Counted from the stretch's first letter, positions 1 to 64,000 are shown. The stretch: 64,000 nucleotides of DNA from IMGVR_UViG_3300043446_005562:124001-188000, one strand, 5' to 3'. Numbers and translations: made by a program. The notes: generated from the letters alone by a model not told the origin.

Positions 1-2
1 GA

Positions 3-632
3 GCTGAATTCCTAAGAACTCAGCTTTCTCAAAAGTATCCAGATAATGCAGGCCGAGACACCGCAGACCTCTTTGCTGAAAAATCAGCCTTACAGGCAGA
101 ATTTGGCAGAATTGTGTGCATTTCATTCGGTAAGGTCAAATTTAACGAGGATGGAGAGCCAAGCGCACAAATCGTTTCATATACTGGCTCCGAAGAAGAG
201 ATCCTAACAAATGCTTTCAAACTTATTAGCGGTCTAACCAAACAAGGCAGTAAATTACTAGGTCACAATATTAAAAGATTTGATATTCCATTCCTGTGCA
301 AACGAGCCTTCATTAATCGAATTGAGGTTCCAGCTGCTCTTCAGGTCTGGGATCGTAAGCCTTGGGAAATTCCAGTGGTCGATACCTCAGAATTATGGAG
401 CTTTGGCGCATGGCAGGAGGGTTTCACCTCACTTGATCTGCTCTCAGCCGTTTTGGGAATTCCTTCACCAAAGGACGAGATGCAAGGCTCACAGGTTCAT
501 TCCGAGTTTTACGCTGGCAATATTTTAGAGATTCAAAAATACTGTCAAAAAGACGTTATCTCCTTAATAAAGATAATTCTTTCGCTTGCAAACCTAAACC
601 AAGTGGAAGAATCTAATATAATAATCAAGTAA
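3..632 (+). CDS. 3'-5' exonuclease related to the PolB proofreading domain (5'-partial)
   Basis: Frame is open back to the window edge (AEFLRTQ...AEFGRIVCISFG). DEDD-type motifs GHNIKRFDIPFL, DT..W and YCQKDV resemble the stand-alone PolB-exo-like family common in Bacteroidota. Confidence 0.8.
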   Translation, partial: AEFLRTQLSQKYPDNAGRDTADLFAEKSALQAEFGRIVCISFGKVKFNEDGEPSAQIVSYTGSEEEILTNAFKLISGLTKQGSKLLGHNIKRFDIPFLCKRAFINRIEVPAALQVWDRKPWEIPVVDTSELWSFGAWQEGFTSLDLLSAVLGIPSPKDEMQGSQVHSEFYAGNILEIQKYCQKDVISLIKIILSLANLNQVEESNIIIK

Positions 633-646
633 AATAACCAAATTAG

Positions 647-2227
647 ATGAAAGAAATCATTTTTAAGACTGATGCTAGAACTCAGTTAGGTAATGGAATC
701 AATGCTCTAGCTGAAGCCGTTAAAGTGACACTTGGTCCACGTGGCCGCAATGTTGTCATCTCACGCGATAACAGTGTTGCTATAACAAAAGACGGAGTGA
801 CCGTTGCTAGGGAAGTACATTTAGAAAATAACTTAGAGAACGTTGGAGCCCAGATGGTGAAACAGGTCGCAAACAAAGTTGCAATCGAAGCTGGTGACGG
901 TACCACAACTGCGACGGTATTGGCTCATGCTATTTTTAACGAGGGTAATAAACTTGTTGTAGCTGGAACACACCCAATGGAACTTAAAAAGGGAATTGAA
1001 CTTGCCTCAAAGCAAATCATTGAATCTCTAAAATCTCAAGCCATCATGGTTGAAGACTTTGCAACAATCAAACAGGTTGCAACAATCTCAGCCAATAATG
1101 ATGAAGAGATCGGACAAATTATAGCTGACGCAATGGAGGCTGTGGGTTTTGATGGAATCATTACAACCGGTGAGAGTAAAACTGGGGAAACCTATGTTGA
1201 ATTAGTTGAAGGTATGCAATTTACAAGCGGCTATCTTTCGCCGTACTTCATCAATACCGAAAAATCCACAGTTGAATTTGACAAACCTCTTATTCTACTG
1301 TATGACGGCCGTATCACAAATTTACAAGACTGCTTGCAGTACTTGGAACACTCAAACAAATCAATGCGCCCGTTACTAATCATTAGCGAGAGCGTTGATG
1401 GTGAAGCCCTAAATACCCTATTGGTCAATAAGATCAAGGGAACTCTTAGAGTTGCTGCCGTAAAATCACCAGGCTTTGGCGATCAACGTAAATTAAAACT
1501 AGACGATATTGCCGTTTTAACCGGTGCAAAAACCGTATCTGAAATGGAAGGAGATACTCTAAAAGAGTCAATCGCTGCTAATTTTGTTGGTAGTTGTGAT
1601 CGAGTTGTGATTACCAACGATTCAACAATGATTATCGGCGGTCACGGCCAATCTTCTAAAATTGAGGCACACGTTAAAGATCTTGAAGCACAAATTGAGA
1701 ATCAAACGGACGACTCTAAAAAGTTGGTACTAAAGGAGCGCCTTTCTAAATTTAAAGGTGGAGTTGCAATCATCAAGATTGGTGCAACCTCTGAAATTGA
1801 AGCTCGCGAAAAATTCGACAGAATTGATGATGCGCTAGGCGCAACCCGATCAGCTGTGTCAGAGGGAATCATTCCAGGTGGAGGTATCACTCTTGCGCTA
1901 ACCGCCGATTCTTTAACCATTAATTTACCAAATCGCGAACAGCAACTTGGTGTAGAATTATTAAAACGGGCATGCCAGCAACCATTTAGAGTTATTTTAG
2001 AAAATGCAGGTCTTAGCCCAGACGTTGTTTGGAATGAAATTAAAGCCAAGGGCCTAGGTTTCAATGTTAAAAACGAAGAGTACGTTGACATGATCCAGGC
2101 TGGAATTATTGACCCAGTTAAGGTCACAAAAACTGCTCTTGAGAACGCAGTTTCAATTTCAGCTCTGTTATTGACAACTGACTGTTTAATGGTACAAAAA
2201 ACTCAAGTGAACCCACAAGTTCAATAG
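647..2227 (+). CDS. groEL: Group I chaperonin GroEL
   Basis: VKVTLGPRGRNV, ITKDGVTVA, AGDGTTTATVLA, VKSPGFGD, GIIDPVKVT; 526 aa; lacks the GGM tail. Confidence 0.97.
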   Translation: MKEIIFKTDARTQLGNGINALAEAVKVTLGPRGRNVVISRDNSVAITKDGVTVAREVHLENNLENVGAQMVKQVANKVAIEAGDGTTTATVLAHAIFNEGNKLVVAGTHPMELKKGIELASKQIIESLKSQAIMVEDFATIKQVATISANNDEEIGQIIADAMEAVGFDGIITTGESKTGETYVELVEGMQFTSGYLSPYFINTEKSTVEFDKPLILLYDGRITNLQDCLQYLEHSNKSMRPLLIISESVDGEALNTLLVNKIKGTLRVAAVKSPGFGDQRKLKLDDIAVLTGAKTVSEMEGDTLKESIAANFVGSCDRVVITNDSTMIIGGHGQSSKIEAHVKDLEAQIENQTDDSKKLVLKERLSKFKGGVAIIKIGATSEIEAREKFDRIDDALGATRSAVSEGIIPGGGITLALTADSLTINLPNREQQLGVELLKRACQQPFRVILENAGLSPDVVWNEIKAKGLGFNVKNEEYVDMIQAGIIDPVKVTKTALENAVSISALLLTTDCLMVQKTQVNPQVQ

Positions 2228-2242
2228 TCAATAGCCATCGAC

Positions 2243-2288
2243 GAGTAATACGCCTGGGTCAGTAACTTGCCTGGGCGTTTGCTTTTTT
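2243..2288 (+). terminator. Probable intrinsic terminator after groEL
   Basis: Hairpin ACGCCTGGG...CCTGGGCGT (with G-U pairs) followed by TTGCTTTTTT. Confidence 0.55.
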
Positions 2289-2321
2289 AAAGGCGTCGAT
2301 AGATAAAATAAACACAAGTAG

Positions 2322-5300
2322 ATGGCGCAAAATACGCTATTCAAAGAGCTAATAAAACAGGTTTCATGTGAGGCAATCAAGGCCCCAAGCTTTACCCAAG
2401 ATGACCTTGATAAGGTAAAGGCCTGTATTAGTAATGTGACTCCTCCGCCAAGACCTCCGCTTGAAATTCCAGCAGAGTCCGATGAGATAAATTGTGTGCC
2501 AACCGCAACCGAACAGGTCAAACAGATAATTGCAGCAGAGCAGAAAAAAATGCCAATTGCAATTCGAAAATCTATTGTCAAGGCCAAGGTGCAGGAGGTC
2601 AAAGATAATTTAGTACCCATTAAAGCCTACTTTGATGCTCGATACGATTTTTACACAGCAACAATTGAAGCAGTCGAACCTTTTACTCTACAGTATCGAT
2701 ATTGGACAGATGAGTTTAATCGACTAAAGGCTTTAGCTGATTCCAAGTACTTACTAGCACGCAATCAGTATCCAAGCATAACTCCAAGCCAAGAACTTGC
2801 AATCACCGCAATTAGCTCAGCATTTCAATCCCCATCGGCCTACTCCCAGCTCATCATTGATTTAAAGGCAGATCTTTCTAATTTTGACTATTTTTACCAA
2901 TCAGCAACATTCAGCTCTCAAATATTGAATCCAGAGGCTATCGCCTCATTAGCCAGTAACCAGCCCTTTAAAAACTGGCTGGTCTATGTTAAAGCAGCAG
3001 CAGCAGCCTATCTTAAAATGGAAGTTGCAATCTCAGCTGCGGCCAATGCCCAAAATCAAAATATACAAACCCTTGCGCCACTTACCGGAACCGCAACCTC
3101 AATTAAATTACAACTACAACAGGCTTTTCAAAAAATATCAAATCAATTAATCGTTAGTTACTCAAACAATGGAGAAACTATAAATGGATTAACCGTGCCG
3201 GGTCGAACTTTGGGAGTCACACTGCGGCTTATTGACCAACAGGTTGTCAAAACCAAATTGCCAGTCATTCATGATGACGGTACGACCGAACAGGTTGATG
3301 CATTTTTACCAATTAAAGACAGCCAAGATTTAACCGAGAATATTTTTGACAAGCAATTGAGCTGTTTTAAAATATTCAATGTCAATAAGTACGACCCAGA
3401 ATCACCTCTTCAATTTTTGCCAGGAACAGGCGAGCTAGTCACCCAAGAAGAGTCAGACTATGCTGAGATTCCCGGTCTACTCTATAACGGTAAAATAGAT
3501 GGATCTGAATATGACGGCCTCTACAATAAACTGGCAAAGCCAATTACCAAACTGTTCACGCTGGAAGAGAGAGGTTTGACCACCAATCCTAATCAAATAG
3601 ACCCAGTCTTGGCATTAACAAAAGACGCACCGGTCTCAATCAAGCAAGATGAAATTCAATTCTATATAGCAAATCAAAAAACCTATGAAAAGTTCTTTGA
3701 AAATCTAGATACTGAGTATCCAAAGAGACTCAAAAACGAACTCGAAGAAGTCTATCCCGGAGAAATAGCCGGGCCAATCGCAGATCTCAAGTTACTGGCT
3801 CAACGTGAAGCAGCTCAAGTGTTTAGAGCACAGCCCAACACCTTTCTTGGTTTTGCTAGACCGACAAGCTATACATCAAACCCAGGTTCAAATATCTACA
3901 CAACCGCGACCTTTGAATACTCGGAGGTAAATCAATTTCTATCAGAAAGACTTGAATACTACACACGGGCAAAGCAAGAGGTTGATGAACTCTTTGCAAT
4001 GTGTGAAGCTGAATTGGTGCAACTACAAGCGGGTATTGAAGAAAACTCAATGACCGAAGCCAAGCTTTCCAAACTAATCTTGGAAATTCCATGCTTTGCA
4101 GCTAAGAAACCAAAACAAGATCCAGACTGTGAGGCCAAGACCCTTGCAAAACTTGGAAAGGATCCACTTGCAATTAGAACGCTTGGTGGAAATGACGGCT
4201 CATTACCAGATTACACGTCTATGTGCTATTGGCGAGAATTCACAAAATCATTAAATCAAGTTTCGATATTACCATTTCCGGATTTATCTGGCCCGCCGCC
4301 TGCCAATTTAGCATTCAGGTATTGGCCAATTTCCTGTATTCTACCGGTTGGAGTGGGCCTTGCGCTAATTCCATTACCTCAAAAATTTAAACCTCTATTT
4401 GTTTTACCAACGCCATTAGGTACTCTTGTCTGCCTTTTAACAATGCCGGCTGCTCCAATTGGAATACCTTTACCATCGGTTCACCTATTTTATTTTGCGC
4501 CAGACACAAGCAAGTACCTAATTGCGAGTCCAAACTTTCCATTGCTATTTTCAGATCCATCTGCTAAAACTTTAAAATTTGGATTTGAATTAGATGAATC
4601 ACCTGCCTCAATAAATCCGTTGGGCCTAAATCCAGCAAATGCGTATAAAGGTCAATTTGTTAAAGGCTCTATTCAAGTACCAGTTGCTGTGCAGGCTGCA
4701 ATTGAAAAGAGCAAAAGGCTTGCAGAAATAGCCGCTTTGATTGCAAGAGGAGAAATTCCCGATATTTTACCTGGCGCCTATGAAGAGATTTTATCTCTTC
4801 TATCGATTCCTCAAAGTAAAGAATTTTCCCTATTAGTAAAAGAATTTCAAAAAGATGCAAATCGTCAAATCGATAGACTTGGTGATATGCAGACCACTGC
4901 TATTGAAAATTTAAAAATAAAATTACAGCAAATAAAACAGACGGCCCTAGATAAAACTCTAGGTGAAAAGGACCCAGCAACTAGGGAAAAAACCAGAAAT
5001 GAGATCAATGATTTGCTTTTTTACAGTCAATTAACCGTCAATGACGCGGTTGCTGCCGCTCAGGAATCTTTTGAAAAGTGGTTTGACAATATTAAATTTG
5101 GAACCCTAACCTATCCCAAGGACGCTACTAAACACAATCCGGAATTACCAAAATGGGCAAAGGCAACTCTTGATCTAATTGAAGCCTATGCTCGTGGAGA
5201 ATTTGAAATTGAAAGCACCACTCTCAATAAAAAATTAAAAAAGGTAATTAGTCAAATTGACATAAAAAAATTCGTTAAAAAAACCGAATTTAATTTAGAT

Positions 5301-6800
5301 CTTGAGGAGGATTTGCTTGAATTCAAGGAGGCACTAAAGACTCTTGCAAAAAAGGGAATTGATTATTTAAAAGGAGATGATGTTGATACCCAAATAGATG
5401 AGAGTCTATCTAAAGAAGAACAGGAAAAGCAGAGAGCTGCTGCAAAGGCAATTCAAGAAAATGTTGCAAAATACATTAAATTAACAAAGCTCGCAGTCAG
5501 TATTCCAATTCCAGTTCCGACATTTGATCTAGCAAAGCCATGCTGCTCAACTCCACCTCCACCCGAGCCCCTAATTGATCCAGCAATTACTGCAGCCTTT
5601 TTACTCATAACTTCTCTAATTGAGGCTCTAATTGATAGTATGAATGCTGACGATATCATCAAATCTTTGGGTTTGCCAAACGGTAAGGTGAGCGCGCAAA
5701 TAATATTTGATTATCTAGATTCAATACTTGCATCAATGCCAGAGGTTCCATTTCCGGATCCAGCTAGCATAATTGATATTTACAAACATACAGTTTTACC
5801 AGTATTAACTGCAACAAGTTTACCGAAAGCGCCAAATCCATTACATTCGCCGGTTATTCCAATAATTATTCCATTGGATCCAATTCTTAAACCTCTAATA
5901 AAAGTTGCAATTGCGCTGCTACTTGAAGCCATTATTAAGTTGCTGTTTAGAGCCGGCGAAGCCCTAACCGATTCAGCAAAAAGGGCCGCAAACGCAGTCA
6001 GAACTGATTCAAAACTTTTAACTCAAATATTTACAGAAGCCTGTGGAGATAGTGGAATGACCGCAACCTTAACCATGACAACTTCATCGACTACAACAGC
6101 TTCATCCGCAACGGCATCGATATCAATTACAACACCAGACGGATTCAAGTTCACTTTACCTGAAATTCCTCAATTTGCTATTGATATATTCAAATACTTT
6201 GAATTATTGAGCAGCGCTGATCTAATTGAATTCATTAGACTAATGATAAACAAGCTATTTGATCAATTTTTAAATCCAATTGCTACAATTGCAGATACTA
6301 TTTCCGCAATCGCAAAAGCAATAGACTCTTCTAGTTACCAGACAATTGAGGCCGGTATTCCCCAGCTGACAATACTTAAGCTTATAAAAATGAAGTTGGA
6401 GTCAGAGATTCCAAAATTCTTAAAATTAAAAGTTATTAGTCCAGAAATAAATGCACTAATTAAATTGTCAATAATTCCTGCCTTGACCATTGCGGAGCCA
6501 GTATTGGCACCAACTGCATGGATTGGAGTTTTAGCACTATGTGCTTTTGCGCCACCTCCAACCTATAATACTGTGACATTTGCCCGGGCAATTCATCCAA
6601 TCTTGAATCAAGACGATTTGCCTCCTTGGGAAAGACTAACTCACAAAAATCCACTGTTTGCAATTTTTCTAGATGAAATTGCTTGGAGGACATCGATTTA
6701 TTCAACAGGTTCCTTGATATTTCAAACCAAGACACCAGCGGTTCTGCCTTACACACCAATTTTTCCAATTGTTCATATTTCACCGCATTTGGCCGGATAA
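2322..6800 (+). CDS. Large hypothetical protein (1492 aa), possibly virion-associated
   Basis: Long ORF with coiled-coil stretches and Pro-rich hydrophobic blocks; no recognisable catalytic motif; near-consensus late box GATAGATAA at 2298-2306. Confidence 0.6.
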   Translation: MAQNTLFKELIKQVSCEAIKAPSFTQDDLDKVKACISNVTPPPRPPLEIPAESDEINCVPTATEQVKQIIAAEQKKMPIAIRKSIVKAKVQEVKDNLVPIKAYFDARYDFYTATIEAVEPFTLQYRYWTDEFNRLKALADSKYLLARNQYPSITPSQELAITAISSAFQSPSAYSQLIIDLKADLSNFDYFYQSATFSSQILNPEAIASLASNQPFKNWLVYVKAAAAAYLKMEVAISAAANAQNQNIQTLAPLTGTATSIKLQLQQAFQKISNQLIVSYSNNGETINGLTVPGRTLGVTLRLIDQQVVKTKLPVIHDDGTTEQVDAFLPIKDSQDLTENIFDKQLSCFKIFNVNKYDPESPLQFLPGTGELVTQEESDYAEIPGLLYNGKIDGSEYDGLYNKLAKPITKLFTLEERGLTTNPNQIDPVLALTKDAPVSIKQDEIQFYIANQKTYEKFFENLDTEYPKRLKNELEEVYPGEIAGPIADLKLLAQREAAQVFRAQPNTFLGFARPTSYTSNPGSNIYTTATFEYSEVNQFLSERLEYYTRAKQEVDELFAMCEAELVQLQAGIEENSMTEAKLSKLILEIPCFAAKKPKQDPDCEAKTLAKLGKDPLAIRTLGGNDGSLPDYTSMCYWREFTKSLNQVSILPFPDLSGPPPANLAFRYWPISCILPVGVGLALIPLPQKFKPLFVLPTPLGTLVCLLTMPAAPIGIPLPSVHLFYFAPDTSKYLIASPNFPLLFSDPSAKTLKFGFELDESPASINPLGLNPANAYKGQFVKGSIQVPVAVQAAIEKSKRLAEIAALIARGEIPDILPGAYEEILSLLSIPQSKEFSLLVKEFQKDANRQIDRLGDMQTTAIENLKIKLQQIKQTALDKTLGEKDPATREKTRNEINDLLFYSQLTVNDAVAAAQESFEKWFDNIKFGTLTYPKDATKHNPELPKWAKATLDLIEAYARGEFEIESTTLNKKLKKVISQIDIKKFVKKTEFNLDLEEDLLEFKEALKTLAKKGIDYLKGDDVDTQIDESLSKEEQEKQRAAAKAIQENVAKYIKLTKLAVSIPIPVPTFDLAKPCCSTPPPPEPLIDPAITAAFLLITSLIEALIDSMNADDIIKSLGLPNGKVSAQIIFDYLDSILASMPEVPFPDPASIIDIYKHTVLPVLTATSLPKAPNPLHSPVIPIIIPLDPILKPLIKVAIALLLEAIIKLLFRAGEALTDSAKRAANAVRTDSKLLTQIFTEACGDSGMTATLTMTTSSTTTASSATASISITTPDGFKFTLPEIPQFAIDIFKYFELLSSADLIEFIRLMINKLFDQFLNPIATIADTISAIAKAIDSSSYQTIEAGIPQLTILKLIKMKLESEIPKFLKLKVISPEINALIKLSIIPALTIAEPVLAPTAWIGVLALCAFAPPPTYNTVTFARAIHPILNQDDLPPWERLTHKNPLFAIFLDEIAWRTSIYSTGSLIFQTKTPAVLPYTPIFPIVHISPHLAG

Positions 6801-6814
6801 TTAGGCATTTTTTA

Positions 6815-6841
6815 AAACCAGAGGTGAAATCTCTGTATAAT
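6815..6841 (+). promoter_or_regulatory. Early/middle promoter (AAAC-N17-TATAAT) for the S1-like gene
   Basis: One of 7 copies with identical 17-nt spacing upstream of non-structural genes. Confidence 0.7.
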
Positions 6842-6869
6842 TTATTACTTAACACTCAAAAAATACAGA

Positions 6870-8051
6870 ATGGAAAACACCCAATTCACGCCGGAAGAAC
6901 TAGACGCCCTGTTCAACCAATCTACGTCCAAGTACAACACATCAGTTAAAATAACTGAGGCTGATCGTCGAGACGGGGTTAGAGTTCTATGCAAAGAGCC
7001 CTATGCTCAAGAACTTTATGACCTCTATTCAAAATACGATGGAGGCTCCCAATTTACATCCAAGGACTTTACAGTCGGTCAATTATGTTCAGTTATAGCA
7101 AAGAGCATTGACTTTGAAAATAAAGTAATCATTGCTGACGAAAAATTCTCAAAATCAACAATCTTTATTCCTTTCCGTGAATTTACTGAGGAACCATCTC
7201 TGCTACTCCACGATGGAGATCTTAGAGAATTCAAAGTAGTAATCACCAGAGCAGAGGCAGGCGATTATTTGGGTTCAGAAAGACGTTGCGCAGCCATAAC
7301 CTATAGAGATAATCTAAACAGCTTCATGAAAGAAGATAAGTGGTTCTACGTTAAAGTAACAAGCCTAGTAAAAGGAGGCTATCTTGCGCTTTACAAAGGA
7401 ACAGTTAAATGTTTCTTACCAGGTTCGCATGCAGCGGCTAACGTAATCCGAGACTTTAATGATTACTTGAATACTGAAATTCCAGTAATGATTGAGAATT
7501 TCGATGCAGCAAATGATCTATTCATTGTCTCTTACAAGAAATATATCAAACACACTCTACCTCAAAAGGTTTACGAATTGGAATTTGGTAAAGAGTACAC
7601 AGGTATTCTAACCAATAATCCTTATGATTTTGGAATATTTGTTGAGTTTCAAAATTATTACACAGGTCTTATCCACAAAAGCGAATTTGAAAACTATGCA
7701 GACTTTGCAAATGGCCGTAAATCCGGCGATGAAATCAAATTTTACATCAAGGATATCATCATTAAAAAGGGAGAGCCTAGAATTGTTCTGACTGACTCTC
7801 TAGATAAAGTTGATCACGAAAAGGTTCAATGGCAATCTTTAAAAGACCGAGTAGAGGGTCATACTTTAAACTTCACTCTGGACAAAGAGGACTTTGCTCT
7901 TGAATTAGAGATGCCAGATGAAGATTTGATCTTTAGAACTGACGTAAGTCACCTTAAGGGCAGAATTCGAATACCGGAGTCCGGCCAGGTTAAAATTGTG
8001 CGAGTTGACACTTTTAGAAAAAATTTAAAATTTGATTTCCTACAGGCTTAG
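6870..8051 (+). CDS. Ribosomal protein S1-like multi-S1-domain RNA-binding protein
   Basis: Tandem S1/OB repeats: VKGGYLALYKGTVKCFLPGSH...FIVSYK (RpsA D2-like) and DFGIFVEFQNYYTGLIHKSEF (D3-like), preceded by a D1-like domain (IFIPFREF). Confidence 0.8.
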   Translation: MENTQFTPEELDALFNQSTSKYNTSVKITEADRRDGVRVLCKEPYAQELYDLYSKYDGGSQFTSKDFTVGQLCSVIAKSIDFENKVIIADEKFSKSTIFIPFREFTEEPSLLLHDGDLREFKVVITRAEAGDYLGSERRCAAITYRDNLNSFMKEDKWFYVKVTSLVKGGYLALYKGTVKCFLPGSHAAANVIRDFNDYLNTEIPVMIENFDAANDLFIVSYKKYIKHTLPQKVYELEFGKEYTGILTNNPYDFGIFVEFQNYYTGLIHKSEFENYADFANGRKSGDEIKFYIKDIIIKKGEPRIVLTDSLDKVDHEKVQWQSLKDRVEGHTLNFTLDKEDFALELEMPDEDLIFRTDVSHLKGRIRIPESGQVKIVRVDTFRKNLKFDFLQA

Positions 8052-8068
8052 TTATAATTTGGTACTTT

Positions 8069-8077
8069 AATAAATAA
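8069..8077 (+). promoter_or_regulatory. Late promoter box AATAAATAA
   Basis: T4 late-like TAAATA core, 5 nt before the ATG at 8083. Confidence 0.6.
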
Positions 8078-8082
8078 CTAAG

Positions 8083-8226
8083 ATGGGTAAGTCAATATTT
8101 AAAACAGAGCTTTCGGGTCAACAGGTTGGTAAAAATCATACCTTAAAACTAAACACTAACCGCCCTTTAAGCACCAGAACTTATACCCAAAACACAAGTA
8201 TTAACCGTAAAATTTATTTAAACTAA
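8083..8226 (+). CDS. Small basic ORF (47 aa, [14 protein letters not shown]...RKIYLN), absent from the ORF track
   Basis: ATG-TAA frame fills the gap between the S1-like gene and nrdB, directly after a late box. Confidence 0.5.
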
Positions 8227-8230
8227 AGTG

Positions 8231-9190
8231 ATGGAACCTATTCTAGTAGAGAATCCAAATCGATTCGTTGTCTTCCCAATTCAGCACCATGATCTGTGGG
8301 AATTTTATAAGAAATCTGAGGCGAGTTTTTGGACAGCTGAGGAAATTGATCTAGCTGCTGACCTAGTAGACTGGCGTAACAAATTAAACGATGATGAACG
8401 TCATTTCATTAAACACGTTCTTGCCTTTTTTGCAGCAAGTGACGGTATTGTCAATGAAAACCTAGCGGAAAATTTCGTTAAAGAAGTCCAGTACCCAGAG
8501 GCAAAGTTTTTTTATGGATTTCAGATAATGATGGAGAACATACATTCTGAAACCTATTCATTGCTGATCGACACTTATATTACTGATCCGGAGGAAAAAA
8601 TGAAGCTCTTTAGAGCAATCGACACAATTCCAGCTGTTGCCAAGAAGGCAGACTGGGCTCTACGTTGGATCAAGAATTCAACCTTTCAAGAACGACTTGT
8701 TGCATTTGCAGCAGTTGAAGGAATCTTCTTTTCAGGATCCTTTTGTTCCATATTTTGGCTTAAGAAACGCGGCCTAATGCCAGGATTAAGTTTTTCAAAT
8801 GAACTTATCTCTAGGGATGAGGGCTCGCATACGGATTTTGCAGTTCACCTACACAACAATCACATTGTAAATAAAGTTCCTAAAGACAGAATCAAAGAGA
8901 TCTTGTTGTCTGCTCTAGAAATTGAAAAAGAATTTATTATTGATGCCTTACCAGTTAAATTAATTGGTATGAACTCTGAACTAATGGCTCAATACCTAGA
9001 GTTTGTGACAGATCGATTACTACAAGACCTTGGTTGTGAAAAGGTTTTTAACGTGCAGAATCCATTTGATTTTATGGTAAACATCGCATTGAACGGAAAA
9101 ACCAACTTCTTTGAAAAAAGAGTAGGCGAATATCAAAAAGCTGGTGTAAAAACTGGCGATACAGGTTTTTCAATGGATGCAGATTTTTAA
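8231..9190 (+). CDS. nrdB: Ribonucleotide reductase class Ia beta subunit
   Basis: [59 protein letters not shown]. Confidence 0.97.
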
Positions 9191-9214
9191 CAATAAAAAA
9201 CAAGGATTTAAGAA

Positions 9215-11626
9215 ATGAAAGTAATAAAAAGAGATGGCCATGCAGAGACTCTGCGCCTTGACAAAATCACAAACCGAATTAAAAAACAAACCTACGGACT
9301 GGACACAGATCACGTAGATGCACTTGAAGTTGCAACAAAAGTAGTTTCCGGCCTATATGATGGAATCAGTACTGAAAAATTAGACAATTTAGCGGCTGAA
9401 ACCTCTGCTGCTCTAGCGTACATTCACCCAGACTATTCTATTCTAGCAGCCAGAATCGCAATCACGAGACTTCATAAAACAATTACAAAATCGTTCAGCG
9501 ATACGATTGAACACCTTTACAACTACATTGATCCAAAGACTGGCCAAAACGCTGGCTTAATTTCTGATGAAACCTATGCGGCAGTAAAAAAGAACTCAAG
9601 CACTTTGAATGAGGCAATAATTCACGATAGGGATCTTAATTTTGACTATTTTGGATTTAAGACTCTTGAGAGAAGTTATTTGTTAAAAACAAACGGGCAA
9701 CCTGCCGAGTCTCCGCAACACATGTACATGAGAGTTGCAGTTGGTATTTGGGGCACAGATGTTCAAAATGTTTTAAAAACATACGAGTTATTATCAACTC
9801 ATCAAATGACTCATGCAACGCCAACTCTATTCAATGCTGGCACAAAACGTCCACAACTCTCTTCGTGTTTTCTATTGACAATGCACGAAGACTCAATTGC
9901 AGGTATCTACAAAACCCTAACCGACGTTGCAGCAATCTCTCAAAATGCTGGAGGTATCGGCTTATCAATTTCAAATATTAGAGCAACCGGTTCCTATATT
10001 AAAGGCACCAACGGTACCTCAAATGGAATTGTACCAATGCTTAAAGTATTTAATGAAACTGCTCGCTATGTTGATCAAGGCGGTGGCAAACGTAAGGGAT
10101 CATTTGCAATTTATCTAGAGCCATGGCATGCAGACATTGAAGACTTTTTAGAATTAAGAAAAAATCATGGTAAAGAAGAAAGGCGTGCACGCGATCTATT
10201 CTTGGCACTATGGACTCCAGATCTTTTCATGAAACGTGTTGAAGAGGATGCTGATTGGACCCTGTTTTGTCCAGCCGAAATTGACTGTGAGCTTTGGGAA
10301 ATGTACGGCGAAGAATTTGAAAAGAATTATGTTCGCTTGGAAAAAGAGGGCAAGGGTCGGCATACGGTAAAGGCTAGAGTACTTTGGCAAAAAGTATTAG
10401 AGGCACAGGTTGAGACCGGTACGCCGTATATCCTATTCAAGGATGCAGCGAATCTTAAATCAAATCAGAAAAACCTGGGAACAATCAAGTCTTCAAACCT
10501 GTGTACTGAAATTATTGAATACACCTCAACTGATGAGCAGGCTGTCTGTAATTTAGCCTCAATTCCAGTCAATCAATTCATTGATCTTGGTAAGAGGTCA
10601 GGTAAATTAAGAAAGCACACATGTGAATATAACTTTACTGAACTCTATGAAGTTGCCTATCAGACTGCTTTAAATCTCAATAAGGTAATTGATGTAAACT
10701 ATTATCCAACAGTTGAGACCAAAAATTCAAATCTAAAGCATCGACCGATTGGAATCGGCGTTCAAGGATTGGCTGACACCTTTGCAATCATGGGTTATGA
10801 ATTCACGGGCGAAGAGGCCAAGAAATTAAACAGCGATATTTTTGAAACCATCTACTATGCAGCAATGGAGGCCTCAATTGATTTAGCTAAAAAAGAAGGC
10901 GCCTATTCATCGTATGAAGGTTCACCATTAAGTCAAGGCCAATTTCAATTTAATCTATGGGGAGTAAATGAATCTGAACTCTCAGGCCTCTGGGATTGGG
11001 CAGCACTTCGTAAAAAATTAATGAAGTGGGGCGCTAGAAATTCCCTATTACTTGCTCCAATGCCAACTGCCTCAACTGCTCAAATCATGGGCAATAACGA
11101 AGCGTTTGAGCCGTTTACCTCAAATATTGGTACCCGTCGAACCCTAGCAGGCGAATTCATTGTTGTCAACAAGCATCTAGTAAAAGATCTAGTTGAATTA
11201 GACCTATGGAATGAGTCAATGCGAAATAGAATTATTGCAGAAAAGGGATCAATTCAAAATATCCCAGAAATTCCAGTTGAGCTCAAAATGATTTACAAAA
11301 CAGTTTGGGAAATCAAACAAAAGGATCTAATTGACATGTCGGCTGATAGAGGTAAATTCATTTGCCAGTCTCAATCTCTTAATATTTTTATTAGAGACGT
11401 AAACACCGCTAAATTAACATCAGCTCACTTTCATGCATGGCGAAAAGGTTTAAAAACAGGCATGTACTATTTGAGAACTGAAGCTGCCTCTTCTGCAATT
11501 GCCTCATTGGGCTTGGATTTCAGTTCAAATAAGCCAGAAGTTAAAATTGAACCGATTATTGAAAACTTGGAAAATATAACCTGTTCCCTGGATAACCCGG
11601 AGGACTGTATTGCCTGCGGTTCATAA
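9215..11626 (+). CDS. nrdA: Ribonucleotide reductase class Ia alpha subunit with ATP cone
   Basis: [11 protein letters not shown] cone, [44 protein letters not shown]-terminal [14 protein letters not shown]. Confidence 0.97.
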
Positions 11627-11653
11627 TCTGATCAATATTTAGTTAACCAATAC

Positions 11654-11681
11654 AAAGGGAGGAAATTATCCTCCCTTTTTT
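11654..11681 (+). terminator. Intrinsic terminator after nrdA
   Basis: AAAGGGAGGA-aatta-TCCTCCCTTT followed by a T run. Confidence 0.85.
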
Positions 11682-11690
11682 AATAAATAA
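11682..11690 (+). promoter_or_regulatory. Late promoter box AATAAATAA
   Basis: AATAAATAACCTAG; the same extended context recurs on the - strand at 35459 and 59416. Confidence 0.75.
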
Positions 11691-11713
11691 CCTAGTAAAA
11701 ACACGTACAAGTC

Positions 11714-12265
11714 ATGAGAATATTAGAATTTAAAGAATTCAAGCACTTACTATTGGAAGATGATCCTGCGGCACCACCGGCTGATGCTGCGGCTCCGCCG
11801 CCACCGCCTGCTGATGCAGCTGCCCCACCTCCACCGCCACCGCCGCCAATGGATCCAGGCGCGCCGCCTGCTCTACCAGCTGATCCAAATGCTGCACCTG
11901 CCGGCCCAGCCGCGCCAAGTGGCATGAAATTCATTTTTATCCAGGATGCTGAGAATAAAAAATGGCATGGTGCTCACGGAGAAGACGGAGGAACCAAAAG
12001 ATTTACTCAATACGAAGTAACCGCTGACGAATTAACAAAATGGTTAGAAGTTCATAAATTTGACAAGGAAAAGGATGTAGTTTTAGCGGCGCTTGCGGGT
12101 CGTCGACCAATGCCGCAAACTGTGTACACAACCTTCAAGAAAGAGGTTGTAGCTGGCGAATTGGGCACAGACAAGGGAATTTTGGACATTAAATTTGATT
12201 CCGAAGAAAACTTCAGCAATCCATCAACCTCTGATCTTGAAGTAGTTTTCTTAAAATCTAAATAA
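11714..12265 (+). CDS. Hypothetical late protein with Pro/Ala-rich linker; putative head-internal protein
   Basis: N-terminus MRILEFKEFKHLLLE (CTS-like), then a poly-Pro/ADAAAP tract and a globular C-terminus. Confidence 0.65.
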   Translation: MRILEFKEFKHLLLEDDPAAPPADAAAPPPPPADAAAPPPPPPPPMDPGAPPALPADPNAAPAGPAAPSGMKFIFIQDAENKKWHGAHGEDGGTKRFTQYEVTADELTKWLEVHKFDKEKDVVLAALAGRRPMPQTVYTTFKKEVVAGELGTDKGILDIKFDSEENFSNPSTSDLEVVFLKSK

Positions 12266-12999
12266 TGAGAAAATTTAAACGTTTCATATACGAATCAAAA
12301 TTCGATTCGTTCTCTAATATTATTGCAGATGAAATTCTTAGACTTGTAAAGGAGAGCTCTGCAAACAAGAGAACGATAACTCGTGATCTTAATTACGATG
12401 ATCCAGTTTCATTCTTTTTGACTCTGCATATTTCAAGATCCACAACATTTTCACCAGCAAAATCTAAAGCCTTTAAGCAGTTACCTTGGGAAACAATTAA
12501 TTTTGAGAGACGCGGCTTTGTGATTGATGCAAATTCTTATGTGCCAAGCGGCGATGAGGAACCGGAAGTTGAAATGTCAATAATCATTAGTCCAGAGGCT
12601 GAGCCAAATTGCTATCAAGCTCTCTATTTCAAAGTGCTAGACATTATTCGGCATGAAATGGAGCATCTACTTCAAAAGGGAGCCAATCAACAAGACGGCC
12701 ATATTGTTACAACTCGTCAAAAGACTAGATCAGCGGCCGAAGAGTCGTATCGATATTTTTTACTTGCTGACGAAATTCCATCAATGGTCTCAGGCATGCA
12801 CCTAGCTGCAGTTAAAAAGAGAATTCCAATTGATGTGGAATTTGAAGATTACCTATTTCCATTCATTGAATCTGGTTTTATAACAAGAGAAGAGGCGGAT
12901 AAAGTTATTAAAGTTTGGTTAGATTTTGCAGTGCAACATTTTCCGACCGTCAAAGTTAGTAATAATTTTAAATTTTTAAAACCGGGTGAGACTCGTTGA
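12265..12999 (+). CDS. Putative zincin-like metallopeptidase with CTS-like leader
   Basis: IIRHEMEHLLQ (HExxH) plus downstream DEIPS; N-terminus MRKFKRFIYES. Confidence 0.6.
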   Translation: MRKFKRFIYESKFDSFSNIIADEILRLVKESSANKRTITRDLNYDDPVSFFLTLHISRSTTFSPAKSKAFKQLPWETINFERRGFVIDANSYVPSGDEEPEVEMSIIISPEAEPNCYQALYFKVLDIIRHEMEHLLQKGANQQDGHIVTTRQKTRSAAEESYRYFLLADEIPSMVSGMHLAAVKKRIPIDVEFEDYLFPFIESGFITREEADKVIKVWLDFAVQHFPTVKVSNNFKFLKPGETR

Positions 13000-13005
13000 T
13001 ATAAG
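12979..13005 (+). promoter_or_regulatory. Early/middle promoter AAAC-N17-TATAAG
   Basis: Same spacing as the other copies; upstream of the Hc1-like gene. Confidence 0.6.
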
Positions 13006-13025
13006 ATACTAAAAATTGATTGAAA

Positions 13026-13217
13026 ATGAATCCACAATGGTTAGAAGATCTTAAAGCTGCAATGACTCAATTGGAAGCAGAAACCTCTAAGTTCTACGAA
13101 AAGGGTAACAAATCAGCCGGAACACGCGCTCGTAAATCTTTACAAGATATTAAAGCGTTGTGTCAAGCAGGACGTGCTCACATTCAAGAGTCTAAGGTTG
13201 AATCTCCAAAGGCGTAA
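13026..13217 (+). CDS. Histone H1-like (Hc1 family) nucleoid protein
   Basis: KFYEKGNKSAGTRARKSLQDIK signature of the short Hc1-like proteins of Bacteroidota and Chlamydia. Confidence 0.85.
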   Translation: MNPQWLEDLKAAMTQLEAETSKFYEKGNKSAGTRARKSLQDIKALCQAGRAHIQESKVESPKA

Positions 13218-13242
13218 GCTCAAGATTAACAGAATTATCACT

Positions 13243-13275
13243 AGGGGCAAGGTTTTAAAAACTTTGCCCTTTTTT
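13243..13275 (+). terminator. Intrinsic terminator after the Hc1-like gene
   Basis: AGGGGCAAGGTT...AACTTTGCCCT followed by a T run. Confidence 0.8.
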
Positions 13276-13279
13276 ATTG

Positions 13280-13306
13280 AAACTCCACCAACTTTCTTAG
13301 TACAAT
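13280..13306 (+). promoter_or_regulatory. Early/middle promoter AAAC-N17-TACAAT
   Basis: Upstream of the SSB gene; conserved spacing. Confidence 0.65.
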
Positions 13307-13338
13307 TTATAAGTAAACAATAAAAATCATAAAGAACA

Positions 13339-14370
13339 ATGGAAGATCTATTTAATCTCAATCCAGATGATTTCTCAGGTAAATCATCTTCTGCCGCCCG
13401 CAAGATGGACGACAACATTTACAATCCAGGCCCAGACCAAGGCCAAAACGGAATCTACAAATCAGTAGTTCGTTTTATTCCATGGGTAGGAGACCCATCT
13501 AAAAGTAAGTACAAAAAGTACGCAGCTAAATTGGTCAATCCTTTAACAAACGAACGTTTAATCGTGGACTGTCCATCAACCAATGGCGGCCCCTCAATTT
13601 TATGGTCGCTTGATCTTGAATTGAAAAAATTGGCAAACGAGGAGCCAACTGTGGTTGAAGAAATTCGCAAGAATTTTAATCGCTACTACAATTATTACTC
13701 TTGCGTTTACATCAAAAAGGATCCACAATTTCCAGCAAACGAAGGTAAAATCAAAGTTTATTCCTATGGATACACGATTGATAACCTGATTCAGCAAGAA
13801 ATCAATCCGGAAGCAGAGTTAGTCACAACTCAAAAAATCAATCCGTTCTCACTGACTCAAGGAAAAGATTTTGTCCTAGTTATCAAACGTAAGACTAAAG
13901 CCTGGAGAGATTTTAGCTCAAGTAAATTCATGAGTGAAGTAAGTCCGCTTATCATTACTCACAATGGTAAAGAGATTCCAGTTTCAAATGATCCAAAGGT
14001 GATGAGCTTTGTGACTGAGTATTTTAAAAAGAACTCGCCGGATCTAAGCCAATACTTCTACAAAGAGTGGACAGATTACGAATACGAAAAGGTTGCAGAG
14101 TTCATCAAAGCGATTGTGCCTTACAAGCAAATCATTGATAACTTAGTTAGCGGCTTAAAGGATGAAAAGATGAAAAAGTATTTCACCAATTCAAAACCGG
14201 TAAGTCGTACAGCTGCGCCAGCCGGTGAAGACCTAGAATTTACGCCAGCTCCAGCTCAGACAAAGAGCGCAAGCGTATCGGTTGATTTAGACATGGATTT
14301 TGATTCACCTGCTGCAAAAACTTCAGCTAAACCAGCAGACGATCTAGACGATCTTTTTGCAAATCTTTAA
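13339..14370 (+). CDS. gp32: Single-stranded DNA-binding protein, T4 gp32-like
   Basis: VVRFIP, DCPST, NEGKIKVYSYG, NPFSLTQGKDFVL, and acidic tail DDLDDLFANL like gp32. Confidence 0.85.
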   Translation: MEDLFNLNPDDFSGKSSSAARKMDDNIYNPGPDQGQNGIYKSVVRFIPWVGDPSKSKYKKYAAKLVNPLTNERLIVDCPSTNGGPSILWSLDLELKKLANEEPTVVEEIRKNFNRYYNYYSCVYIKKDPQFPANEGKIKVYSYGYTIDNLIQQEINPEAELVTTQKINPFSLTQGKDFVLVIKRKTKAWRDFSSSKFMSEVSPLIITHNGKEIPVSNDPKVMSFVTEYFKKNSPDLSQYFYKEWTDYEYEKVAEFIKAIVPYKQIIDNLVSGLKDEKMKKYFTNSKPVSRTAAPAGEDLEFTPAPAQTKSASVSVDLDMDFDSPAAKTSAKPADDLDDLFANL

Positions 14371-14385
14371 AAATAATTAAGTCGA

Positions 14386-14691
14386 ATGTCAGATAATAAA
14401 GAACAGATCGAGGAAATCAGCGAAACAACTCAACAGGAAGCAACGGCTGACCAAAAAAAGCCGATTGCTACCCTGCTTGGGGCAATAAGCTATGAAAACC
14501 AAAAAGACTATGATAATTTTCTTAATGGTTTAACTCTAGAGCACGCAGCAATTGTTTTAATTACAGCGGCTAATTACGCTCACTCAAAGGGTATATTTAC
14601 TTTAGATGAGTCTGAACTTATTGCAAAAGCAATTAAGCGAATGACAACTAAAGCTGAAGAATCCACCGAAACCTCTAACCCAGAACAATAA
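14386..14691 (+). CDS. Hypothetical protein
   Basis: 101-aa ORF tightly packed in the operon. Confidence 0.6.
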   Translation: MSDNKEQIEEISETTQQEATADQKKPIATLLGAISYENQKDYDNFLNGLTLEHAAIVLITAANYAHSKGIFTLDESELIAKAIKRMTTKAEESTETSNPEQ

Positions 14692-14694
14692 AGC

Positions 14695-15807
14695 ATGAAT
14701 ATAGTAATCGACGGTAATGCCTTCTTAAACGTTGCAACAAGCATTGTTAAGAATATCCTCTCAACGGACAAGCGTATCGGCGAGAAATACTATGTTTCAG
14801 ACTTGATGTCGGACGAAGAGTTTATCTTGAAACAGGCCAGCAAAGATGCATTTAGATCGTTTTCTCTAAACTACCTTGGTAGCATCTTTGCGCCTTTCAA
14901 AGATAATATTTCATCGGTATTCTTTGTATTTGACTCAAAAAGCTGGCGTAAAAAATTTATTAAAGAACACTTTGCTGAACACGGTGAAGGTGACTTTAGT
15001 TACAAAGGCCAGCGCAAATACGACGATAAAATATATCTTTTCTTTGACTACTTTCAAAATGAGATTTTACCAACCCTATCTGACGAATACGGCATTCTAG
15101 CAAATCGTGTTCAAGGCGCAGAAGGCGATGATCTAATTACCTACATTTGTGAAAATCTTAAAGAGGATATCTGTATTTGGTCGGTCGATAAAGATTTGAC
15201 CCAATTGTTGGAAAGCCGTGATCGTAAGGTCATTTTGCTTATGCCAAAGATGATGACTAAATTCAAGAAGATTTTTACAACTGAAGATTTTGATGCAACT
15301 GGCCCAGCGCCGGAAGTTGATCTCTTTAATTTTGAAATGGACTCAATTGACAATTCAACCGTGTCAAATGTGCTAAACGATCTACTTAAAAAGGATTATC
15401 AGCATTTCAAGATTGATCCAACCCTTGATGTTTTGACCAAGGTTATTGCAGGTGATCAGTCAGATAACATTCCAAGAGCTCATCCAAAATTAACTGCAAG
15501 TAAAGTAACAAAGGTTGTTGACACAATCAAGGAAAGAATAGAGTGGACAAACATTAAATCTTTAATTGACCAGAATGACCCGGGTTTCATGAATTCTCTT
15601 AATGAGATAATATGTGAGACCTTGAAAATAGATGAACCTGGTGAAAGCCAGACGATCAGAAACAACATTAACCGTAATCGAACTATAATTAGATTAAGTA
15701 CCTCAGTTTTTCCACAAGAGATTACTGAGGCAATCTCAAAATCAATTAAATTAGAGAATCGTAGACGGTTTAACTATTTTAAATTCAAAAAAACCTATAA
15801 GAGCTAA
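14695..15807 (+). CDS. rnh: 5'-3' exonuclease / T4 RNase H (FEN family)
   Basis: IVIDGN, VFDSKSWRK, YKGQR, AEGDDLI, SVDKDLTQL, GDQSDNIP. Confidence 0.9.
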   Translation: MNIVIDGNAFLNVATSIVKNILSTDKRIGEKYYVSDLMSDEEFILKQASKDAFRSFSLNYLGSIFAPFKDNISSVFFVFDSKSWRKKFIKEHFAEHGEGDFSYKGQRKYDDKIYLFFDYFQNEILPTLSDEYGILANRVQGAEGDDLITYICENLKEDICIWSVDKDLTQLLESRDRKVILLMPKMMTKFKKIFTTEDFDATGPAPEVDLFNFEMDSIDNSTVSNVLNDLLKKDYQHFKIDPTLDVLTKVIAGDQSDNIPRAHPKLTASKVTKVVDTIKERIEWTNIKSLIDQNDPGFMNSLNEIICETLKIDEPGESQTIRNNINRNRTIIRLSTSVFPQEITEAISKSIKLENRRRFNYFKFKKTYKS

Positions 15808-16133
15808 TGAGCGAAAATAAAGAATTTACACCGTTATTCGAACGCGTCCTAATCAAACCAGACAGCGTTGAAACAAAAACAGAGACAGGCATCATTTTAC
15901 CAGTTGAATCACGTAAGCGCCCAAATACCGGCGTCGTTATTTCAATCGGACACCTGGTAGCCGAAAATTCAAAATGTCCAGTAAAAGTAGGGGATAGGGT
16001 TCTCTATCAACGCTATTCCGGACTAGACGTAAAAGTAAATGGTGATTTGCATCACTTAGTTATGGCCAATGATCTTGTTGGCATTATAAATAATACTGCA
16101 AACAGCACAATTGAAATTGCGGACTATGCTTAA
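15807..16133 (+). CDS. groES: Co-chaperonin GroES
   Basis: PLFERVLIKP, KTETGIILP mobile loop, GVVISIG, VKVGDRVLY. Confidence 0.92.
   Translation: MSENKEFTPLFERVLIKPDSVETKTETGIILPVESRKRPNTGVVISIGHLVAENSKCPVKVGDRVLYQRYSGLDVKVNGDLHHLVMANDLVGIINNTANSTIEIADYA
16085..16093 (+). promoter_or_regulatory. Late promoter TATAAATAA inside the groES 3' end
   Basis: Exact T4 late consensus 32 nt upstream of the ATG at 16126. Confidence 0.6.
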
Positions 16134-16704
16134 AAACTTCTCACAATTTATTACTGAAAAACGCGGCGGCACCAAACAGATCTTTTGTGATCTAGACGGT
16201 GTGCTAGTTGATTTCAATCGGGGTTTTAAAAACCTTGAAGCAAACGAGGATAAGTTGACCCCGGAAGAATACAACAAGAAGCACGGAAAACACTCAATAT
16301 GGAAAATAATCGATCCTGAGGGAGAAAAATTCTGGATCAAACTTAAATGGACAAAGGACGGTCGCGAACTATGGGATTACTTAAGTCGCTATAATCCAAT
16401 TATTCTGTCTTCACCAAGCCGTAGTAAGCACTCAATTCCAGGTAAAATGGAATGGGTAAAGCGTAACTTGGGCATAAGTCAAGCAAAGCCAACAACTTCT
16501 GCATCAGATTGGGATCCAGCTAGCCGAATTATCCTAAGTTCAGATAAATTCAAGTTTGCCAGGTCAAAGGACGATATCTTGATTGATGACACTCGTGCTA
16601 AATTAGACAAATGGACTGCTGCTGGCGGAACTGGCGTGTTTCATAATGATGCAACCGATACAATTCGGGTTCTTGAAGAAATATTCACAAGTAAAAAAGA
16701 CTAG
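16126..16704 (+). CDS. HAD-superfamily 5'(3')-nucleotidase-like protein with CTS-like leader
   Basis: FCDLDGVLVDF (motif I), ILSSP, GKMEW, ILIDD (motif IV); N-terminus MLKNFSQFITEK. Confidence 0.8.
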   Translation: MLKNFSQFITEKRGGTKQIFCDLDGVLVDFNRGFKNLEANEDKLTPEEYNKKHGKHSIWKIIDPEGEKFWIKLKWTKDGRELWDYLSRYNPIILSSPSRSKHSIPGKMEWVKRNLGISQAKPTTSASDWDPASRIILSSDKFKFARSKDDILIDDTRAKLDKWTAAGGTGVFHNDATDTIRVLEEIFTSKKD

Positions 16705-16757
16705 TTCTTGGACTTAAACCAAGTGGTGGAATCTGGCCAAATCCGGTCGGCCCTAAC

Positions 16758-16790
16758 AAAAAAGGACTCTTTCGAGTCCTTTTCTTTTTA
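16758..16790. terminator. Bidirectional terminator between the HAD gene and tail sheath
   Basis: AAAAAAGGACTC-tttc-GAGTCCTTTT, flanked by A and T runs, between convergent genes. Confidence 0.85.
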
Positions 16791-16802
16791 TCTAAATTTT
16801 TA

Positions 16803-19800
16803 TTAGAATGATGGAGTAAATCCAGTAGAGTTAGAAGCAAGTTGGCCACCAGCTCTTGTGATAGTGATGCGGTTGATAAATTTGTGAATTCCACGTGGGA
16901 AGTCAACAATAATATCAATGATACCTGCATTGTTCTCAAGAACTTCAACTCCATTATTTGAATCGTCAAATATTACCTCAGCGCTTGCAATACCTCTAGC
17001 ATCTTGAACTGACGCTAAGTAGTTCTTAACTAGGGTTTTAACTCGCATTCTGGTAGTAACATCATTGAAATCGAATAGGAAGTTTAACAAGATTCTTTCA
17101 ATATCTCTTTCAATTGTAACTAGAGCCTCTCTAACGTGGATGTTATTAAGTGCAGATTTTACTCTTTGATAACCTGTGTTATTTGAGAATACCATTACAC
17201 CAAAACCTCTACGTCTAACGATTAGGTTAAAACCGGCTGGCTCTAAGTAGTCACGATCTTCATTTGTTAAATCGTATTCCAATCCAGTAATTTCACCATC
17301 AGTCAAGATACCGCGTTTACCACCAACAATTGAGAAGGTATTACCGCTTGTGTATTTTTTCATGAAAGCATTTGCAACGTACATTGCTGGAGGAATTGAT
17401 TTATTCTTACCATTTTCGTAAATTACAACGTTTGGCATAAAATACGCAGAATAAGATGAGATAGGAATTCCGTTCTTATCGCCAGATGCAAATCCCATTG
17501 TGAAAGCTGGATTTGAACCAAGATCTCCGCCTGTTGAAATTGCTTCAGTTGAAACTAATCGAGTGGTCAAGTCAATAAAGCTTGGATCTACTGATTTTTC
17601 GTATTGTGCAAAAGAGGGTGCATTACAGATAGCCAAGGCTTTTCCGTGATTTGCCGCCAATTGAACAATTTGCTGTTTTGATTGAGATGAAATTTGACCT
17701 TCAAAAGAGTCAATAATGTATCTAAAATCAACAGTCTCATTGTCAGCTAAAGTCGATCCTAAATTACTACCTGTCATTACGTAATCTAGGATAACGTCCT
17801 GACGATCGGCTGTTCCATTAGGATAAAGGTCAACATCTGAAAGATTCATAGCTGGAACAAGGGCTCCTTTAAGATTCTTAACGAAATTCTTGATTCCTTT
17901 GATTGCTCTAATGCTAGAGTTATCAGTATCAAACCAGATTCCTAAATTGTTTTCATCAACTGAAGAGTCAGTTGTGATTGTGTATTTAAGAGTAGTCACC
18001 GTACTGCTAGATGGACCAAATCCAGTTTTTTGAATTTTTTGAGCATATACAGATTTAATTCTTAAAGCACGATTTCTTTCAATTGGATCACCGTTTCCGT
18101 CAACCTTGATTTTTGCTTTAAGGTATTGACCTGGCTTAAAGAAATCGTCAACTAGAGAACGTTTAGTTGCAGAATACGCATATCCAGCAGCAATGTTTGC
18201 AGTGTTAGATTCGCTCTTACTTGGGTTACCGTAAAGAGTTGGATCAACTTCAAAAACAATTTTGTTTGGTGCAAAATAGCTGTATGTAATGAACATGCCA
18301 GTATCAGCTAGGTCGAAATCATGTTTGAATGTTGAAGAGGTTGCATTGGCAATCCAAAGATAATCGCTACCACCGTCTGCTATTGATTCAACGTCTACCT
18401 GATTTGTTCTAGTGATATCTGAGTAAGCTGAGAATACTAAATATTTTACAGAGTTCTGAGTCTTGAATTCGCCATCCGTTCCAAGATACAGCGACTGCGT
18501 ATTGCTTGAAGCGTCTGTGTATTTCAAAAGATCTCCACTCTTGATAAAGCCATTCGAGTATGCATTGTAGAGCTTACTACCCTGAACCGCAATGATTGTG
18601 TCGGTGCCGGTTGTTTTAATGTAAGTTTCACCGCTTGCATAGGTTGCACTATATGTATCCAATGCAAAATAGAAAGTTGAATCGGCTGGCTTAGTATAAG
18701 AAAGAACATCAACTAGTGCAACTGGATTAACTCCAGTAATTCCATCGTCAACAATGTATTGAGTTTTTGAATTGTCAGTTGTGTTTAGTTCGTCAAAACC
18801 ATAACCAACTAGGTCAATTCTTTGTTCAGACATAGCCTCAATTGAAGAACCGCTATCAAATGTTGCATTTGTTAAGTCAATTAAATCAACTTTTTTAGAG
18901 TCAATTGCGCAATAGATTCCAGTTTGAGCAAAAAGGCGATTGAATACGTTATCTATTGAAACTACTGTGCCAGTTAAGTCTCTGAAATCTGGAATAATTG
19001 CACCTTGAGATTTAGCAATTAATTTGACCTCTTTTAGAGAAACGAAATCTCCAATCTTAGAATCAATGATTCCAGCTGCTGTAAAATACTGCTTGTAAAC
19101 AGGGTCGTTTGCTAATTTCAAATAATCTGTCCAATTTCCCTCAACTACAATTAGTTCAACAAAATAGTCAGCAACAATATCGTCAACATTTAAGTATTCA
19201 GGTATTTCAGCCTTATCGCTAAGTAGTCTATAATAATCCTTAACGCTAATGTCATATCCGTTAGTATCAGCTACTCTAACCCAAGCCGTAATATCCTTGC
19301 GAGATAAGTTAACTAGGGTAAAGATCTTGTTTGCGTCTTTGTCAGCTTCTCCATAGGTTCCTGGGCTAACAATATAGTCATCACCAAGATTAATATTTTT
19401 GTACTTACTAACCTGATTACCGTCTGCAAACCATAATTTTTGAGTGTTATAGAAATGCGACATTGAGTCAGAATTGGTGTTTGCTGACCAAGTTGAATTA
19501 TTTGAAGCAGATTCAGTATTAAAAGTTTTAAAATAAGCAATATCTGTATCGCTCACTGGTAAAACGTTCAACGCATAAACTGGTCCAAGTTTCAAACCAA
19601 CATCGATGGTACGATGAAAGTAACTACCATTTTTTTCTAACTTAGTATCAATGTCTCCATATACTGCGTTTAAGGTTCGAGTATCATTTACGAGTACCAC
19701 TGAGTTAATTGGGCCCTTTTTACTTGAACCAATAACTAGTCTGCCAGTTGAAATTGGAAGACTAAGGTTAGTGCTTTCATCAATTTCGATAGTGTATACA

Positions 19801-19841
19801 CCACTGGACTTGAACCTGTTCAGATTTAATTTTTCTGCCAT
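16803..19841 (-). CDS. gp18: Contractile tail sheath protein (gp18-like, 1012 aa with large insertions)
   Basis: N-terminal SSGVYTIEIDES...GSSKKGPIN; C-terminal IPPAMYVA, RDYLEPAGFN, SALNNIHVRE, FDFNDVTTR, FDDSNN. Confidence 0.9.
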   Translation of the reverse strand: MAEKLNLNRFKSSGVYTIEIDESTNLSLPISTGRLVIGSSKKGPINSVVLVNDTRTLNAVYGDIDTKLEKNGSYFHRTIDVGLKLGPVYALNVLPVSDTDIAYFKTFNTESASNNSTWSANTNSDSMSHFYNTQKLWFADGNQVSKYKNINLGDDYIVSPGTYGEADKDANKIFTLVNLSRKDITAWVRVADTNGYDISVKDYYRLLSDKAEIPEYLNVDDIVADYFVELIVVEGNWTDYLKLANDPVYKQYFTAAGIIDSKIGDFVSLKEVKLIAKSQGAIIPDFRDLTGTVVSIDNVFNRLFAQTGIYCAIDSKKVDLIDLTNATFDSGSSIEAMSEQRIDLVGYGFDELNTTDNSKTQYIVDDGITGVNPVALVDVLSYTKPADSTFYFALDTYSATYASGETYIKTTGTDTIIAVQGSKLYNAYSNGFIKSGDLLKYTDASSNTQSLYLGTDGEFKTQNSVKYLVFSAYSDITRTNQVDVESIADGGSDYLWIANATSSTFKHDFDLADTGMFITYSYFAPNKIVFEVDPTLYGNPSKSESNTANIAAGYAYSATKRSLVDDFFKPGQYLKAKIKVDGNGDPIERNRALRIKSVYAQKIQKTGFGPSSSTVTTLKYTITTDSSVDENNLGIWFDTDNSSIRAIKGIKNFVKNLKGALVPAMNLSDVDLYPNGTADRQDVILDYVMTGSNLGSTLADNETVDFRYIIDSFEGQISSQSKQQIVQLAANHGKALAICNAPSFAQYEKSVDPSFIDLTTRLVSTEAISTGGDLGSNPAFTMGFASGDKNGIPISSYSAYFMPNVVIYENGKNKSIPPAMYVANAFMKKYTSGNTFSIVGGKRGILTDGEITGLEYDLTNEDRDYLEPAGFNLIVRRRGFGVMVFSNNTGYQRVKSALNNIHVREALVTIERDIERILLNFLFDFNDVTTRMRVKTLVKNYLASVQDARGIASAEVIFDDSNNGVEVLENNAGIIDIIVDFPRGIHKFINRITITRAGGQLASNSTGFTPSF

Positions 19842-19870
19842 CGCGTGCTATTGTTATTTTTTAAAGTTAT

Positions 19871-19940
19871 TTATTTATCAGTCTATTCCCAAATTTGAGT
19901 TTTTAACAGTTTGATTTTGGCATCGCCAAGGTTATTTATC
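19871..19940 (-). promoter_or_regulatory. Two late promoter boxes (GATAAATAA at 19871-19879 and 19932-19940) for the tail sheath
   Basis: TTATTTATC twice on the + strand upstream of the sheath start. Confidence 0.7.
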
Positions 19941-19961
19941 AATTGTCCAGATGCTAAAGTT

Positions 19962-19988
19962 AAACCTTTTTCATTTTCTGAATAAAAG
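19962..19988 (+). promoter_or_regulatory. Early/middle promoter AAAC-N17-TAAAAG
   Basis: Divergent from the sheath late promoters; upstream of the dCTPase gene. Confidence 0.55.
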
Positions 19989-20009
19989 AGAGTATAAAAC
20001 TGTACAAAT

Positions 20010-20489
20010 ATGGCAAATACTGACAATTCTTGCGCAAACCTCGATATTAAAGACTATTGGAGAGATCGAGTTGACTCAAATCAGGACACTTTAGGTGACA
20101 TTATGACAATTCAGGCTCAAACTCAAAAAAATGCATACGGTTATAATTTCGAAGAGATGACCTTGCGTGATTTAATGAACTTTTGGCACATGAACAATCA
20201 TGCAATGATTGACGAAATTCATGAAGCGACCGACGCGCTAGGCGGAATCAAGGACGGCGACGGCAATGCTATCTGGAAACGTTGGAAAAAAGCCCACGAG
20301 AGCTTTTCTGACAAAAAGTTCTCAGATCTATCTGCTTCTGACCAATTAGAATGTAAATTCGAGATTATTGATATGCTTCATTTCTTTATGAATTATGCAA
20401 TTTCAGTTGGAATGACTGCCCAGGAAATGTATAACATGTACATGGTCAAAAATGAAGAAAATTGGGCTAGGCAACAGAGGGGCTATTAA
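20010..20489 (+). CDS. gp56: dCTP/dUTP pyrophosphatase, T4 gp56-like (all-alpha NTP-PPase)
   Basis: NSCANL, IDEIHEA, AIWKRWK, DQLECKFEIIDMLHFFMN and KNEENWARQQRGY closely parallel T4 gp56. Confidence 0.85.
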   Translation: MANTDNSCANLDIKDYWRDRVDSNQDTLGDIMTIQAQTQKNAYGYNFEEMTLRDLMNFWHMNNHAMIDEIHEATDALGGIKDGDGNAIWKRWKKAHESFSDKKFSDLSASDQLECKFEIIDMLHFFMNYAISVGMTAQEMYNMYMVKNEENWARQQRGY

Positions 20490-20506
20490 TTTAGTATATT
20501 AAACCC

Positions 20507-20863
20507 ATGATACAGGAAATTTTAACCAATAGCTTGGGTTGGCCAGGCCGAATGATATCCGGTAGTAAAAGCGGATATCGTAATACTAATCCAAAAAACT
20601 TTGCAATTTTCAATGCAAATATTTGTACTAGAGCAGGTAAAGTTTGGTTTGGCGACATTGATCTCACTTTACAAAAAGCCAAGCTACAGGAGATTGCCCA
20701 GAGCCTAAATGAAACTCTGTACGTGCTTTATGAAATGGATGCGCGTTTTGAAAATGAGAATTCTCCACTACTTGAAAAGGCTGCCGCTACTTTTCTACCA
20801 GACGGCACAGTTGAAGTAAAACCAGATTTAGTACAATATATTGATAAAAGCTTTTTTGAATGA
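20507..20863 (+). CDS. Hypothetical protein
   Basis: 118-aa ORF; ATGA overlap with the polymerase gene. Confidence 0.6.
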   Translation: MIQEILTNSLGWPGRMISGSKSGYRNTNPKNFAIFNANICTRAGKVWFGDIDLTLQKAKLQEIAQSLNETLYVLYEMDARFENENSPLLEKAAATFLPDGTVEVKPDLVQYIDKSFFE

Positions 20864-22251
20864 TAGTAAGCACAGAATTTAACGGACAAGACTCCACGCT
20901 AGTTGTTTCATATTATGATGAGACTGGTAATATTGCATTTGTAAAAAAACCAATACAGCAAGCAGATCTTTTTAACTGGGCAACCACGCCAAATCCAACT
21001 GAATTTAGAAATTGGGATAACCGATTTCTTAAAAAGGTTCCAAACAAGTGGTTGAGCCGATTTAGGCTTGAAGAATTGACGCAAAGCCGCCTTAACCAAT
21101 CTGAACTAGATTTGATCTATTCGGATCTTAGTCCAAAGAAATACTATCTAGATATTGAGATTCAATTAACTTCTCAAGAATTTCCGGATCCAGCAAAAGC
21201 CTTAATGCCGGTCAATCTAATTACATTTGTTAATGAAGATAACGTATGCTTCATCATGTCAACCATGAAAGATCTGCAGCCAACAGTAATGAAGCAAATG
21301 GAGTCCGAGGTCAATGACTATTTCAAAGCTCACAATCAAACATTTACACTTAAATATCTTTTCTTTGAGAAAGAAGAAGATTTAATGGCAACGTTTTTTC
21401 ACAAAGTTCTTCCAAAAATTCCATTCTTAACTGGCTGGAATGTAATTGGTTTTGACTGGATCTATTTGATAAATCGTTGCAAGCGTTTAAACATTGATCC
21501 AATGGAAACCATGCCGTGCAGCAAATTAATCGGTCAATCAAAAATGCCAGTGCACTTAGGTTTGCTCGATTACATGGAAGTTTTCATGAATACCAAGCCT
21601 TATAAAGTAGTTGAAAATTACAAGCTCGACTATATTGCAAATCTAGTATTGGGTACAACTAAATTACACAGCGAATACGCAACAATGATGGAAGCTCAGC
21701 AAGACATTGAGAACTTCGTCAAGTACAACGTGATTGATACAATTCTAGTCAAACTACTAGAAGACAAACTTGGTCTACTTGATGTTGCCTTTGCAATTTC
21801 AAAATTTGCGAAAGTCGACGTGTCAAAAGTATTCTCAGCAGTATTCATTACCGAAACTCTGATGTGTCGTGAATTCTTAGAGCGCGGCCGTTTTATGGCA
21901 AATGACAAGCGTGATATTGAAAGCGAAGCGACCTATGATGGCGCGTATGTTGCAAAACCTGAACCCGGATATTATAAGTACGTTTCATGTTTCGACTTTG
22001 CATCAATGTATCCAAACATTCAGATTCAATTTAACATTTCGCCAGATGCCTATATGGGTAAAAAGAAGTCAGATTCGCAACTTACCCCGGAAACTATCTT
22101 GACAAAAAATGATACAATATTTACAAAGAAGTTTGATTCGGCAGCTCGAACCATTTTAACAAGATTATACAATGGTCGTGTTGAAACCAAAGGTCAAATG
22201 AAAAAACTAGAAGAACAACTTCAAAGTGAAAAAAATACTAAAAAAGCTTAA
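20860..22251 (+). CDS. gp43: Family B DNA polymerase, N-terminal subunit (exonuclease + motif A); split gp43A-like
   Basis: YLDIE (ExoI), TGWNVIGFDW (ExoII), YKLDYIA, YNVIDT (ExoIII), YDGAYV, FDFASMYP (motif A); ends in the first fingers helix, with no KxxxNSxYG or YGDTDS. Confidence 0.88.
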   Translation: MIVSTEFNGQDSTLVVSYYDETGNIAFVKKPIQQADLFNWATTPNPTEFRNWDNRFLKKVPNKWLSRFRLEELTQSRLNQSELDLIYSDLSPKKYYLDIEIQLTSQEFPDPAKALMPVNLITFVNEDNVCFIMSTMKDLQPTVMKQMESEVNDYFKAHNQTFTLKYLFFEKEEDLMATFFHKVLPKIPFLTGWNVIGFDWIYLINRCKRLNIDPMETMPCSKLIGQSKMPVHLGLLDYMEVFMNTKPYKVVENYKLDYIANLVLGTTKLHSEYATMMEAQQDIENFVKYNVIDTILVKLLEDKLGLLDVAFAISKFAKVDVSKVFSAVFITETLMCREFLERGRFMANDKRDIESEATYDGAYVAKPEPGYYKYVSCFDFASMYPNIQIQFNISPDAYMGKKKSDSQLTPETILTKNDTIFTKKFDSAARTILTRLYNGRVETKGQMKKLEEQLQSEKNTKKA

Positions 22252-22261
22252 GAAAATTATT

Positions 22262-22897
22262 ATGGGTTACGATATAGATGCTCTTATTGCTGTCAAGGAC
22301 AGTTTTCAGGGAAACAACTTTCAATGGATAAAAACAAACGATCGTTCCAAACTTGGAAAGGTGGTTAGAGTGGTTGATGTTGCCCCAGGCAGAAATGGCT
22401 ACATTGCAAAATTATCAGACGGTTCAACCATTCCAACCGATCAATTGACCAGCAATTTAATGATGTTGATGGATGATCAGCCAGCGCTAAGCATGGAAGA
22501 GGTAATGTCAATCAATTATGTGCCTGGTCTTGACGGTGAAGTCAAAGTTGCTGAAACAATCCCAGCTGATTTTAAAGAAGAAATTTTATCGCAGCCTGGA
22601 CCCAAGGCCCAACCTGTTGCAGCTGCTCCTCAGCAAAAATCTCAAGCTGATCCGGGAGATCTATTTGGCATGTTTTCTCTTGAGGATACTGACATGACCC
22701 TAACAGTTTCAGTTAAATTACCTGCAAAGAATCTATTAAAAATGATGTATTCTAACTCGCAGGATCAGGATCAATTCTTAAATCGATTGGCCAGCTATAT
22801 AAATAATAGTGTTACGCCTGATTCAATTAAAGACTCCTTAAAAAAGTCATTGGGTCAAGATAAAAAGAAGAAAACTGATGTACCTTCAGCCCAATAA
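22262..22897 (+). CDS. Hypothetical protein
   Basis: ORF in operon, likely start MGYDID; no polymerase motifs. Confidence 0.6.
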   Translation: MGYDIDALIAVKDSFQGNNFQWIKTNDRSKLGKVVRVVDVAPGRNGYIAKLSDGSTIPTDQLTSNLMMLMDDQPALSMEEVMSINYVPGLDGEVKVAETIPADFKEEILSQPGPKAQPVAAAPQQKSQADPGDLFGMFSLEDTDMTLTVSVKLPAKNLLKMMYSNSQDQDQFLNRLASYINNSVTPDSIKDSLKKSLGQDKKKKTDVPSAQ

Positions 22898-23465
22898 GAT
22901 AAACAAGAGCACTTCTCAATTATTAAATGGAGATTTTGATCTGGTCTCATTGACTCGAGACTCACAAAAGCTTGATAAACTTACCTGCAAGCTCAATTAT
23001 ATTGCAATTTTACCGTTTGAAAGAACTGCAGACGACAGAATTAAAGCAGTGTACGGCTTAAAATTTGAAAATCATGCAACTGGGCAGACCGATACAAGTT
23101 TATTAATTGATATAGTTGATCCAACCAAGGATCAGACCCCATTTGATACAGTTTGTAGAGCTCTACTCGAAGAAGCTGGCGTAAATGTTGAAGAGCTTGG
23201 CGTTGATGAAAATGACATTTTTTATCTGGGCACAATTTCAACCACAACCCCCGTTAATTCTAAATTCAAATGTTATGCAGTTGACCTAACTAATGCTGCA
23301 AACCCGGAGTCCCCAATCGAGTTCGCAAGAACTCTTTCCAAGTCCAATTTTGACAAGGACTCCTCAGAAATAGTTAAAATTGGCTTTCATCAAGTCGTAA
23401 ATGGCGACTTCACCGACTCAACCATTCTTGCCGGCTCATTTTTATTGGTTTCATATTTTAATTGA
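22878..23465 (+). CDS. Nudix-fold protein with degenerate Nudix box
   Basis: IAILPF...TPFDTVCRALLEEAGV...FYLG; TATAAATAA late box at 22798-22806 upstream. Confidence 0.6.
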   Translation: MYLQPNKINKSTSQLLNGDFDLVSLTRDSQKLDKLTCKLNYIAILPFERTADDRIKAVYGLKFENHATGQTDTSLLIDIVDPTKDQTPFDTVCRALLEEAGVNVEELGVDENDIFYLGTISTTTPVNSKFKCYAVDLTNAANPESPIEFARTLSKSNFDKDSSEIVKIGFHQVVNGDFTDSTILAGSFLLVSYFN

Positions 23466-23491
23466 AACTAGGGTAAATCTCAGTGTAAAAG
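23465..23491 (+). promoter_or_regulatory. Early/middle promoter AAAC-N17-TAAAAG
   Basis: Upstream of uvsX; conserved spacing. Confidence 0.55.
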
Positions 23492-23516
23492 AATACTGAA
23501 ATTAAACTCTAATAAA

Positions 23517-24710
23517 ATGGCAAAAACTACAATGGACGCTTTCGCAAAGTTTAACGACTTGCTAGAGAAAAAGGTAAAATCAAAAATTGAAATTCGCGGA
23601 TTTTCGGATATTGAGGAGTACATCCCAACCGGAAACTATTTGTTAAATGCTCAAATGTCGGGCTCTCTATTTGGCGGATACCCAAACACTAGAAGCATTG
23701 GAATCGCTGGTGACTCTGGTGCTGGTAAAACATTCTTGTGCTTAAATGCGGTTCGCGAGCTGCAAAAAAAGGACTACATGGTCATTTACATTGATACCGA
23801 GGGCGCAATTGACTCAACTGACTATGTAAAATTCGGAGTTGATCTAAGCAAATTAAAGTATTTAAGAATGGGTATGATTAGCGAAGTTAAATTCTTTGTT
23901 AATGACCTTATTGAAACAATCAAGGAGAACCCTGGCCTTAAGATTGCTCTTTTTGTTGACTCAGTCGGCATGCTAGACACTGATAAGAGTAAGCGAGATA
24001 TGGAAGCTGGTAAAAATGCAGCTGATATGGGTCTTCGTGCAAAGGAGATGCGCGCACTATTCAAATCTTTGACCCTAGATCTTTCTAACTACAAGGTGCC
24101 TTTTATTTTTACTAATCACACCTATGCGTCAATGGATCAATACACGCCAAAGGGCATGTCAGGCGGAGGCGGTCCAGAATTCTCAGCTTCAATTATTTTG
24201 ATGCTAAGTAAGGGAACTTTACGTGATGAGGCTAAGACAACGACCGGCATCATTGTTAGATCTAAAACCAAAAAGAATCGTCTTGCCAAACCTATCGATA
24301 TTGAATTTCACATTTCATTTCATAAAGGTATGAATCCATTCGTTGGACTAGAGCAATACGTGAATTGGGAAAACTGTGGAGTTGGTCGCGGTAATAAATT
24401 GACCGAAAAAGAATTTTTAAAGCTTAAGTCAGATGAGTCTGAACTGTGCTCAAAATTTGAAGTAAACGGCGAAACTTTTTATTTTCTACCTAAAAAATTA
24501 GGTAAAACCTATATCATTAGACACAATGGAGACGCTGTTCCAGTTAAGGAATTCTTTTCAGCTCGACTTTTCACAAATGAGGTCTTGACTGAACTTGATG
24601 AGAAGATTATTAAACCTACTTTTAAATTCCCAGAAACACAAGACGGAATTGACAGTATGGAAACTGACGAATTAGAAGACTTAACCACAAACGAAGAGCA
24701 TGACCTTTAA
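23517..24710 (+). CDS. uvsX: RecA-like recombinase UvsX
   Basis: IPTGNYLLN, GDSGAGKT (Walker A), YIDTE, FVDSVGML, DMGLRAK, FTNHTY, MSGGGG. Confidence 0.93.
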   Translation: MAKTTMDAFAKFNDLLEKKVKSKIEIRGFSDIEEYIPTGNYLLNAQMSGSLFGGYPNTRSIGIAGDSGAGKTFLCLNAVRELQKKDYMVIYIDTEGAIDSTDYVKFGVDLSKLKYLRMGMISEVKFFVNDLIETIKENPGLKIALFVDSVGMLDTDKSKRDMEAGKNAADMGLRAKEMRALFKSLTLDLSNYKVPFIFTNHTYASMDQYTPKGMSGGGGPEFSASIILMLSKGTLRDEAKTTTGIIVRSKTKKNRLAKPIDIEFHISFHKGMNPFVGLEQYVNWENCGVGRGNKLTEKEFLKLKSDESELCSKFEVNGETFYFLPKKLGKTYIIRHNGDAVPVKEFFSARLFTNEVLTELDEKIIKPTFKFPETQDGIDSMETDELEDLTTNEEHDL

Positions 24711-25038
24711 GATACAAGATGGGTTGCCTATTAAATATTCCCTAGCCCTACACCCAGCTCTACCAGGTTATCCAAGCCAGTCTGATTTCATGTTTGATGT
24801 AGCCTCACATATTGTTAGGGTTACTGAATTAAAGTCAAAGGACTGGGCCTCAAACGATATCAAGTTTTCAACAAAAACTCTTAAGTATGTTTTTGGAGAA
24901 CACATGAAATCTGAAACTTTCAAGGAAAAGATCAAGACCATCCTGAAAGACCTACTTGAATCCGGTAAACTAGTAAAAAAAGGCGAATTTATTTTTATAC
25001 CCGAATCCGAATTTTCTAAGTACTATATAATAGCGTAA
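24700..25038 (+). CDS. Hypothetical protein, possible winged-helix
   Basis: C-terminal ILKDLLESGKLVKKGEFIFI resembles a recognition helix plus wing. Confidence 0.5.
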   Translation: MTFKIQDGLPIKYSLALHPALPGYPSQSDFMFDVASHIVRVTELKSKDWASNDIKFSTKTLKYVFGEHMKSETFKEKIKTILKDLLESGKLVKKGEFIFIPESEFSKYYIIA

Positions 25039-25059
25039 ATACACGCTCACCCAAAAACT

Positions 25060-26601
25060 ATGATGATTGATTTTAAAGAAAATATCGAACTCTTAGAGAA
25101 GATAATTTTCAATTTTATTTTGACAGAGGAAGATAATGAAGTCGTAATTAAACCCAAGAATTACGATTCGTTGGACATGAGAGAAATCATCCCAATGGTA
25201 AAGCCTCACTATTTTAATGATGATAATTTACAGAGACTTTATCGTGAAGCTAAAAAATTCTTTCTAGAATACAAGAAAATTCCAACTCGAAATGAATTGA
25301 AACAGCTTGCAAATCTTGCAAATATGGATATCCCGGATGCAAAATTTAATAGCTATTTTGAAGTTGATTTGGGCAGCTATAATTACGATTTCTTATTTAA
25401 GTACACAAAGGCTTTCATCTTTTACAAGAATCTAAATGAGTCCGTAATTGACGTTTTATCGTTTATTAAGACAACCGACGTCAATCCTGAAAACGTTGAG
25501 ATTATAACAAATCAAGTAAGAGAAAAATTTAATGAGAAGCTCAATGTCTCTTTTACAAGCGCAGAGTCTGGTCTAAACTTCTTTAATTCAATAGATCATA
25601 TTCAGTTGAGTAAAATCGGAAATCCAAGTGGCTTTAAATTCTTTGACAAGACTCTAGGCGGAGGTTGGAACCCCAAAACCCTGGTCGTTTTTCAGGGCAG
25701 ACCAAAGGTTGGTAAATCGATGGTGCTCTCGAATATTGCAGGCCGAGCCTTTATTTCGGGCTGTAATGTTGGTATTGCAACTCTTGAGTTATCCGATCGT
25801 AAATACATGAAGCGATTAGGCTCAATGATTCTAGATATTCCATTCAAGGATTACGATTCAATGCTTGAGCCGGGTCATGTTTCTACAGTTGAGGCAAGAA
25901 TGAAGACCTTAAAAGAAACTGTTACAACGCTTGGTGAATTACAAGTAAAGGAATTTCCAACCGGAACAGCAACGGCAATCGATATTGAAAACTATTTCTT
26001 AAAGGTTCAGCAGAACACTGGTAAAAAATTCACAGTAATTGTTGTGGACTACATCAATCTGATGAGACCTATGCGAGAACAGGGCAATACTTATGAAAAG
26101 ATCAAGGTAATTTCTGAGGAGCTTAGGGCCGTTGCAATTCGAAACGAATGGTGCATTATCACAGCAACTCAAATCAAAAGGGACGCGGTTGACGATCAAG
26201 ATCTTAGTATGTCAGACATTGCCGAATCATTTGGTTTAGTTCATACAGTAGATTCTCTATTCGGTCTTATGCGAGGTCCAATGGAGAAGAGAATGAAGAT
26301 TAAACTGATTGCGAATCGAGATGGAGGCTATAATGAAAGTTTCAAAATGTTTCGTATGAGTTATGAATTCGCAAAATTAATTGAGGAAACCGACCCAGCA
26401 TCAGAATTCTATTCAGACGATGATGACACGCAATCATTAGAAAATCAAATGCGTAATCAATATCAAACCGCCGCAACAACTACATTACCTCCAAATTTAA
26501 TTCCGTATGACGTTGCAATTAGCCCAGACTATCCAGTAAAAGAGGCAATTGCGCCAAAACCTTCAACGAATTACGATGACATATTAAACATGATTCAATA
26601 A
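25060..26601 (+). CDS. gp41: Replicative DnaB-like helicase, T4 gp41-like
   Basis: GRPKVGKS, ATLELS, VKEFPTG, IVVDYINLM, ISEELRAVA, TATQIKR, IAESFG. Confidence 0.92.
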   Translation: MMIDFKENIELLEKIIFNFILTEEDNEVVIKPKNYDSLDMREIIPMVKPHYFNDDNLQRLYREAKKFFLEYKKIPTRNELKQLANLANMDIPDAKFNSYFEVDLGSYNYDFLFKYTKAFIFYKNLNESVIDVLSFIKTTDVNPENVEIITNQVREKFNEKLNVSFTSAESGLNFFNSIDHIQLSKIGNPSGFKFFDKTLGGGWNPKTLVVFQGRPKVGKSMVLSNIAGRAFISGCNVGIATLELSDRKYMKRLGSMILDIPFKDYDSMLEPGHVSTVEARMKTLKETVTTLGELQVKEFPTGTATAIDIENYFLKVQQNTGKKFTVIVVDYINLMRPMREQGNTYEKIKVISEELRAVAIRNEWCIITATQIKRDAVDDQDLSMSDIAESFGLVHTVDSLFGLMRGPMEKRMKIKLIANRDGGYNESFKMFRMSYEFAKLIEETDPASEFYSDDDDTQSLENQMRNQYQTAATTTLPPNLIPYDVAISPDYPVKEAIAPKPSTNYDDILNMIQ

Positions 26602-26616
26602 AAAAACCAGCATATT

Positions 26617-27261
26617 TTGAAAAAGAAGAAAAATGAAGAGCTGTTTGAGGATCTAGGATTCGAAGAACAGGATAATTTAGTAGATGATGATTCGGATTTT
26701 GAGCTGTACGACGTTGATGAAGAAGAAGATCCAGCTGAGTTAGAAAGACGTAGAGTTGAATACGCAAAACTTCGTAAGAACGATAAGATATTCAATAACT
26801 CATACAACATGGGTCAAAATCTCTCAGAAGACGAAGAGGATCTCCGGTCAAGTTCTGAAATTAAGTTGGACGTAAGTTCTCCAGACTATCATCTATACGA
26901 TCGAGATCAATACTCAGATCACATGGACAACAAGATAACACAGTACGATATTGATCAATATGTCATGGAATCCAGTGAAATACAGGGAATCTTGGGTGAC
27001 CAGCCGGACAAACGTAAATTCAGCAAAGCTGAGATAAATCAAATATTCATATTGATTTTAAACGGCGTAAGCCGTGGCCAAACCGCTAGCGTGTTCGTAA
27101 GCCCAATTCACGTGTTGGATGCAATTTCTTCCTTAACAACGATGGAATACAAGAAACTTTTTGACATGTTAACGTATGAACATAAAGAGCTACTGCTGCT
27201 GGAACTAAATAAAAAATATGGATTTTTGGACAAGCCTTCTAAAAATCTAAAAATGTTTTAA
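26617..27261 (+). CDS. Hypothetical acidic protein
   Basis: 214-aa ORF (TTG start) between the helicase and gp47. Confidence 0.6.
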   Translation: MKKKKNEELFEDLGFEEQDNLVDDDSDFELYDVDEEEDPAELERRRVEYAKLRKNDKIFNNSYNMGQNLSEDEEDLRSSSEIKLDVSSPDYHLYDRDQYSDHMDNKITQYDIDQYVMESSEIQGILGDQPDKRKFSKAEINQIFILILNGVSRGQTASVFVSPIHVLDAISSLTTMEYKKLFDMLTYEHKELLLLELNKKYGFLDKPSKNLKMF

Positions 27262-27263
27262 TA

Positions 27264-28379
27264 ATGAAATTAGCTAACATTAGAAAAATAAATCTGGTTG
27301 GAGATTTACATCTTGGTATTAGAAATAACTCAGTTGAGTGGTTAGAGATTCAAAAGGACTTTTTAACAGACTTTTTATTTCAAACAATCGATCAGGACTT
27401 TGATGAAGATCGGGACATTTTAATTCTAGAAGGCGATATTTTTCATTCTAGAGAATCAATCAATGTCAGAATTCAGAACGAAGCTTTTGATATTTTTAAA
27501 AAGCTTGCTGCTAAATTTAAACGTGGAGTCTATATCATAATTGGCAACCATGACGTCTACTATAAGGATAAGAATGAAGTTCACTCGCTAAAATCATTAA
27601 GTTACCTATCGGATAATATTCATGTATTTGAAACGCCTGAGGTCTTGACAATAAATGAATCTCATAATTTTTTGATGTTGCCATGGATTGAAGACGTGTC
27701 TAGGCTATCTAATGTAGTAAATGATTACCGTAATATTTGTCAGTATATTGTCTGCCATGCCGATATCAAGGGTTTAAAATTTAACAAGTGGACTCATGTT
27801 GAACATGGTATTGAGATTGATGCGCTTGACTCCTATAAAAGAGTTTGGGGCGGACACATTCACCATCGTCAAGAAAGTCGTAATGTTCTCTATACCGGTA
27901 CTCCATATCAAATGGATCGTGGCGATATGGGCAATGTCAAAGGCTTTTATCAGTTAAGAGTAGACACGCCAGTCTTGACTGAAGAGTTTATAGAAAATAC
28001 TCAGTCTCCAAGCTTTGTTAAATTTGATATTATGAATGTCTTGGAAATGCCATTAGCCGAAATTCAAGAAAAATTCAATAATAATTTTGTTGATCTAATG
28101 ATTAACGTTAATTTTGCAAACAGATTTTCGGTTACCAGATTTCTAGAAGAGATTTCAGATATCCCACACCGCAAAATAGAATTCTTTACCTATGTTGATC
28201 AGACTCAAGCTGAGGCTGAAATGAACTCTGAGTTCAATCCGGAAGAAGGTTTCAATATTACTGATATTTTCAAAATGTACGTCAAGTCTAGAGACTATTC
28301 TCAAGAATTCAAATCGGATTTGGCTCGTAAATTTGTGGAAATCCATCAACTAGTAAAACAAGATAATTCGTATGCCTAA
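27264..28379 (+). CDS. gp47: Recombination nuclease subunit (gp47/Mre11/SbcD)
   Basis: GDLHLG, GDIFH, GNHD and GHIH metallophosphoesterase motifs; YTGTPYQ. Confidence 0.93.
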   Translation: MKLANIRKINLVGDLHLGIRNNSVEWLEIQKDFLTDFLFQTIDQDFDEDRDILILEGDIFHSRESINVRIQNEAFDIFKKLAAKFKRGVYIIIGNHDVYYKDKNEVHSLKSLSYLSDNIHVFETPEVLTINESHNFLMLPWIEDVSRLSNVVNDYRNICQYIVCHADIKGLKFNKWTHVEHGIEIDALDSYKRVWGGHIHHRQESRNVLYTGTPYQMDRGDMGNVKGFYQLRVDTPVLTEEFIENTQSPSFVKFDIMNVLEMPLAEIQEKFNNNFVDLMINVNFANRFSVTRFLEEISDIPHRKIEFFTYVDQTQAEAEMNSEFNPEEGFNITDIFKMYVKSRDYSQEFKSDLARKFVEIHQLVKQDNSYA

Positions 28380-28863
28380 TCAGCCATTTATTAGTAGGAA
28401 CGTTACCATTGTTGAACGTGGTCGATCTCATGTAGCCATTGCGGCTAATGATATTTTAGAAAACACGGTGATTGAAATTTCGCCAGTTGTGATGCTAACT
28501 GCAAAAACCGCAATTTCAATAATCAATAACACTCAAGATTTTGAGAACCGCCTAATTATGGATGAGGCTGCAGTTGATCGAGAATATGAAATCTTTGCAA
28601 GCCTTGGTGAAATGGAACTTGAAAGAAGATTAAACAGCGGTCAAATAAGTCCAGACGAATATCAAAAAATTCTTAGGTCTAAAATAAATCTCAATGCGCT
28701 CATTAATGCAAAAACTCACGCAATGCCTCTTGGTTACGGGCTATTATATGGGATCAGCGATTTCCCAAATTTGGTTAGAGAATATGATTCTGCTCATAAA
28801 CTTTGTTATTATCGAACAGTACAATACATAACAGCAGGCACGGACTTAACCTATTCTAAATAA
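28372..28863 (+). CDS. SET-domain-like protein (degenerate catalytic motifs)
   Basis: AANDILENTVIEISPV ... PLGYGLLYGISDFPN ... YITAGTDLTY follows the bacterial SET pattern (A..DI..G..IE..PV / LGYGSLYNHS..PN / I..GEELT.Y), but NHS is replaced by GIS. Confidence 0.6.
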   Translation: MPNQPFISRNVTIVERGRSHVAIAANDILENTVIEISPVVMLTAKTAISIINNTQDFENRLIMDEAAVDREYEIFASLGEMELERRLNSGQISPDEYQKILRSKINLNALINAKTHAMPLGYGLLYGISDFPNLVREYDSAHKLCYYRTVQYITAGTDLTYSK

Positions 28864-28869
28864 TAGCGA

Positions 28870-30540
28870 ATGAAGATAACTCAATTCTCCTTTAAGAACA
28901 TTTGTTCATACGGCAATAAATTACAAACTTTTAAATTCTCAGACGATCCTCAGCTTGTTCTAGTTCAGGGTAAAAACGGCAGTGGAAAATCTTCTATCTC
29001 TGATGCCCTAACTGTCGCGCTATACGGAAAATCTTCAATCCGAAAAACCAAAGAGATTCCAAATCGAATCAATAAAAATGCCTATACTCATGTTGAATTT
29101 TTGACAGGTTCAGGTGAGGTTATTGAAATTGAAAGAGGTCTTGAGCCGAATTTTTCCAAGCTCTTGATTAATGGATCCGAGCACAATCTTCCCGATAAAA
29201 GAAGAGTCGATGATTTTATTGAAGAAGAATTGACAAAGATTCCATTCAATGTATTTTCAAATACAATTAGCCTGTCGGTAAATGATTTTAAGAGTTTTGT
29301 AAAATTAAGCCCCCATGACAAGCGCCAGATTATTGATAAAATATTTGGACTAGATATCGTAAATGACATGTCCAGAATAAGTAAAGAAGAGGTTCGAGAA
29401 TTAAAGATCTCAATTCAGTCCCTTGACTCAACTATTTTAAATAATGAGGCCATTTTGGAAAATTCCAAAGACCAGCTAAATAACCTAAAGCAGGATCTGT
29501 CTTCAGCTAAAGAGACTAGAATTTCCGAACTTACTCAAGAGATTTCTGAGCTAAGTAGGGTCAAAGAGTCTCATAAAGCCGAGTATACTGGATTCTCATC
29601 TCAACTTCAAGACTTAGAAAAAGCGGTTAATGAAGCAAAGGAGACGCGTACCACAATTCAATTCAATATCTCAGAGATTCAAAAGAAATTAGATCTCTAT
29701 TCCAAGAACAAGTGTCCACACTGTCTATCTGATTTGACCGATGCGGCTCACTTGAATATCAAAGAGAAACTTTCAAATAAAAAAGAGGAGCAAGCCAGCT
29801 TATTACCTGAGACTGCCGTAAAGATTCAGGATGCAATCCATATTTTGGATAAGGCAAAGGCCGCACAGAGCGCAGCTAGAGACAAATATTTTCAAATAGA
29901 CGGGCTCTTAGCTCCACTAAAAAAGGAATTATCTGACCTGTCAACAACGGACGTTACCACCCAACAGTCGGGAACAGAATACATAAACGGGGTAATTGAA
30001 TCAATAGAGAATGAAATTTCAGACCTAAATTCAAAGCGTGCAAAATTAATGAGTCAGCTCTCAATTTCACAAGAAATGGAAGATATTTTATCTGACAACG
30101 GTATGAAACGTTTGTTAATGAGCCAAATCATTCCAATGTTGAATAAAAAGATCTTAAAGACTTCAAAGCTATTGGAATTCAAATTCGCATTCGAATTTGA
30201 TCTTGAATTCAATCCAATCATTACTCATTTGGGCATGCAGATTTCACCAGATTCACTTTCAGCCGGAGAGCAGAAAAAAATGAATTTGATTGTTTTGCTC
30301 TGTATTCTAGAGCTTTTAAAATTAAAACATCACAAGGTCAATTTATTGTTTCTGGATGAAGTATTTTCATCACTAGACGTTGAATCCATCTATAGAGTGG
30401 TGGATTTATTGAAAACTTTTGCTAAAAAGTACAATATGACGGTCTTTGTAATTTCACACGATCCTCTACCTGAAGAGTTTTTCGATACAAAATTGATGGT
30501 TGAGAACACTGATCACTTCTCCGACATTAAGATTCTGTAA
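28870..30540 (+). CDS. gp46: Recombination ATPase subunit (gp46/Rad50/SbcC)
   Basis: GKNGSGKS, coiled coil with CPHC zinc hook, LSAGE signature, LFLDE, VISH. Confidence 0.94.
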   Translation: MKITQFSFKNICSYGNKLQTFKFSDDPQLVLVQGKNGSGKSSISDALTVALYGKSSIRKTKEIPNRINKNAYTHVEFLTGSGEVIEIERGLEPNFSKLLINGSEHNLPDKRRVDDFIEEELTKIPFNVFSNTISLSVNDFKSFVKLSPHDKRQIIDKIFGLDIVNDMSRISKEEVRELKISIQSLDSTILNNEAILENSKDQLNNLKQDLSSAKETRISELTQEISELSRVKESHKAEYTGFSSQLQDLEKAVNEAKETRTTIQFNISEIQKKLDLYSKNKCPHCLSDLTDAAHLNIKEKLSNKKEEQASLLPETAVKIQDAIHILDKAKAAQSAARDKYFQIDGLLAPLKKELSDLSTTDVTTQQSGTEYINGVIESIENEISDLNSKRAKLMSQLSISQEMEDILSDNGMKRLLMSQIIPMLNKKILKTSKLLEFKFAFEFDLEFNPIITHLGMQISPDSLSAGEQKKMNLIVLLCILELLKLKHHKVNLLFLDEVFSSLDVESIYRVVDLLKTFAKKYNMTVFVISHDPLPEEFFDTKLMVENTDHFSDIKIL

Positions 30541-30565
30541 ACTATTTTCATTTTTTTAGTATATT
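30539..30565 (+). promoter_or_regulatory. Early/middle promoter AAAC-N17-TATATT
   Basis: Immediately upstream of the ATG at 30572 (near-leaderless mRNA). Confidence 0.6.
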
Positions 30566-30571
30566 TTATTT

Positions 30572-31453
30572 ATGATAGTATTTAAAGGCCAGACTTTTGC
30601 AGACTGTTATCGTGATTCATTGATTCACTTATTCAATGAAGGCGCTGAAAACAATGCAAGAGGAACTGTTAGTAAAGAATTATTGGATGTTGCGCTAGTC
30701 GTTGAAGATCCAACTCAGTGCCTGTATCAAAACGACAAGCGAGGCTCTCAAATCAAATACATTGCTGCCGAATTTTTATGGTATTACTCGGGCCGAAATG
30801 ATGTAAAATTCATCTCTAACTGGGCTAAGTTTTGGGAGACTATTCAAAATGAAGACGGTACTGCTAATTCAGCATACGGCAATCTAATTTTTAGGGTTAA
30901 AAATCAGCATAATGTTTCCCAATATCAGTGGGCAATGCAGAGCCTTATTTCAGATGCCAACACTCGACAAGCTGTGATGCATTTCAATATGCCAACTCAT
31001 CAATATTCTGGCAATAAGGATTTTGTTTGTACAATGTATGCAAATTGTCACATTCGAAACAATAAATTCTATATGTCAGTTTACATGAGAAGCAACGATG
31101 CCGTTTGGGGTACACCAACCGACGTTGCCTTTTTCTGTTCTTTACAAATGCAGATGTTTGCTCAATTAAAGAGCTTTTATCCGGACTTGGAATTGGGTAG
31201 CTATACTCACGTTGCAAATTCATATCATGTCTACGATCGTCATTATGAATTGGGTCAAGCCATGTTGCAATCAGAATTCAAAGCTGACTCGCTACCGTCA
31301 ATCGTTGCTGATCTAGTTGATGTTGATGGAACTCCAAGCAGAAATTTACTCATCTTAATGGATGCATTAGAAGCAGATGACGAGCCGTATTTGATTTTCC
31401 AAGACGGTGACGATCTATTGAAATGGATTCATAAAAACATTACAAAGAAATGA
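30572..31453 (+). CDS. Thymidylate synthase-family enzyme, probable dCMP hydroxymethylase/methylase (T4 gp42-like)
   Basis: NSAYG, TRQA, DFVCT (catalytic Cys), MRSNDAVWGTPTD with Asp at the dCMP/dUMP specificity position, SYHVYDRH. Confidence 0.8.
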   Translation: MIVFKGQTFADCYRDSLIHLFNEGAENNARGTVSKELLDVALVVEDPTQCLYQNDKRGSQIKYIAAEFLWYYSGRNDVKFISNWAKFWETIQNEDGTANSAYGNLIFRVKNQHNVSQYQWAMQSLISDANTRQAVMHFNMPTHQYSGNKDFVCTMYANCHIRNNKFYMSVYMRSNDAVWGTPTDVAFFCSLQMQMFAQLKSFYPDLELGSYTHVANSYHVYDRHYELGQAMLQSEFKADSLPSIVADLVDVDGTPSRNLLILMDALEADDEPYLIFQDGDDLLKWIHKNITKK

Positions 31454-31908
31454 TAACGTCTAAACAGCATAAAATTGACGTTGCGTATATCAAAATGGCT
31501 CAAGTTTGGGCAGAACTCTCTCATGCAACTCGTAAAAAAGTTGGCGCTCTAATTGTAAAAAACAACACAATCATTTCAGATGGATTTAATGGAACCCCCT
31601 CGGGTTTTGAAAATGAATGTGAAGAGGCTGTGTGTAATGACGATGGCTCATTTAGGGAATACAAAACAAAATGGTATGTTTTGCATGCCGAGTCAAATGC
31701 CTTAGCTAAGGTTGCTAAATCAACTCAAAGTAGCGAGGGCGCAACTCTCTATATTACCTATTCACCATGTACGGATTGCAGTAAATTAATTTTACAGGCC
31801 GGTATCAAACGCGTTGTCTATCTAGAAGAATACCGCGATACCAATGGATTAGACTTTTTAAGAAGAGCTGGTGTAGAGATCAAAAAAATCAGCCTAGATA
31901 ATGATTGA
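31450..31908 (+). CDS. cd: dCMP deaminase
   Basis: KVGALIV, GFNGTPSG, HAESNA, SPCTDC zinc motifs. Confidence 0.95.
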   Translation: MITSKQHKIDVAYIKMAQVWAELSHATRKKVGALIVKNNTIISDGFNGTPSGFENECEEAVCNDDGSFREYKTKWYVLHAESNALAKVAKSTQSSEGATLYITYSPCTDCSKLILQAGIKRVVYLEEYRDTNGLDFLRRAGVEIKKISLDND

Positions 31909-32299
31909 TAGCAATCGAACTCTTGAGATAGTTTTTGTAAAAGACCAAAAGCAATTTGTCCATGTACTTCAAAAGAAGTGCAAATCTGACTATTTACTCA
32001 ATGTCAACAAAATCATTCGTGAGAAATTTGAGCAGGACATTTTGGTGCCCAATAAGATCCAATCTTTTTTAATAAACTATGAAATTAAGAAATTGATTGA
32101 CAAGGCAGTTAACGTCAGAAACCGAAAATACAATAGAATAATTTACGTTAATTCAAGTCTTTCCGCGAATACTGTTCTAAATACAATAGATTTTCTATCG
32201 AGCGCATACGACGGAGTTAAATTTAGTCCATTAATAATTGATTTAGAAGAGGAATTTTGTAAGGGCCTAAAGATTAAGACAATAAAAAAGGGGCGTTAA
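31901..32299 (+). CDS. Hypothetical protein
   Basis: 132-aa ORF ending at the terminator. Confidence 0.55.
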   Translation: MIDSNRTLEIVFVKDQKQFVHVLQKKCKSDYLLNVNKIIREKFEQDILVPNKIQSFLINYEIKKLIDKAVNVRNRKYNRIIYVNSSLSANTVLNTIDFLSSAYDGVKFSPLIIDLEEEFCKGLKIKTIKKGR

Positions 32300-32307
32300 G
32301 CCCCTTT
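32284..32307. terminator. Terminator at the convergence of the + and - blocks
   Basis: AAAAAAGGGGC-gttaa-GCCCCTTT. Confidence 0.8.
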
Positions 32308-32330
32308 AAAGTATCAAAAGATCAATAAGA

Positions 32331-32975
32331 TTAAACTTCCTCGTTTTGCTCTTCGTCTTCTAATGGCTTTTTACTTTCGTCAGCCATTTTTTCAGAGTCT
32401 TCTTCCTCTTCTTCGGTCTTGCACATCTTTTCGATTGCTGCGCATAATAGATCGCAAACTTCTTCTTTTTCAAGTTCCATCTTTTCGCAAATATTATCAA
32501 TCATTTCTTGAAGATCATCTCCGAATTCTTCAGTTAATTGTTCAAGTAATTCCTCGTCTACTTCGTATCCGAGTTCAACATTTTCGTCATTTTCTAGAGG
32601 TTCTTCAGCTTCATTAAATTCATAGCCGTAGTTTTCATTTACGAATTCTTCGTATCTAGCAATTTTGCCTTCTTCGACTGCTTCTACTGTTGCAATGGTT
32701 GGTTTAGCGTACATTTGTGTATAAGGTTTTTTCTTTGCTGTTCTGTAAACGATATCGCTTGAAAAACCTTTCCAAGCAGAATCATAATTTGGATTGAAAC
32801 GCCCGCCTTCAGCATTGGGGTCGCGCTCAACAATTCTTTGATATCCATCAAGAGATTTTCTCTTTGATTTATCAAAATCTTCTTTTTCAGAAGGACCACC
32901 AAACGCAGGCTTCTTTAAATTAGTCCATCTGTCTAGTGAAGGATTATCTCTGCGTTTTATGTTAAACATGTCCAT
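32331..32975 (-). CDS. Hypothetical late protein (basic N-half, acidic C-half), putative head-internal
   Basis: Follows the tail tube gene; internal KIARYEEFVNE motif. Confidence 0.6.
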   Translation of the reverse strand: MDMFNIKRRDNPSLDRWTNLKKPAFGGPSEKEDFDKSKRKSLDGYQRIVERDPNAEGGRFNPNYDSAWKGFSSDIVYRTAKKKPYTQMYAKPTIATVEAVEEGKIARYEEFVNENYGYEFNEAEEPLENDENVELGYEVDEELLEQLTEEFGDDLQEMIDNICEKMELEKEEVCDLLCAAIEKMCKTEEEEEDSEKMADESKKPLEDEEQNEEV

Positions 32976-32992
32976 GTCTTACTTTAATATTT

Positions 32993-33595
32993 TTATTGAC
33001 CAACTCGAGTTTCAACGTAACGATCTGCTACGAATCCAATAGTAAGATCCGCAATCTTATCGTCAGCGTAACTAAGAGTTTGTTCAGTGAATTTATCCAT
33101 ATCTAAGAAAACTGGTGAAAATACAAATTCCCTAAAGATTACACCTGAACGATTGAATTGAGTTACTTGAACCACTGCTGGATTTGCAACGGTACCTGCA
33201 TAATCTTTCTTTAATCCTTGAGCGCCTGTCATTGGATCATAAATCAAATTAGACCAAGCACGGAATGCATTGTAAATGTAATTATCGTTATCGTCGTTTA
33301 AGTTTAATTCGAATGCAATCTTGAATTTAGCTAAAGTAGTTTGAGGTTTAGCTGCAGCATAAGCTCTTTCAGAGAATTTGAATCTTTGAGTTTGAAGAGC
33401 TCCTCCAGCATTACCGTGAAGTTCTGGAAGTCCCGTAACGGTTTTAACATGCTCTAGAGTTAGATTATTGTTAAATCCAATTTTTCCCGAAACTGCAGGT
33501 GGCGGAGTAATAATTACTTCAAACTGATTTAAGTAAATCGGTTCATATCTTCCAGGACCTGCTGTTGAATTTTTAAAATGTGGTAGACCAGCCAT
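32993..33595 (-). CDS. gp19: Tail tube protein (gp19-like)
   Basis: YLNQFEVII, FRAWSNLIYDPMTG, KKDYAG, VTQFNRSG, LSY, FVADRY; late box at 33615-33623. Confidence 0.85.
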   Translation of the reverse strand: MAGLPHFKNSTAGPGRYEPIYLNQFEVIITPPPAVSGKIGFNNNLTLEHVKTVTGLPELHGNAGGALQTQRFKFSERAYAAAKPQTTLAKFKIAFELNLNDDNDNYIYNAFRAWSNLIYDPMTGAQGLKKDYAGTVANPAVVQVTQFNRSGVIFREFVFSPVFLDMDKFTEQTLSYADDKIADLTIGFVADRYVETRVGQ

Positions 33596-33638
33596 CTTGT
33601 CTTATTTTTTTAGTTTATTTATTCGAGGTATTCTCAGT

Positions 33639-34535
33639 TTATTTTGGAGAGCTTGCCAGTTTTGCTTCAGATTCTTTACGAATTTCATCTCTAACCTCTA
33701 TAAATTCGCGTTCCTTTGCGCCGCTGCCTTTTAAATCTTTAAGGGCTTTGATCAACCAGTCTTCGTCCTCCTGTTCTTTACCGCTTGGCACGACTGTATT
33801 GTCTCCAGGAATAAAGGTTAATTCAATTGATGGAATTACCTGAACCAGCAGATTCGATCCATCTTCTGTTTCAAATTCTCTAAGTCCCAACTCAATAGTT
33901 TCTCCCAGTAAACCTGGCAGTTTAACTAGCGCTTTGATTTTTGAAGAATTATCAACAGTTTCATCACCAACTGCCTTTGTTATGTTGTTAGACATTCTAT
34001 AAGAAATGGTTACTCCACTGCCTCTTTGTGATTGAACATCAATCAATCTAACTCTATCTGCTATAACGGTAACTGTGTACTCCCGGGGTTCACCAGATTC
34101 TTTGGGCTCATCTTTCTTGGGTTCATCATTAACTACTTCATCCTCCAAGTTAGGGCTCTCTGGTTCATCCTGAGACTTATCAGAGATCGTTGCCGGTAAT
34201 CCGGGTTTTTGTGATACGGCTGGTAAATTTGACGAAGGCTCTGAGCCAGCCGGCAGAGCCAGCGTTTCATTAGTCGGCTTTGCCCCAATTAATTTTGAAT
34301 CAATAATTGAGTTAATATCCTTTAATAGACTAATTAGTTTTTCAGCAGATGAGTACTTGTAATATGTTGCTAATGCACTGGCCTGTTTGTAGTCAAGATC
34401 CGGATAGAGATCGGTCGTGTGAAGTTCAATGTATTGCGCATTTTGGTCCCAAATAGGCTGTTCGCCTGCACCAGGATTATTCCAAGTTATCTTGAAACTT
34501 GCATAAGATTCTGCAATTACACCGTCTCCAACCAT
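33639..34535 (-). CDS. Hypothetical late protein
   Basis: 298-aa ORF downstream of the capsid cluster. Confidence 0.6.
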   Translation of the reverse strand: MVGDGVIAESYASFKITWNNPGAGEQPIWDQNAQYIELHTTDLYPDLDYKQASALATYYKYSSAEKLISLLKDINSIIDSKLIGAKPTNETLALPAGSEPSSNLPAVSQKPGLPATISDKSQDEPESPNLEDEVVNDEPKKDEPKESGEPREYTVTVIADRVRLIDVQSQRGSGVTISYRMSNNITKAVGDETVDNSSKIKALVKLPGLLGETIELGLREFETEDGSNLLVQVIPSIELTFIPGDNTVVPSGKEQEDEDWLIKALKDLKGSGAKEREFIEVRDEIRKESEAKLASSPK

Positions 34536-34538
34536 TTA

Positions 34539-35042
34539 TTATCCGATTTCTTTATCACCACGAAATTCTTTTCCGCGGTTTGATTTTTTCTTGTCTGGGT
34601 CAACTGGTTTGTAATTAGCCCAAATTTCATTGTAAATACGGCAAGATGCGCCCATGAAATTAACAATGCCGACGTATTTCTTACGATCGTCACCTTTCAT
34701 TTTTGAAATTCTTTTGCCAATTGTGCGAGCATCATCCAAATCCAATTCTTCATCATCCGACTTTCCAACTAAATCCTTTAGTGAATTTGTTTCAGTCACG
34801 TAAGATTCAAAGGTTGGATGCACATGAGGGCCATGTGGACCCATTGGATCCAAGTCAGTATCTTCTGATTCAAGATCAGCAGATCCGCCCATTCTTTCTA
34901 TTTGAGCAAGGCCTTCTTCCTGAGAGTTTACTGGAATTAAAGTATTTCGACCAACGACATAGTAGCCGTCTTCTCTTTCTTCAATTCTAAGTGGACCCGA
35001 CAGATCGAATTCCATGCCATCACTAAACTTAAGTTTTGACAT
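34539..35042 (-). CDS. Hypothetical late protein with internal CTS-like motif
   Basis: HPTFESYVTET separates two small domains. Confidence 0.6.
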   Translation of the reverse strand: MSKLKFSDGMEFDLSGPLRIEEREDGYYVVGRNTLIPVNSQEEGLAQIERMGGSADLESEDTDLDPMGPHGPHVHPTFESYVTETNSLKDLVGKSDDEELDLDDARTIGKRISKMKGDDRKKYVGIVNFMGASCRIYNEIWANYKPVDPDKKKSNRGKEFRGDKEIG

Positions 35043-35053
35043 GTTAATTTGAT

Positions 35054-35413
35054 TTATTTAGGCATCTTTGCCATAGAAGGATCAACCTTCTTGTTAAGGG
35101 CTTTTCCTTTGATAACTAATTTAGAAATCTTTGGATCAACTTCTTTTTTAGAAGCAGTTCCGCGACCCTTTGGCAAATCAGCAATACCGGTTTTTACCAT
35201 TTTCTTAGGCTCAGAACCACGACCCTTTGGCAAATCTGCCATTTCAGGTTTAACAGTTTTGCTGATAGACTTGCCCTTTCCAGCAGGAAGGTCAGAAGTT
35301 TCATCATCAACTTGTTTGGTGATCTTTTTACCTTTAGCAGGAGCACCCTTAGAAAGATCTTGATTCATTTTCTTTTCGAAAAGATACTCTTCGTAGCTTA
35401 AAACTGATTTCAT
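35054..35413 (-). CDS. Lys-rich repeat protein with CTS-like leader; putative DNA-condensing internal protein
   Basis: MKSVLSYEEYLFEKK, then 19-aa repeats around DLP(K/A)G(R/K)G; late box at 35459-35467. Confidence 0.7.
   Translation of the reverse strand: MKSVLSYEEYLFEKKMNQDLSKGAPAKGKKITKQVDDETSDLPAGKGKSISKTVKPEMADLPKGRGSEPKKMVKTGIADLPKGRGTASKKEVDPKISKLVIKGKALNKKVDPSMAKMPK
35164..35300 (-). repeat. 57-bp period coding repeat (DLPKGRG units)
   Basis: GACCCTTTGGCAAATC at 35164 and 35221, with a diverged third copy near 35275. Confidence 0.75.
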
Positions 35414-35481
35414 GTGAACTTTGTTTTTTTAAATATTTTTTTGCTAATCCTAGCTAGGTTATTTATTAGCGAATCTTTACT

Positions 35482-35515
35482 AAAAAAGAAAAGGCTCCCT
35501 TTTGAGGAGCCTTTT
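35482..35515 (-). terminator. Intrinsic terminator after the major capsid gene
   Basis: AAAAGGCTCC...GGAGCCTTTT stem with a T-rich tail on the - strand. Confidence 0.85.
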
Positions 35516-35537
35516 ACTATGATTAACCTAGTTAAGA

Positions 35538-37250
35538 TTAATATGCAGTTGAAGGAGCTACAGAACCTGTCAATACTCCTAGTCCTGTTACAGACATTGT
35601 GATGTATTGAGTTTCTGGGTGCCATCCTGCTTCTGTAATAGCATAACGAGATTTCATACCTAATTTTGGAGAGAAAGTACCCTCTGCGATAGTTTGAAGA
35701 CTCTCAGCCATGATATATGGAAGGAATTTAACACCTGGTTCTTCATCAGCACCTTTACGACCGATGTGGATACGGTTATCAGTGAACTTCAAGTTAGGAT
35801 CAACGTATACAGTTAGACCGTGTACTTTACCAGCTGGGTAAAGTTGGCCAGGACCTGAAGGAAGATCGTTATTGAATGGAGCGAAAGAATAACCAGCAAC
35901 ATCAGCAAGAGCTGAAGCTACACGACCGTTAGTAACGATGTATGTACCAGCACCGAAACGACCTCTGTGATAAATCAAGTTAGCCATTTCAAGGATTTTA
36001 GTAACAACACGACGTTGTAGAGTTGAGATGTTTTCGAAACCAGAACCTACAGTAAGATCTAAAGTAGTGATTCCTGAACCTTCAACTGAGTTAACGCTAG
36101 TTGCGTGAGTAGCACCTAAGTTCAATACTCTGTCAACTAATTTTTTGTTGATACCTTGTGCAAGTTCGTTAACCGCAACGTTTTCCAACATAGAGATTAC
36201 GTCGAAATTCCAAACACGGTTAAGATCTTGGATTTGCTCAACAGTTGCAGAGATTGCTACTTGGTCACCTTTTGCTTCGATGAACTTAGTGAACATACGA
36301 AGACCCATTTGACGGAATTTAGAAACTTCAGCAACTTCACGTTTCATACCGTCGAAGTTAACTTGCGAACCGTTTGAACCTAAGAAAGGACCATCGAATG
36401 CAGTTGAAGCATAGTCAGAATCGCTTACTGAAGTGAAACCTGAAATGTGATTTTCTAGAGCAGATACTAAAGTAGCTGTCATACCGTTAGCACCACCGAA
36501 ACCTTTCCAAGGTTCAGCTGAAGTACCAGCAGCAGAGTTACCTGTATCGGTACGTGAACCTGTGTAAGTAACGTTATCAAGAGCAGCAACTGCGTCAGCT
36601 ACAGTAGTAGTAGATGAATCAGTAGTACCACCTTGGATTACTTTTAGGATAGGTAAACCGTCGATACGAGATTTTCCAACGTATTGGAATTTGAAAGCAG
36701 CGCCAGTGTTACCAGTATCACCTTGGATATAGTCACCAATTGTAATACCTGCATTAAGAGCAGAAGACAATTTAACCATATAAGGTTCGTACTGAGTATC
36801 TAAGTTACCACCTTGGTATACGTAGTCCAAGTAAGGTAAGAAACCTACTGGAGAATCCATAGGAACTACACCAACTAGGTCGAAACCGATAGTTTTAGCA
36901 GCTACTTGGATAGCTACTGGAAGAAGGCTTGGGAATTTATCACCAGAACCAGATACAGAAGCACCGTAACCATTTTTTACACCAGCTGTGAATGGTGTCA
37001 TTGAGCTAGTTGGAGCAGAGATTGCACCAATTGAGCTGATAGAACCAGGTTGTTGTAAGAACAAACCAGGAGCTGAACCTGAAGCCAAAGCTTCGTTCAA
37101 TGAGCCTGCGTTATCGAAGATAGCGTGGTTGTGAGCGTAGTCAACTAACCAAGGGCGAGCTTTGATGTCTGCACCGTAACCTTCTAATACTGGAGCCCAA
37201 GTTTCAGTAACTGAAGCGTCATTCAGTCTTTTGAAAATTTTTGTTGCCAT
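35538..37250 (-). CDS. gp23: Major capsid protein (gp23-like)
   Basis: TWAPVLEG, IGFDLVGVVPM, TVEQIQDL, ELAQGINK, GRFGAGTYIV, FLPYI, TFSPKLGMKSRYA; SLNEA probable maturation site; strongly biased codons; TATAAATAA late box at 37389-37397. Confidence 0.93.
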   Translation of the reverse strand: MATKIFKRLNDASVTETWAPVLEGYGADIKARPWLVDYAHNHAIFDNAGSLNEALASGSAPGLFLQQPGSISSIGAISAPTSSMTPFTAGVKNGYGASVSGSGDKFPSLLPVAIQVAAKTIGFDLVGVVPMDSPVGFLPYLDYVYQGGNLDTQYEPYMVKLSSALNAGITIGDYIQGDTGNTGAAFKFQYVGKSRIDGLPILKVIQGGTTDSSTTTVADAVAALDNVTYTGSRTDTGNSAAGTSAEPWKGFGGANGMTATLVSALENHISGFTSVSDSDYASTAFDGPFLGSNGSQVNFDGMKREVAEVSKFRQMGLRMFTKFIEAKGDQVAISATVEQIQDLNRVWNFDVISMLENVAVNELAQGINKKLVDRVLNLGATHATSVNSVEGSGITTLDLTVGSGFENISTLQRRVVTKILEMANLIYHRGRFGAGTYIVTNGRVASALADVAGYSFAPFNNDLPSGPGQLYPAGKVHGLTVYVDPNLKFTDNRIHIGRKGADEEPGVKFLPYIMAESLQTIAEGTFSPKLGMKSRYAITEAGWHPETQYITMSVTGLGVLTGSVAPSTAY

Positions 37251-37267
37251 TTTATTAAAATGTTTTT

Positions 37268-38545
37268 TTAATTTTGTGCTCTTCTTTTGAGAGCGTCTAA
37301 ATAGTTACTTGAGTAACCTCTTAGACTTTCGTGTACTTGTGTTAACGAAACATAGCCCTCTTTACCTTGGCTTTCGTTAATTGTTTGATTATTTATATTG
37401 TTTGCTTGCGCAATTCTTTCGCTGATTGCTCTAAGATCACGTGAATCCCAGAAAGCTTTTGCTTGGTAAGGAGTGTTGATCACTTGAGTAGAGGCCTGTG
37501 CCGCAATCCAGTTACGCTCATTATCTGTCATACCTTCAAACACTGATTTGTATTTTTCTGGCATGAAACGAACGTAGGCTGGGGTGTTTTCTACCTGTTT
37601 GTTCAATACTGCTTCCATGATATTGATAACTTCACCTTCAGTAAAGAAGATAGCGCCTTTCATCGTTTCAACGATTGCAGATTTAGTTTCAGTATCTAAA
37701 GCATAGAATTTTTGTTTATTAGATTCGCTAAGAAGTTTTAGGAATGGATACTTGTTCTCAAGAACAGCATTTGCTGAATTTGATTTAATGTGAGCAAGAA
37801 TTCCGTCAACTGCATTAGTTAATTCATCAACACCAGAGGCATCATTAACTTCGTAGCTTGCATTTTCATTAAGTTTCTTAACGTCAGCTAATAGTCTACG
37901 AGCTTTGATGTTGGTATTTGGAGTGATCTTTTCGTTCATTGTTTCAGCAATGTACTCAGAATAGGCAATACCTTTTTGTAAGTTTTCGCCTAAATACTCA
38001 GAATATTTAATAGCTGCATCAAGATTTTCAGCTAAGTAATTTGCAAATTTGATACCCTTTTCAGCATTTTCTGCAACGTATTCAGCGTATTGAATACCCT
38101 TGTCAACGTTTTGAGCTAGATAGTTTGAATAGGCAATATTCTTTTCAACGTTTTCAGCAATGTATTCGCCGTAATTGATGGATTGATTTACCTTTTCGCC
38201 TAAGTAGTCAGAGTATTGAATATTCTTCTCAATTTTTTCTGCTAAGTAATCGCCGTAATCGATCACGTTGTTTACCTTTTCAGCAACGTGTTCAGTATAA
38301 CCAATACCCTTATTCAACATGGTTGAAAGGTAATTAGAATACTCCACCATTTTTTCCATTTCACCAGCTAGGTAATTTACATACTCAACTAGTTTTCCAG
38401 TTTCTGGTGATTCGTTACTATTTTCGTTAAGAGCACGTAGACCAGCGTTATTTTTCGAAAGGTTTTCTTGAAGAGCGTCGAATTTCTTCTTTACCAATTG
38501 CGAATACTGGTTCATTTCTTCTCTTGATACAAAGTCATTAGCCAT
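37268..38545 (-). CDS. Nested in-frame scaffold/core protein (425 aa, starts MANDFVSREE)
   Basis: Internal late box AATAAATAA at 38583-38591 and an A-rich leader (AAACAACAAAATAACAATAAGCAA) precede the in-frame ATG (codon 236). Confidence 0.6.
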   Translation of the reverse strand: MANDFVSREEMNQYSQLVKKKFDALQENLSKNNAGLRALNENSNESPETGKLVEYVNYLAGEMEKMVEYSNYLSTMLNKGIGYTEHVAEKVNNVIDYGDYLAEKIEKNIQYSDYLGEKVNQSINYGEYIAENVEKNIAYSNYLAQNVDKGIQYAEYVAENAEKGIKFANYLAENLDAAIKYSEYLGENLQKGIAYSEYIAETMNEKITPNTNIKARRLLADVKKLNENASYEVNDASGVDELTNAVDGILAHIKSNSANAVLENKYPFLKLLSESNKQKFYALDTETKSAIVETMKGAIFFTEGEVINIMEAVLNKQVENTPAYVRFMPEKYKSVFEGMTDNERNWIAAQASTQVINTPYQAKAFWDSRDLRAISERIAQANNINNQTINESQGKEGYVSLTQVHESLRGYSSNYLDALKRRAQN

Positions 38546-39250
38546 TTGCTTATTGTTATTTTGTTGTTTAGGAATTTCAGAATTATTTATTCTATAGATC
38601 TTCACAGAATCTTCAAAAGAGAAGCTTTCTGATATATCTGTTAATTTATTTGTGATTGAAGCAGTCTTTAAAGTATCCAAAGACTCAAACAGAACTGAGA
38701 AATTGTCCTTAAGGCTTTCAGATACCTGAGTTAGGGATGCTTGCGAGAAACCAGGTTCAGCAACAATATCGTAGGTAAAGATTTTTTGAATCTTAACAAC
38801 ACCGCTCTCATTTACATTACCTGCAGCTCTTGATGAGGTTGAGATAGTACAGCCTGACTCAACTAGGGTCTTTGCAATACGACCGCATGGAGTATCAAGT
38901 ACTCTTAATTTGATACGAACAGTATTTGAAGGCTCGTCATAGTTAAGAGATTCAACCACGTGAGATACGTTCTTTAAGGAAACGTCAAAGCTTTGTGGAT
39001 GATCAAGCTCTCCAAATAACTGACCCTTTTTGATTTTTTCGTTTAGATAGGAAAGATGAGGCAAGTACTCTTGCTTCTCATAGATACGATTGTTTTCGTT
39101 CTTTTGTCCAAAGACTGCGCAAATACCTTCAAGGATAATTGAACCGTCATTTGATTTTGAAACATTTAATGCTTCATTAACTCGTTCAATGATGAATAAT
39201 TGACTTTCATCAAAGCCGGTCTTTAGTAAGTTTGTTTTAGCGCTAGTCAA
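37268..39250 (-). CDS. gp21: Prohead protease (gp21-like) fused to core/scaffold domain
   Basis: LEGICA, NENNRIY, GELDHP, NVSH, LDTPCG, STSSRAAG, TYDIVAEPGF; long helical repeat C-terminus; TTG start; late boxes at 39269-39277 and 39316-39324. Confidence 0.88.
   Translation of the reverse strand: MTSAKTNLLKTGFDESQLFIIERVNEALNVSKSNDGSIILEGICAVFGQKNENNRIYEKQEYLPHLSYLNEKIKKGQLFGELDHPQSFDVSLKNVSHVVESLNYDEPSNTVRIKLRVLDTPCGRIAKTLVESGCTISTSSRAAGNVNESGVVKIQKIFTYDIVAEPGFSQASLTQVSESLKDNFSVLFESLDTLKTASITNKLTDISESFSFEDSVKIYRINNSEIPKQQNNNKQMANDFVSREEMNQYSQLVKKKFDALQENLSKNNAGLRALNENSNESPETGKLVEYVNYLAGEMEKMVEYSNYLSTMLNKGIGYTEHVAEKVNNVIDYGDYLAEKIEKNIQYSDYLGEKVNQSINYGEYIAENVEKNIAYSNYLAQNVDKGIQYAEYVAENAEKGIKFANYLAENLDAAIKYSEYLGENLQKGIAYSEYIAETMNEKITPNTNIKARRLLADVKKLNENASYEVNDASGVDELTNAVDGILAHIKSNSANAVLENKYPFLKLLSESNKQKFYALDTETKSAIVETMKGAIFFTEGEVINIMEAVLNKQVENTPAYVRFMPEKYKSVFEGMTDNERNWIAAQASTQVINTPYQAKAFWDSRDLRAISERIAQANNINNQTINESQGKEGYVSLTQVHESLRGYSSNYLDALKRRAQN
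37934..38395 (-). repeat. Eleven tandem 14-aa repeats in the scaffold domain (K.I.Y..Y[LIV]AE...)
   Basis: KLVEYVNYLAGEME / KMVEYSNYLSTMLN / ... / KGIAYSEYIAETMN; 42-bp periodicity. Confidence 0.85.
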
Positions 39251-39315
39251 CTTTGTAAGACTTTTTTATTATTTATATAGCGATCTATCTGCTAAAATAG
39301 ATGGCTATACTAACA

Positions 39316-40194
39316 TTATTTATCAAAGTCTTTTAGCAATTCTCTAAGAGTTGAGAGGTTTTGTTCTGATTGATTGGTGAGATCAGGTTTATTTACCTTG
39401 ACTTCAAAAATAAAAGCTCCACGATGGCCAAGCGGTGAGACTAGACCCTGGTCGGGAATGCGCACTCTAATATCTGATAGATTAGTAACATTAAGCGATT
39501 TTATGCGATATTTTTTACCCAGAGGATTCTCCAGGATGATTTCTTCAGCAAAAAGAACATCATGTAGGCTTAAATTAACAGTCTGTATAAGATCAATTTC
39601 CCTGATTTCAAGACCGACTTTGTCAATTATTACCCTAATTATTAGGTCTCCAACCGCACTTGCCTGTCGAGCCCGGCCAAAAAAGTCAGATCTTTCAAAT
39701 ATTTGACTTGAGCCAGCTCCCCTAATCCTGAGCGTAATTACTTCGTTTGAGCCAACTTGGGTAATCGGATAGGCTGTCTTACTTAGGTCAAGCCGAATAC
39801 GATAAGTTTTATTCTCAAAGCTCGACCGGTCCAATCCAATCTTGGATATTTGATAGTCCACAACAAATTCAACGCCAGCCATTAGTTCAGTAAGAGAGAA
39901 CTTTCTATCCCTAATCACATGCAAATGGGTAGGAGTCTCAAAACTACCAAATGAAAAGTCATGAAAAGAGGTAAAATGGTCCTGAAACTGAGGGCCCATT
40001 TGTGCACGATCGTATTCAGCGCGCTTGGCCGGATCACTAAGCGTGTTATAGGCATCCGCTATCTGTTTGAAGAGTTCCTCGCCATCCGGATTTTTATCAG
40101 GGTGGTATATCTTAGTTAATTTTCGATATGCCTTTTTTATCTCGTCAGGAGTTGCCTCTTGCGAAATCTCAAGAATTTCATAATAATTTTTCAA
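39316..40194 (-). CDS. dnaJ: DnaJ-family co-chaperone
   Basis: [23 protein letters not shown]-domain; C-terminal GDLIIRV and GAFIFEV; no zinc finger. Confidence 0.9.
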
Positions 40195-40224
40195 AATAGA
40201 TAGATCTAAACCGGTCTTTCTAGT

Positions 40225-40251
40225 ATAATACTACGATATCGGCTCGAGTTT
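40225..40251 (-). promoter_or_regulatory. Early/middle promoter AAAC-N17-TATTAT for dnaJ
   Basis: Same motif and spacing on the - strand; overlaps a + strand TATAAT (40224-40229) facing the glycosylation island. Confidence 0.6.
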
Positions 40252-40281
40252 ATAAAGAACCGTTATAAAAAATCCAATTAG

Positions 40282-42648
40282 GTGGCAGCAATCATTTTTA
40301 CCTACTATTCAGAAACAGTATCTCATTCATTTTTAACTAACATTGAGTCCTTTCTAGCAAATGGCGAAAAATACGACTCTTTGGTAATTTGTTCGGATTT
40401 AGAAATTCCCAGAAAAATCGTAAATAAGTTAACTGAGGTAATTAAGGTTCAGCGAATATTGCCAGCTCAAATGACAAAGGACGTTAGAAAACGGTCAAAT
40501 CGAGCAGTCTCTTGGCACGTAAATCCATCAATCCTGACAGCTTTTTCATATTCATTAGCTGATTCAATAACGGTCTTTGACCCAAATCTATTCATCATAA
40601 AGCCAATTGACTTTGCAAAAACCGATAGCGTTTTCTTTAAATCTCATGCTGGATTTGTTTCTCCAAATCTTTTCAAGTTTAAATACAGCCCTGCTCTAGA
40701 AAAGGCAGTTAGTCAGCTTTTGGCAAAAATAGATTTTCAATCAGCTTCGAGCGATTTGATGTTTAGTCAATTTGTCACTCAATGCACATTCTTCGGCACA
40801 AAAACCTTTTCATCAAGCTCTTTTATTTTTTCAAAACCAGAAAGGGGCCACAAGCTACTGGAGTCAAAATTATTTGCAATAGATTTTTCAAATATCGCAG
40901 AAGTCTCAAGATTCAAAGAGCTATTGGCAATAAAGGAACTTCATACATCAAAGCGAAAAACCAATTTTTTGACAAGAATTCGAAAGTCCCTTCATGAATT
41001 CATTGATTCAGTCAATCTAACTCCAAATCAATTATTGACGACCGTGCCGGTCCTTGCCTCAAATTATGAGAAATACAAGGACGCAAAGATTAAAAATTTT
41101 CCAATAACAATAATCCATACCAAGCAGGTCGCAAATCACGCAAAGAGACTTGAAGAAATACTAAAGTCTTATGGTTTTGACATAACTAATCGATTAATGA
41201 ATCCAAATTCGCCAATTGGAAAAGAGTCAAAGGATTTACACATAATCATGTGCCCAAACGTATTCTATGACTTTCCTCAAAATTATATAGCGTATCAATT
41301 TGAACAGGCTCATTCTAAATGGTTTACTCCCGATTACATCAACAAATTAAACAATTCAATTGAGATTTGGGAATACTCAGAATACAATATTCAATATTTT
41401 AACGGGTCATTCAAAAAGCCGCATGTGTATGTGCCGATTGGGGATTTAGGAGTCGGCGAACAGGACCTCTCTCAAACTCGTGATATTGATATTCTGTTCT
41501 ATGGAGAATTCATGAACAGCCCACGTAGAAAGCAGTTCTTAGAAGAGATCAAAAAATATAAAGACATAAAGATTGTTGACGGTTTTTCAAGTAATAATAC
41601 GTTCGGTAGTTCAATAACAGATCTTCTTAAAAGAACCAAAGTAGTATTGAATCATCACTTCTATGAGAACGGTCAGCTTGAAGTAGTTAGGCTGTATGAA
41701 GCTCTAAGTTATGGCTGTAAAGTTGTATCTGAAGTATCGATAGATGACAATTTCCATAATTTACCGATTTTAAAATATTCAAATATAGATCAGGCAATAA
41801 TTTCATTAGATCAAGCACTTGACGGTGAAGCTCCCGAAAAATTTGTTAGAGACTCAGCGGTTCACATAAAAAATGCTCTTGGTAGATTGGGTTTTAATTT
41901 TACAAAATCAACAATAACCGTCGATAATCTTAGCACAGTACTAACCTCTCCCAGAAAAAAAAGAGTTGCCGTTTATTTACACCTTTATTACACGGATTTA
42001 TGGCAAGAGCTTGATTCGTATTTACAAAATATTCCGGAAGAGTTTGATCTATATGTAAATTTTGTTGAGGATACTTATGACCAAAAAATAGCGTATCAAA
42101 TAATTGATCAGTACCCTCACGCTAAAATTTTCAAATCTAAAAATGCAGGTAGGGATTTTGGCGGATTCTATACGATGCTACGCTATTCAACTTCAGGTCA
42201 GAGCGATGTTTCTATTTTAATTCACAGCAAAAAAAGTAAAACCAGCAACGTTAAGAATGGAGATCAGTGGCGAAGGGATCTGCTTGAACCAATACTTGGT
42301 TCTAGAGAAATTGCTGCAAACACGCTTGCTAAAATCCGTCTTGAAAACGCTGGAGTAGTTTCAGCAAAGCGGTGGAGAAAAACAGATCCATCGCAAATAG
42401 GTTCAAATGCCAATAATCTATCAGTACTAAGCGCTAGACTCGGTTATGACTATTCAAAATATGCACTGGACTTTACAGCAGGTTCAATTATTGCCGTGAA
42501 TACAATACTGCTAGAAGACATTTTCAAATCATTGAATTATTCCGATTTTATTGAAGGGGATTACATTGATGGTACAATGGCTCATGCACTAGAGAGATTC
42601 ATTCCAAATTACGCAGTTCACAAAAAATATAAATTAGAGTATGTCTAA
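40282..42648 (+). CDS. Multidomain glycosyltransferase (degenerate GT-A-like + GT-B-like + RgpF rhamnan-synthesis-like)
   Basis: RDIDILFYG...KVVLNHHFYE...VVRLYEALSYGCKVVSE; VYLHLYYTDLW, NAGRDFGGF, IHSKKS, GDQWRRDL, DGTMAHALER (RgpF-like). Confidence 0.78.
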   Translation: MAAIIFTYYSETVSHSFLTNIESFLANGEKYDSLVICSDLEIPRKIVNKLTEVIKVQRILPAQMTKDVRKRSNRAVSWHVNPSILTAFSYSLADSITVFDPNLFIIKPIDFAKTDSVFFKSHAGFVSPNLFKFKYSPALEKAVSQLLAKIDFQSASSDLMFSQFVTQCTFFGTKTFSSSSFIFSKPERGHKLLESKLFAIDFSNIAEVSRFKELLAIKELHTSKRKTNFLTRIRKSLHEFIDSVNLTPNQLLTTVPVLASNYEKYKDAKIKNFPITIIHTKQVANHAKRLEEILKSYGFDITNRLMNPNSPIGKESKDLHIIMCPNVFYDFPQNYIAYQFEQAHSKWFTPDYINKLNNSIEIWEYSEYNIQYFNGSFKKPHVYVPIGDLGVGEQDLSQTRDIDILFYGEFMNSPRRKQFLEEIKKYKDIKIVDGFSSNNTFGSSITDLLKRTKVVLNHHFYENGQLEVVRLYEALSYGCKVVSEVSIDDNFHNLPILKYSNIDQAIISLDQALDGEAPEKFVRDSAVHIKNALGRLGFNFTKSTITVDNLSTVLTSPRKKRVAVYLHLYYTDLWQELDSYLQNIPEEFDLYVNFVEDTYDQKIAYQIIDQYPHAKIFKSKNAGRDFGGFYTMLRYSTSGQSDVSILIHSKKSKTSNVKNGDQWRRDLLEPILGSREIAANTLAKIRLENAGVVSAKRWRKTDPSQIGSNANNLSVLSARLGYDYSKYALDFTAGSIIAVNTILLEDIFKSLNYSDFIEGDYIDGTMAHALERFIPNYAVHKKYKLEYV

Positions 42649-43726
42649 ACCCAAAGTACTGGCTTTTTATTTACCGCAGTTTTATCCAATTCCAGAGAAT
42701 GATGCCAATTGGGGCGTCGGTTTTACAGAATGGACAAATTTGACCAGAGCAAAGCCTAGATTTGAAAATCACGTGATTCGAAAAGAGTCTCTTGAATTTG
42801 GTCAATACGATCTTCGCAGTTATCAAGTCAGAAAAAGACATGCAGACTTAGCAAAGGATCATGGAGTTTACGGTTTCGTCTATTATCACTATTGGTTTTA
42901 TGGAAATTCTCCAGAAAAAGTGATGTACGAACCGCTAGAGAGAATGCTGATTGACGGCGAACCTGATTTACCATTTTGTTTTGAATGGGCCAATGAGCCA
43001 TGGACAAAAACCTGGGATGGATCCGAAAAAAATGTACTACTTCCGCAAACGTACGGCACACCAGCCGAATGGAAAAAGCATTTTGAGTATTTGCTTCCAT
43101 TCTTCAAGCACAAAAATTACATATTGGTCGACAATAAACCAGTATTTATGATATACAGAATAGGTCATTTCAAACAGTTTAATCAATTTAAAAATTTTGT
43201 AAATGAGCTTGCCATCAAAGAGGGTTTTTCAGGAATCCACTTTGTTCAACTGTTAAATCATTTTAGCGATTCTGAGGATTTGTTTGACCTAAGCGTCGAT
43301 GCCTATGCAGAATATCATCCAATGTACGTGAACCGGTTCATTAATCCTATTGTTATGGATAGCGAACAATTTACCCTACATGATGCTGTGCAAAAATGGC
43401 AAAAAATACCGGAAATACCGTTGCCAACTCATTTGCTCAGGGATAAACACTACTATCGAGGTTATTACAGCGGCTGGGACGCATCCCCTCGAGGTTTAAA
43501 TCGAAAATTTTCAATTGATGTAAATAATACACCGGATAATTTTAAAAAGAATTTGGGCAAACAGCTAGACCTAGTCGTGAATGACAAATTTAATCCGGAA
43601 AATTTTCTTTTTATTTTTGCCTGGAATGAATGGGGCGAGGGCGCAATACTTGAACCAGACACAGTGTTTAAATACGAATATTTGAATGCAATAAGAGATA
43701 GCGTTAAAAAATATACCAGTACATGA
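42641..43726 (+). CDS. WbsX-like glycosyltransferase / GH99-like domain protein
   Basis: LAFYLPQFYPIPEND, GFTEWTN, YYHYWF, WANEPW, GWDASPR, AWNEWGEGAILEPD. Confidence 0.88.
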   Translation: MSKPKVLAFYLPQFYPIPENDANWGVGFTEWTNLTRAKPRFENHVIRKESLEFGQYDLRSYQVRKRHADLAKDHGVYGFVYYHYWFYGNSPEKVMYEPLERMLIDGEPDLPFCFEWANEPWTKTWDGSEKNVLLPQTYGTPAEWKKHFEYLLPFFKHKNYILVDNKPVFMIYRIGHFKQFNQFKNFVNELAIKEGFSGIHFVQLLNHFSDSEDLFDLSVDAYAEYHPMYVNRFINPIVMDSEQFTLHDAVQKWQKIPEIPLPTHLLRDKHYYRGYYSGWDASPRGLNRKFSIDVNNTPDNFKKNLGKQLDLVVNDKFNPENFLFIFAWNEWGEGAILEPDTVFKYEYLNAIRDSVKKYTST

Positions 43727-44514
43727 AAGTTGGAATAGTTGCTATCGCTAAAGACGAGGAAAGATATTTAGCTGAATGGTTGCAGTATCATTCGCTGCTT
43801 GGCTTTGATAATTTTTACATATACGATAATTCCTCAAATAATCGATTAATGAATTTTGCAACAGATAAAATCAAAATAATTTATTATCCTGGGCGAGTTA
43901 AGCAGATTGAGGCGTACAACGATTTTATTCAAAACTTTTCAAATGAAATAGACTATGTTATTGCGCTAGATATCGATGAATTTCTAGTAATTCACAATGG
44001 TTTAACTTTGCAAAATTTCATAAAAAAGTATGTACTTTCTTCTGGTGTATGTATTAATTGGAGATTTTTTGGCGCAAATGGCCATAAATACTTTAAGGAC
44101 CAGTCGGTGTTAGAAAGATTCACAATGAGGCAACCTGATTTTGATCACAATGTAAAAACTCTGGTCAAAACTGAGACCCTATTGAGATATTCAAATCCAC
44201 ACTGCCCGGATCTGATAACAGTCGGTCAAATTACAGATCTGTTGGGTAATCCAATAAATCTTAATGATCCAGTCTCCGAGGTAGATACCATTGGAATTGC
44301 TCAAATAAATCACTATTTCTGTAAATCTTGGCAGGAATTCAACTGGAAAATAAATAGAGGTAGAGCAACAACTATGAAAGAAAAGAGATCAACCGACGAT
44401 TTTGTTTGGTCAAATAGAAACGATGTACTTGACCTCAGTGCAATTAAATTTAGAGATAAAAAAAATAATCATATAAACAATGTACTTACCGATTCCTTAC
44501 AAAATTCAGTATGA
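43723..44514 (+). CDS. Glycosyltransferase family 2/92-like
   Basis: AIAKDEERYLAEWLQYH, GFDNFYIYDN, LDIDEF (DxD), INHYFCKS. Confidence 0.82.
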   Translation: MKVGIVAIAKDEERYLAEWLQYHSLLGFDNFYIYDNSSNNRLMNFATDKIKIIYYPGRVKQIEAYNDFIQNFSNEIDYVIALDIDEFLVIHNGLTLQNFIKKYVLSSGVCINWRFFGANGHKYFKDQSVLERFTMRQPDFDHNVKTLVKTETLLRYSNPHCPDLITVGQITDLLGNPINLNDPVSEVDTIGIAQINHYFCKSWQEFNWKINRGRATTMKEKRSTDDFVWSNRNDVLDLSAIKFRDKKNNHINNVLTDSLQNSV

Positions 44515-45118
44515 CACCAAAAAATTCAATTTCAAGGAGATTGTTGAAAATATGTTGGGTGTGACCGATCTTTATCAGTTACATCAACTTAAAGATTATG
44601 AATTCTTTTCAAGAGAAAAGGATCAGTCAACCGAATGGCATAAATCGTATTATTCAAAATTTGAAACCGAGTTTTATCCAACCTATCTTGAGTTGATTAA
44701 ATTTCTGGCAAAACAATTTGATTATAACGAACTCATATATCAAAAAATTCCAACCTTTAGAACTCAACTGGTCAATAATCTAGGAGTTGGTGAATGGCAC
44801 CGGGACAGAACCTACAACCACGGAATAACTGAGGTCAATTTTTGGATGCCGTTTACTGATACTAACGAAACCAATACCATTTGGATGGAGAGCCGAGAAG
44901 GCAATGAGGACTTTATGCCCTATACTGTAAAATACGGAGAAATCCTAGTCTTTGATGGCGCTAACCTACTACACGGTAATAAAACAAACATGTCAGACAC
45001 AACCAGGGTCTCGGTTGACTTTAGGCTAGTTGATCCAGAGCTCTTTATTCCAAATCAGGCTGGCTCAATTAACATGAATGCACCATTCGATCTAGGTGGT
45101 TACTTTGAAAAAATTTAG
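44480..45118 (+). CDS. Fe(II)/2-oxoglutarate dioxygenase-like protein (StrG/PhyH-like)
   Basis: QKIPTFR, WHRD (HxD), NFWMPFTD, LLHGN, TRVSVDFR. Confidence 0.72.
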   Translation: MYLPIPYKIQYDTKKFNFKEIVENMLGVTDLYQLHQLKDYEFFSREKDQSTEWHKSYYSKFETEFYPTYLELIKFLAKQFDYNELIYQKIPTFRTQLVNNLGVGEWHRDRTYNHGITEVNFWMPFTDTNETNTIWMESREGNEDFMPYTVKYGEILVFDGANLLHGNKTNMSDTTRVSVDFRLVDPELFIPNQAGSINMNAPFDLGGYFEKI

Positions 45119-45121
45119 TAA

Positions 45122-45949
45122 ATGAAATTAGCCGCAGGTTATGTTGTATTCGATGGCCTTGAGACTCTTGGCGCGTCCCTGAAGTCAATCAGAAATCAGG
45201 TTAATATAATCATTGTCTCATATCAAACTGTTTCCTGGGGAGGAACCAGTGCGAAACCTGGGCTTGTGCAAGAGCTCAATGAGTTAAAGGCACAAGGCCT
45301 AATTGATCACATAATTGAGTTTAAAAATTTTAGACCCAGCACATTAAAAACGCCAGAATCGGTCATTCAGGCCAAGGCGTTTGAGCTCAATAAAAGACAG
45401 GGCTGTCTAAACCTGGCTAGGGAATTGGGGGCAACTCATTATCTATCAATTGATGCTGATGAGTGCTATCGAGAAAAAGAATTTGCTTGGGCCAAATCCG
45501 AAATTGAAAAAAATTCGCTGGACGCAACCGCTCTGCACTACATTAATTACGTTACTCCAACTCTACATCGGGGTTATTCGCGTTGGAAAATTCCTTTTAT
45601 TTACAGAATCACGCCGAGCTGTCGACACCATAATCTGCAGCAGATATTTTCAGGAGTAGATCCAACTCGTGGCCTGCTTGACGAAGATTATCGAAAGAGC
45701 CGAGTTTTTGAAAGAGAGCTAATCTCAATGCATCACATGGAAATGGTTCGCCATGACATTGGTGAAAAGTATCGGGCATCAAGCCGCTACTTTCCGAATC
45801 GCGAAAAAATTCCAATGCTGGAACAGGACATTGTGACCGCTCAACAGACCGGCGCTCTTAAATTTACAGGACCCCATTTGGGAGATGATGACCCAAAGAA
45901 GAGCACCCAATTGATCAAGTGTGATAACGAATTTGGAATAGATTTTTAA
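45122..45949 (+). CDS. GT-A fold glycosyltransferase-like protein
   Basis: ELNKRQGCL, HYLSIDADE (DxD), MHHMEMVR. Confidence 0.65.
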   Translation: MKLAAGYVVFDGLETLGASLKSIRNQVNIIIVSYQTVSWGGTSAKPGLVQELNELKAQGLIDHIIEFKNFRPSTLKTPESVIQAKAFELNKRQGCLNLARELGATHYLSIDADECYREKEFAWAKSEIEKNSLDATALHYINYVTPTLHRGYSRWKIPFIYRITPSCRHHNLQQIFSGVDPTRGLLDEDYRKSRVFERELISMHHMEMVRHDIGEKYRASSRYFPNREKIPMLEQDIVTAQQTGALKFTGPHLGDDDPKKSTQLIKCDNEFGIDF

Positions 45950-46746
45950 TTGCCCTTGGCAATTATGACATCGGTACTAAGTGCATTACCCATACCTATT
46001 TGTACAGCGTTTGTTGCTGCACCCGCTCCGCCTGGAGCCTTTGAATCAATTATTGCTGCAAGCTGAGTTAATAGAGCCTTTAACGGCTCGCCAAGTACAG
46101 CTGAGTGCTTTGTACCGTCCTTGCCTACCTGTACTCGGCCGCCCAAGAGCTTAATCATTGGGCTGTCAACCGTCACAGCCGACCCGGTTGTAACATTGAC
46201 TTGGGAATTTGCATTGATTCGAATAATATTGTTCTCGAAAGAGATTTGAGACTGGTGATCCTTATGCTCAATTAAGATATTTGAGGTTTTATTGTCAATT
46301 CGAATGAACGATTTCTTTAGCTCCATTTGTAGACCAATCTCACGATCAAACCAAAATCTAATCTGCTCATCGCCGTCAAACAGGATAAAATGAGCCCCTT
46401 CGTATTTTGCACCGCCCTTTTTAAGTTCTTCCTTGATATCCTCGCCGACCTCCTGGGGTTGCATGTACTCGGGTGAATAGATATCGCCATGATTGAACTT
46501 TACTTGCACAACCGCACCGACCTTGGGTATTGATAATGAACCGCCTCTAGCGTGCTTACCAAAGAACATTGGCTTGTTGGCAGGTACCGCCCATGGTAAA
46601 TCTTCTACTGCAATATCATCAAACAGCGAAAAAACTCGAATTCGACAGCGACCCTCAAATTTCGGGTCCATAATGTCTTCCACCTTTCCAAGGTATACAT
46701 CTGAAAATTCTTCAGACTCAGCGTTTGTTTTAATTGAAGTTGCCAT
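45946..46746 (-). CDS. Baseplate central spike, gp5/VgrG-like OB-fold (no lysozyme domain)
   Basis: GKVEDIMDPKFEGRCRIRV, LPWA, IPKVGAVVQVKF, followed by beta-strand repeats. Confidence 0.8.
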   Translation of the reverse strand: MATSIKTNAESEEFSDVYLGKVEDIMDPKFEGRCRIRVFSLFDDIAVEDLPWAVPANKPMFFGKHARGGSLSIPKVGAVVQVKFNHGDIYSPEYMQPQEVGEDIKEELKKGGAKYEGAHFILFDGDEQIRFWFDREIGLQMELKKSFIRIDNKTSNILIEHKDHQSQISFENNIIRINANSQVNVTTGSAVTVDSPMIKLLGGRVQVGKDGTKHSAVLGEPLKALLTQLAAIIDSKAPGGAGAATNAVQIGMGNALSTDVIIAKGN

Positions 46747-46778
46747 ACTCTATTTTATACTCTAGATTTATTGATTGG

Positions 46779-47993
46779 TTATGGATAAACATCACCAAGG
46801 TTACCCAACACAATTGGAGTTTCTTCAGGATTGGGCAGCGCTCGCGTGCCGGTTAGATCAGCGATCGGCGGGCCGACTGGCGCCTGTCTACCTGTGATTG
46901 ATGCTCCAAACTTATTGATTGCTCCGCTTATTCCATTCAGGCCGCCTTCCTCATACACATTACCTAACGCGGTGCCCTCTATGCCAGTCTGTATGTCATT
47001 CAGCACAGAACCTGCGATTGCGCCAGGCAGTCTAGTGATAGAACTTAGCACATTACTCAATCGATTGCTCAGTGCATTAAAAGCGCCCGTTAATAAACCC
47101 GACTTGTGTACATCATTTGCCTCTGACGCGGGTACCGCAACCTGTTCAACCCAACCAACATTTACCTTGAAGCTAGGCGAAAATGGCTTGTCCTCAGTAG
47201 AGGCTTTAAATTCAGTCTGGCCGGTTCCACCCAAGAATTCAGCAAAATCAAATTCGCACTGTTTGAGTCTAAATCTAATTGTTTTTAGACCCCTTACTAG
47301 ATTTTTACTGGAATCGTATTGATAAAAATCATTTTCGGTATCGCTGAACAGCCCCTTTGTGCCGTGATCAACGATATCCCGAATCTCAATCAACCAAATT
47401 TCCATGTCAAACCAGCGCAAGTTATCCGGCAGACGATACGCTAATCTGTCGTTATCGTATACCGCATACCTGTAATTTTCAGCAATATCGGTTAGAGGTT
47501 GTCTAATTGATTCCAGACAGTTAAAGGTCAGAGTTGCCTTTTTGTTTCCTTCTTTTACACGATGAGTGGTTTTCCATAAATCGGAGATTCCTTGCACTGA
47601 CTGAAAATACCATGGCGAAGACTGCAGATCAAGCAGGCCGGTAATGCAGTTTGCAAGGCACAGGCTTGGCGTAAGATTTGAACCAATCGTGGCTGGGACC
47701 GTGTAGCCCCCGTAATAGTCTGTGAGCCATTGGTATGCAGAGTACTCAACCAGTCTGTTGGTTGGGCCGTTATCGGGCTCCTCTATGAATCTATCGGCTG
47801 AGATATTTGACTCTGTGCCAAACAGCGCAGCTGGCCCCATTAATAAATTATCATTGTAAATACCGTCGTTTTGAAAGGTTGTTCTGACTGGAAAAAAGTC
47901 AAGATGAAAAGTCAAAAAGACCGGATCGTTAAAATCCGCAACTGACGATTTTATAAAACTATCTACTTTGGTTGGTTGGCCGAATCTTCTCAT
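46779..47993 (-). CDS. Probable baseplate/tail-tube-associated structural protein
   Basis: Position within the baseplate operon; beta-rich pattern suggestive of a tube-like fold. Confidence 0.45.
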   Translation of the reverse strand: MRRFGQPTKVDSFIKSSVADFNDPVFLTFHLDFFPVRTTFQNDGIYNDNLLMGPAALFGTESNISADRFIEEPDNGPTNRLVEYSAYQWLTDYYGGYTVPATIGSNLTPSLCLANCITGLLDLQSSPWYFQSVQGISDLWKTTHRVKEGNKKATLTFNCLESIRQPLTDIAENYRYAVYDNDRLAYRLPDNLRWFDMEIWLIEIRDIVDHGTKGLFSDTENDFYQYDSSKNLVRGLKTIRFRLKQCEFDFAEFLGGTGQTEFKASTEDKPFSPSFKVNVGWVEQVAVPASEANDVHKSGLLTGAFNALSNRLSNVLSSITRLPGAIAGSVLNDIQTGIEGTALGNVYEEGGLNGISGAINKFGASITGRQAPVGPPIADLTGTRALPNPEETPIVLGNLGDVYP

Positions 47994-47995
47994 TT

Positions 47996-49528
47996 TTATG
48001 TACCTTTAATTTCATTTTTTGGACTTGGTAATAACCAGTGGCGTCTGGCCAAGTACATGGTTGTTTCAAACTCGCCATCATTGTATGCATAGTTAACAGA
48101 AGACACATAGTAAAAACCCGTCAAGGCCTTGTCTAAAAAATGAGAATCTGCGTAACTATCATAAGCGTCATTACCGCTACTAATTTCATTTTTCTGGTCG
48201 ATTACATCGCCTAATTCGCGTCTTGCCTTGGCCGCGGCCATTGCGGCTTCTCTCTCCAGAAAGATTGCAACAGCCACCCTTGAACCCCGCAGTACTGTCG
48301 TGTTAAATCCGCTCAATTTTATCTTGAGCTGGTTTTTGTAGGTCTCCTTTAGGTTATGATCATTTAATAAATTAGCGTATTTGTACTCAGCGTGAGCATT
48401 GCCGTAATCAACACCCTTCCACACGCCGACGACCGTATCCGAATTGGAATATTCGTCAATCGTAACGGTTTGCGGCGCGGTGCCGTCATTGCCGGGTAAA
48501 GTTATTAGGGGCTCGACCGGATGATTTATGAAATTCACATCGTCCGATTTGGAATTGGGTGAATCGTTACCGCCGTGATCGTACCAATAGATCTCCTTCT
48601 TTAAACTGTTTTCTAAAAGTATTTCACCGTGATTGCTGATCATTGAAAAGTCTTTGATGAATGTCTCGGAACCCTTTAATTGTCGATAGTTGCTAAGCAC
48701 CAAATCAACCTCAGCATCGTTCGCCTCCTCCTTATCCAATTCAACCCTGGTCTTGTTGATTGCGTTTTGCACAAGCGCAATGACTGTTGTGTCGGTCTCC
48801 GGATCCTGCGAAAACATTTTTTCTACGTTTATGAAGTTTAGAGTGTAGTATCGATCTATGAAACAGTCAAAGAAAGATTCTTCGCCCGAATACGCCATTT
48901 TTTTGACGTGATTTATGAAAGATTTGTAAGAGTAGTTTGGCATCAGCCAGGTCATTTCGTCCTTAGTATCTTCCGGTTGATTGTCTGCAAAGCCCAACTG
49001 CAATTCATCAGCCACTTTTTTTAGAGTTGCAAGTGAAGTTGATTTTGAGAATGATTTTGAGAATTGACCGTTTAGTTTTGGCACATGGAGCTCACCGCTA
49101 ATCGTGTAGACTGAGGTGTTGCTGCCAGGTAGAGAGATTGAATTTATTGAGGTAATTATGTAGTCGCCGGAAAAACTTTTTAGCTTTGAGTGTTGAGATT
49201 GAATGTAAACGCTCGCAATAATGTTGGTTAGAGGATAACCGCCCGCACCAAACACAGAATTTTCATCAATTAGGGTAATTGAAACCCTAGGCACAAGCTC
49301 ATCATACCAAACGCTAAGGCTCTTTATCATGTCTTCGGACAGGAGTAGTGTTCCCAATTTAACGATGGGTCTCATCAAACCCTTTCGCTGAGCAAATCCG
49401 GTCGGGCTAAGATTCTTGCTGAAAAGAAGACGACCGTCTTCGTTCTTTAGAGTATCGGTATCCAGCACAGTGATGAGGCTGGGCGTGATCTTTGGAGTTG
49501 ATCTAATTAAAATTTTATCAACAGCCAT
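47996..49528 (-). CDS. Probable baseplate hub protein (gp27-like)
   Basis: SITLID, SKSFSKSTSLATLKKVA, FFDCFID..YTLNFINV, C-terminal LTGFYYVSSVNY...TTMYLAR typical of hub proteins; lies next to the gp5 and gp53 homologs. Confidence 0.6.
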   Translation of the reverse strand: MAVDKILIRSTPKITPSLITVLDTDTLKNEDGRLLFSKNLSPTGFAQRKGLMRPIVKLGTLLLSEDMIKSLSVWYDELVPRVSITLIDENSVFGAGGYPLTNIIASVYIQSQHSKLKSFSGDYIITSINSISLPGSNTSVYTISGELHVPKLNGQFSKSFSKSTSLATLKKVADELQLGFADNQPEDTKDEMTWLMPNYSYKSFINHVKKMAYSGEESFFDCFIDRYYTLNFINVEKMFSQDPETDTTVIALVQNAINKTRVELDKEEANDAEVDLVLSNYRQLKGSETFIKDFSMISNHGEILLENSLKKEIYWYDHGGNDSPNSKSDDVNFINHPVEPLITLPGNDGTAPQTVTIDEYSNSDTVVGVWKGVDYGNAHAEYKYANLLNDHNLKETYKNQLKIKLSGFNTTVLRGSRVAVAIFLEREAAMAAAKARRELGDVIDQKNEISSGNDAYDSYADSHFLDKALTGFYYVSSVNYAYNDGEFETTMYLARRHWLLPSPKNEIKGT

Positions 49529-49530
49529 GG

Positions 49531-50112
49531 TTATTTAGCGTTTTTATTTTTAATCAAGGTCTCCATTAACTTTGCTCTCGAAATTGGAATTGCACAATCC
49601 TCCTTTTTAACCGAAGTCACATCCGCGCCAAACACAATTTTTCCATTTGCAATTTTAACGCTGGCATCAAGCGCAACGTTTGGAGCAACTGGCGGAACCG
49701 AGCCGGCCTTATTGAGCAGAAACTCGACTCTGCGCTTGTCCTTTTTCTTGGTTGGATTGAGCTTAACGTTTGATGCCTTTTTTCGAGCGGGATACTCTGC
49801 GAGTTTAGGCTTTGCCCCAAATTTAAGAATGGTCTCGCCGTCGGGTATTCTGATGACATCTCCGATATTTAGAGAAAATGGATTGGAATAGCCATTGTAT
49901 TTTAAAATCAGGTCCGCAAAATCCGTTCTCTGATAAAAAATATTTGAAATAAGATCAGGTCTCATGCAAGTATCCTCAGTAACAATATAGGCCTTACCGC
50001 CATTTATTCGGATATTGAGATAGGCCACCGCTCTGCGAATGAGATCAATGACAGTATCGCCATTTGATTTTGTATAAGTATCCTTGTTTAGTAGAGAAGT
50101 TAAATTAAGCAT
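49531..50112 (-). CDS. Baseplate wedge protein with LysM-like domain (gp53-like)
   Basis: RPDLISNIFY...DLILKYNGYSNPFSLNIGDVIRIP. Confidence 0.75.
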   Translation of the reverse strand: MLNLTSLLNKDTYTKSNGDTVIDLIRRAVAYLNIRINGGKAYIVTEDTCMRPDLISNIFYQRTDFADLILKYNGYSNPFSLNIGDVIRIPDGETILKFGAKPKLAEYPARKKASNVKLNPTKKKDKRRVEFLLNKAGSVPPVAPNVALDASVKIANGKIVFGADVTSVKKEDCAIPISRAKLMETLIKNKNAK

Positions 50113-50121
50113 GCCAATTAA

Positions 50122-52137
50122 TTATTGTTTATGTTGACGTCTATCGTAGTACATGTACAGGATAGAATCATTTATTTTAGCAGGGTTTAATGGATCCTGC
50201 TTAGCCTGATCGGTTGCATTGCCCGCGTATCCGTACGCGCGTCTAACCCTATCCCTGTATTTTTCAAAGGTGCCTCCGCCCAAACCTTTCTTGATTGATT
50301 CAATCTCGTCCGATGTAAATTGTTTTGTCAATTGAGCGTACATTGTATTGTTGCTCTCTCCAAAACTATCGTCAGCTGAAGAAAATCCTCTGAGTTTTGA
50401 GTCCATCATTTTGGTTTCGCCCAAGTTGAACATTCTTTCAATTGCAACCTTGTCCCTGGGCTTGCCCTGTTTTAGCTTCACATCGAAAGTTACGCCGGTC
50501 GGAAAATCGTCTGGGCCCATCTCTTCATCGAACGCCATATCACAGCCTGTACACACCAGGTCGCCCATTACCATTATTGGATTTAGTGGATTGCCCACGA
50601 CCAGGTGCCATTCACCGACCGGTCTGTCTGATTGGGCCGCCTTAATTGACAAGAGATTGGGTACAGCATTAGCTAATTCTGCAATCGCGGCAGTCTGTGC
50701 GACTCGAAGAGCCTTCTCCTTTAGTTTTGTAGGGTCGCCCTTTGCAGCATCCTTTGCAATTGCCAAACCCTCTGAGGCTGTTGCCTTGAGCGCGTCCATT
50801 ACTTTGGATGAAAGCGCCATGATATCAGCAGTATTGTCCCCAGTAAAGCTTGTTGCCCAGCTTGTTAAGATATCTCCAATCTGTTGAGTTGTCGTCTGAT
50901 CAAATTTAACACCAAGTCTTGGGAAATAACGCCCCAGTTGGCCTAAAAATTCGGCGTCATTATAGGTTAAGTTTAAAAATGAAGCAATTAGGTCAAGCGC
51001 AACTATTTTTGGGCTTAATCCGCTGAACGATCTAAACGAATAGTGAAATTTAATAGTGAACGGCGTGCTCCAACCGTCTTGCATGCCGCGTTCTCGTCTG
51101 GTGGTCTGGTGTATCCGATTGACTGGTCCGTATATTCTGTTCCAATAAGGGCCGCTTGTTGTGTATAGATTTTTAAGGTATTCCTGCATTTTGCCCTCCA
51201 TTCCACTAAGCTCCTGTAATTGTTTGTCATTGCCAGCCAAGCCAACTCCAATTTTCTTTAATTGTTCGCCCAGTTTTTCCAAACCCTTTATTTTTGAAAA
51301 TGCTCCAGCCAAATCGTCAACCGTTACCTCATTACCCGTAATGGTTTGTTCGCTTACAGTAAGGTCTCCCCATTTAAGATTCCACTTCATTACGCCGATT
51401 GAAGACAGCTTATTATCGGTGCCGTCTCCCCACCAGGTCACAGCCTGTGCAACCGGAATGAGAGCCCTTTGCCCACCGGCTATCCTGAGCTGATCCTCAA
51501 CTGGAAATGGGTATCTACGTAGGGTTATTAAACGATTATTTGGAATTTTTCCGTAGTTTTTACAGAACATAAAATCCGTCATTGAATAGGGCTGAAAACC
51601 CATCACCGATTGGCTGGACTGCTCTGCACCCCATTTGATGATATTAGCCGCGGTCGGATTTGCAAGAGTCGAGGCATTCCTAACCAAAAAATTAGCAGCG
51701 TCCTGTTTTTTCTGTTCAATTGCGGTTAGGGCATCCTGGATTGTTTGTTTTGATTTGGCTATATCAGCGTCAACCGATTGGCCGGCCGTGCTTTTTTTAC
51801 CCAAGGTTCTTAAATTCTGTTTTTCCCTAATGATCCTATCCTGAATCTTTTGATTCTGCTGCTGGTTGAATTCATCAGCTGTTTTGGTGTTTTTGGCATG
51901 GTAGCCGATAAAATGAGCAGCCGGCTCGTATGAGGAACCGTTAATGAATTTGGAATACTTAAAAATTGAGAATTTATTGAAAATGGACTCAGCTGCATTC
52001 TCAGTAATTGAGGCTTCCGGATTACCTTCCGCAATTTTTGCAGCAATTTCATCAAGGCTACTTACGTCCTTGAGGAATTCCAAGTACTGTGTACCTGCGA
52101 ATGCGCGTTCAACTGTTAAACCAGCCTGTGATGCCAT
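50122..52137 (-). CDS. Probable baseplate tail-tube cap/initiator (gp48/gp54-like)
   Basis: C-terminal GDLVCTGCDMAFD...DDFPTGVTFDVKL pattern; first gene of the baseplate operon after the late box at 52159-52167. Confidence 0.5.
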   Translation of the reverse strand: MASQAGLTVERAFAGTQYLEFLKDVSSLDEIAAKIAEGNPEASITENAAESIFNKFSIFKYSKFINGSSYEPAAHFIGYHAKNTKTADEFNQQQNQKIQDRIIREKQNLRTLGKKSTAGQSVDADIAKSKQTIQDALTAIEQKKQDAANFLVRNASTLANPTAANIIKWGAEQSSQSVMGFQPYSMTDFMFCKNYGKIPNNRLITLRRYPFPVEDQLRIAGGQRALIPVAQAVTWWGDGTDNKLSSIGVMKWNLKWGDLTVSEQTITGNEVTVDDLAGAFSKIKGLEKLGEQLKKIGVGLAGNDKQLQELSGMEGKMQEYLKNLYTTSGPYWNRIYGPVNRIHQTTRRERGMQDGWSTPFTIKFHYSFRSFSGLSPKIVALDLIASFLNLTYNDAEFLGQLGRYFPRLGVKFDQTTTQQIGDILTSWATSFTGDNTADIMALSSKVMDALKATASEGLAIAKDAAKGDPTKLKEKALRVAQTAAIAELANAVPNLLSIKAAQSDRPVGEWHLVVGNPLNPIMVMGDLVCTGCDMAFDEEMGPDDFPTGVTFDVKLKQGKPRDKVAIERMFNLGETKMMDSKLRGFSSADDSFGESNNTMYAQLTKQFTSDEIESIKKGLGGGTFEKYRDRVRRAYGYAGNATDQAKQDPLNPAKINDSILYMYYDRRQHKQ

Positions 52138-52203
52138 TAATTATCCGGTTATTTCTTATTATTTATCAACGCGGATGAGAGTTACGAAAATAGGAATCTG
52201 AGC

Positions 52204-52659
52204 CTAGGAATAGGGATCAAGGTCCCGATTGGGAATATTCTTCCAGCGTTTTTCAGCATTACCGGTACCTCCTCTTGCAAGCTGAACCTCCTCAGCCGTG
52301 TCCTTTATGAATCTAAGAGCGCCCTCGTAATCGCCATCCGTTAACATATCATCAACCATGCCAGCGGCTGCCTCTGAAAGCTTGACCCTATAGACAACTG
52401 GATGGCGCTGATCATTAAATCTGCACCGCATTATCATCATGTTCAGGTTTCCACCAAACGCCTTTTTATCTGGGTCGTCCTTGCCGCTAACGTCGCTTAG
52501 ACCAAGACCGTGAAGTCTGTCCAGGTTCTGTGATCTAGCTAGGGAAGGTTCCTTGATAAAGGACTCTATGCCGTTACAGTCGGCGATACCGTAATACCAA
52601 TGAGATTCGCCAGTACCACGTGACTCGTTGAATGATTTGAATGAATTTGCGTACTTCAT
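52204..52659 (-). CDS. Hypothetical late protein with CTS-like leader
   Basis: MKYANSFKSFNES; late box at 52681-52689. Confidence 0.65.
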   Translation of the reverse strand: MKYANSFKSFNESRGTGESHWYYGIADCNGIESFIKEPSLARSQNLDRLHGLGLSDVSGKDDPDKKAFGGNLNMMIMRCRFNDQRHPVVYRVKLSEAAAGMVDDMLTDGDYEGALRFIKDTAEEVQLARGGTGNAEKRWKNIPNRDLDPYS

Positions 52660-52745
52660 AAGGTTAAAATTATTATACCTTTATTTATTCTGGTCAGGAT
52701 TACCCGTTTATGGTATAATATAATTAAGATTAAATGTTCAATTCT

Positions 52746-53297
52746 ATGAAAAAAATATTCATTCTACTAGTTTCATTATCATCTATCTTCACTACTAGCT
52801 TTGCTCAAAGTATTGAAAATGCAATTATCAAACAAATCAATCAACTAAGACTTCAAAAAGGCGGCCCAGATAGCGGATTATCGCCATTTGTTAGAAATTC
52901 TGCGCTGGATTCCGCGGCAATGTACCACGCACGATGGGTCGTTGCAAGTGGTCTTAGGAGTCATACTGAAACTCGAGAGGCTGGGTCAATAAAGCCTCTG
53001 CCTGGCTTTTGGGATAGATCTGCAAAATATGGTGCAACTTCAATTGCGGAAAATTTAATTCAATACTGTCAGTACGTCAAATCGGGCGAGACAGTTGATA
53101 CATTCAAGACTGCAACCGTTGCGTTTACTTCTTGGAAAAACTCGCCGGGTCACTTGGCTAATATGTTAATAACAATGCCCAAGCAGGTTCAGGCTAGAAT
53201 AGGTCTTGCGATTGTACCTTATTCTGATGGAAATTACTTTTGTATCGTAATGGTGGTTGGCGCAAATATTGATACAAATGGCCAATTAATTAAGTAG
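52746..53297 (+). CDS. Secreted CAP/SCP-domain protein
   Basis: Signal peptide MKKIFILL...SFA|Q; INQLR, AAMYHA, AENL, WKNSPGHLANML; TGGTCA-N17-TATAAT upstream (52691-52719). Confidence 0.82.
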   Translation: MKKIFILLVSLSSIFTTSFAQSIENAIIKQINQLRLQKGGPDSGLSPFVRNSALDSAAMYHARWVVASGLRSHTETREAGSIKPLPGFWDRSAKYGATSIAENLIQYCQYVKSGETVDTFKTATVAFTSWKNSPGHLANMLITMPKQVQARIGLAIVPYSDGNYFCIVMVVGANIDTNGQLIK

Positions 53298-54435
53298 TCT
53301 TTCCAGGAGAACACACCGACGAGATTGAGAAACTTGTTCCAGCAAGAGGTGAGAATACTCGAATTGTTAAATTGTCAAGATCAAAGCCTTTAGTTATCGC
53401 GAATGTAAAATTTACATTTTTTGCGCCCTGTTGATTTGGACCCGGCTGAACCTCAAATCTATTATTTACATATCCTCCATTTTTAGCCAGAGCAGTTTCG
53501 ACAGTCAATTTACCCCCGACTGCTGCAATCTCCTTGTTTATTGCATCCTTTAGGCCTGGACATTTTGCCGGATCATTCAATTCCTTTTCAAAATCTCTAT
53601 ATCGCGGGTCCGACGCATCGATTGTTGAATTTTTTCCAGTGGTCGCATCGTATACTGTTGTTCGAGTGGTTGATCCCAACCATGGGCTTAGGAATTCGGT
53701 TTCCTTATATTTAAAATACACCATATCCGGAACAGTCATTGGATCAAATGTTAAAGTTACAAGGTTTCCAACTGGGACGACCACAATCTGATCTTGATTG
53801 TATCCAACGTAATTGTTTGACTGATTCGCCTGGCCACCCTGTCGAGAGGCTGGCTTCATGTTGCACGTAATTTTTTGATTGTCCGGAATCGCATCGCCTG
53901 TTTGAGTTAGTGACATCGACACATATTGATATTTCTTGCGTTCTTCATCTGACGCATTTGCCTCACCTCCTGAATTTGGCCGAGAGACCTGTTTAATTTC
54001 AATCTTCTTTTTTAATTCTTCAGGTGAACAGCCTAGCCTTTCACAAAAATAAGAAACAGTAATTGACTCAAGCGTTTTTAATCTGGCTTGGCAAAGAGCC
54101 GCATTTCCATTGCCTGTGATTTGATAGCCGGCTGCCTGCAATTTAGCCTTAAGGTCTTGACCGAGTCCAAGTTTAGAAGTTGACGCAACCAGTGTAAGAG
54201 TGGTCTTTTGATTCAAGTATTTAGGGACGCGAATTAAACCAATAGGTTTATTCAAATCTGTTTTTAGTTGAGTCAGAGATGCTGCTGGAATGTCAGCTTG
54301 TTCATATTTACCTGATTCAAAATTAAAATTAAATTTTACTTCAGCACTCAAATCTCCAGGATTTGCTGCAGAAGAGTCTTCATTCAAAACATCCTTTAAA
54401 AATCCTAAAAAGTTTTTTATTATCGGGTCATTCAT
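53290..54435 (-). CDS. Hypothetical late protein with CTS-like leader and possible OmpA-like domain
   Basis: MNDPIIKNFLGFLKDVLNED; FNFESGKY...LVASTS...NAALCQARL resembles an OmpA_C pattern; late box at 54457-54465. Confidence 0.55.
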   Translation of the reverse strand: MNDPIIKNFLGFLKDVLNEDSSAANPGDLSAEVKFNFNFESGKYEQADIPAASLTQLKTDLNKPIGLIRVPKYLNQKTTLTLVASTSKLGLGQDLKAKLQAAGYQITGNGNAALCQARLKTLESITVSYFCERLGCSPEELKKKIEIKQVSRPNSGGEANASDEERKKYQYVSMSLTQTGDAIPDNQKITCNMKPASRQGGQANQSNNYVGYNQDQIVVVPVGNLVTLTFDPMTVPDMVYFKYKETEFLSPWLGSTTRTTVYDATTGKNSTIDASDPRYRDFEKELNDPAKCPGLKDAINKEIAAVGGKLTVETALAKNGGYVNNRFEVQPGPNQQGAKNVNFTFAITKGFDLDNLTIRVFSPLAGTSFSISSVCSPGKTT

Positions 54436-54522
54436 GATTGGCTTAGTATATTTGAATTATTTATCTTGCCAGCTGACAAGTTTATAGGTATATTATAATT
54501 AAGCAACTAAAAGCTATACGAT

Positions 54523-54966
54523 ATGAAAAAGTTAATGTTAATTGCACTAAGTCTCATAAGCCTAAACGCCGGAGCACAAAACCTTAAAAAGTTCTACAGA
54601 GTCGAATTAGACACAATCCAGCACATCAACTGGAGTCCAACCTTGACTCTTGATCAGGCACTGTCCCTGAATATGGTTAAGTACCCCTACTACTGGACCG
54701 ATCATGTGGTTTGGGAATTCGACCTTGTTAAAATGACCGCTACTTGGATCGGTGGTCCATCACAAAAAGTATTCACCATCCGCAAAGCCTCAAATCAGAA
54801 TGGAGTTTTAAGATTTGAAGTAGGTAATGAGAGCGCAACCGGCTGGGTGGATAGTTTCAAAACTCTCGCAAACGGTCAAATTCTATTAACTAGCGAAAAT
54901 GTTGATCTTGTGAATGGCATGAAGGACGGAAGCTTTACACGTAATGTCAAACTTACCAGCAAATAA
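54523..54966 (+). CDS. Secreted hypothetical protein
   Basis: Signal peptide MKKLMLIALSLISLNAGA|Q; beta-rich; TTGCCA-N17-TATATT upstream (54466-54494). Confidence 0.65.
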   Translation: MKKLMLIALSLISLNAGAQNLKKFYRVELDTIQHINWSPTLTLDQALSLNMVKYPYYWTDHVVWEFDLVKMTATWIGGPSQKVFTIRKASNQNGVLRFEVGNESATGWVDSFKTLANGQILLTSENVDLVNGMKDGSFTRNVKLTSK

Positions 54967-54983
54967 TCAAAACAGGCTAAACG

Positions 54984-55015
54984 AAAAAAGGAGGACTTGA
55001 TCCTCCTTTTTTTTT
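54984..55015. terminator. Bidirectional terminator
   Basis: AAAAAAGGAGGA-cttga-TCCTCCTTTTTTTTT between convergent genes. Confidence 0.88.
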
Positions 55016-55031
55016 GTATAATTGAATACGG

Positions 55032-55637
55032 TTAAGCCGTTGCAAGATTCGATAAACCGGCCTTAGTCAATTGCTCCTTCCAAATTATTGGAAAATTCTT
55101 GTTCCACTCAGCAACTCGACCTTTTCTATCCAGCTTGTCGCTGTCATTTAAAACGGAATACATGTTCTTAAGAGCCGTAACTTCAAGATTGGTATCGCCG
55201 GCTGCTTGCATAGCGTTCATTTGTTCAAGCGAGTAGGCTTTTTTCCAACCCAGTTTTGCGTGAAGTTCTAATGCATCTTCCACCGAATCTAAAATCATTC
55301 TGCCGAACATTTTTTTACCTGGATTATTTGGATCATTGCTCACAACCGGCTGAGCCGCTTGACTAGGCATAATCTTTTTAAGAGCCGCTTGCATTGAGGC
55401 CTGATCTTTACTAGCGCCGGTGTCGGTAACGGATCCCTCAGTTGCGTCCCAATAGGCATACATGCTGTGTGCTTTATCATCAGCGAATGGATACTTATAG
55501 GCAACTCCATTTGATTTTAGAGTGTAACCCTCAGGTTTTGCGCCCGGACCAGAAGTGCCGGCTGTTGCTGCTGGATTTGTTGGTGCGGCCGCTGCTTCCT
55601 CGTTCAACCACTGTGTATAACCTTTAATAATTTTCAT
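55032..55637 (-). CDS. Hypothetical late protein with CTS-like leader
   Basis: MKIIKGYTQWLNEE followed by an Ala/Pro linker; late box at 55661-55669. Confidence 0.65.
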   Translation of the reverse strand: MKIIKGYTQWLNEEAAAAPTNPAATAGTSGPGAKPEGYTLKSNGVAYKYPFADDKAHSMYAYWDATEGSVTDTGASKDQASMQAALKKIMPSQAAQPVVSNDPNNPGKKMFGRMILDSVEDALELHAKLGWKKAYSLEQMNAMQAAGDTNLEVTALKNMYSVLNDSDKLDRKGRVAEWNKNFPIIWKEQLTKAGLSNLATA

Positions 55638-55674
55638 AGAGTCTGTTTCTTTTTGTAATATTATTTATCTCTGC

Positions 55675-56007
55675 CTAGTTGACAAGTCGTCTTTCCTGAA
55701 TACGGTTCCAGCGATTAAATCGATTCACAGCAAGGCCGGAAAACCATTTACTCCGCCTGTTCTCGTTAACCTGATCAATTTTTTCCAAATTATCAACGTA
55801 GAGACCAGGCACAGTCTGGATTCTTTCACCATGTAACTCGATAGGCGTGTCCAGCTCAATCTCAATTCGAAAAACACCGGGTTCATAGGCATGTTGGTAT
55901 ACCTCGCTAACGGTTGCAGTTGCACCGTCTATTTCTTGAAATAGTGCGTTTTGCATCTCTTCAGCTTCCGCTCTAACGATTACTCTGTCCCCGATTCTAA
56001 ATTTCAT
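55675..56007 (-). CDS. Hypothetical protein (SH3/KOW-like N-terminus)
   Basis: MKFRIGDRVIV...ATVSEV; ATGA coupling to the upstream gene. Confidence 0.55.
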   Translation of the reverse strand: MKFRIGDRVIVRAEAEEMQNALFQEIDGATATVSEVYQHAYEPGVFRIEIELDTPIELHGERIQTVPGLYVDNLEKIDQVNENRRSKWFSGLAVNRFNRWNRIQERRLVN

Positions 56008-56282
56008 ACTGGCAATTTTGTGATTTTTAAGGTTAACTCGCCTGACCCCTTAATTAGTCGGTGCCACTCGTGTCTATTAATATTTATTGCGTGATCTATT
56101 GCAAAAGGCAAGCGATCTTCAAGCTGAATTTGCCAGTCAGTTTCGCCGACCGGCTCAATGACTCTAGACTCATCGTCTCGGTGCCACATAAGCTCAATCG
56201 GATCCAGGGTCTCATCGAATGTTCGAATGACCTGATTTTGGGAAATTAGAGTTTCGGAGTAGGGTAGTTTTACGGAGACCAT
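56004..56282 (-). CDS. Small cupin-like protein
   Basis: ELMWHRD...WQIQL...HEWHRLIKG; TAATG coupling to the upstream gene. Confidence 0.6.
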   Translation of the reverse strand: MVSVKLPYSETLISQNQVIRTFDETLDPIELMWHRDDESRVIEPVGETDWQIQLEDRLPFAIDHAININRHEWHRLIKGSGELTLKITKLPV

Positions 56283-56836
56283 TACCAAAATCCTGGGTAA
56301 GTTTTACCTCCCCATAGATGCGCGTAGCGGTTAATGCGACAGGCCCAATAACCCGCTTTGGTCTTGTCCTTTTTTTGACTGCACTGGTGTCTTGCAGCAA
56401 AAGAGGCTCTGGCCTTGGGATTGCTCACCTTTGCGGTCAACCCGCCGTGAACATCGCCAAATGAAATCTTTTTTACATTACCTGTTTTGGGATTCTTAAC
56501 GTAGACATGATACTTCTTTTCTCCACCGCGCTGTGGATATCCAAGCCTAACCTCCTTACCATGATACTTGGCCTCATTGAGCTCAAGCTCTTCGATTGGA
56601 AAGTCTAGCGGCACGATTTGACCCTCATAAAGATCAGTTTTACCCAAATCGGTCTCAATAAAAAGAATCTTATCGACACCGGTGAAATTCATTTCGCCAG
56701 CATCGAATCGGGTACGTGCCTCAACCAGCAGTTGAATATGAGCTTTGCTGCCGGGTCTAAAAATTGACTCGGTCACAGACATTCCTCGGTCGAGGTGATA
56801 CTGTAGATTCTCAGATATTAGGGTTGGATTTACCAT
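56282..56836 (-). CDS. Conserved phage protein with His/Cys-containing basic C-terminal domain
   Basis: LNEAKY, KKISFGD, ARASFAARHQC and KAGYWACR, a pattern seen in aquatic myovirus hypothetical proteins. Confidence 0.65.
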   Translation of the reverse strand: MVNPTLISENLQYHLDRGMSVTESIFRPGSKAHIQLLVEARTRFDAGEMNFTGVDKILFIETDLGKTDLYEGQIVPLDFPIEELELNEAKYHGKEVRLGYPQRGGEKKYHVYVKNPKTGNVKKISFGDVHGGLTAKVSNPKARASFAARHQCSQKKDKTKAGYWACRINRYAHLWGGKTYPGFW

Positions 56837-57279
56837 GCTTCATTCATTGGAACAATTTGACCGCCACACTCGCAAGTCATGTCTTCGTTGCACTCATAGG
56901 CTTCATAGGTCATATTACACTCATTACAAGTGTACGCGCCAGCCGATTCGTCAAGCTCATCACCAAATTTTTTGATTGGACCCTCGGCTCCAGCCTCAGG
57001 TGCTTCGGTCATTTCATTTATCAAGAAGTTTGCAACCTCCTCAATATCGTCCTTTGATGTTGCAATATGATCAGCTGCCCAGTCGTGACCATTGTGCAAT
57101 AGTTCATCAACTTTAGCTGGATCCATTTTTAACATGGCATCAACGTGACGTTTAATCGTTTCAAGATTACCAAAGAACATGTAGTGATCAGCTTCATGAT
57201 TGCCAGCTTGATCAACTTCAGGATTTGACATTTCTGGATCCTGTTCAAAGGCTTCAAATGTTTTTACTAGGTTTTTCAT
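56830..57279 (-). CDS. Hypothetical late protein with CTS-like leader and C-terminal zinc ribbon
   Basis: MKNLVKTFEAFEQ; HDWAADHI; CNEC...CECGG. Confidence 0.6.
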   Translation of the reverse strand: MKNLVKTFEAFEQDPEMSNPEVDQAGNHEADHYMFFGNLETIKRHVDAMLKMDPAKVDELLHNGHDWAADHIATSKDDIEEVANFLINEMTEAPEAGAEGPIKKFGDELDESAGAYTCNECNMTYEAYECNEDMTCECGGQIVPMNEAW

Positions 57280-57287
57280 CTATTCTA

Positions 57288-58799
57288 TTAGTTATTTTGG
57301 TTTATAAAATCTGAGAATTCCAAGATGTGACTTGTCTTCTTCTTTTTTTTCTTTTTGGTTGGATTAAAATTATCACCGGAACCCAGCGTAGTTGCGGTTG
57401 GCGGCGTGATTGGGCCCATAGCACCAATTGAGCCGGGCACTTGAATCGCCATGCCGGGTGCTGAGCCAGCCTCTTCAAAAGCCGCTTCCTTTTTAGTGTC
57501 CAACGCCGCTGTGCCGGGAATGAACATGCGACTTAGCGCATCCGCTTTCATCTCGCCCTCACGACCCTTTATCGCTTTACCGACAAGCTTGGCCGTGTTA
57601 TTTAGAGTTTTTGCGTATATGTTATGAATGTGTGAGCCAAAGTTAGCAAAGGCTTCGCCGGCTGGTGTCAGAGGCTTGCTTCCAGTTCCCAATAGAAAAT
57701 CCATTAATGATTGTAGACCTCTACGAAACTTCATTACTGCGCTCTCATCCGCGATCTGTTTGCCAGTCACAGGCAAAGAAACCTTTTCATAGAGTTTAAG
57801 TCGCTTGTTGAAATCAAAATGAATTCCCTTGGCCCTGTCCAGTTGCAGATCTTTGTTTTTCAACTTTGCAATCAGCGCAATCTCAGCCTTGTCCAGCATC
57901 TTTGATAATTCAGAAATGGTGTCCTCCTTGGATTGGCCCTGTAGAGCATTTATTTTTGCTCTGATTTGAGAAATTTCGGTTGTTAATTCCTTTTCGCTCT
58001 TGAAATCTGTGTACTTTAATTTGATAATTCTTTCCAGGACCTTGAGCTCTTCTCTGGAATAGGGTCTTTCGCCCATAAATCTTTCAAAGCGGTCTTCGCC
58101 GATCTGCTCCTTAACCTTGTCCTCGGTGTAGTCTTTTGCTCTGGCCAATTGATCCTTATCTTCATCGTTAAAGTCCTCAGTAATCTCATCTATTACGATC
58201 CATGAATCAATAATGTCTTCCGCAATCTGTTCCTTTTCTTGAGGGTCTTGACTCTTTTCGATTGAACTAAGATTTCTTTGATTTTGTTGAGCAGCCACCG
58301 TGATGAGAGTCACATAAGACTCCTGTAAGGTTCGCTGAACATCCTCAATCTTTTTTGAAATGTCTTCCGCCACTTTTTTAATCTGGGCGCTCTCCTTGGA
58401 TTTTAATTGACCGTATAGCTGATCCAATACGCTAATTCTCTTTGCGATTTGGCTCTGTTGAGCTGTCAAGCTCTTAAGTCTCTTCTTGTTTGCTTTACTG
58501 CCGCTGGCCAAAGCCTCTTTTATCTGATCGGTTATCTTTTGCAGGCGCTTCTTTGAATAGTCAAGATAGAACTCAACCGCCTGTTTGGTCTTGACAATAT
58601 CCGACTCTCTCCAAGAATCAACCTTGATTGATTTATCAATCATGCTGTCCAGGAATTTTTCCATTTCAGAGATTGCATTGAGCTGGTCTTGGGTCAATTG
58701 ATTAGAGTCCACATTGGGTTCTCCCGAGCTCGTCTGGATAAGATTTGCCTCGGTCAATAAATCTTCAATGTGCTTAAATCGTTTTACCTTTAGGAACAT
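57288..58799 (-). CDS. Coiled-coil late protein with CTS-like motifs at both ends
   Basis: MFLKVKRFKHIEDLLTE; C-terminus K8-TSHILEFSDFINQNN. Confidence 0.6.
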   Translation of the reverse strand: MFLKVKRFKHIEDLLTEANLIQTSSGEPNVDSNQLTQDQLNAISEMEKFLDSMIDKSIKVDSWRESDIVKTKQAVEFYLDYSKKRLQKITDQIKEALASGSKANKKRLKSLTAQQSQIAKRISVLDQLYGQLKSKESAQIKKVAEDISKKIEDVQRTLQESYVTLITVAAQQNQRNLSSIEKSQDPQEKEQIAEDIIDSWIVIDEITEDFNDEDKDQLARAKDYTEDKVKEQIGEDRFERFMGERPYSREELKVLERIIKLKYTDFKSEKELTTEISQIRAKINALQGQSKEDTISELSKMLDKAEIALIAKLKNKDLQLDRAKGIHFDFNKRLKLYEKVSLPVTGKQIADESAVMKFRRGLQSLMDFLLGTGSKPLTPAGEAFANFGSHIHNIYAKTLNNTAKLVGKAIKGREGEMKADALSRMFIPGTAALDTKKEAAFEEAGSAPGMAIQVPGSIGAMGPITPPTATTLGSGDNFNPTKKKKKKKTSHILEFSDFINQNN

Positions 58800-58804
58800 G
58801 TGAT

Positions 58805-59227
58805 TTACTTTTGTTGTAATAGATATTGAGTTTTATTGCTTAGGTCTAGAATCTCATCTACTAGATTATAGAGTTCAGAATCATCGTCCTTATCAAAGAT
58901 TTGTCTGAATGTTCCGCGTAGAGCGTCATTCACCAAGTCAAAGAAAACTGGCATTGCCATTTCATAATCATAGATCATGACAGCGGCTTCACCAAATTTA
59001 AGGTGTTGTGAACCGTATTTACCCGCGATTGCCTCAACCAGGGTGTCCATTTGATCAATGAAACCCTCATAGAACATGCCGAAATGACGATGTTCAGTAT
59101 CTAGGCCTGTTTGCCAGTGAATTATTTTTGCCTGATCGGCAATCTGCATTAACGAAAGCATGAAATAGCTGATTGTTGCTTTTTCTTGCATTTCTTGAGG
59201 TTCGGTTAAATCTTCCATTCCAAACAT
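58805..59227 (-). CDS. Ferritin/Dps-like four-helix bundle protein
   Basis: IIHWQT...EHRHFG.FYE..IDQMDTLVE..AGKYG...NLVDEIL...KTQYLL. Confidence 0.72.
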   Translation of the reverse strand: MFGMEDLTEPQEMQEKATISYFMLSLMQIADQAKIIHWQTGLDTEHRHFGMFYEGFIDQMDTLVEAIAGKYGSQHLKFGEAAVMIYDYEMAMPVFFDLVNDALRGTFRQIFDKDDDSELYNLVDEILDLSNKTQYLLQQK

Positions 59228-59409
59228 TATGATTTACGTAATTTTTGTCTCTTTTCCCAAGAACTAAACGGGGTCACCCAGAAGTTTCTTTCTACCTTTT
59301 TTTGTAGATAATCATATACATCATTGCCTTCCGGATGCTGCATTATGGCATTTTTTAGGGGTTCTTTACCCTTACGCCAATTGTCAACGTTCTTGTGAGT
59401 CTTTTCCAT
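59227..59409 (-). CDS. Small hypothetical late protein
   Basis: 60 aa; late box at 59416-59424, 6 nt upstream; TAATG coupling to the next gene. Confidence 0.6.
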   Translation of the reverse strand: MEKTHKNVDNWRKGKEPLKNAIMQHPEGNDVYDYLQKKVERNFWVTPFSSWEKRQKLRKS

Positions 59410-59424
59410 ACTAGGTTATTTATT

Positions 59425-59458
59425 AAAGCAAGAAGGGCCGCTTTTGGCGACCCTTTCT
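59425..59458 (-). terminator. Probable terminator after the 984-aa gene
   Basis: - strand AGGGTCGC-caaaa-GCGGCCCT followed by TCTTGCTTT. Confidence 0.65.
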
Positions 59459-59475
59459 AATAATGAGATTGGCTC

Positions 59476-62430
59476 TTACTTTATAACTATGCTAAAACGA
59501 TTGTGATTTTGCGGATCTGGCCAGTCCGGCCCGCCTGTACAGCGTAAATGCTTCTGGAATTCCTCAAAGCCCGAATCAACTTTAAAATAGGCAATTTTTG
59601 AGGTTTCTTTATCAACCACCATAAGTATCTTGAAGTCATCAACCTTTGCATAATACAGAAGAGAATGCCAGGCTAAAAAATCAATAAAATTTTGATACTC
59701 AATTTTTGTAGGAGTGTCGTTTTGAAAAAAATCCGAGATTCCTTTGCGCAAATTAGCTTTATGGCCGCAACCTTTTTCCCAAATTCCACCTGAAAAAATT
59801 TCTGAAAACCATTCAAAAAAGTCGTCCGGTTTTAGAGCAGACTCCTCAGAAATAATCTTGAAAAGAGGTTTCCATGTGTTAAGAAATCCTTTCTGTCTAA
59901 TATTGAACGCATTTAAACCATCTTTTGCAAAGCATTGATCCAAGAAGTTACTGACTTTCTGATTATTATTGACAAGACCGGCGAGTTCCGCTAATTTTGT
60001 TTCTATTATAAACTTACCGTTTGTAAAACCACCCTGCTTCGACGATACCAATCTTCCGCCGTTTCCTTTAACCTCAATGTTAATTTCACCAGCCGCAATA
60101 TCTCCTTCTCCAGATTTCTTCACACCATCTTGAAATAATATTGAAATCAATTCGCCAATACCTTTACCCTGAGTAGTTCCGGATTTAGTTGTTATCGAAA
60201 AATTTAGGATCTCACTAAATATCGTTGGATCAATTTCAGGAAAATCGGATTCATCTAATTTTCCTGAATTCTTCAGTCCTGAAATGTCATAACCACTAGA
60301 TTTTTCAATGTAGTCATACAGCTTATCTAGAGTCGGTTCGTGTCCGTGTGAAACCTCTGCGCATATTTGACTAAAACGATCAGCGTCAGTTTTTAGATAT
60401 CCACGATTTACAATTTCAGTGGATATGTTGTTCAACACCCCTGATGATTTATGAGTTGCAATAGATCTTTTGATTTGAGCTATTATTTTTTTGTAATCTT
60501 CTGGCGAGGATTGCCTTAGCGCAGCTAATTCTTGTTCAAACTCATCATCCATATTTAGAGGTGGAACCTCATTTGCGAATGTTGCCTCAACTGATTCATT
60601 TAATTTTGGCGAGGCCAACTCATTGATGTCTCGATTCATGTTAAAAAATTCGGAATGAATCGCGCCGGGAGCAGCCGCTTTGAAATTCTGATAGTCTTCG
60701 GATCTTAGAGAATTCATAATGGAATCCTTGACCCCAGCGATCGGTAATTCAATTAGAGCAACGTCATTTCTAAAATTAAGATTTCTTGAGCGTCTTTTTG
60801 CCAATTCCATCTGTAGTGCCAGATCCTTTATTCTACTCTTTGTACCTGAGATGATTACTGGTTCAAAATCCGGCTTTATTGCTCTTAATAGATTTTCAAC
60901 CTCGCCGTCCGGTACCATTCGATGACCGGTAACAAAACTTGGATGGTGGGTTGCTACTTTGTCCAAATAGCCCTTAACCGTTTCTTTTTTAAAGGGTTTC
61001 GTCTTGTTTACGGAGCCGTCGTGAATGCACACAAATAGGCATGGGAAACCATTCATATCAAACAGTTTCTGTGCGGATTTAAGATGACCTGGGTGAAATG
61101 GTTGAAAATCTGAAATGATTAGATTAACTCTTTTAGACTTTCTTTCCTCTTCTGGCACCTCCGCGAAAGTTTCAAAATAGCCGGGTTCAAGATCCTCTCC
61201 AACAAATTCACCAAATGTTGGAAAGTAATTTTCGTAAACCGCATCGCCTAATAACACATTACTAATCTTTTCAATTTGAGAAACAAGATTCGCGCGCATT
61301 GGCTTGGTAAAAAATGTTGAGCTCACCCTAATTGTCTTTTTTCTAAACATGTTCAAAAAGACACGATAGATCTCCTTGTAATTTGGGTTTGACTCAATTA
61401 GGTTTGTGACCTTTTTATTATGAATTAGGTTGTAATTAACGTTAAAGTCTTCTCTTTGTAAAAATTCTGGAATTTGAATGTCCAAATCAATGTACTTCTC
61501 TCCAAACTCAGCAATGAAATCAAGATAGATATGATTCACCAATGAGATATAGCGTTGCTCATAAGAATCGCCGCTTAGTTTAATATCACGTAATTCGCTT
61601 AATGAATATCTCTCAATGAAATTCATCAAGTCAATCACAATGATCCAAATGTAATCGTCCGATTTCTTTTGAACACGGTCCTGTGCCTTTTGTTTTGCGT
61701 TTGCCTGAAATACTGGATCAACCAACTTTGCCAAAAAGACAGAGTCTTCGGATTTATTTGCAGGATCGTAGAATCTAAATACTAGACCCTCAATGTCTTT
61801 GTCCAGCGTATCGCGTAAAAAAGTTGTTCCAAGCTCAGGATTTAGAACTGATACAATATATTTTGTGAATGATGTTGTCTTAAATTTATCAACCAATTCC
61901 TCAAACGGAGTATAGATGAACTCTTGAATTTTCTCCTTTTGATCTGGCGACAATTTGCCCTCAAATACAATCGGAGGTCTCTCAATCATGAGCAGGTCGG
62001 CCCATTTGTCAAGGGTCGCCTTGTCCTGAATGGTCTCTTTCATTTCGCCCTTATCATCAAGCACATGAATGTAGCTTAGGATAAGTCCATTTTTGGGCAA
62101 TCGGTCGTAGGCAATGGTCTGGGCTTTTGGGCTGGTAAACCATTCCATGCCAAAATGATAGTTTTCTGGAATCTGGGCTATGGTATCAGCCCCAAGGTTC
62201 TCAAAATGTCTAATAGCCGGTTCAAAGTAACGACTGAGTACTCGATCGATGTACGTAATTTCAGCGTTCCTTTTAAAGAAGCGGAACTTACTCGTATTAG
62301 GATCTTTTTGGGCGCCAAAGAAGGCCCCATCCATTTTTTCATTTACAATTACAGTTTTGTTTAAAAGGCCATCTAAGAAGTCCTTTCCGCGTTTGTCATA
62401 AACGTCTCTTAAGTGTGATAGTCCTGGCAT
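59476..62430 (-). CDS. Three-domain protein: ATP-dependent (RNA) ligase-like + HxGH nucleotidyltransferase-like + PD-(D/E)xK nuclease-like
   Basis: EKMDG (K32), GMEWF, DIEGLVFR and LAKLVD ligase motifs; FQPFHPGH at about aa 446; GKGIGE...GEGDI...IEVKG in the C-terminal third. Confidence 0.7.
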   Translation of the reverse strand: MPGLSHLRDVYDKRGKDFLDGLLNKTVIVNEKMDGAFFGAQKDPNTSKFRFFKRNAEITYIDRVLSRYFEPAIRHFENLGADTIAQIPENYHFGMEWFTSPKAQTIAYDRLPKNGLILSYIHVLDDKGEMKETIQDKATLDKWADLLMIERPPIVFEGKLSPDQKEKIQEFIYTPFEELVDKFKTTSFTKYIVSVLNPELGTTFLRDTLDKDIEGLVFRFYDPANKSEDSVFLAKLVDPVFQANAKQKAQDRVQKKSDDYIWIIVIDLMNFIERYSLSELRDIKLSGDSYEQRYISLVNHIYLDFIAEFGEKYIDLDIQIPEFLQREDFNVNYNLIHNKKVTNLIESNPNYKEIYRVFLNMFRKKTIRVSSTFFTKPMRANLVSQIEKISNVLLGDAVYENYFPTFGEFVGEDLEPGYFETFAEVPEEERKSKRVNLIISDFQPFHPGHLKSAQKLFDMNGFPCLFVCIHDGSVNKTKPFKKETVKGYLDKVATHHPSFVTGHRMVPDGEVENLLRAIKPDFEPVIISGTKSRIKDLALQMELAKRRSRNLNFRNDVALIELPIAGVKDSIMNSLRSEDYQNFKAAAPGAIHSEFFNMNRDINELASPKLNESVEATFANEVPPLNMDDEFEQELAALRQSSPEDYKKIIAQIKRSIATHKSSGVLNNISTEIVNRGYLKTDADRFSQICAEVSHGHEPTLDKLYDYIEKSSGYDISGLKNSGKLDESDFPEIDPTIFSEILNFSITTKSGTTQGKGIGELISILFQDGVKKSGEGDIAAGEINIEVKGNGGRLVSSKQGGFTNGKFIIETKLAELAGLVNNNQKVSNFLDQCFAKDGLNAFNIRQKGFLNTWKPLFKIISEESALKPDDFFEWFSEIFSGGIWEKGCGHKANLRKGISDFFQNDTPTKIEYQNFIDFLAWHSLLYYAKVDDFKILMVVDKETSKIAYFKVDSGFEEFQKHLRCTGGPDWPDPQNHNRFSIVIK

Positions 62431-62435
62431 AGTAT

Positions 62436-63023
62436 TTAGTCTAGTGAACCGAAATCGCCTCTGCTCATAGCTGCGGCAAATTCTCTATCGGCTTTTGAAT
62501 CTTTAGCGATATTAAGCCCGATAACGCGCTCGGCAATTTCCGGATTTTGTTTTAAAAATTTAATTAGGGCTCCTGTATCAATGTCCTGGTATTCTCCAGA
62601 TCCACCAAATTCAACAAGCTCTTTTTCTAACCTAAACATTGGCGATCTATTAGTCAGCTCAAGGTGCCAAATGCTAAACGTTATGATTTGACCGTTGCGC
62701 TCCATGTGATCGGCCATATCTGTCAAATCTTTGACTACGTCAGCTAACGCGTATTCCTTGTCCATTGCCCTGTCCCATTCGTTCCATTGCTTTCCATCAA
62801 CCTTTATGTTGATTGGAGTAGATGCGTTGGAGAATCCGGGCACCAATACAGTTTCCAGATTTGGGCACAGTTCAAATATTTCAGCCAGATCCACTGCAAA
62901 ATCCTCAATAGTTTCGCCCCTTAGACCGTGATCAGGTAGAAGACCCTTTGCTTTTAACCAGGCTCTGCGCTGTCTGTGAGCTGATTCGGCTATAAATTCG
63001 GTGAATCCTTTAAGATTTTTCAT
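62436..63023 (-). CDS. Hypothetical late protein with near-perfect T4-type capsid targeting sequence
   Basis: MKNLKGFTEFIAES compared with T4 MKTYQEFIAE; late box at 63040-63048. Confidence 0.7.
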   Translation of the reverse strand: MKNLKGFTEFIAESAHRQRRAWLKAKGLLPDHGLRGETIEDFAVDLAEIFELCPNLETVLVPGFSNASTPINIKVDGKQWNEWDRAMDKEYALADVVKDLTDMADHMERNGQIITFSIWHLELTNRSPMFRLEKELVEFGGSGEYQDIDTGALIKFLKQNPEIAERVIGLNIAKDSKADREFAAAMSRGDFGSLD

Positions 63024-63039
63024 GCAAGACACTTTCTTG

Positions 63040-63648
63040 TTATTTATTAGGCTCGATGCCTAAAAGTCTGTAACACTCAGCATTAAAGCTCTGGGCTGAT
63101 GCTGAATCAAAATGATTGAATGAAATGCTTAGGCCGTTATTTGAGCTTGAATTTGCAAGCCAGGTATTGCCAATATCCAATAGATGTGCCATGGTCGACT
63201 GTTCTTCTTGGGTTGAATGAGCTCCATCCCAAGTGTCCTTGGCTCTAGCTGAATCGCCGGTTTGGCCTGCAACCGATACGACCAGAGTTTTGCAATTTTT
63301 AAATAGATCAGAACTTAAGAGCGAAAAGTACTCTAACTCGGCTTTAGTTTTAGACAATCTGCCTCTAAGAATTGCCCATGTGTATGCTGAAACAATCGCT
63401 CGATCAAATATCCAAATCTTATCTTTGTATTCGGGCCGCTGATTCATTTCCATAATGGTCATGATGTTGCCAAGGCTAAAGTAGTGTAGGCTCGGACTCT
63501 TTTCATCGGAGACCATATCAAGAGTCTTGATGTGATTTGCGAAATAGAACTTGTAATACTCTAACCTTGGATCAGAGCACTCTTTTAAAAAGTTATTGAT
63601 TAAAAATGTTTTGCCCGAGTGTCTTGGGCCCTCAATGAATAATATCAT
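63040..63648 (-). CDS. P-loop deoxynucleoside monophosphate (thymidylate-like) kinase
   Basis: ILFIEGPRHSGKT; IFDRAIVSAY (DR..S motif of dTMP kinases). Confidence 0.75.
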   Translation of the reverse strand: MILFIEGPRHSGKTFLINNFLKECSDPRLEYYKFYFANHIKTLDMVSDEKSPSLHYFSLGNIMTIMEMNQRPEYKDKIWIFDRAIVSAYTWAILRGRLSKTKAELEYFSLLSSDLFKNCKTLVVSVAGQTGDSARAKDTWDGAHSTQEEQSTMAHLLDIGNTWLANSSSNNGLSISFNHFDSASAQSFNAECYRLLGIEPNK

Positions 63649-63998
63649 ACAATTCTAAGACGATCGGTCTCAGCAAATTCTTCAAGTGAACGCGCTGTAT
63701 CCCAATCAATTTTAATTATTTTACTCTTATCTACGAAAATAAAGTCGATATCGATGTTCAAGCCGGCGTCTAGGAACCAGGCTGTGTACTTTATGATCTC
63801 ATACAGGGAATCCTCAAAGATTGTAATTGAGGTGGCTTCATTTTGCCGAATCAAATCAATCGCTAATTCAGCCTTTTCGCCTTCCCGGCCCAAAAAGAAG
63901 GTTTTTTCAAATCTAATCTTGTGCTCGGCCAACAGCTCAATCACCCTTGGCTGACAAGCTTTCACTCGATGGGTTATCAAGTAGTTTAGGGCGTCATC
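63645..63998 (-). CDS. HAD-superfamily phosphatase (5'-partial)
   Basis: YLITHR (motif II), K, ITIFEDS (motif IV); frame is open to the window edge. Confidence 0.65.
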   Translation of the reverse strand, partial: DDALNYLITHRVKACQPRVIELLAEHKIRFEKTFFLGREGEKAELAIDLIRQNEATSITIFEDSLYEIIKYTAWFLDAGLNIDIDFIFVDKSKIIKIDWDTARSLEEFAETDRLRIV

Positions 63999-64000
63999 TT

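What the first reader, a model, noticed from the sequence alone, without database searches (positions are those of the whole stretch)
59476..62430. 984-aa ligase / nucleotidyltransferase / nuclease fusion that looks like a protease-processed, virion-packaged polyprotein
Seen in sequence: an N-terminal ligase-family adenylation domain (EKMDG, GMEWF, DIEGLVFR, LAKLVD), a middle HxGH domain (FQPFHPGH) and a C-terminal PD-(D/E)xK-like domain (GE...GDI...IEVK). The first junction carries a CTS-like motif (FPTFGEFVGE, aa 403-412). The second junction carries gp21-type sites (KLNES at aa 609-613, FANE). The gene lies 5 nt behind a CTS gene under the late box at 63040. Inference: it is packaged, cut into separate enzymes in the head, and injected. 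Possible roles are repair of host-cleaved RNA/tRNA, NAD or nucleotide metabolism, or degradation of unmodified host DNA. The HxGH domain deviates from consensus (SD instead of GR before FQP), so its activity is uncertain.
Basis: partly seen in the sequence, partly recalled or inferred. Interest (0 to 1): 0.75.

Follow-up and report, generated by a model that had tools for sequence, protein, structure and literature searches.

The report
Phage ligase–NTase–nuclease fusion enzyme
A 252-kb uncultured jumbo phage encodes a 984-residue protein that joins an RNA ligase, an NMN-adenylyltransferase-like enzyme and a previously unnamed restriction-nuclease-like module; it most likely processes and reseals broken nucleic-acid ends during infection, and whether it is also packed into the virion remains open.

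Summary
Three modules are supported. (1) aa 1-395 is an Rnl2-like RNA ligase: Pfam PF09414 above cutoff, Foldseek to T4 Rnl2 E 7e-8, and motif-I Lys32 kept in 116/118 relatives. (2) aa 425-606 is an HxGH nucleotidyltransferase closest to archaeal NMNAT (TM 0.71), with a clade-wide S(D/E) in place of GR. (3) aa 640-984 belongs to a Pfam-less family of at least 165 clusters with invariant G.GE…GD…ExK; the model has pLDDT 94 and only weak matches to restriction enzymes (HhaI Z 4.7). The ligase-NTase core exists alone (about 602-626 aa) in most relatives. The nuclease-like module is fused, encoded by the adjacent gene, or absent, so the modules cooperate and need no cleavage to work. The phage has two canonical RNA-repair pairs elsewhere, so this is a third, specialised ligase. 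The packaging idea is not shown but has some basis: an S77 prohead protease, 13 T4-CTS-like leaders, a late-like promoter class, and a CTS-like motif at junction 1. Against it, the would-be P1 Glu412 is not conserved and the protein's own N-terminus has no CTS. Verdict: a new variant of phage nucleic-acid repair enzymes.

The parts
59476..62430 (-). Whole gene, 984 aa: ligase, NTase and nuclease-like modules
   Evidence: Single ORF; 286 homologues, full-length ones at 56-76% identity
61711..62430 (-). aa 1-240: RNA ligase adenylyltransferase domain (motif I E31-K32-M-D-G35; III F93-G-M-E96; IV E214-G-L-V-F-R219-F; V A234-K235..D238)
   Evidence: Pfam PF09414 31.4 bits vs cutoff 27 and 35.3 bits; PHROG 548; Foldseek T4 Rnl2 E 7e-8; motif conservation; K32 aligns with T4 Rnl2 K35
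61246..61710 (-). aa 241-395: all-helical C-terminal domain of the ligase module
   Evidence: DSSP of core model; Foldseek alignments to full-length T4 Rnl2 span 350-371 columns; megaphage relatives align over aa 1-365/373 only
61159..61245 (-). aa 396-424: junction 1, near-invariant aromatic motif ENYFP(T/S)FxEF(V/I)G...PGYFE in a low-confidence linker
   Evidence: pLDDT <50 at 396-409 and 413-424; E400, F403, P404, F406, E408, F409, G411, G417 120/120 but position 412 variable; the motif ends a stand-alone ligase and starts a stand-alone NTase
60613..61158 (-). aa 425-606: HxGH (HIGH-superfamily) nucleotidyltransferase, NMNAT-like; S440-D441-FQPFHPGH449; basic motif K545-R-R-S-R-N-L-N552
   Evidence: Foldseek Mth/Mj NMNAT TM 0.71, rmsd 3.5; profile vs PDB NMNAT E 5e-4; PF01467 only 14.8-17.5 bits here but 35-37 bits in distant relatives
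60514..60612 (-). aa 607-639: junction 2, acidic linker with conserved (L/V/I)-(N/T)-E612-(S/A/N); the point where short relatives end and where the gene is split in others
   Evidence: pLDDT <50 at 608-615; conservation 99/101; short forms end here; split genes in L010 and L011
59479..60513 (-). aa 640-984: restriction-endonuclease-like (PD-(D/E)xK-type) module of an unnamed phage family
   Evidence: AF2 pLDDT 94.3, pTM 0.91; 165 clusters at E<=1e-3; no Pfam family; weak structural matches to HhaI, MspI, PvuII, HinP1I and others
60076..60171 (-). aa 754-785: putative active site G754-x-G-E757 ... G773-D774 ... E783-V-K785
   Evidence: Invariant in about 145 family members; D774 precedes and E783/K785 lie on a beta-hairpin of the model
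62436..63023 (-). Upstream 195-aa gene with T4-CTS-like leader MKNLKGFTEFIAE|S; variable or absent in relatives
   Evidence: relatives have 139-228-aa genes or none at this position; T4 IPII/IPIII leaders verified
63041..63048 (-). AATAAATA, member of the genome's [A/G/T]ATAAATA promoter-like class, 17 nt before the ATG of the CTS-leader gene
63040..63648 (-). 202-aa P-loop kinase-fold protein (GPRHSGKT), syntenic with the ligase gene in close relatives
   Evidence: ESM Atlas neighbours are Thymidylate_kin/AAA_28/dNK; PDB profile best is deoxynucleoside kinase, E 0.036; only the P-loop aligns with T4 Pnkp
63645..64000 (-). 176-aa DxDxT (FDFDETL) HAD-like protein; its start lies beyond the window end (window-equivalent 64175)
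   Evidence: no Pfam or PDB sequence match; only the DxDxT motif aligns with T4 Pnkp
37268..39250 (-). S77 (T4 gp21-type) prohead protease, the enzyme the cleavage hypothesis depends on
   Evidence: PF03420 37.3 bits; PHROG 207 E 4e-38; TATAAATA 20 nt upstream

Best explanation
The gene encodes a three-module enzyme that works on broken or unusual nucleic-acid ends inside the infected cell. Module 1 (aa 1-395) is an Rnl2-type ATP-dependent polynucleotide ligase that becomes adenylylated on Lys32 and seals a 3'-OH/5'-phosphate break. Module 2 (aa 425-606) is an NMNAT-like HxGH nucleotidyltransferase that transfers AMP from ATP to a 5'-phosphorylated acceptor. The acceptor is unknown: it could be NMN or a related mononucleotide, or possibly a polynucleotide 5'-phosphate end. 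Module 3 (aa 640-984) is a metal-dependent PD-(D/E)xK-type nuclease that makes or trims the ends. The ligase-NTase pair is the conserved functional core, and the nuclease-like module is a fast-evolving accessory that can be fused, encoded next door, or absent. The protein probably acts uncleaved or as a loosely tethered assembly, and it is transcribed from a late-type promoter together with the upstream CTS-leader gene. Shown here: the domain identities, conservation of the catalytic motifs, the fusion/split/absence pattern, and the existence of separate canonical RNA-repair cassettes in the same genome. Inferred: the substrates (RNA is favoured because the ligase is of RNA-ligase type), the direction of the NTase reaction, actual nuclease activity, and the timing of expression.
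For: Ligase: PF09414 above cutoff, PHROG 548, Foldseek T4 Rnl2, Trl1-LIG, REL1, Rnl3 and Rnl1 with probability 1.00, and K32 in 116/118 relatives. NTase: NMNAT TM 0.71, profile E 5e-4 with FQP-HxGH and PF motifs aligned, and (H/T)xGH kept. Nuclease-like module: invariant E/D/ExK, a confident model, and restriction enzymes recurring among the weak hits. Functional linkage: the tri-domain architecture recurs in five distant 50%-identity clusters. Split versions exist with the core gene overlapping the module gene (L011, 27% identity, E 8e-49), with an NTase-ending gene followed by a module gene (L010), and with a ligase-only gene followed by a module gene (L016). Other stand-alone modules abut a HAD gene and a Pol-beta-type NTase gene, all enzyme types typical of RNA-repair systems (PMC7824862). 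The core alone is the commonest form, and two 100%-complete relatives lack the module. Strong conservation of all three modules argues for active enzymes.
Against: No biochemical data exist and the phage is uncultured. The ligase is so diverged that its profile finds no solved ligase by sequence, and hhalign to T4 Rnl2 is weak. Motif V appears to have only one lysine (K235), so step-1 chemistry may be atypical (sequence reading, not structurally verified). The NTase lacks the GR arginine and the SGTxxR motif of NMNATs. The nuclease fold match is below the level that proves homology (best Z 4.7). The neighbouring P-loop and HAD genes could not be tied to polynucleotide end-healing. The phage already has Rnl1+AAA_33 and Rnl5-like+cREC pairs, so ordinary tRNA repair may not be this protein's job. 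Its position beside replication genes leaves a DNA or RNA-DNA hybrid substrate possible.
Confidence: 0.55

Rival explanations
1. One reading: the protein is made late, targeted to the prohead, cut by the S77 protease at the two junctions into separate ligase, NTase and nuclease enzymes, and injected with the DNA to act at the start of the next infection. This concerns where and when the enzymes act and is compatible with the same enzymatic activities.
For: S77 protease present. Thirteen N-terminal T4-CTS-like leaders against 0.45 expected, all ending (I/V/L)-x-(E/D); T4 IPII/IPIII MKTYQEFIAE fits the same pattern. A late-like promoter class precedes 51/280 ORFs and 8/13 leader genes (p 4.5e-4), including the gene 5 nt upstream of the target. 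Junction 1 carries a CTS-like F-x-E-F-(V/I) motif in a low-pLDDT linker. In L011 a stand-alone NMNAT-like protein begins MNYIKTFSDFIFEN, and in L017 a Pol-beta-type NTase next to a module begins MLKFKDFVNE, so related enzymes do carry such leaders. Junction 2 keeps (L/V/I)-x-E-(S/A/N) in 99/101 sequences.
Against: The target's own N-terminus (MPGLSHLRDVYD...) has no leader, and I know of no internal CTS in T4-type phages (own knowledge). Residue 412 is E 49, D 45, T 19, Q 4, N 2, G 1. The junction-1 motif is the extreme C-terminus of a stand-alone ligase in L016, which fits a docking or tail motif better than a cleavage site. 602-aa relatives end before junction 2. Split or absent modules show cleavage is not needed. 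There are 15 (L/I)xE sites in the protein. No hallmark of packaged polyvalent proteins is present. The gene is next to replication genes.
Confidence: 0.2
2. The conserved core is mainly an NAD+/nucleotide-salvage device. The P-loop neighbour phosphorylates a nucleoside such as nicotinamide riboside, the NMNAT-like domain makes the dinucleotide to counter NAD-depleting defence, and the ligase domain is auxiliary or uses the product.
For: NMNAT is the nearest solved relative by structure and by sequence. The P-loop neighbour resembles nucleoside/nucleotide kinases, including AAA_28, rather than Pnkp. Phage NadR-type systems pair a HIGH NTase with a P-loop kinase (PMC7824862 and PMC9503650). The genome has a second, canonical HAD-NMNAT-like fusion.
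Against: No NAMPT/NadV in the genome. The window clade has replaced the ATP-contacting GR with S(D/E) and lacks SGTxxR, whereas the paralogue keeps both. The NTase is inseparable from an RNA ligase across deep divergence. The HAD and kinase neighbours are not conserved in distant relatives. This model does not explain the nuclease-like partner.
Confidence: 0.12
3. It acts on DNA or RNA-DNA hybrids at the replication fork or on host DNA. The restriction-like module nicks or degrades DNA, and the Rnl2-like ligase seals nicks with an RNA 3'-OH, for example in primer processing or repair.
For: The closest structural hits of the C-terminal module are DNA restriction and homing endonucleases. T4 Rnl2, the best ligase match, is known to seal nicks in duplexes (own knowledge). 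The gene neighbours PolB, primase-like and UvsW-like helicase genes.
Against: All structural matches of the module are weak, and PD-(D/E)xK enzymes also cut RNA. The module's other gene neighbours (NTases, HAD, RNA ligase) point to RNA-end chemistry. No DNA-binding or clamp-binding element was established.
Confidence: 0.1

Closest known systems
T4 RNA ligase 2 (gp24.1, Rnl2 family; PF09414)
   Same: Best structural match over both the adenylyltransferase and the helical C-terminal domains (E 7e-8). Motif I lysine aligned (K32 with K35). Pfam family above cutoff.
   Different: Very low sequence similarity (hhalign probability 1.5%; no PDB ligase found by profile). Motif V seems to have a single lysine. 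Ends in a conserved aromatic F-x-E-F motif. Fused to two further enzymes.
Archaeal NMN adenylyltransferase (M. jannaschii / M. thermautotrophicus NMNAT; NadM/NadR HIGH-superfamily NTases)
   Same: Rossmann-like fold at TM 0.71, rmsd 3.5 A. FQP(F/I)HxGH and downstream PF motif align.
   Different: GR before FQP is S(D/E) in 119/120 relatives. No SGTxxR motif. A new invariant basic motif KKRSRNLN. No NadV partner. Always linked to an RNA ligase.
Monomeric type II restriction endonucleases HhaI / HinP1I / MspI (PD-(D/E)xK superfamily)
   Same: E...D...ExK signature, and the best though weak structural matches (HhaI Z 4.7 over 136 residues).
   Different: No significant sequence or Foldseek match. 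Extra helical N- and C-terminal parts. A phage-specific family of at least 165 clusters, mostly stand-alone proteins of 330-420 aa. Substrate unknown.
T4 Pnkp + Rnl1 tRNA repair, and jumbo-phage RNA-repair cassettes (PMC7824862)
   Same: A phage ligase associated with nucleotidyltransferases and phosphatase/kinase-fold neighbours. The same genome has canonical Rnl1+AAA_33 and Rnl5-like+cREC pairs.
   Different: The target's partners are an HxGH NTase and a PD-(D/E)xK-like module, a combination I did not find in the papers read. Its P-loop and HAD neighbours share only the P-loop and DxDxT motifs with T4 Pnkp.
T4 internal proteins IPI-III and Alt (CTS-targeted, gp21-processed, injected)
   Same: The genome has the protease, CTS-like leaders and late-type promoters. 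The gene directly upstream is of this kind.
   Different: The target has no N-terminal CTS. Its CTS-like motif is internal, and the cleavage-site Glu is not conserved.

Membership tests
ATP-dependent RNA ligase, Rnl2-like (PF09414, covalent nucleotidyltransferase superfamily) | Profile match above the curated threshold | tested here: met
   31.4 bits vs 27; 35.3 bits in the six-frame search; PHROG 548 E 6e-7
ATP-dependent RNA ligase, Rnl2-like (PF09414, covalent nucleotidyltransferase superfamily) | Motif I lysine nucleophile (KxDG) present and conserved | tested here: met
   E31-K32-M-D-G35; K in 116/118 relatives; aligns with T4 Rnl2 EK35IHG
ATP-dependent RNA ligase, Rnl2-like (PF09414, covalent nucleotidyltransferase superfamily) | Fold of adenylyltransferase domain plus Rnl2-type helical C-domain | tested here: met
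   Foldseek 2hvq/2hvr E 7-9e-8, probability 1.00, 350-371 aligned columns; model pLDDT 78.9
ATP-dependent RNA ligase, Rnl2-like (PF09414, covalent nucleotidyltransferase superfamily) | Motif V with two lysines (KxK) | tested here: inconclusive
   Only K235 is seen in L-A-K-L-V-D-P, invariant in 120/120; no residue-level structural superposition was available
ATP-dependent RNA ligase, Rnl2-like (PF09414, covalent nucleotidyltransferase superfamily) | Self-adenylylation and strand-joining activity | not testable with these tools
   Needs purified protein
NMN adenylyltransferase (HIGH/HxGH nucleotidyltransferases, PF01467) | (H/T)xGH signature | tested here: met
   H446-P-G-H449; H 100 / T 19 at position 446, H 117/120 at 449
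NMN adenylyltransferase (HIGH/HxGH nucleotidyltransferases, PF01467) | Profile match above the curated threshold | tested here: not met
   14.8 and 17.5 bits vs cutoff 21; distant relatives of the same domain reach 35-37 bits
NMN adenylyltransferase (HIGH/HxGH nucleotidyltransferases, PF01467) | Fold match to a solved NMNAT | tested here: met
   1m8f, 1m8k, 1f9a, 4yp6: TM by target 0.71-0.72, rmsd 3.5-3.6
NMN adenylyltransferase (HIGH/HxGH nucleotidyltransferases, PF01467) | Arg of the GRxQP motif and the SGTxxR ATP-binding motif | tested here: not met
   S440-(D/E)441 in 119/120; no SGTxxR, whereas the paralogue L008 and L011_up3 have both
NMN adenylyltransferase (HIGH/HxGH nucleotidyltransferases, PF01467) | Accompanying NMN supply (NadV/NAMPT) in the genome | tested here: not met
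   PF04095 finds nothing in the 93%-complete genome
PD-(D/E)xK nuclease superfamily | Conserved acidic/lysine signature E ... (P/G)D ... (D/E)xK | tested here: met
   E757 144/144, D774 145/145, E783 142/145 (3 D), K785 144/144
PD-(D/E)xK nuclease superfamily | Signature residues on the canonical beta-hairpin of the core fold | tested here: inconclusive
   By DSSP, D774 precedes strand 139-141 and E783/K785 lie on strand 144-150 of the model. Best matches are HhaI Z 4.7, MspI 3.4, PvuII 3.3, HinP1I 3.2 and Hjc 3.0, all below a convincing level; Foldseek best E 0.35
PD-(D/E)xK nuclease superfamily | Match to a curated nuclease family profile | tested here: not met
   None of 87 members matches a nuclease Pfam family
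T4-type CTS-targeted, gp21-processed head proteins | gp21-type (S77) prohead protease in the genome | tested here: met
T4-type CTS-targeted, gp21-processed head proteins | N-terminal capsid-targeting sequence on the protein itself | tested here: not met
   N-terminus MPGLSHLRDVYDKRG... has no motif; the only CTS-like hits are internal, at aa 302 and 406
T4-type CTS-targeted, gp21-processed head proteins | Conserved (L/I)-x-E cleavage site at the proposed junctions | tested here: inconclusive
   Junction 1: P1 is Glu in 49/120. Junction 2: (L/V/I/M)-x-E in 99/101. The motif occurs 15 times in the protein
T4-type CTS-targeted, gp21-processed head proteins | Presence of processed fragments in virions | not testable with these tools
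   Uncultured phage; no proteomic data
T4 Pnkp-Rnl1-type healing-and-sealing cassette | Adjacent polynucleotide kinase/phosphatase homologous to Pnkp | tested here: not met
   hhalign to T4 Pnkp aligns only the P-loop (22 columns, probability 20%) and DxDxT (probability 3%); the canonical AAA_33 kinase+Rnl1 pair lies about 35 kb away
Polyvalent proteins (Iyer et al. 2017, PMC5512222) | Hub domains such as MuF, portal fusion, zincin peptidase or ArdC-N | tested here: not met
   Pfam finds only the ligase and NTase domains; hallmarks as described

The most novel reading that the evidence does not exclude
The NMNAT-like domain does not make free NAD+. It acts on polynucleotide 5'-phosphate ends, forming or reversing A(5')pp(5')N-type linkages (pre-adenylylated RNA, or NAD-like caps). 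The fused ligase and the nuclease-like module then use or create those ends. That would make this the first HIGH-superfamily enzyme shown to nucleotidylate RNA ends after transcription, and possibly one delivered in the capsid with other CTS-tagged nucleotide enzymes.
Probability: 0.1. Interest if true: 0.9.

Novelty: new variant of a known kind. Interest (0 to 1): 0.6.

Why it matters
RNA ligases are the core of phage counter-defence against host nucleases that cut tRNA and mRNA, yet the natural role of Rnl2-type ligases is still unclear. This work shows an Rnl2-like ligase obligatorily coupled to an NMNAT-like nucleotidyltransferase. The coupling holds in hundreds of environmental jumbo-phage sequences, in fused form and as adjacent genes. 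A large, unnamed family of restriction-nuclease-like proteins is an optional third partner. That gives a concrete, testable enzyme trio and names a new protein family with a confident model and a clear candidate active site. The same genome also shows that T4-style capsid-targeting leaders sit on many proteins behind a late-type promoter, and in related phages on nucleotide enzymes. This makes the question of whether phages inject repair enzymes directly testable by virion proteomics.

Tried and rejected
(1) Pnkp-like reading of the upstream P-loop and DxDxT genes: no Pfam, NCBIfam or PHROG hit. tblastn against annotated phages was empty or weak. The PDB profile search gave only deoxynucleoside kinase at E 0.036, or nothing. 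hhalign to T4 Pnkp matched only the P-loop and DxDxT. This is left as 'kinase-fold and HAD-like, substrate unknown'.

(2) C-terminal domains swapped for unrelated ones: rejected. An HMM of the module finds it in all long relatives except P0041, only much more diverged than the core.

(3) DXO/Rai1-type decapping nuclease: these score only Z about 2, below the restriction enzymes.

(4) Polyvalent protein: no hallmark domains.

(5) Search for close stand-alone relatives of the NTase part: only 8 hits, all on 1-3 kb contigs and probably fragments.

(6) The ligase profile against PDB sequences found no ligase.

I removed the row and did not send it elsewhere.

(8) Whole-record searches through loci L003/L005 were not possible. 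I replaced them with IMG/VR relatives.

(9) TATAAATA itself is not enriched in the window (4 found, 4 expected). Only the relaxed [A/G/T]ATAAATA class, analysed by position relative to genes, is informative.

(10) One literature query was malformed, and one returned nothing.

Full report
OBSERVATION. The window is bases 124001-188000 of a 252,618-bp viral record rated 93% complete. The reported ORF is real: 59476..62430 on the minus strand, 984 aa, no interruptions. The gene starts 5 nt after the stop of an upstream 195-aa gene whose likely N-terminus is MKNLKGFTEFIAES. The 'late box' is AATAAATA at 63041-63048 (-), one mismatch from TATAAATA and overlapping the stop codon of the preceding P-loop gene.

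WHAT KIND OF PHAGE. The only matches among deposited phage genomes are huge uncultured phages at 24-28% identity. The window holds a major head protein (35538-37250) and an S77/gp21-type prohead protease (37268-39250). The target lies about 20 kb from that head module. Just past the window edge, and in relatives, it lies next to PolB, primase-like and UvsW-like helicase genes.

MODULE 1, LIGASE (aa 1-395).
- Pfam RNA_ligase PF09414 scores 31.4 bits against a cutoff of 27 over aa 26-235, and 35.3 bits in the genome search. PHROG 548 'RNA ligase' also matches.
- The AlphaFold model of aa 1-615 (41-sequence alignment, mean pLDDT 78.9) matches full-length T4 Rnl2 best (E 7-9e-8), followed by fungal Trl1 ligase domains, T. 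brucei REL1, archaeal Rnl3 and T4 Rnl1.
- In 120 relatives, motif I K32 is kept in 116 of 118. V217-F-R-F220 and A234-K235..D238-P239 are invariant.
- hhalign to T4 Rnl2 is statistically weak but places E31-K32 on E34-K35. A profile of the module finds no solved ligase by sequence alone, so this is a very diverged branch.
- Motif V shows a single lysine. This could bear on step-1 chemistry, but I could not verify it structurally.

MODULE 2, NUCLEOTIDYLTRANSFERASE (aa 425-606).
- Pfam CTP_transf_like is below threshold here (14.8-17.5 bits against 21). The same domain in distant relatives scores 35-37 bits.
- Structurally the nearest solved proteins are archaeal NMN adenylyltransferases (TM 0.71-0.72, rmsd 3.5 A), ahead of PPAT, NadD and NadM.
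- A family profile hits Mj and Mth NMNAT at E 5e-4, aligning 'vsdFQPihkgH' with 'IGRFQPFHKGH' and the downstream PF motif.
Distant tri-domain relatives and stand-alone phage NTases keep GRFQPF. A new invariant basic motif, K-(K/R)-R-S-R-N-L-N at 545-552, is present.
- This degree of conservation argues for an active enzyme with an altered substrate or mechanism, not a decaying domain.
- The genome has no NAMPT. It does have a second, canonical NMNAT-like domain fused to a HAD domain in a 473-aa protein about 15 kb away.

MODULE 3, NUCLEASE-LIKE (aa 640-984).
- A profile search of 1.84 billion representatives found 165 clusters, mostly stand-alone proteins of 330-420 aa. None matches a nuclease Pfam family.
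- G754, E757, G773-D774, E783 and K785 are invariant or nearly so across about 145 members.
- The model is excellent (pLDDT 94.3, pTM 0.91). D774 precedes and E783/K785 lie on a beta-hairpin.
- Foldseek finds nothing significant in the PDB (best E 0.35). The independent aligner gives at best Z 4.8. Restriction and homing endonucleases and a resolvase recur: HhaI 4.7, MspI 3.4, PvuII 3.3, HinP1I 3.2, NhoI 3.1, entry 3ndh 3.1, I-Ssp6803I 3.0 and Hjc 3.0. DXO/Rai1 score only about 2. AlphaFold DB gives three uncharacterised relatives.
- I read this as a probable but unproven PD-(D/E)xK nuclease of a new family.

HOW THE MODULES RELATE.
- Most relatives are 602-626 aa and stop just after the NTase. 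Identity over aa 1-603 is 50-76%.
- Long relatives keep the same third module, but so diverged that BLAST loses it (HMM E 1e-25 to 1e-39). Short forms lack it.
- Two 100%-complete 270-kb relatives have no copy anywhere.
- Among module-family representatives, the only recognisable fusion partner is the NTase, with or without the ligase. Five distant clusters have the full tri-domain architecture.
- Split arrangements exist. In L011 a 621-aa core homologue (27% identity, E 8e-49) overlaps by 4 nt the start of a stand-alone module gene. In L010 a gene ending in the NTase domain precedes the module closest to the window's. In L016 a 420-aa ligase-only gene abuts a module gene.
- Other stand-alone modules abut a HAD gene fragment (L015) and a protein with a Pol-beta-NTase-like GDIDIAV motif, identified by my reading of that motif only (L017).
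- So the three activities cooperate. The ligase-NTase pair is the conserved core, the nuclease-like module is an accessory evolving faster, and physical separation by proteolysis is not required for function.

CONTEXT IN THE GENOME.
- In close relatives the order is: DxDxT protein (about 178 aa), then P-loop protein (202 aa), then an optional variable gene, then the ligase gene.
- I could not connect the two upstream genes to polynucleotide end-healing. The P-loop protein looks like nucleoside/nucleotide kinases. Both share only signature motifs with T4 Pnkp.
- This synteny is not kept in distant relatives.
- The genome has two canonical RNA-repair pairs elsewhere: an Rnl1-type ligase (PF09511, E 2e-21) directly downstream of an AAA_33 kinase, and an OB-fold Rnl5-like ligase next to a cREC cyclic-phosphate-processing domain. 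These are the standard jumbo-phage RNA-repair components described in PMC7824862.
- The target is therefore a third, specialised ligase, not the phage's ordinary tRNA repair enzyme.

THE PACKAGING HYPOTHESIS.
- The motif [FYW]x[EQD][FYW][ILVM]x[ED] occurs 28 times in 280 ORFs against 4.2 expected. Thirteen copies lie within the first 25 residues against 0.45 expected.
- T4 IPIII and IPII, read from the T4 record, begin MKTYQEFIAE, which fits the same pattern.
- [A/G/T]ATAAATA precedes 51 of 280 ORFs, mostly 19-25 nt before the ATG. These include very large, presumably structural, genes and 8 of the 13 leader genes (Fisher p 4.5e-4). TATAAATA lies 20 nt upstream of the protease gene. The target is thus probably co-transcribed with a CTS-leader gene from a late-type promoter.
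- Junction 1 (aa 396-424) is the one long low-confidence stretch in the core model, yet it is almost invariant: E400, F403, P404, F406, E408, F409, G411 and G417 are 120/120. That is the behaviour of a short linear motif.
- In L011 a stand-alone NMNAT-like protein begins MNYIKTFSDFIFEN followed by GRFQPFHNGH, so the same motif sits where junction 1 sits.

Against cleavage and packaging:
- Residue 412 is Glu in only 49 of 120 relatives.
- The motif is also the extreme C-terminus of the ligase-only protein of L016, which ends ...TFKQFITK.
- The target's own N-terminus has no leader.
- 602-aa relatives end before junction 2.
- (L/I)xE occurs 15 times in the protein.
- None of the hub domains of packaged 'polyvalent proteins' is present.
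- Junction 2 does keep (L/V/I)-x-E-(S/A/N) in 99 of 101 sequences, but it is also simply the domain boundary where genes split.
I put packaging and processing at about 0.2. It is compatible with the enzymatic reading rather than opposed to it.

COMPARISON AND NOVELTY. It works like a ligase-centred nucleic-acid repair enzyme. The ligase passes the membership tests for the Rnl2/PF09414 family, apart from an unresolved motif V. The middle domain is a HIGH-superfamily NTase with NMNAT as its nearest relative, but it fails two NMNAT-defining features, so I do not file it as an NMNAT. The third module has the PD-(D/E)xK signature but no convincing fold or profile match. I found no description of a ligase-HIGH-NTase fusion in the papers retrieved. 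A review notes that no post-transcriptional NAD-capping enzyme is known and names NMNATs only as speculative candidates (PMC8131947), which frames the most novel reading. I classify the finding as a new variant of a known kind, containing a new protein family.

LIMITS. There is no experimental data and the phage is uncultured. Structure jobs were capped at two, so the full-length arrangement and residue-level superpositions were not done. Substrates, reaction direction, expression timing and virion content are all inferences.

Noticed in passing
Whole genome G000; in the window e.g. 16126-16704 (+), 35054-35413 (-), 55032-55637 (-), 62436-63023 (-): Thirteen proteins carry an N-terminal T4-CTS-like leader (MK..F(S/T)(Q/E)F(I/V)xE) against 0.45 expected, and many more have looser versions. 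They are candidates for packaged or injected internal proteins. The one at 16126 looks like a HAD (DxDGV) nucleotidase.
   Followed up: partly
Genome-wide; window copies at 16085-16092 (+), 39270-39277 (-), 63041-63048 (-), and about 59417 (-): [A/G/T]ATAAATA is a strongly positioned upstream element. 54 of 76 copies lie within 60 nt of a same-strand ORF start, mostly 19-25 nt before the ATG. It resembles the T4 late promoter and is associated with leader genes and large structural-looking genes.
   Followed up: partly
L008:1114-2535 (-), about 15 kb beyond the window end: A 473-aa fusion of a HAD-like domain (IFDLDDTL) with a canonical NMNAT-like domain (GKFKPPHLGH, GVSGTLMR): a second HIGH-NTase in the genome, paired with a phosphatase fold.
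   Followed up: partly
L022:1003-2544 (-) and L024:1117-2613 (-), genome about 217-223 kb: Two canonical RNA-repair pairs: an OB-fold (PHA02142) Rnl5-like ligase next to a cREC_REC domain protein, and an Rnl1-type ligase directly downstream of an AAA_33 kinase. A PA14/GLEYA-domain protein lies next to the latter.
   Followed up: partly
62436-63023 (-) and the same position in L003, L005 and the P0044 contig: The gene between the P-loop gene and the ligase gene is hypervariable (195, 139 or 228 aa, or absent), reminiscent of the polymorphic internal-protein loci of T4-like phages.
   Followed up: partly
Relatives P0060-P0120 (alignment A5, columns 700-790): Short-form core proteins end in an acidic tail of about 20 residues with a conserved C-terminal (E/T)PII(Q/E)IE(D/S). 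It may be a docking peptide. It is replaced by the nuclease-like module in the window's clade.
   Followed up: no
58805-59227 (-): A DUF5856 / PHROG 858 protein just downstream of the target. T4's rI.-1 carries the same 'starvation-inducible transcriptional regulator' annotation in the T4 record.
   Followed up: no
63040-63048 (-) and the ends of the P-loop genes in L003 and L005: All three aligned P-loop proteins end in ...NK. In the window's gene the codons AAT-AAA-TAA are themselves the AATAAATA(A) promoter-like element, so the coding sequence and the signal may constrain each other.
   Followed up: no
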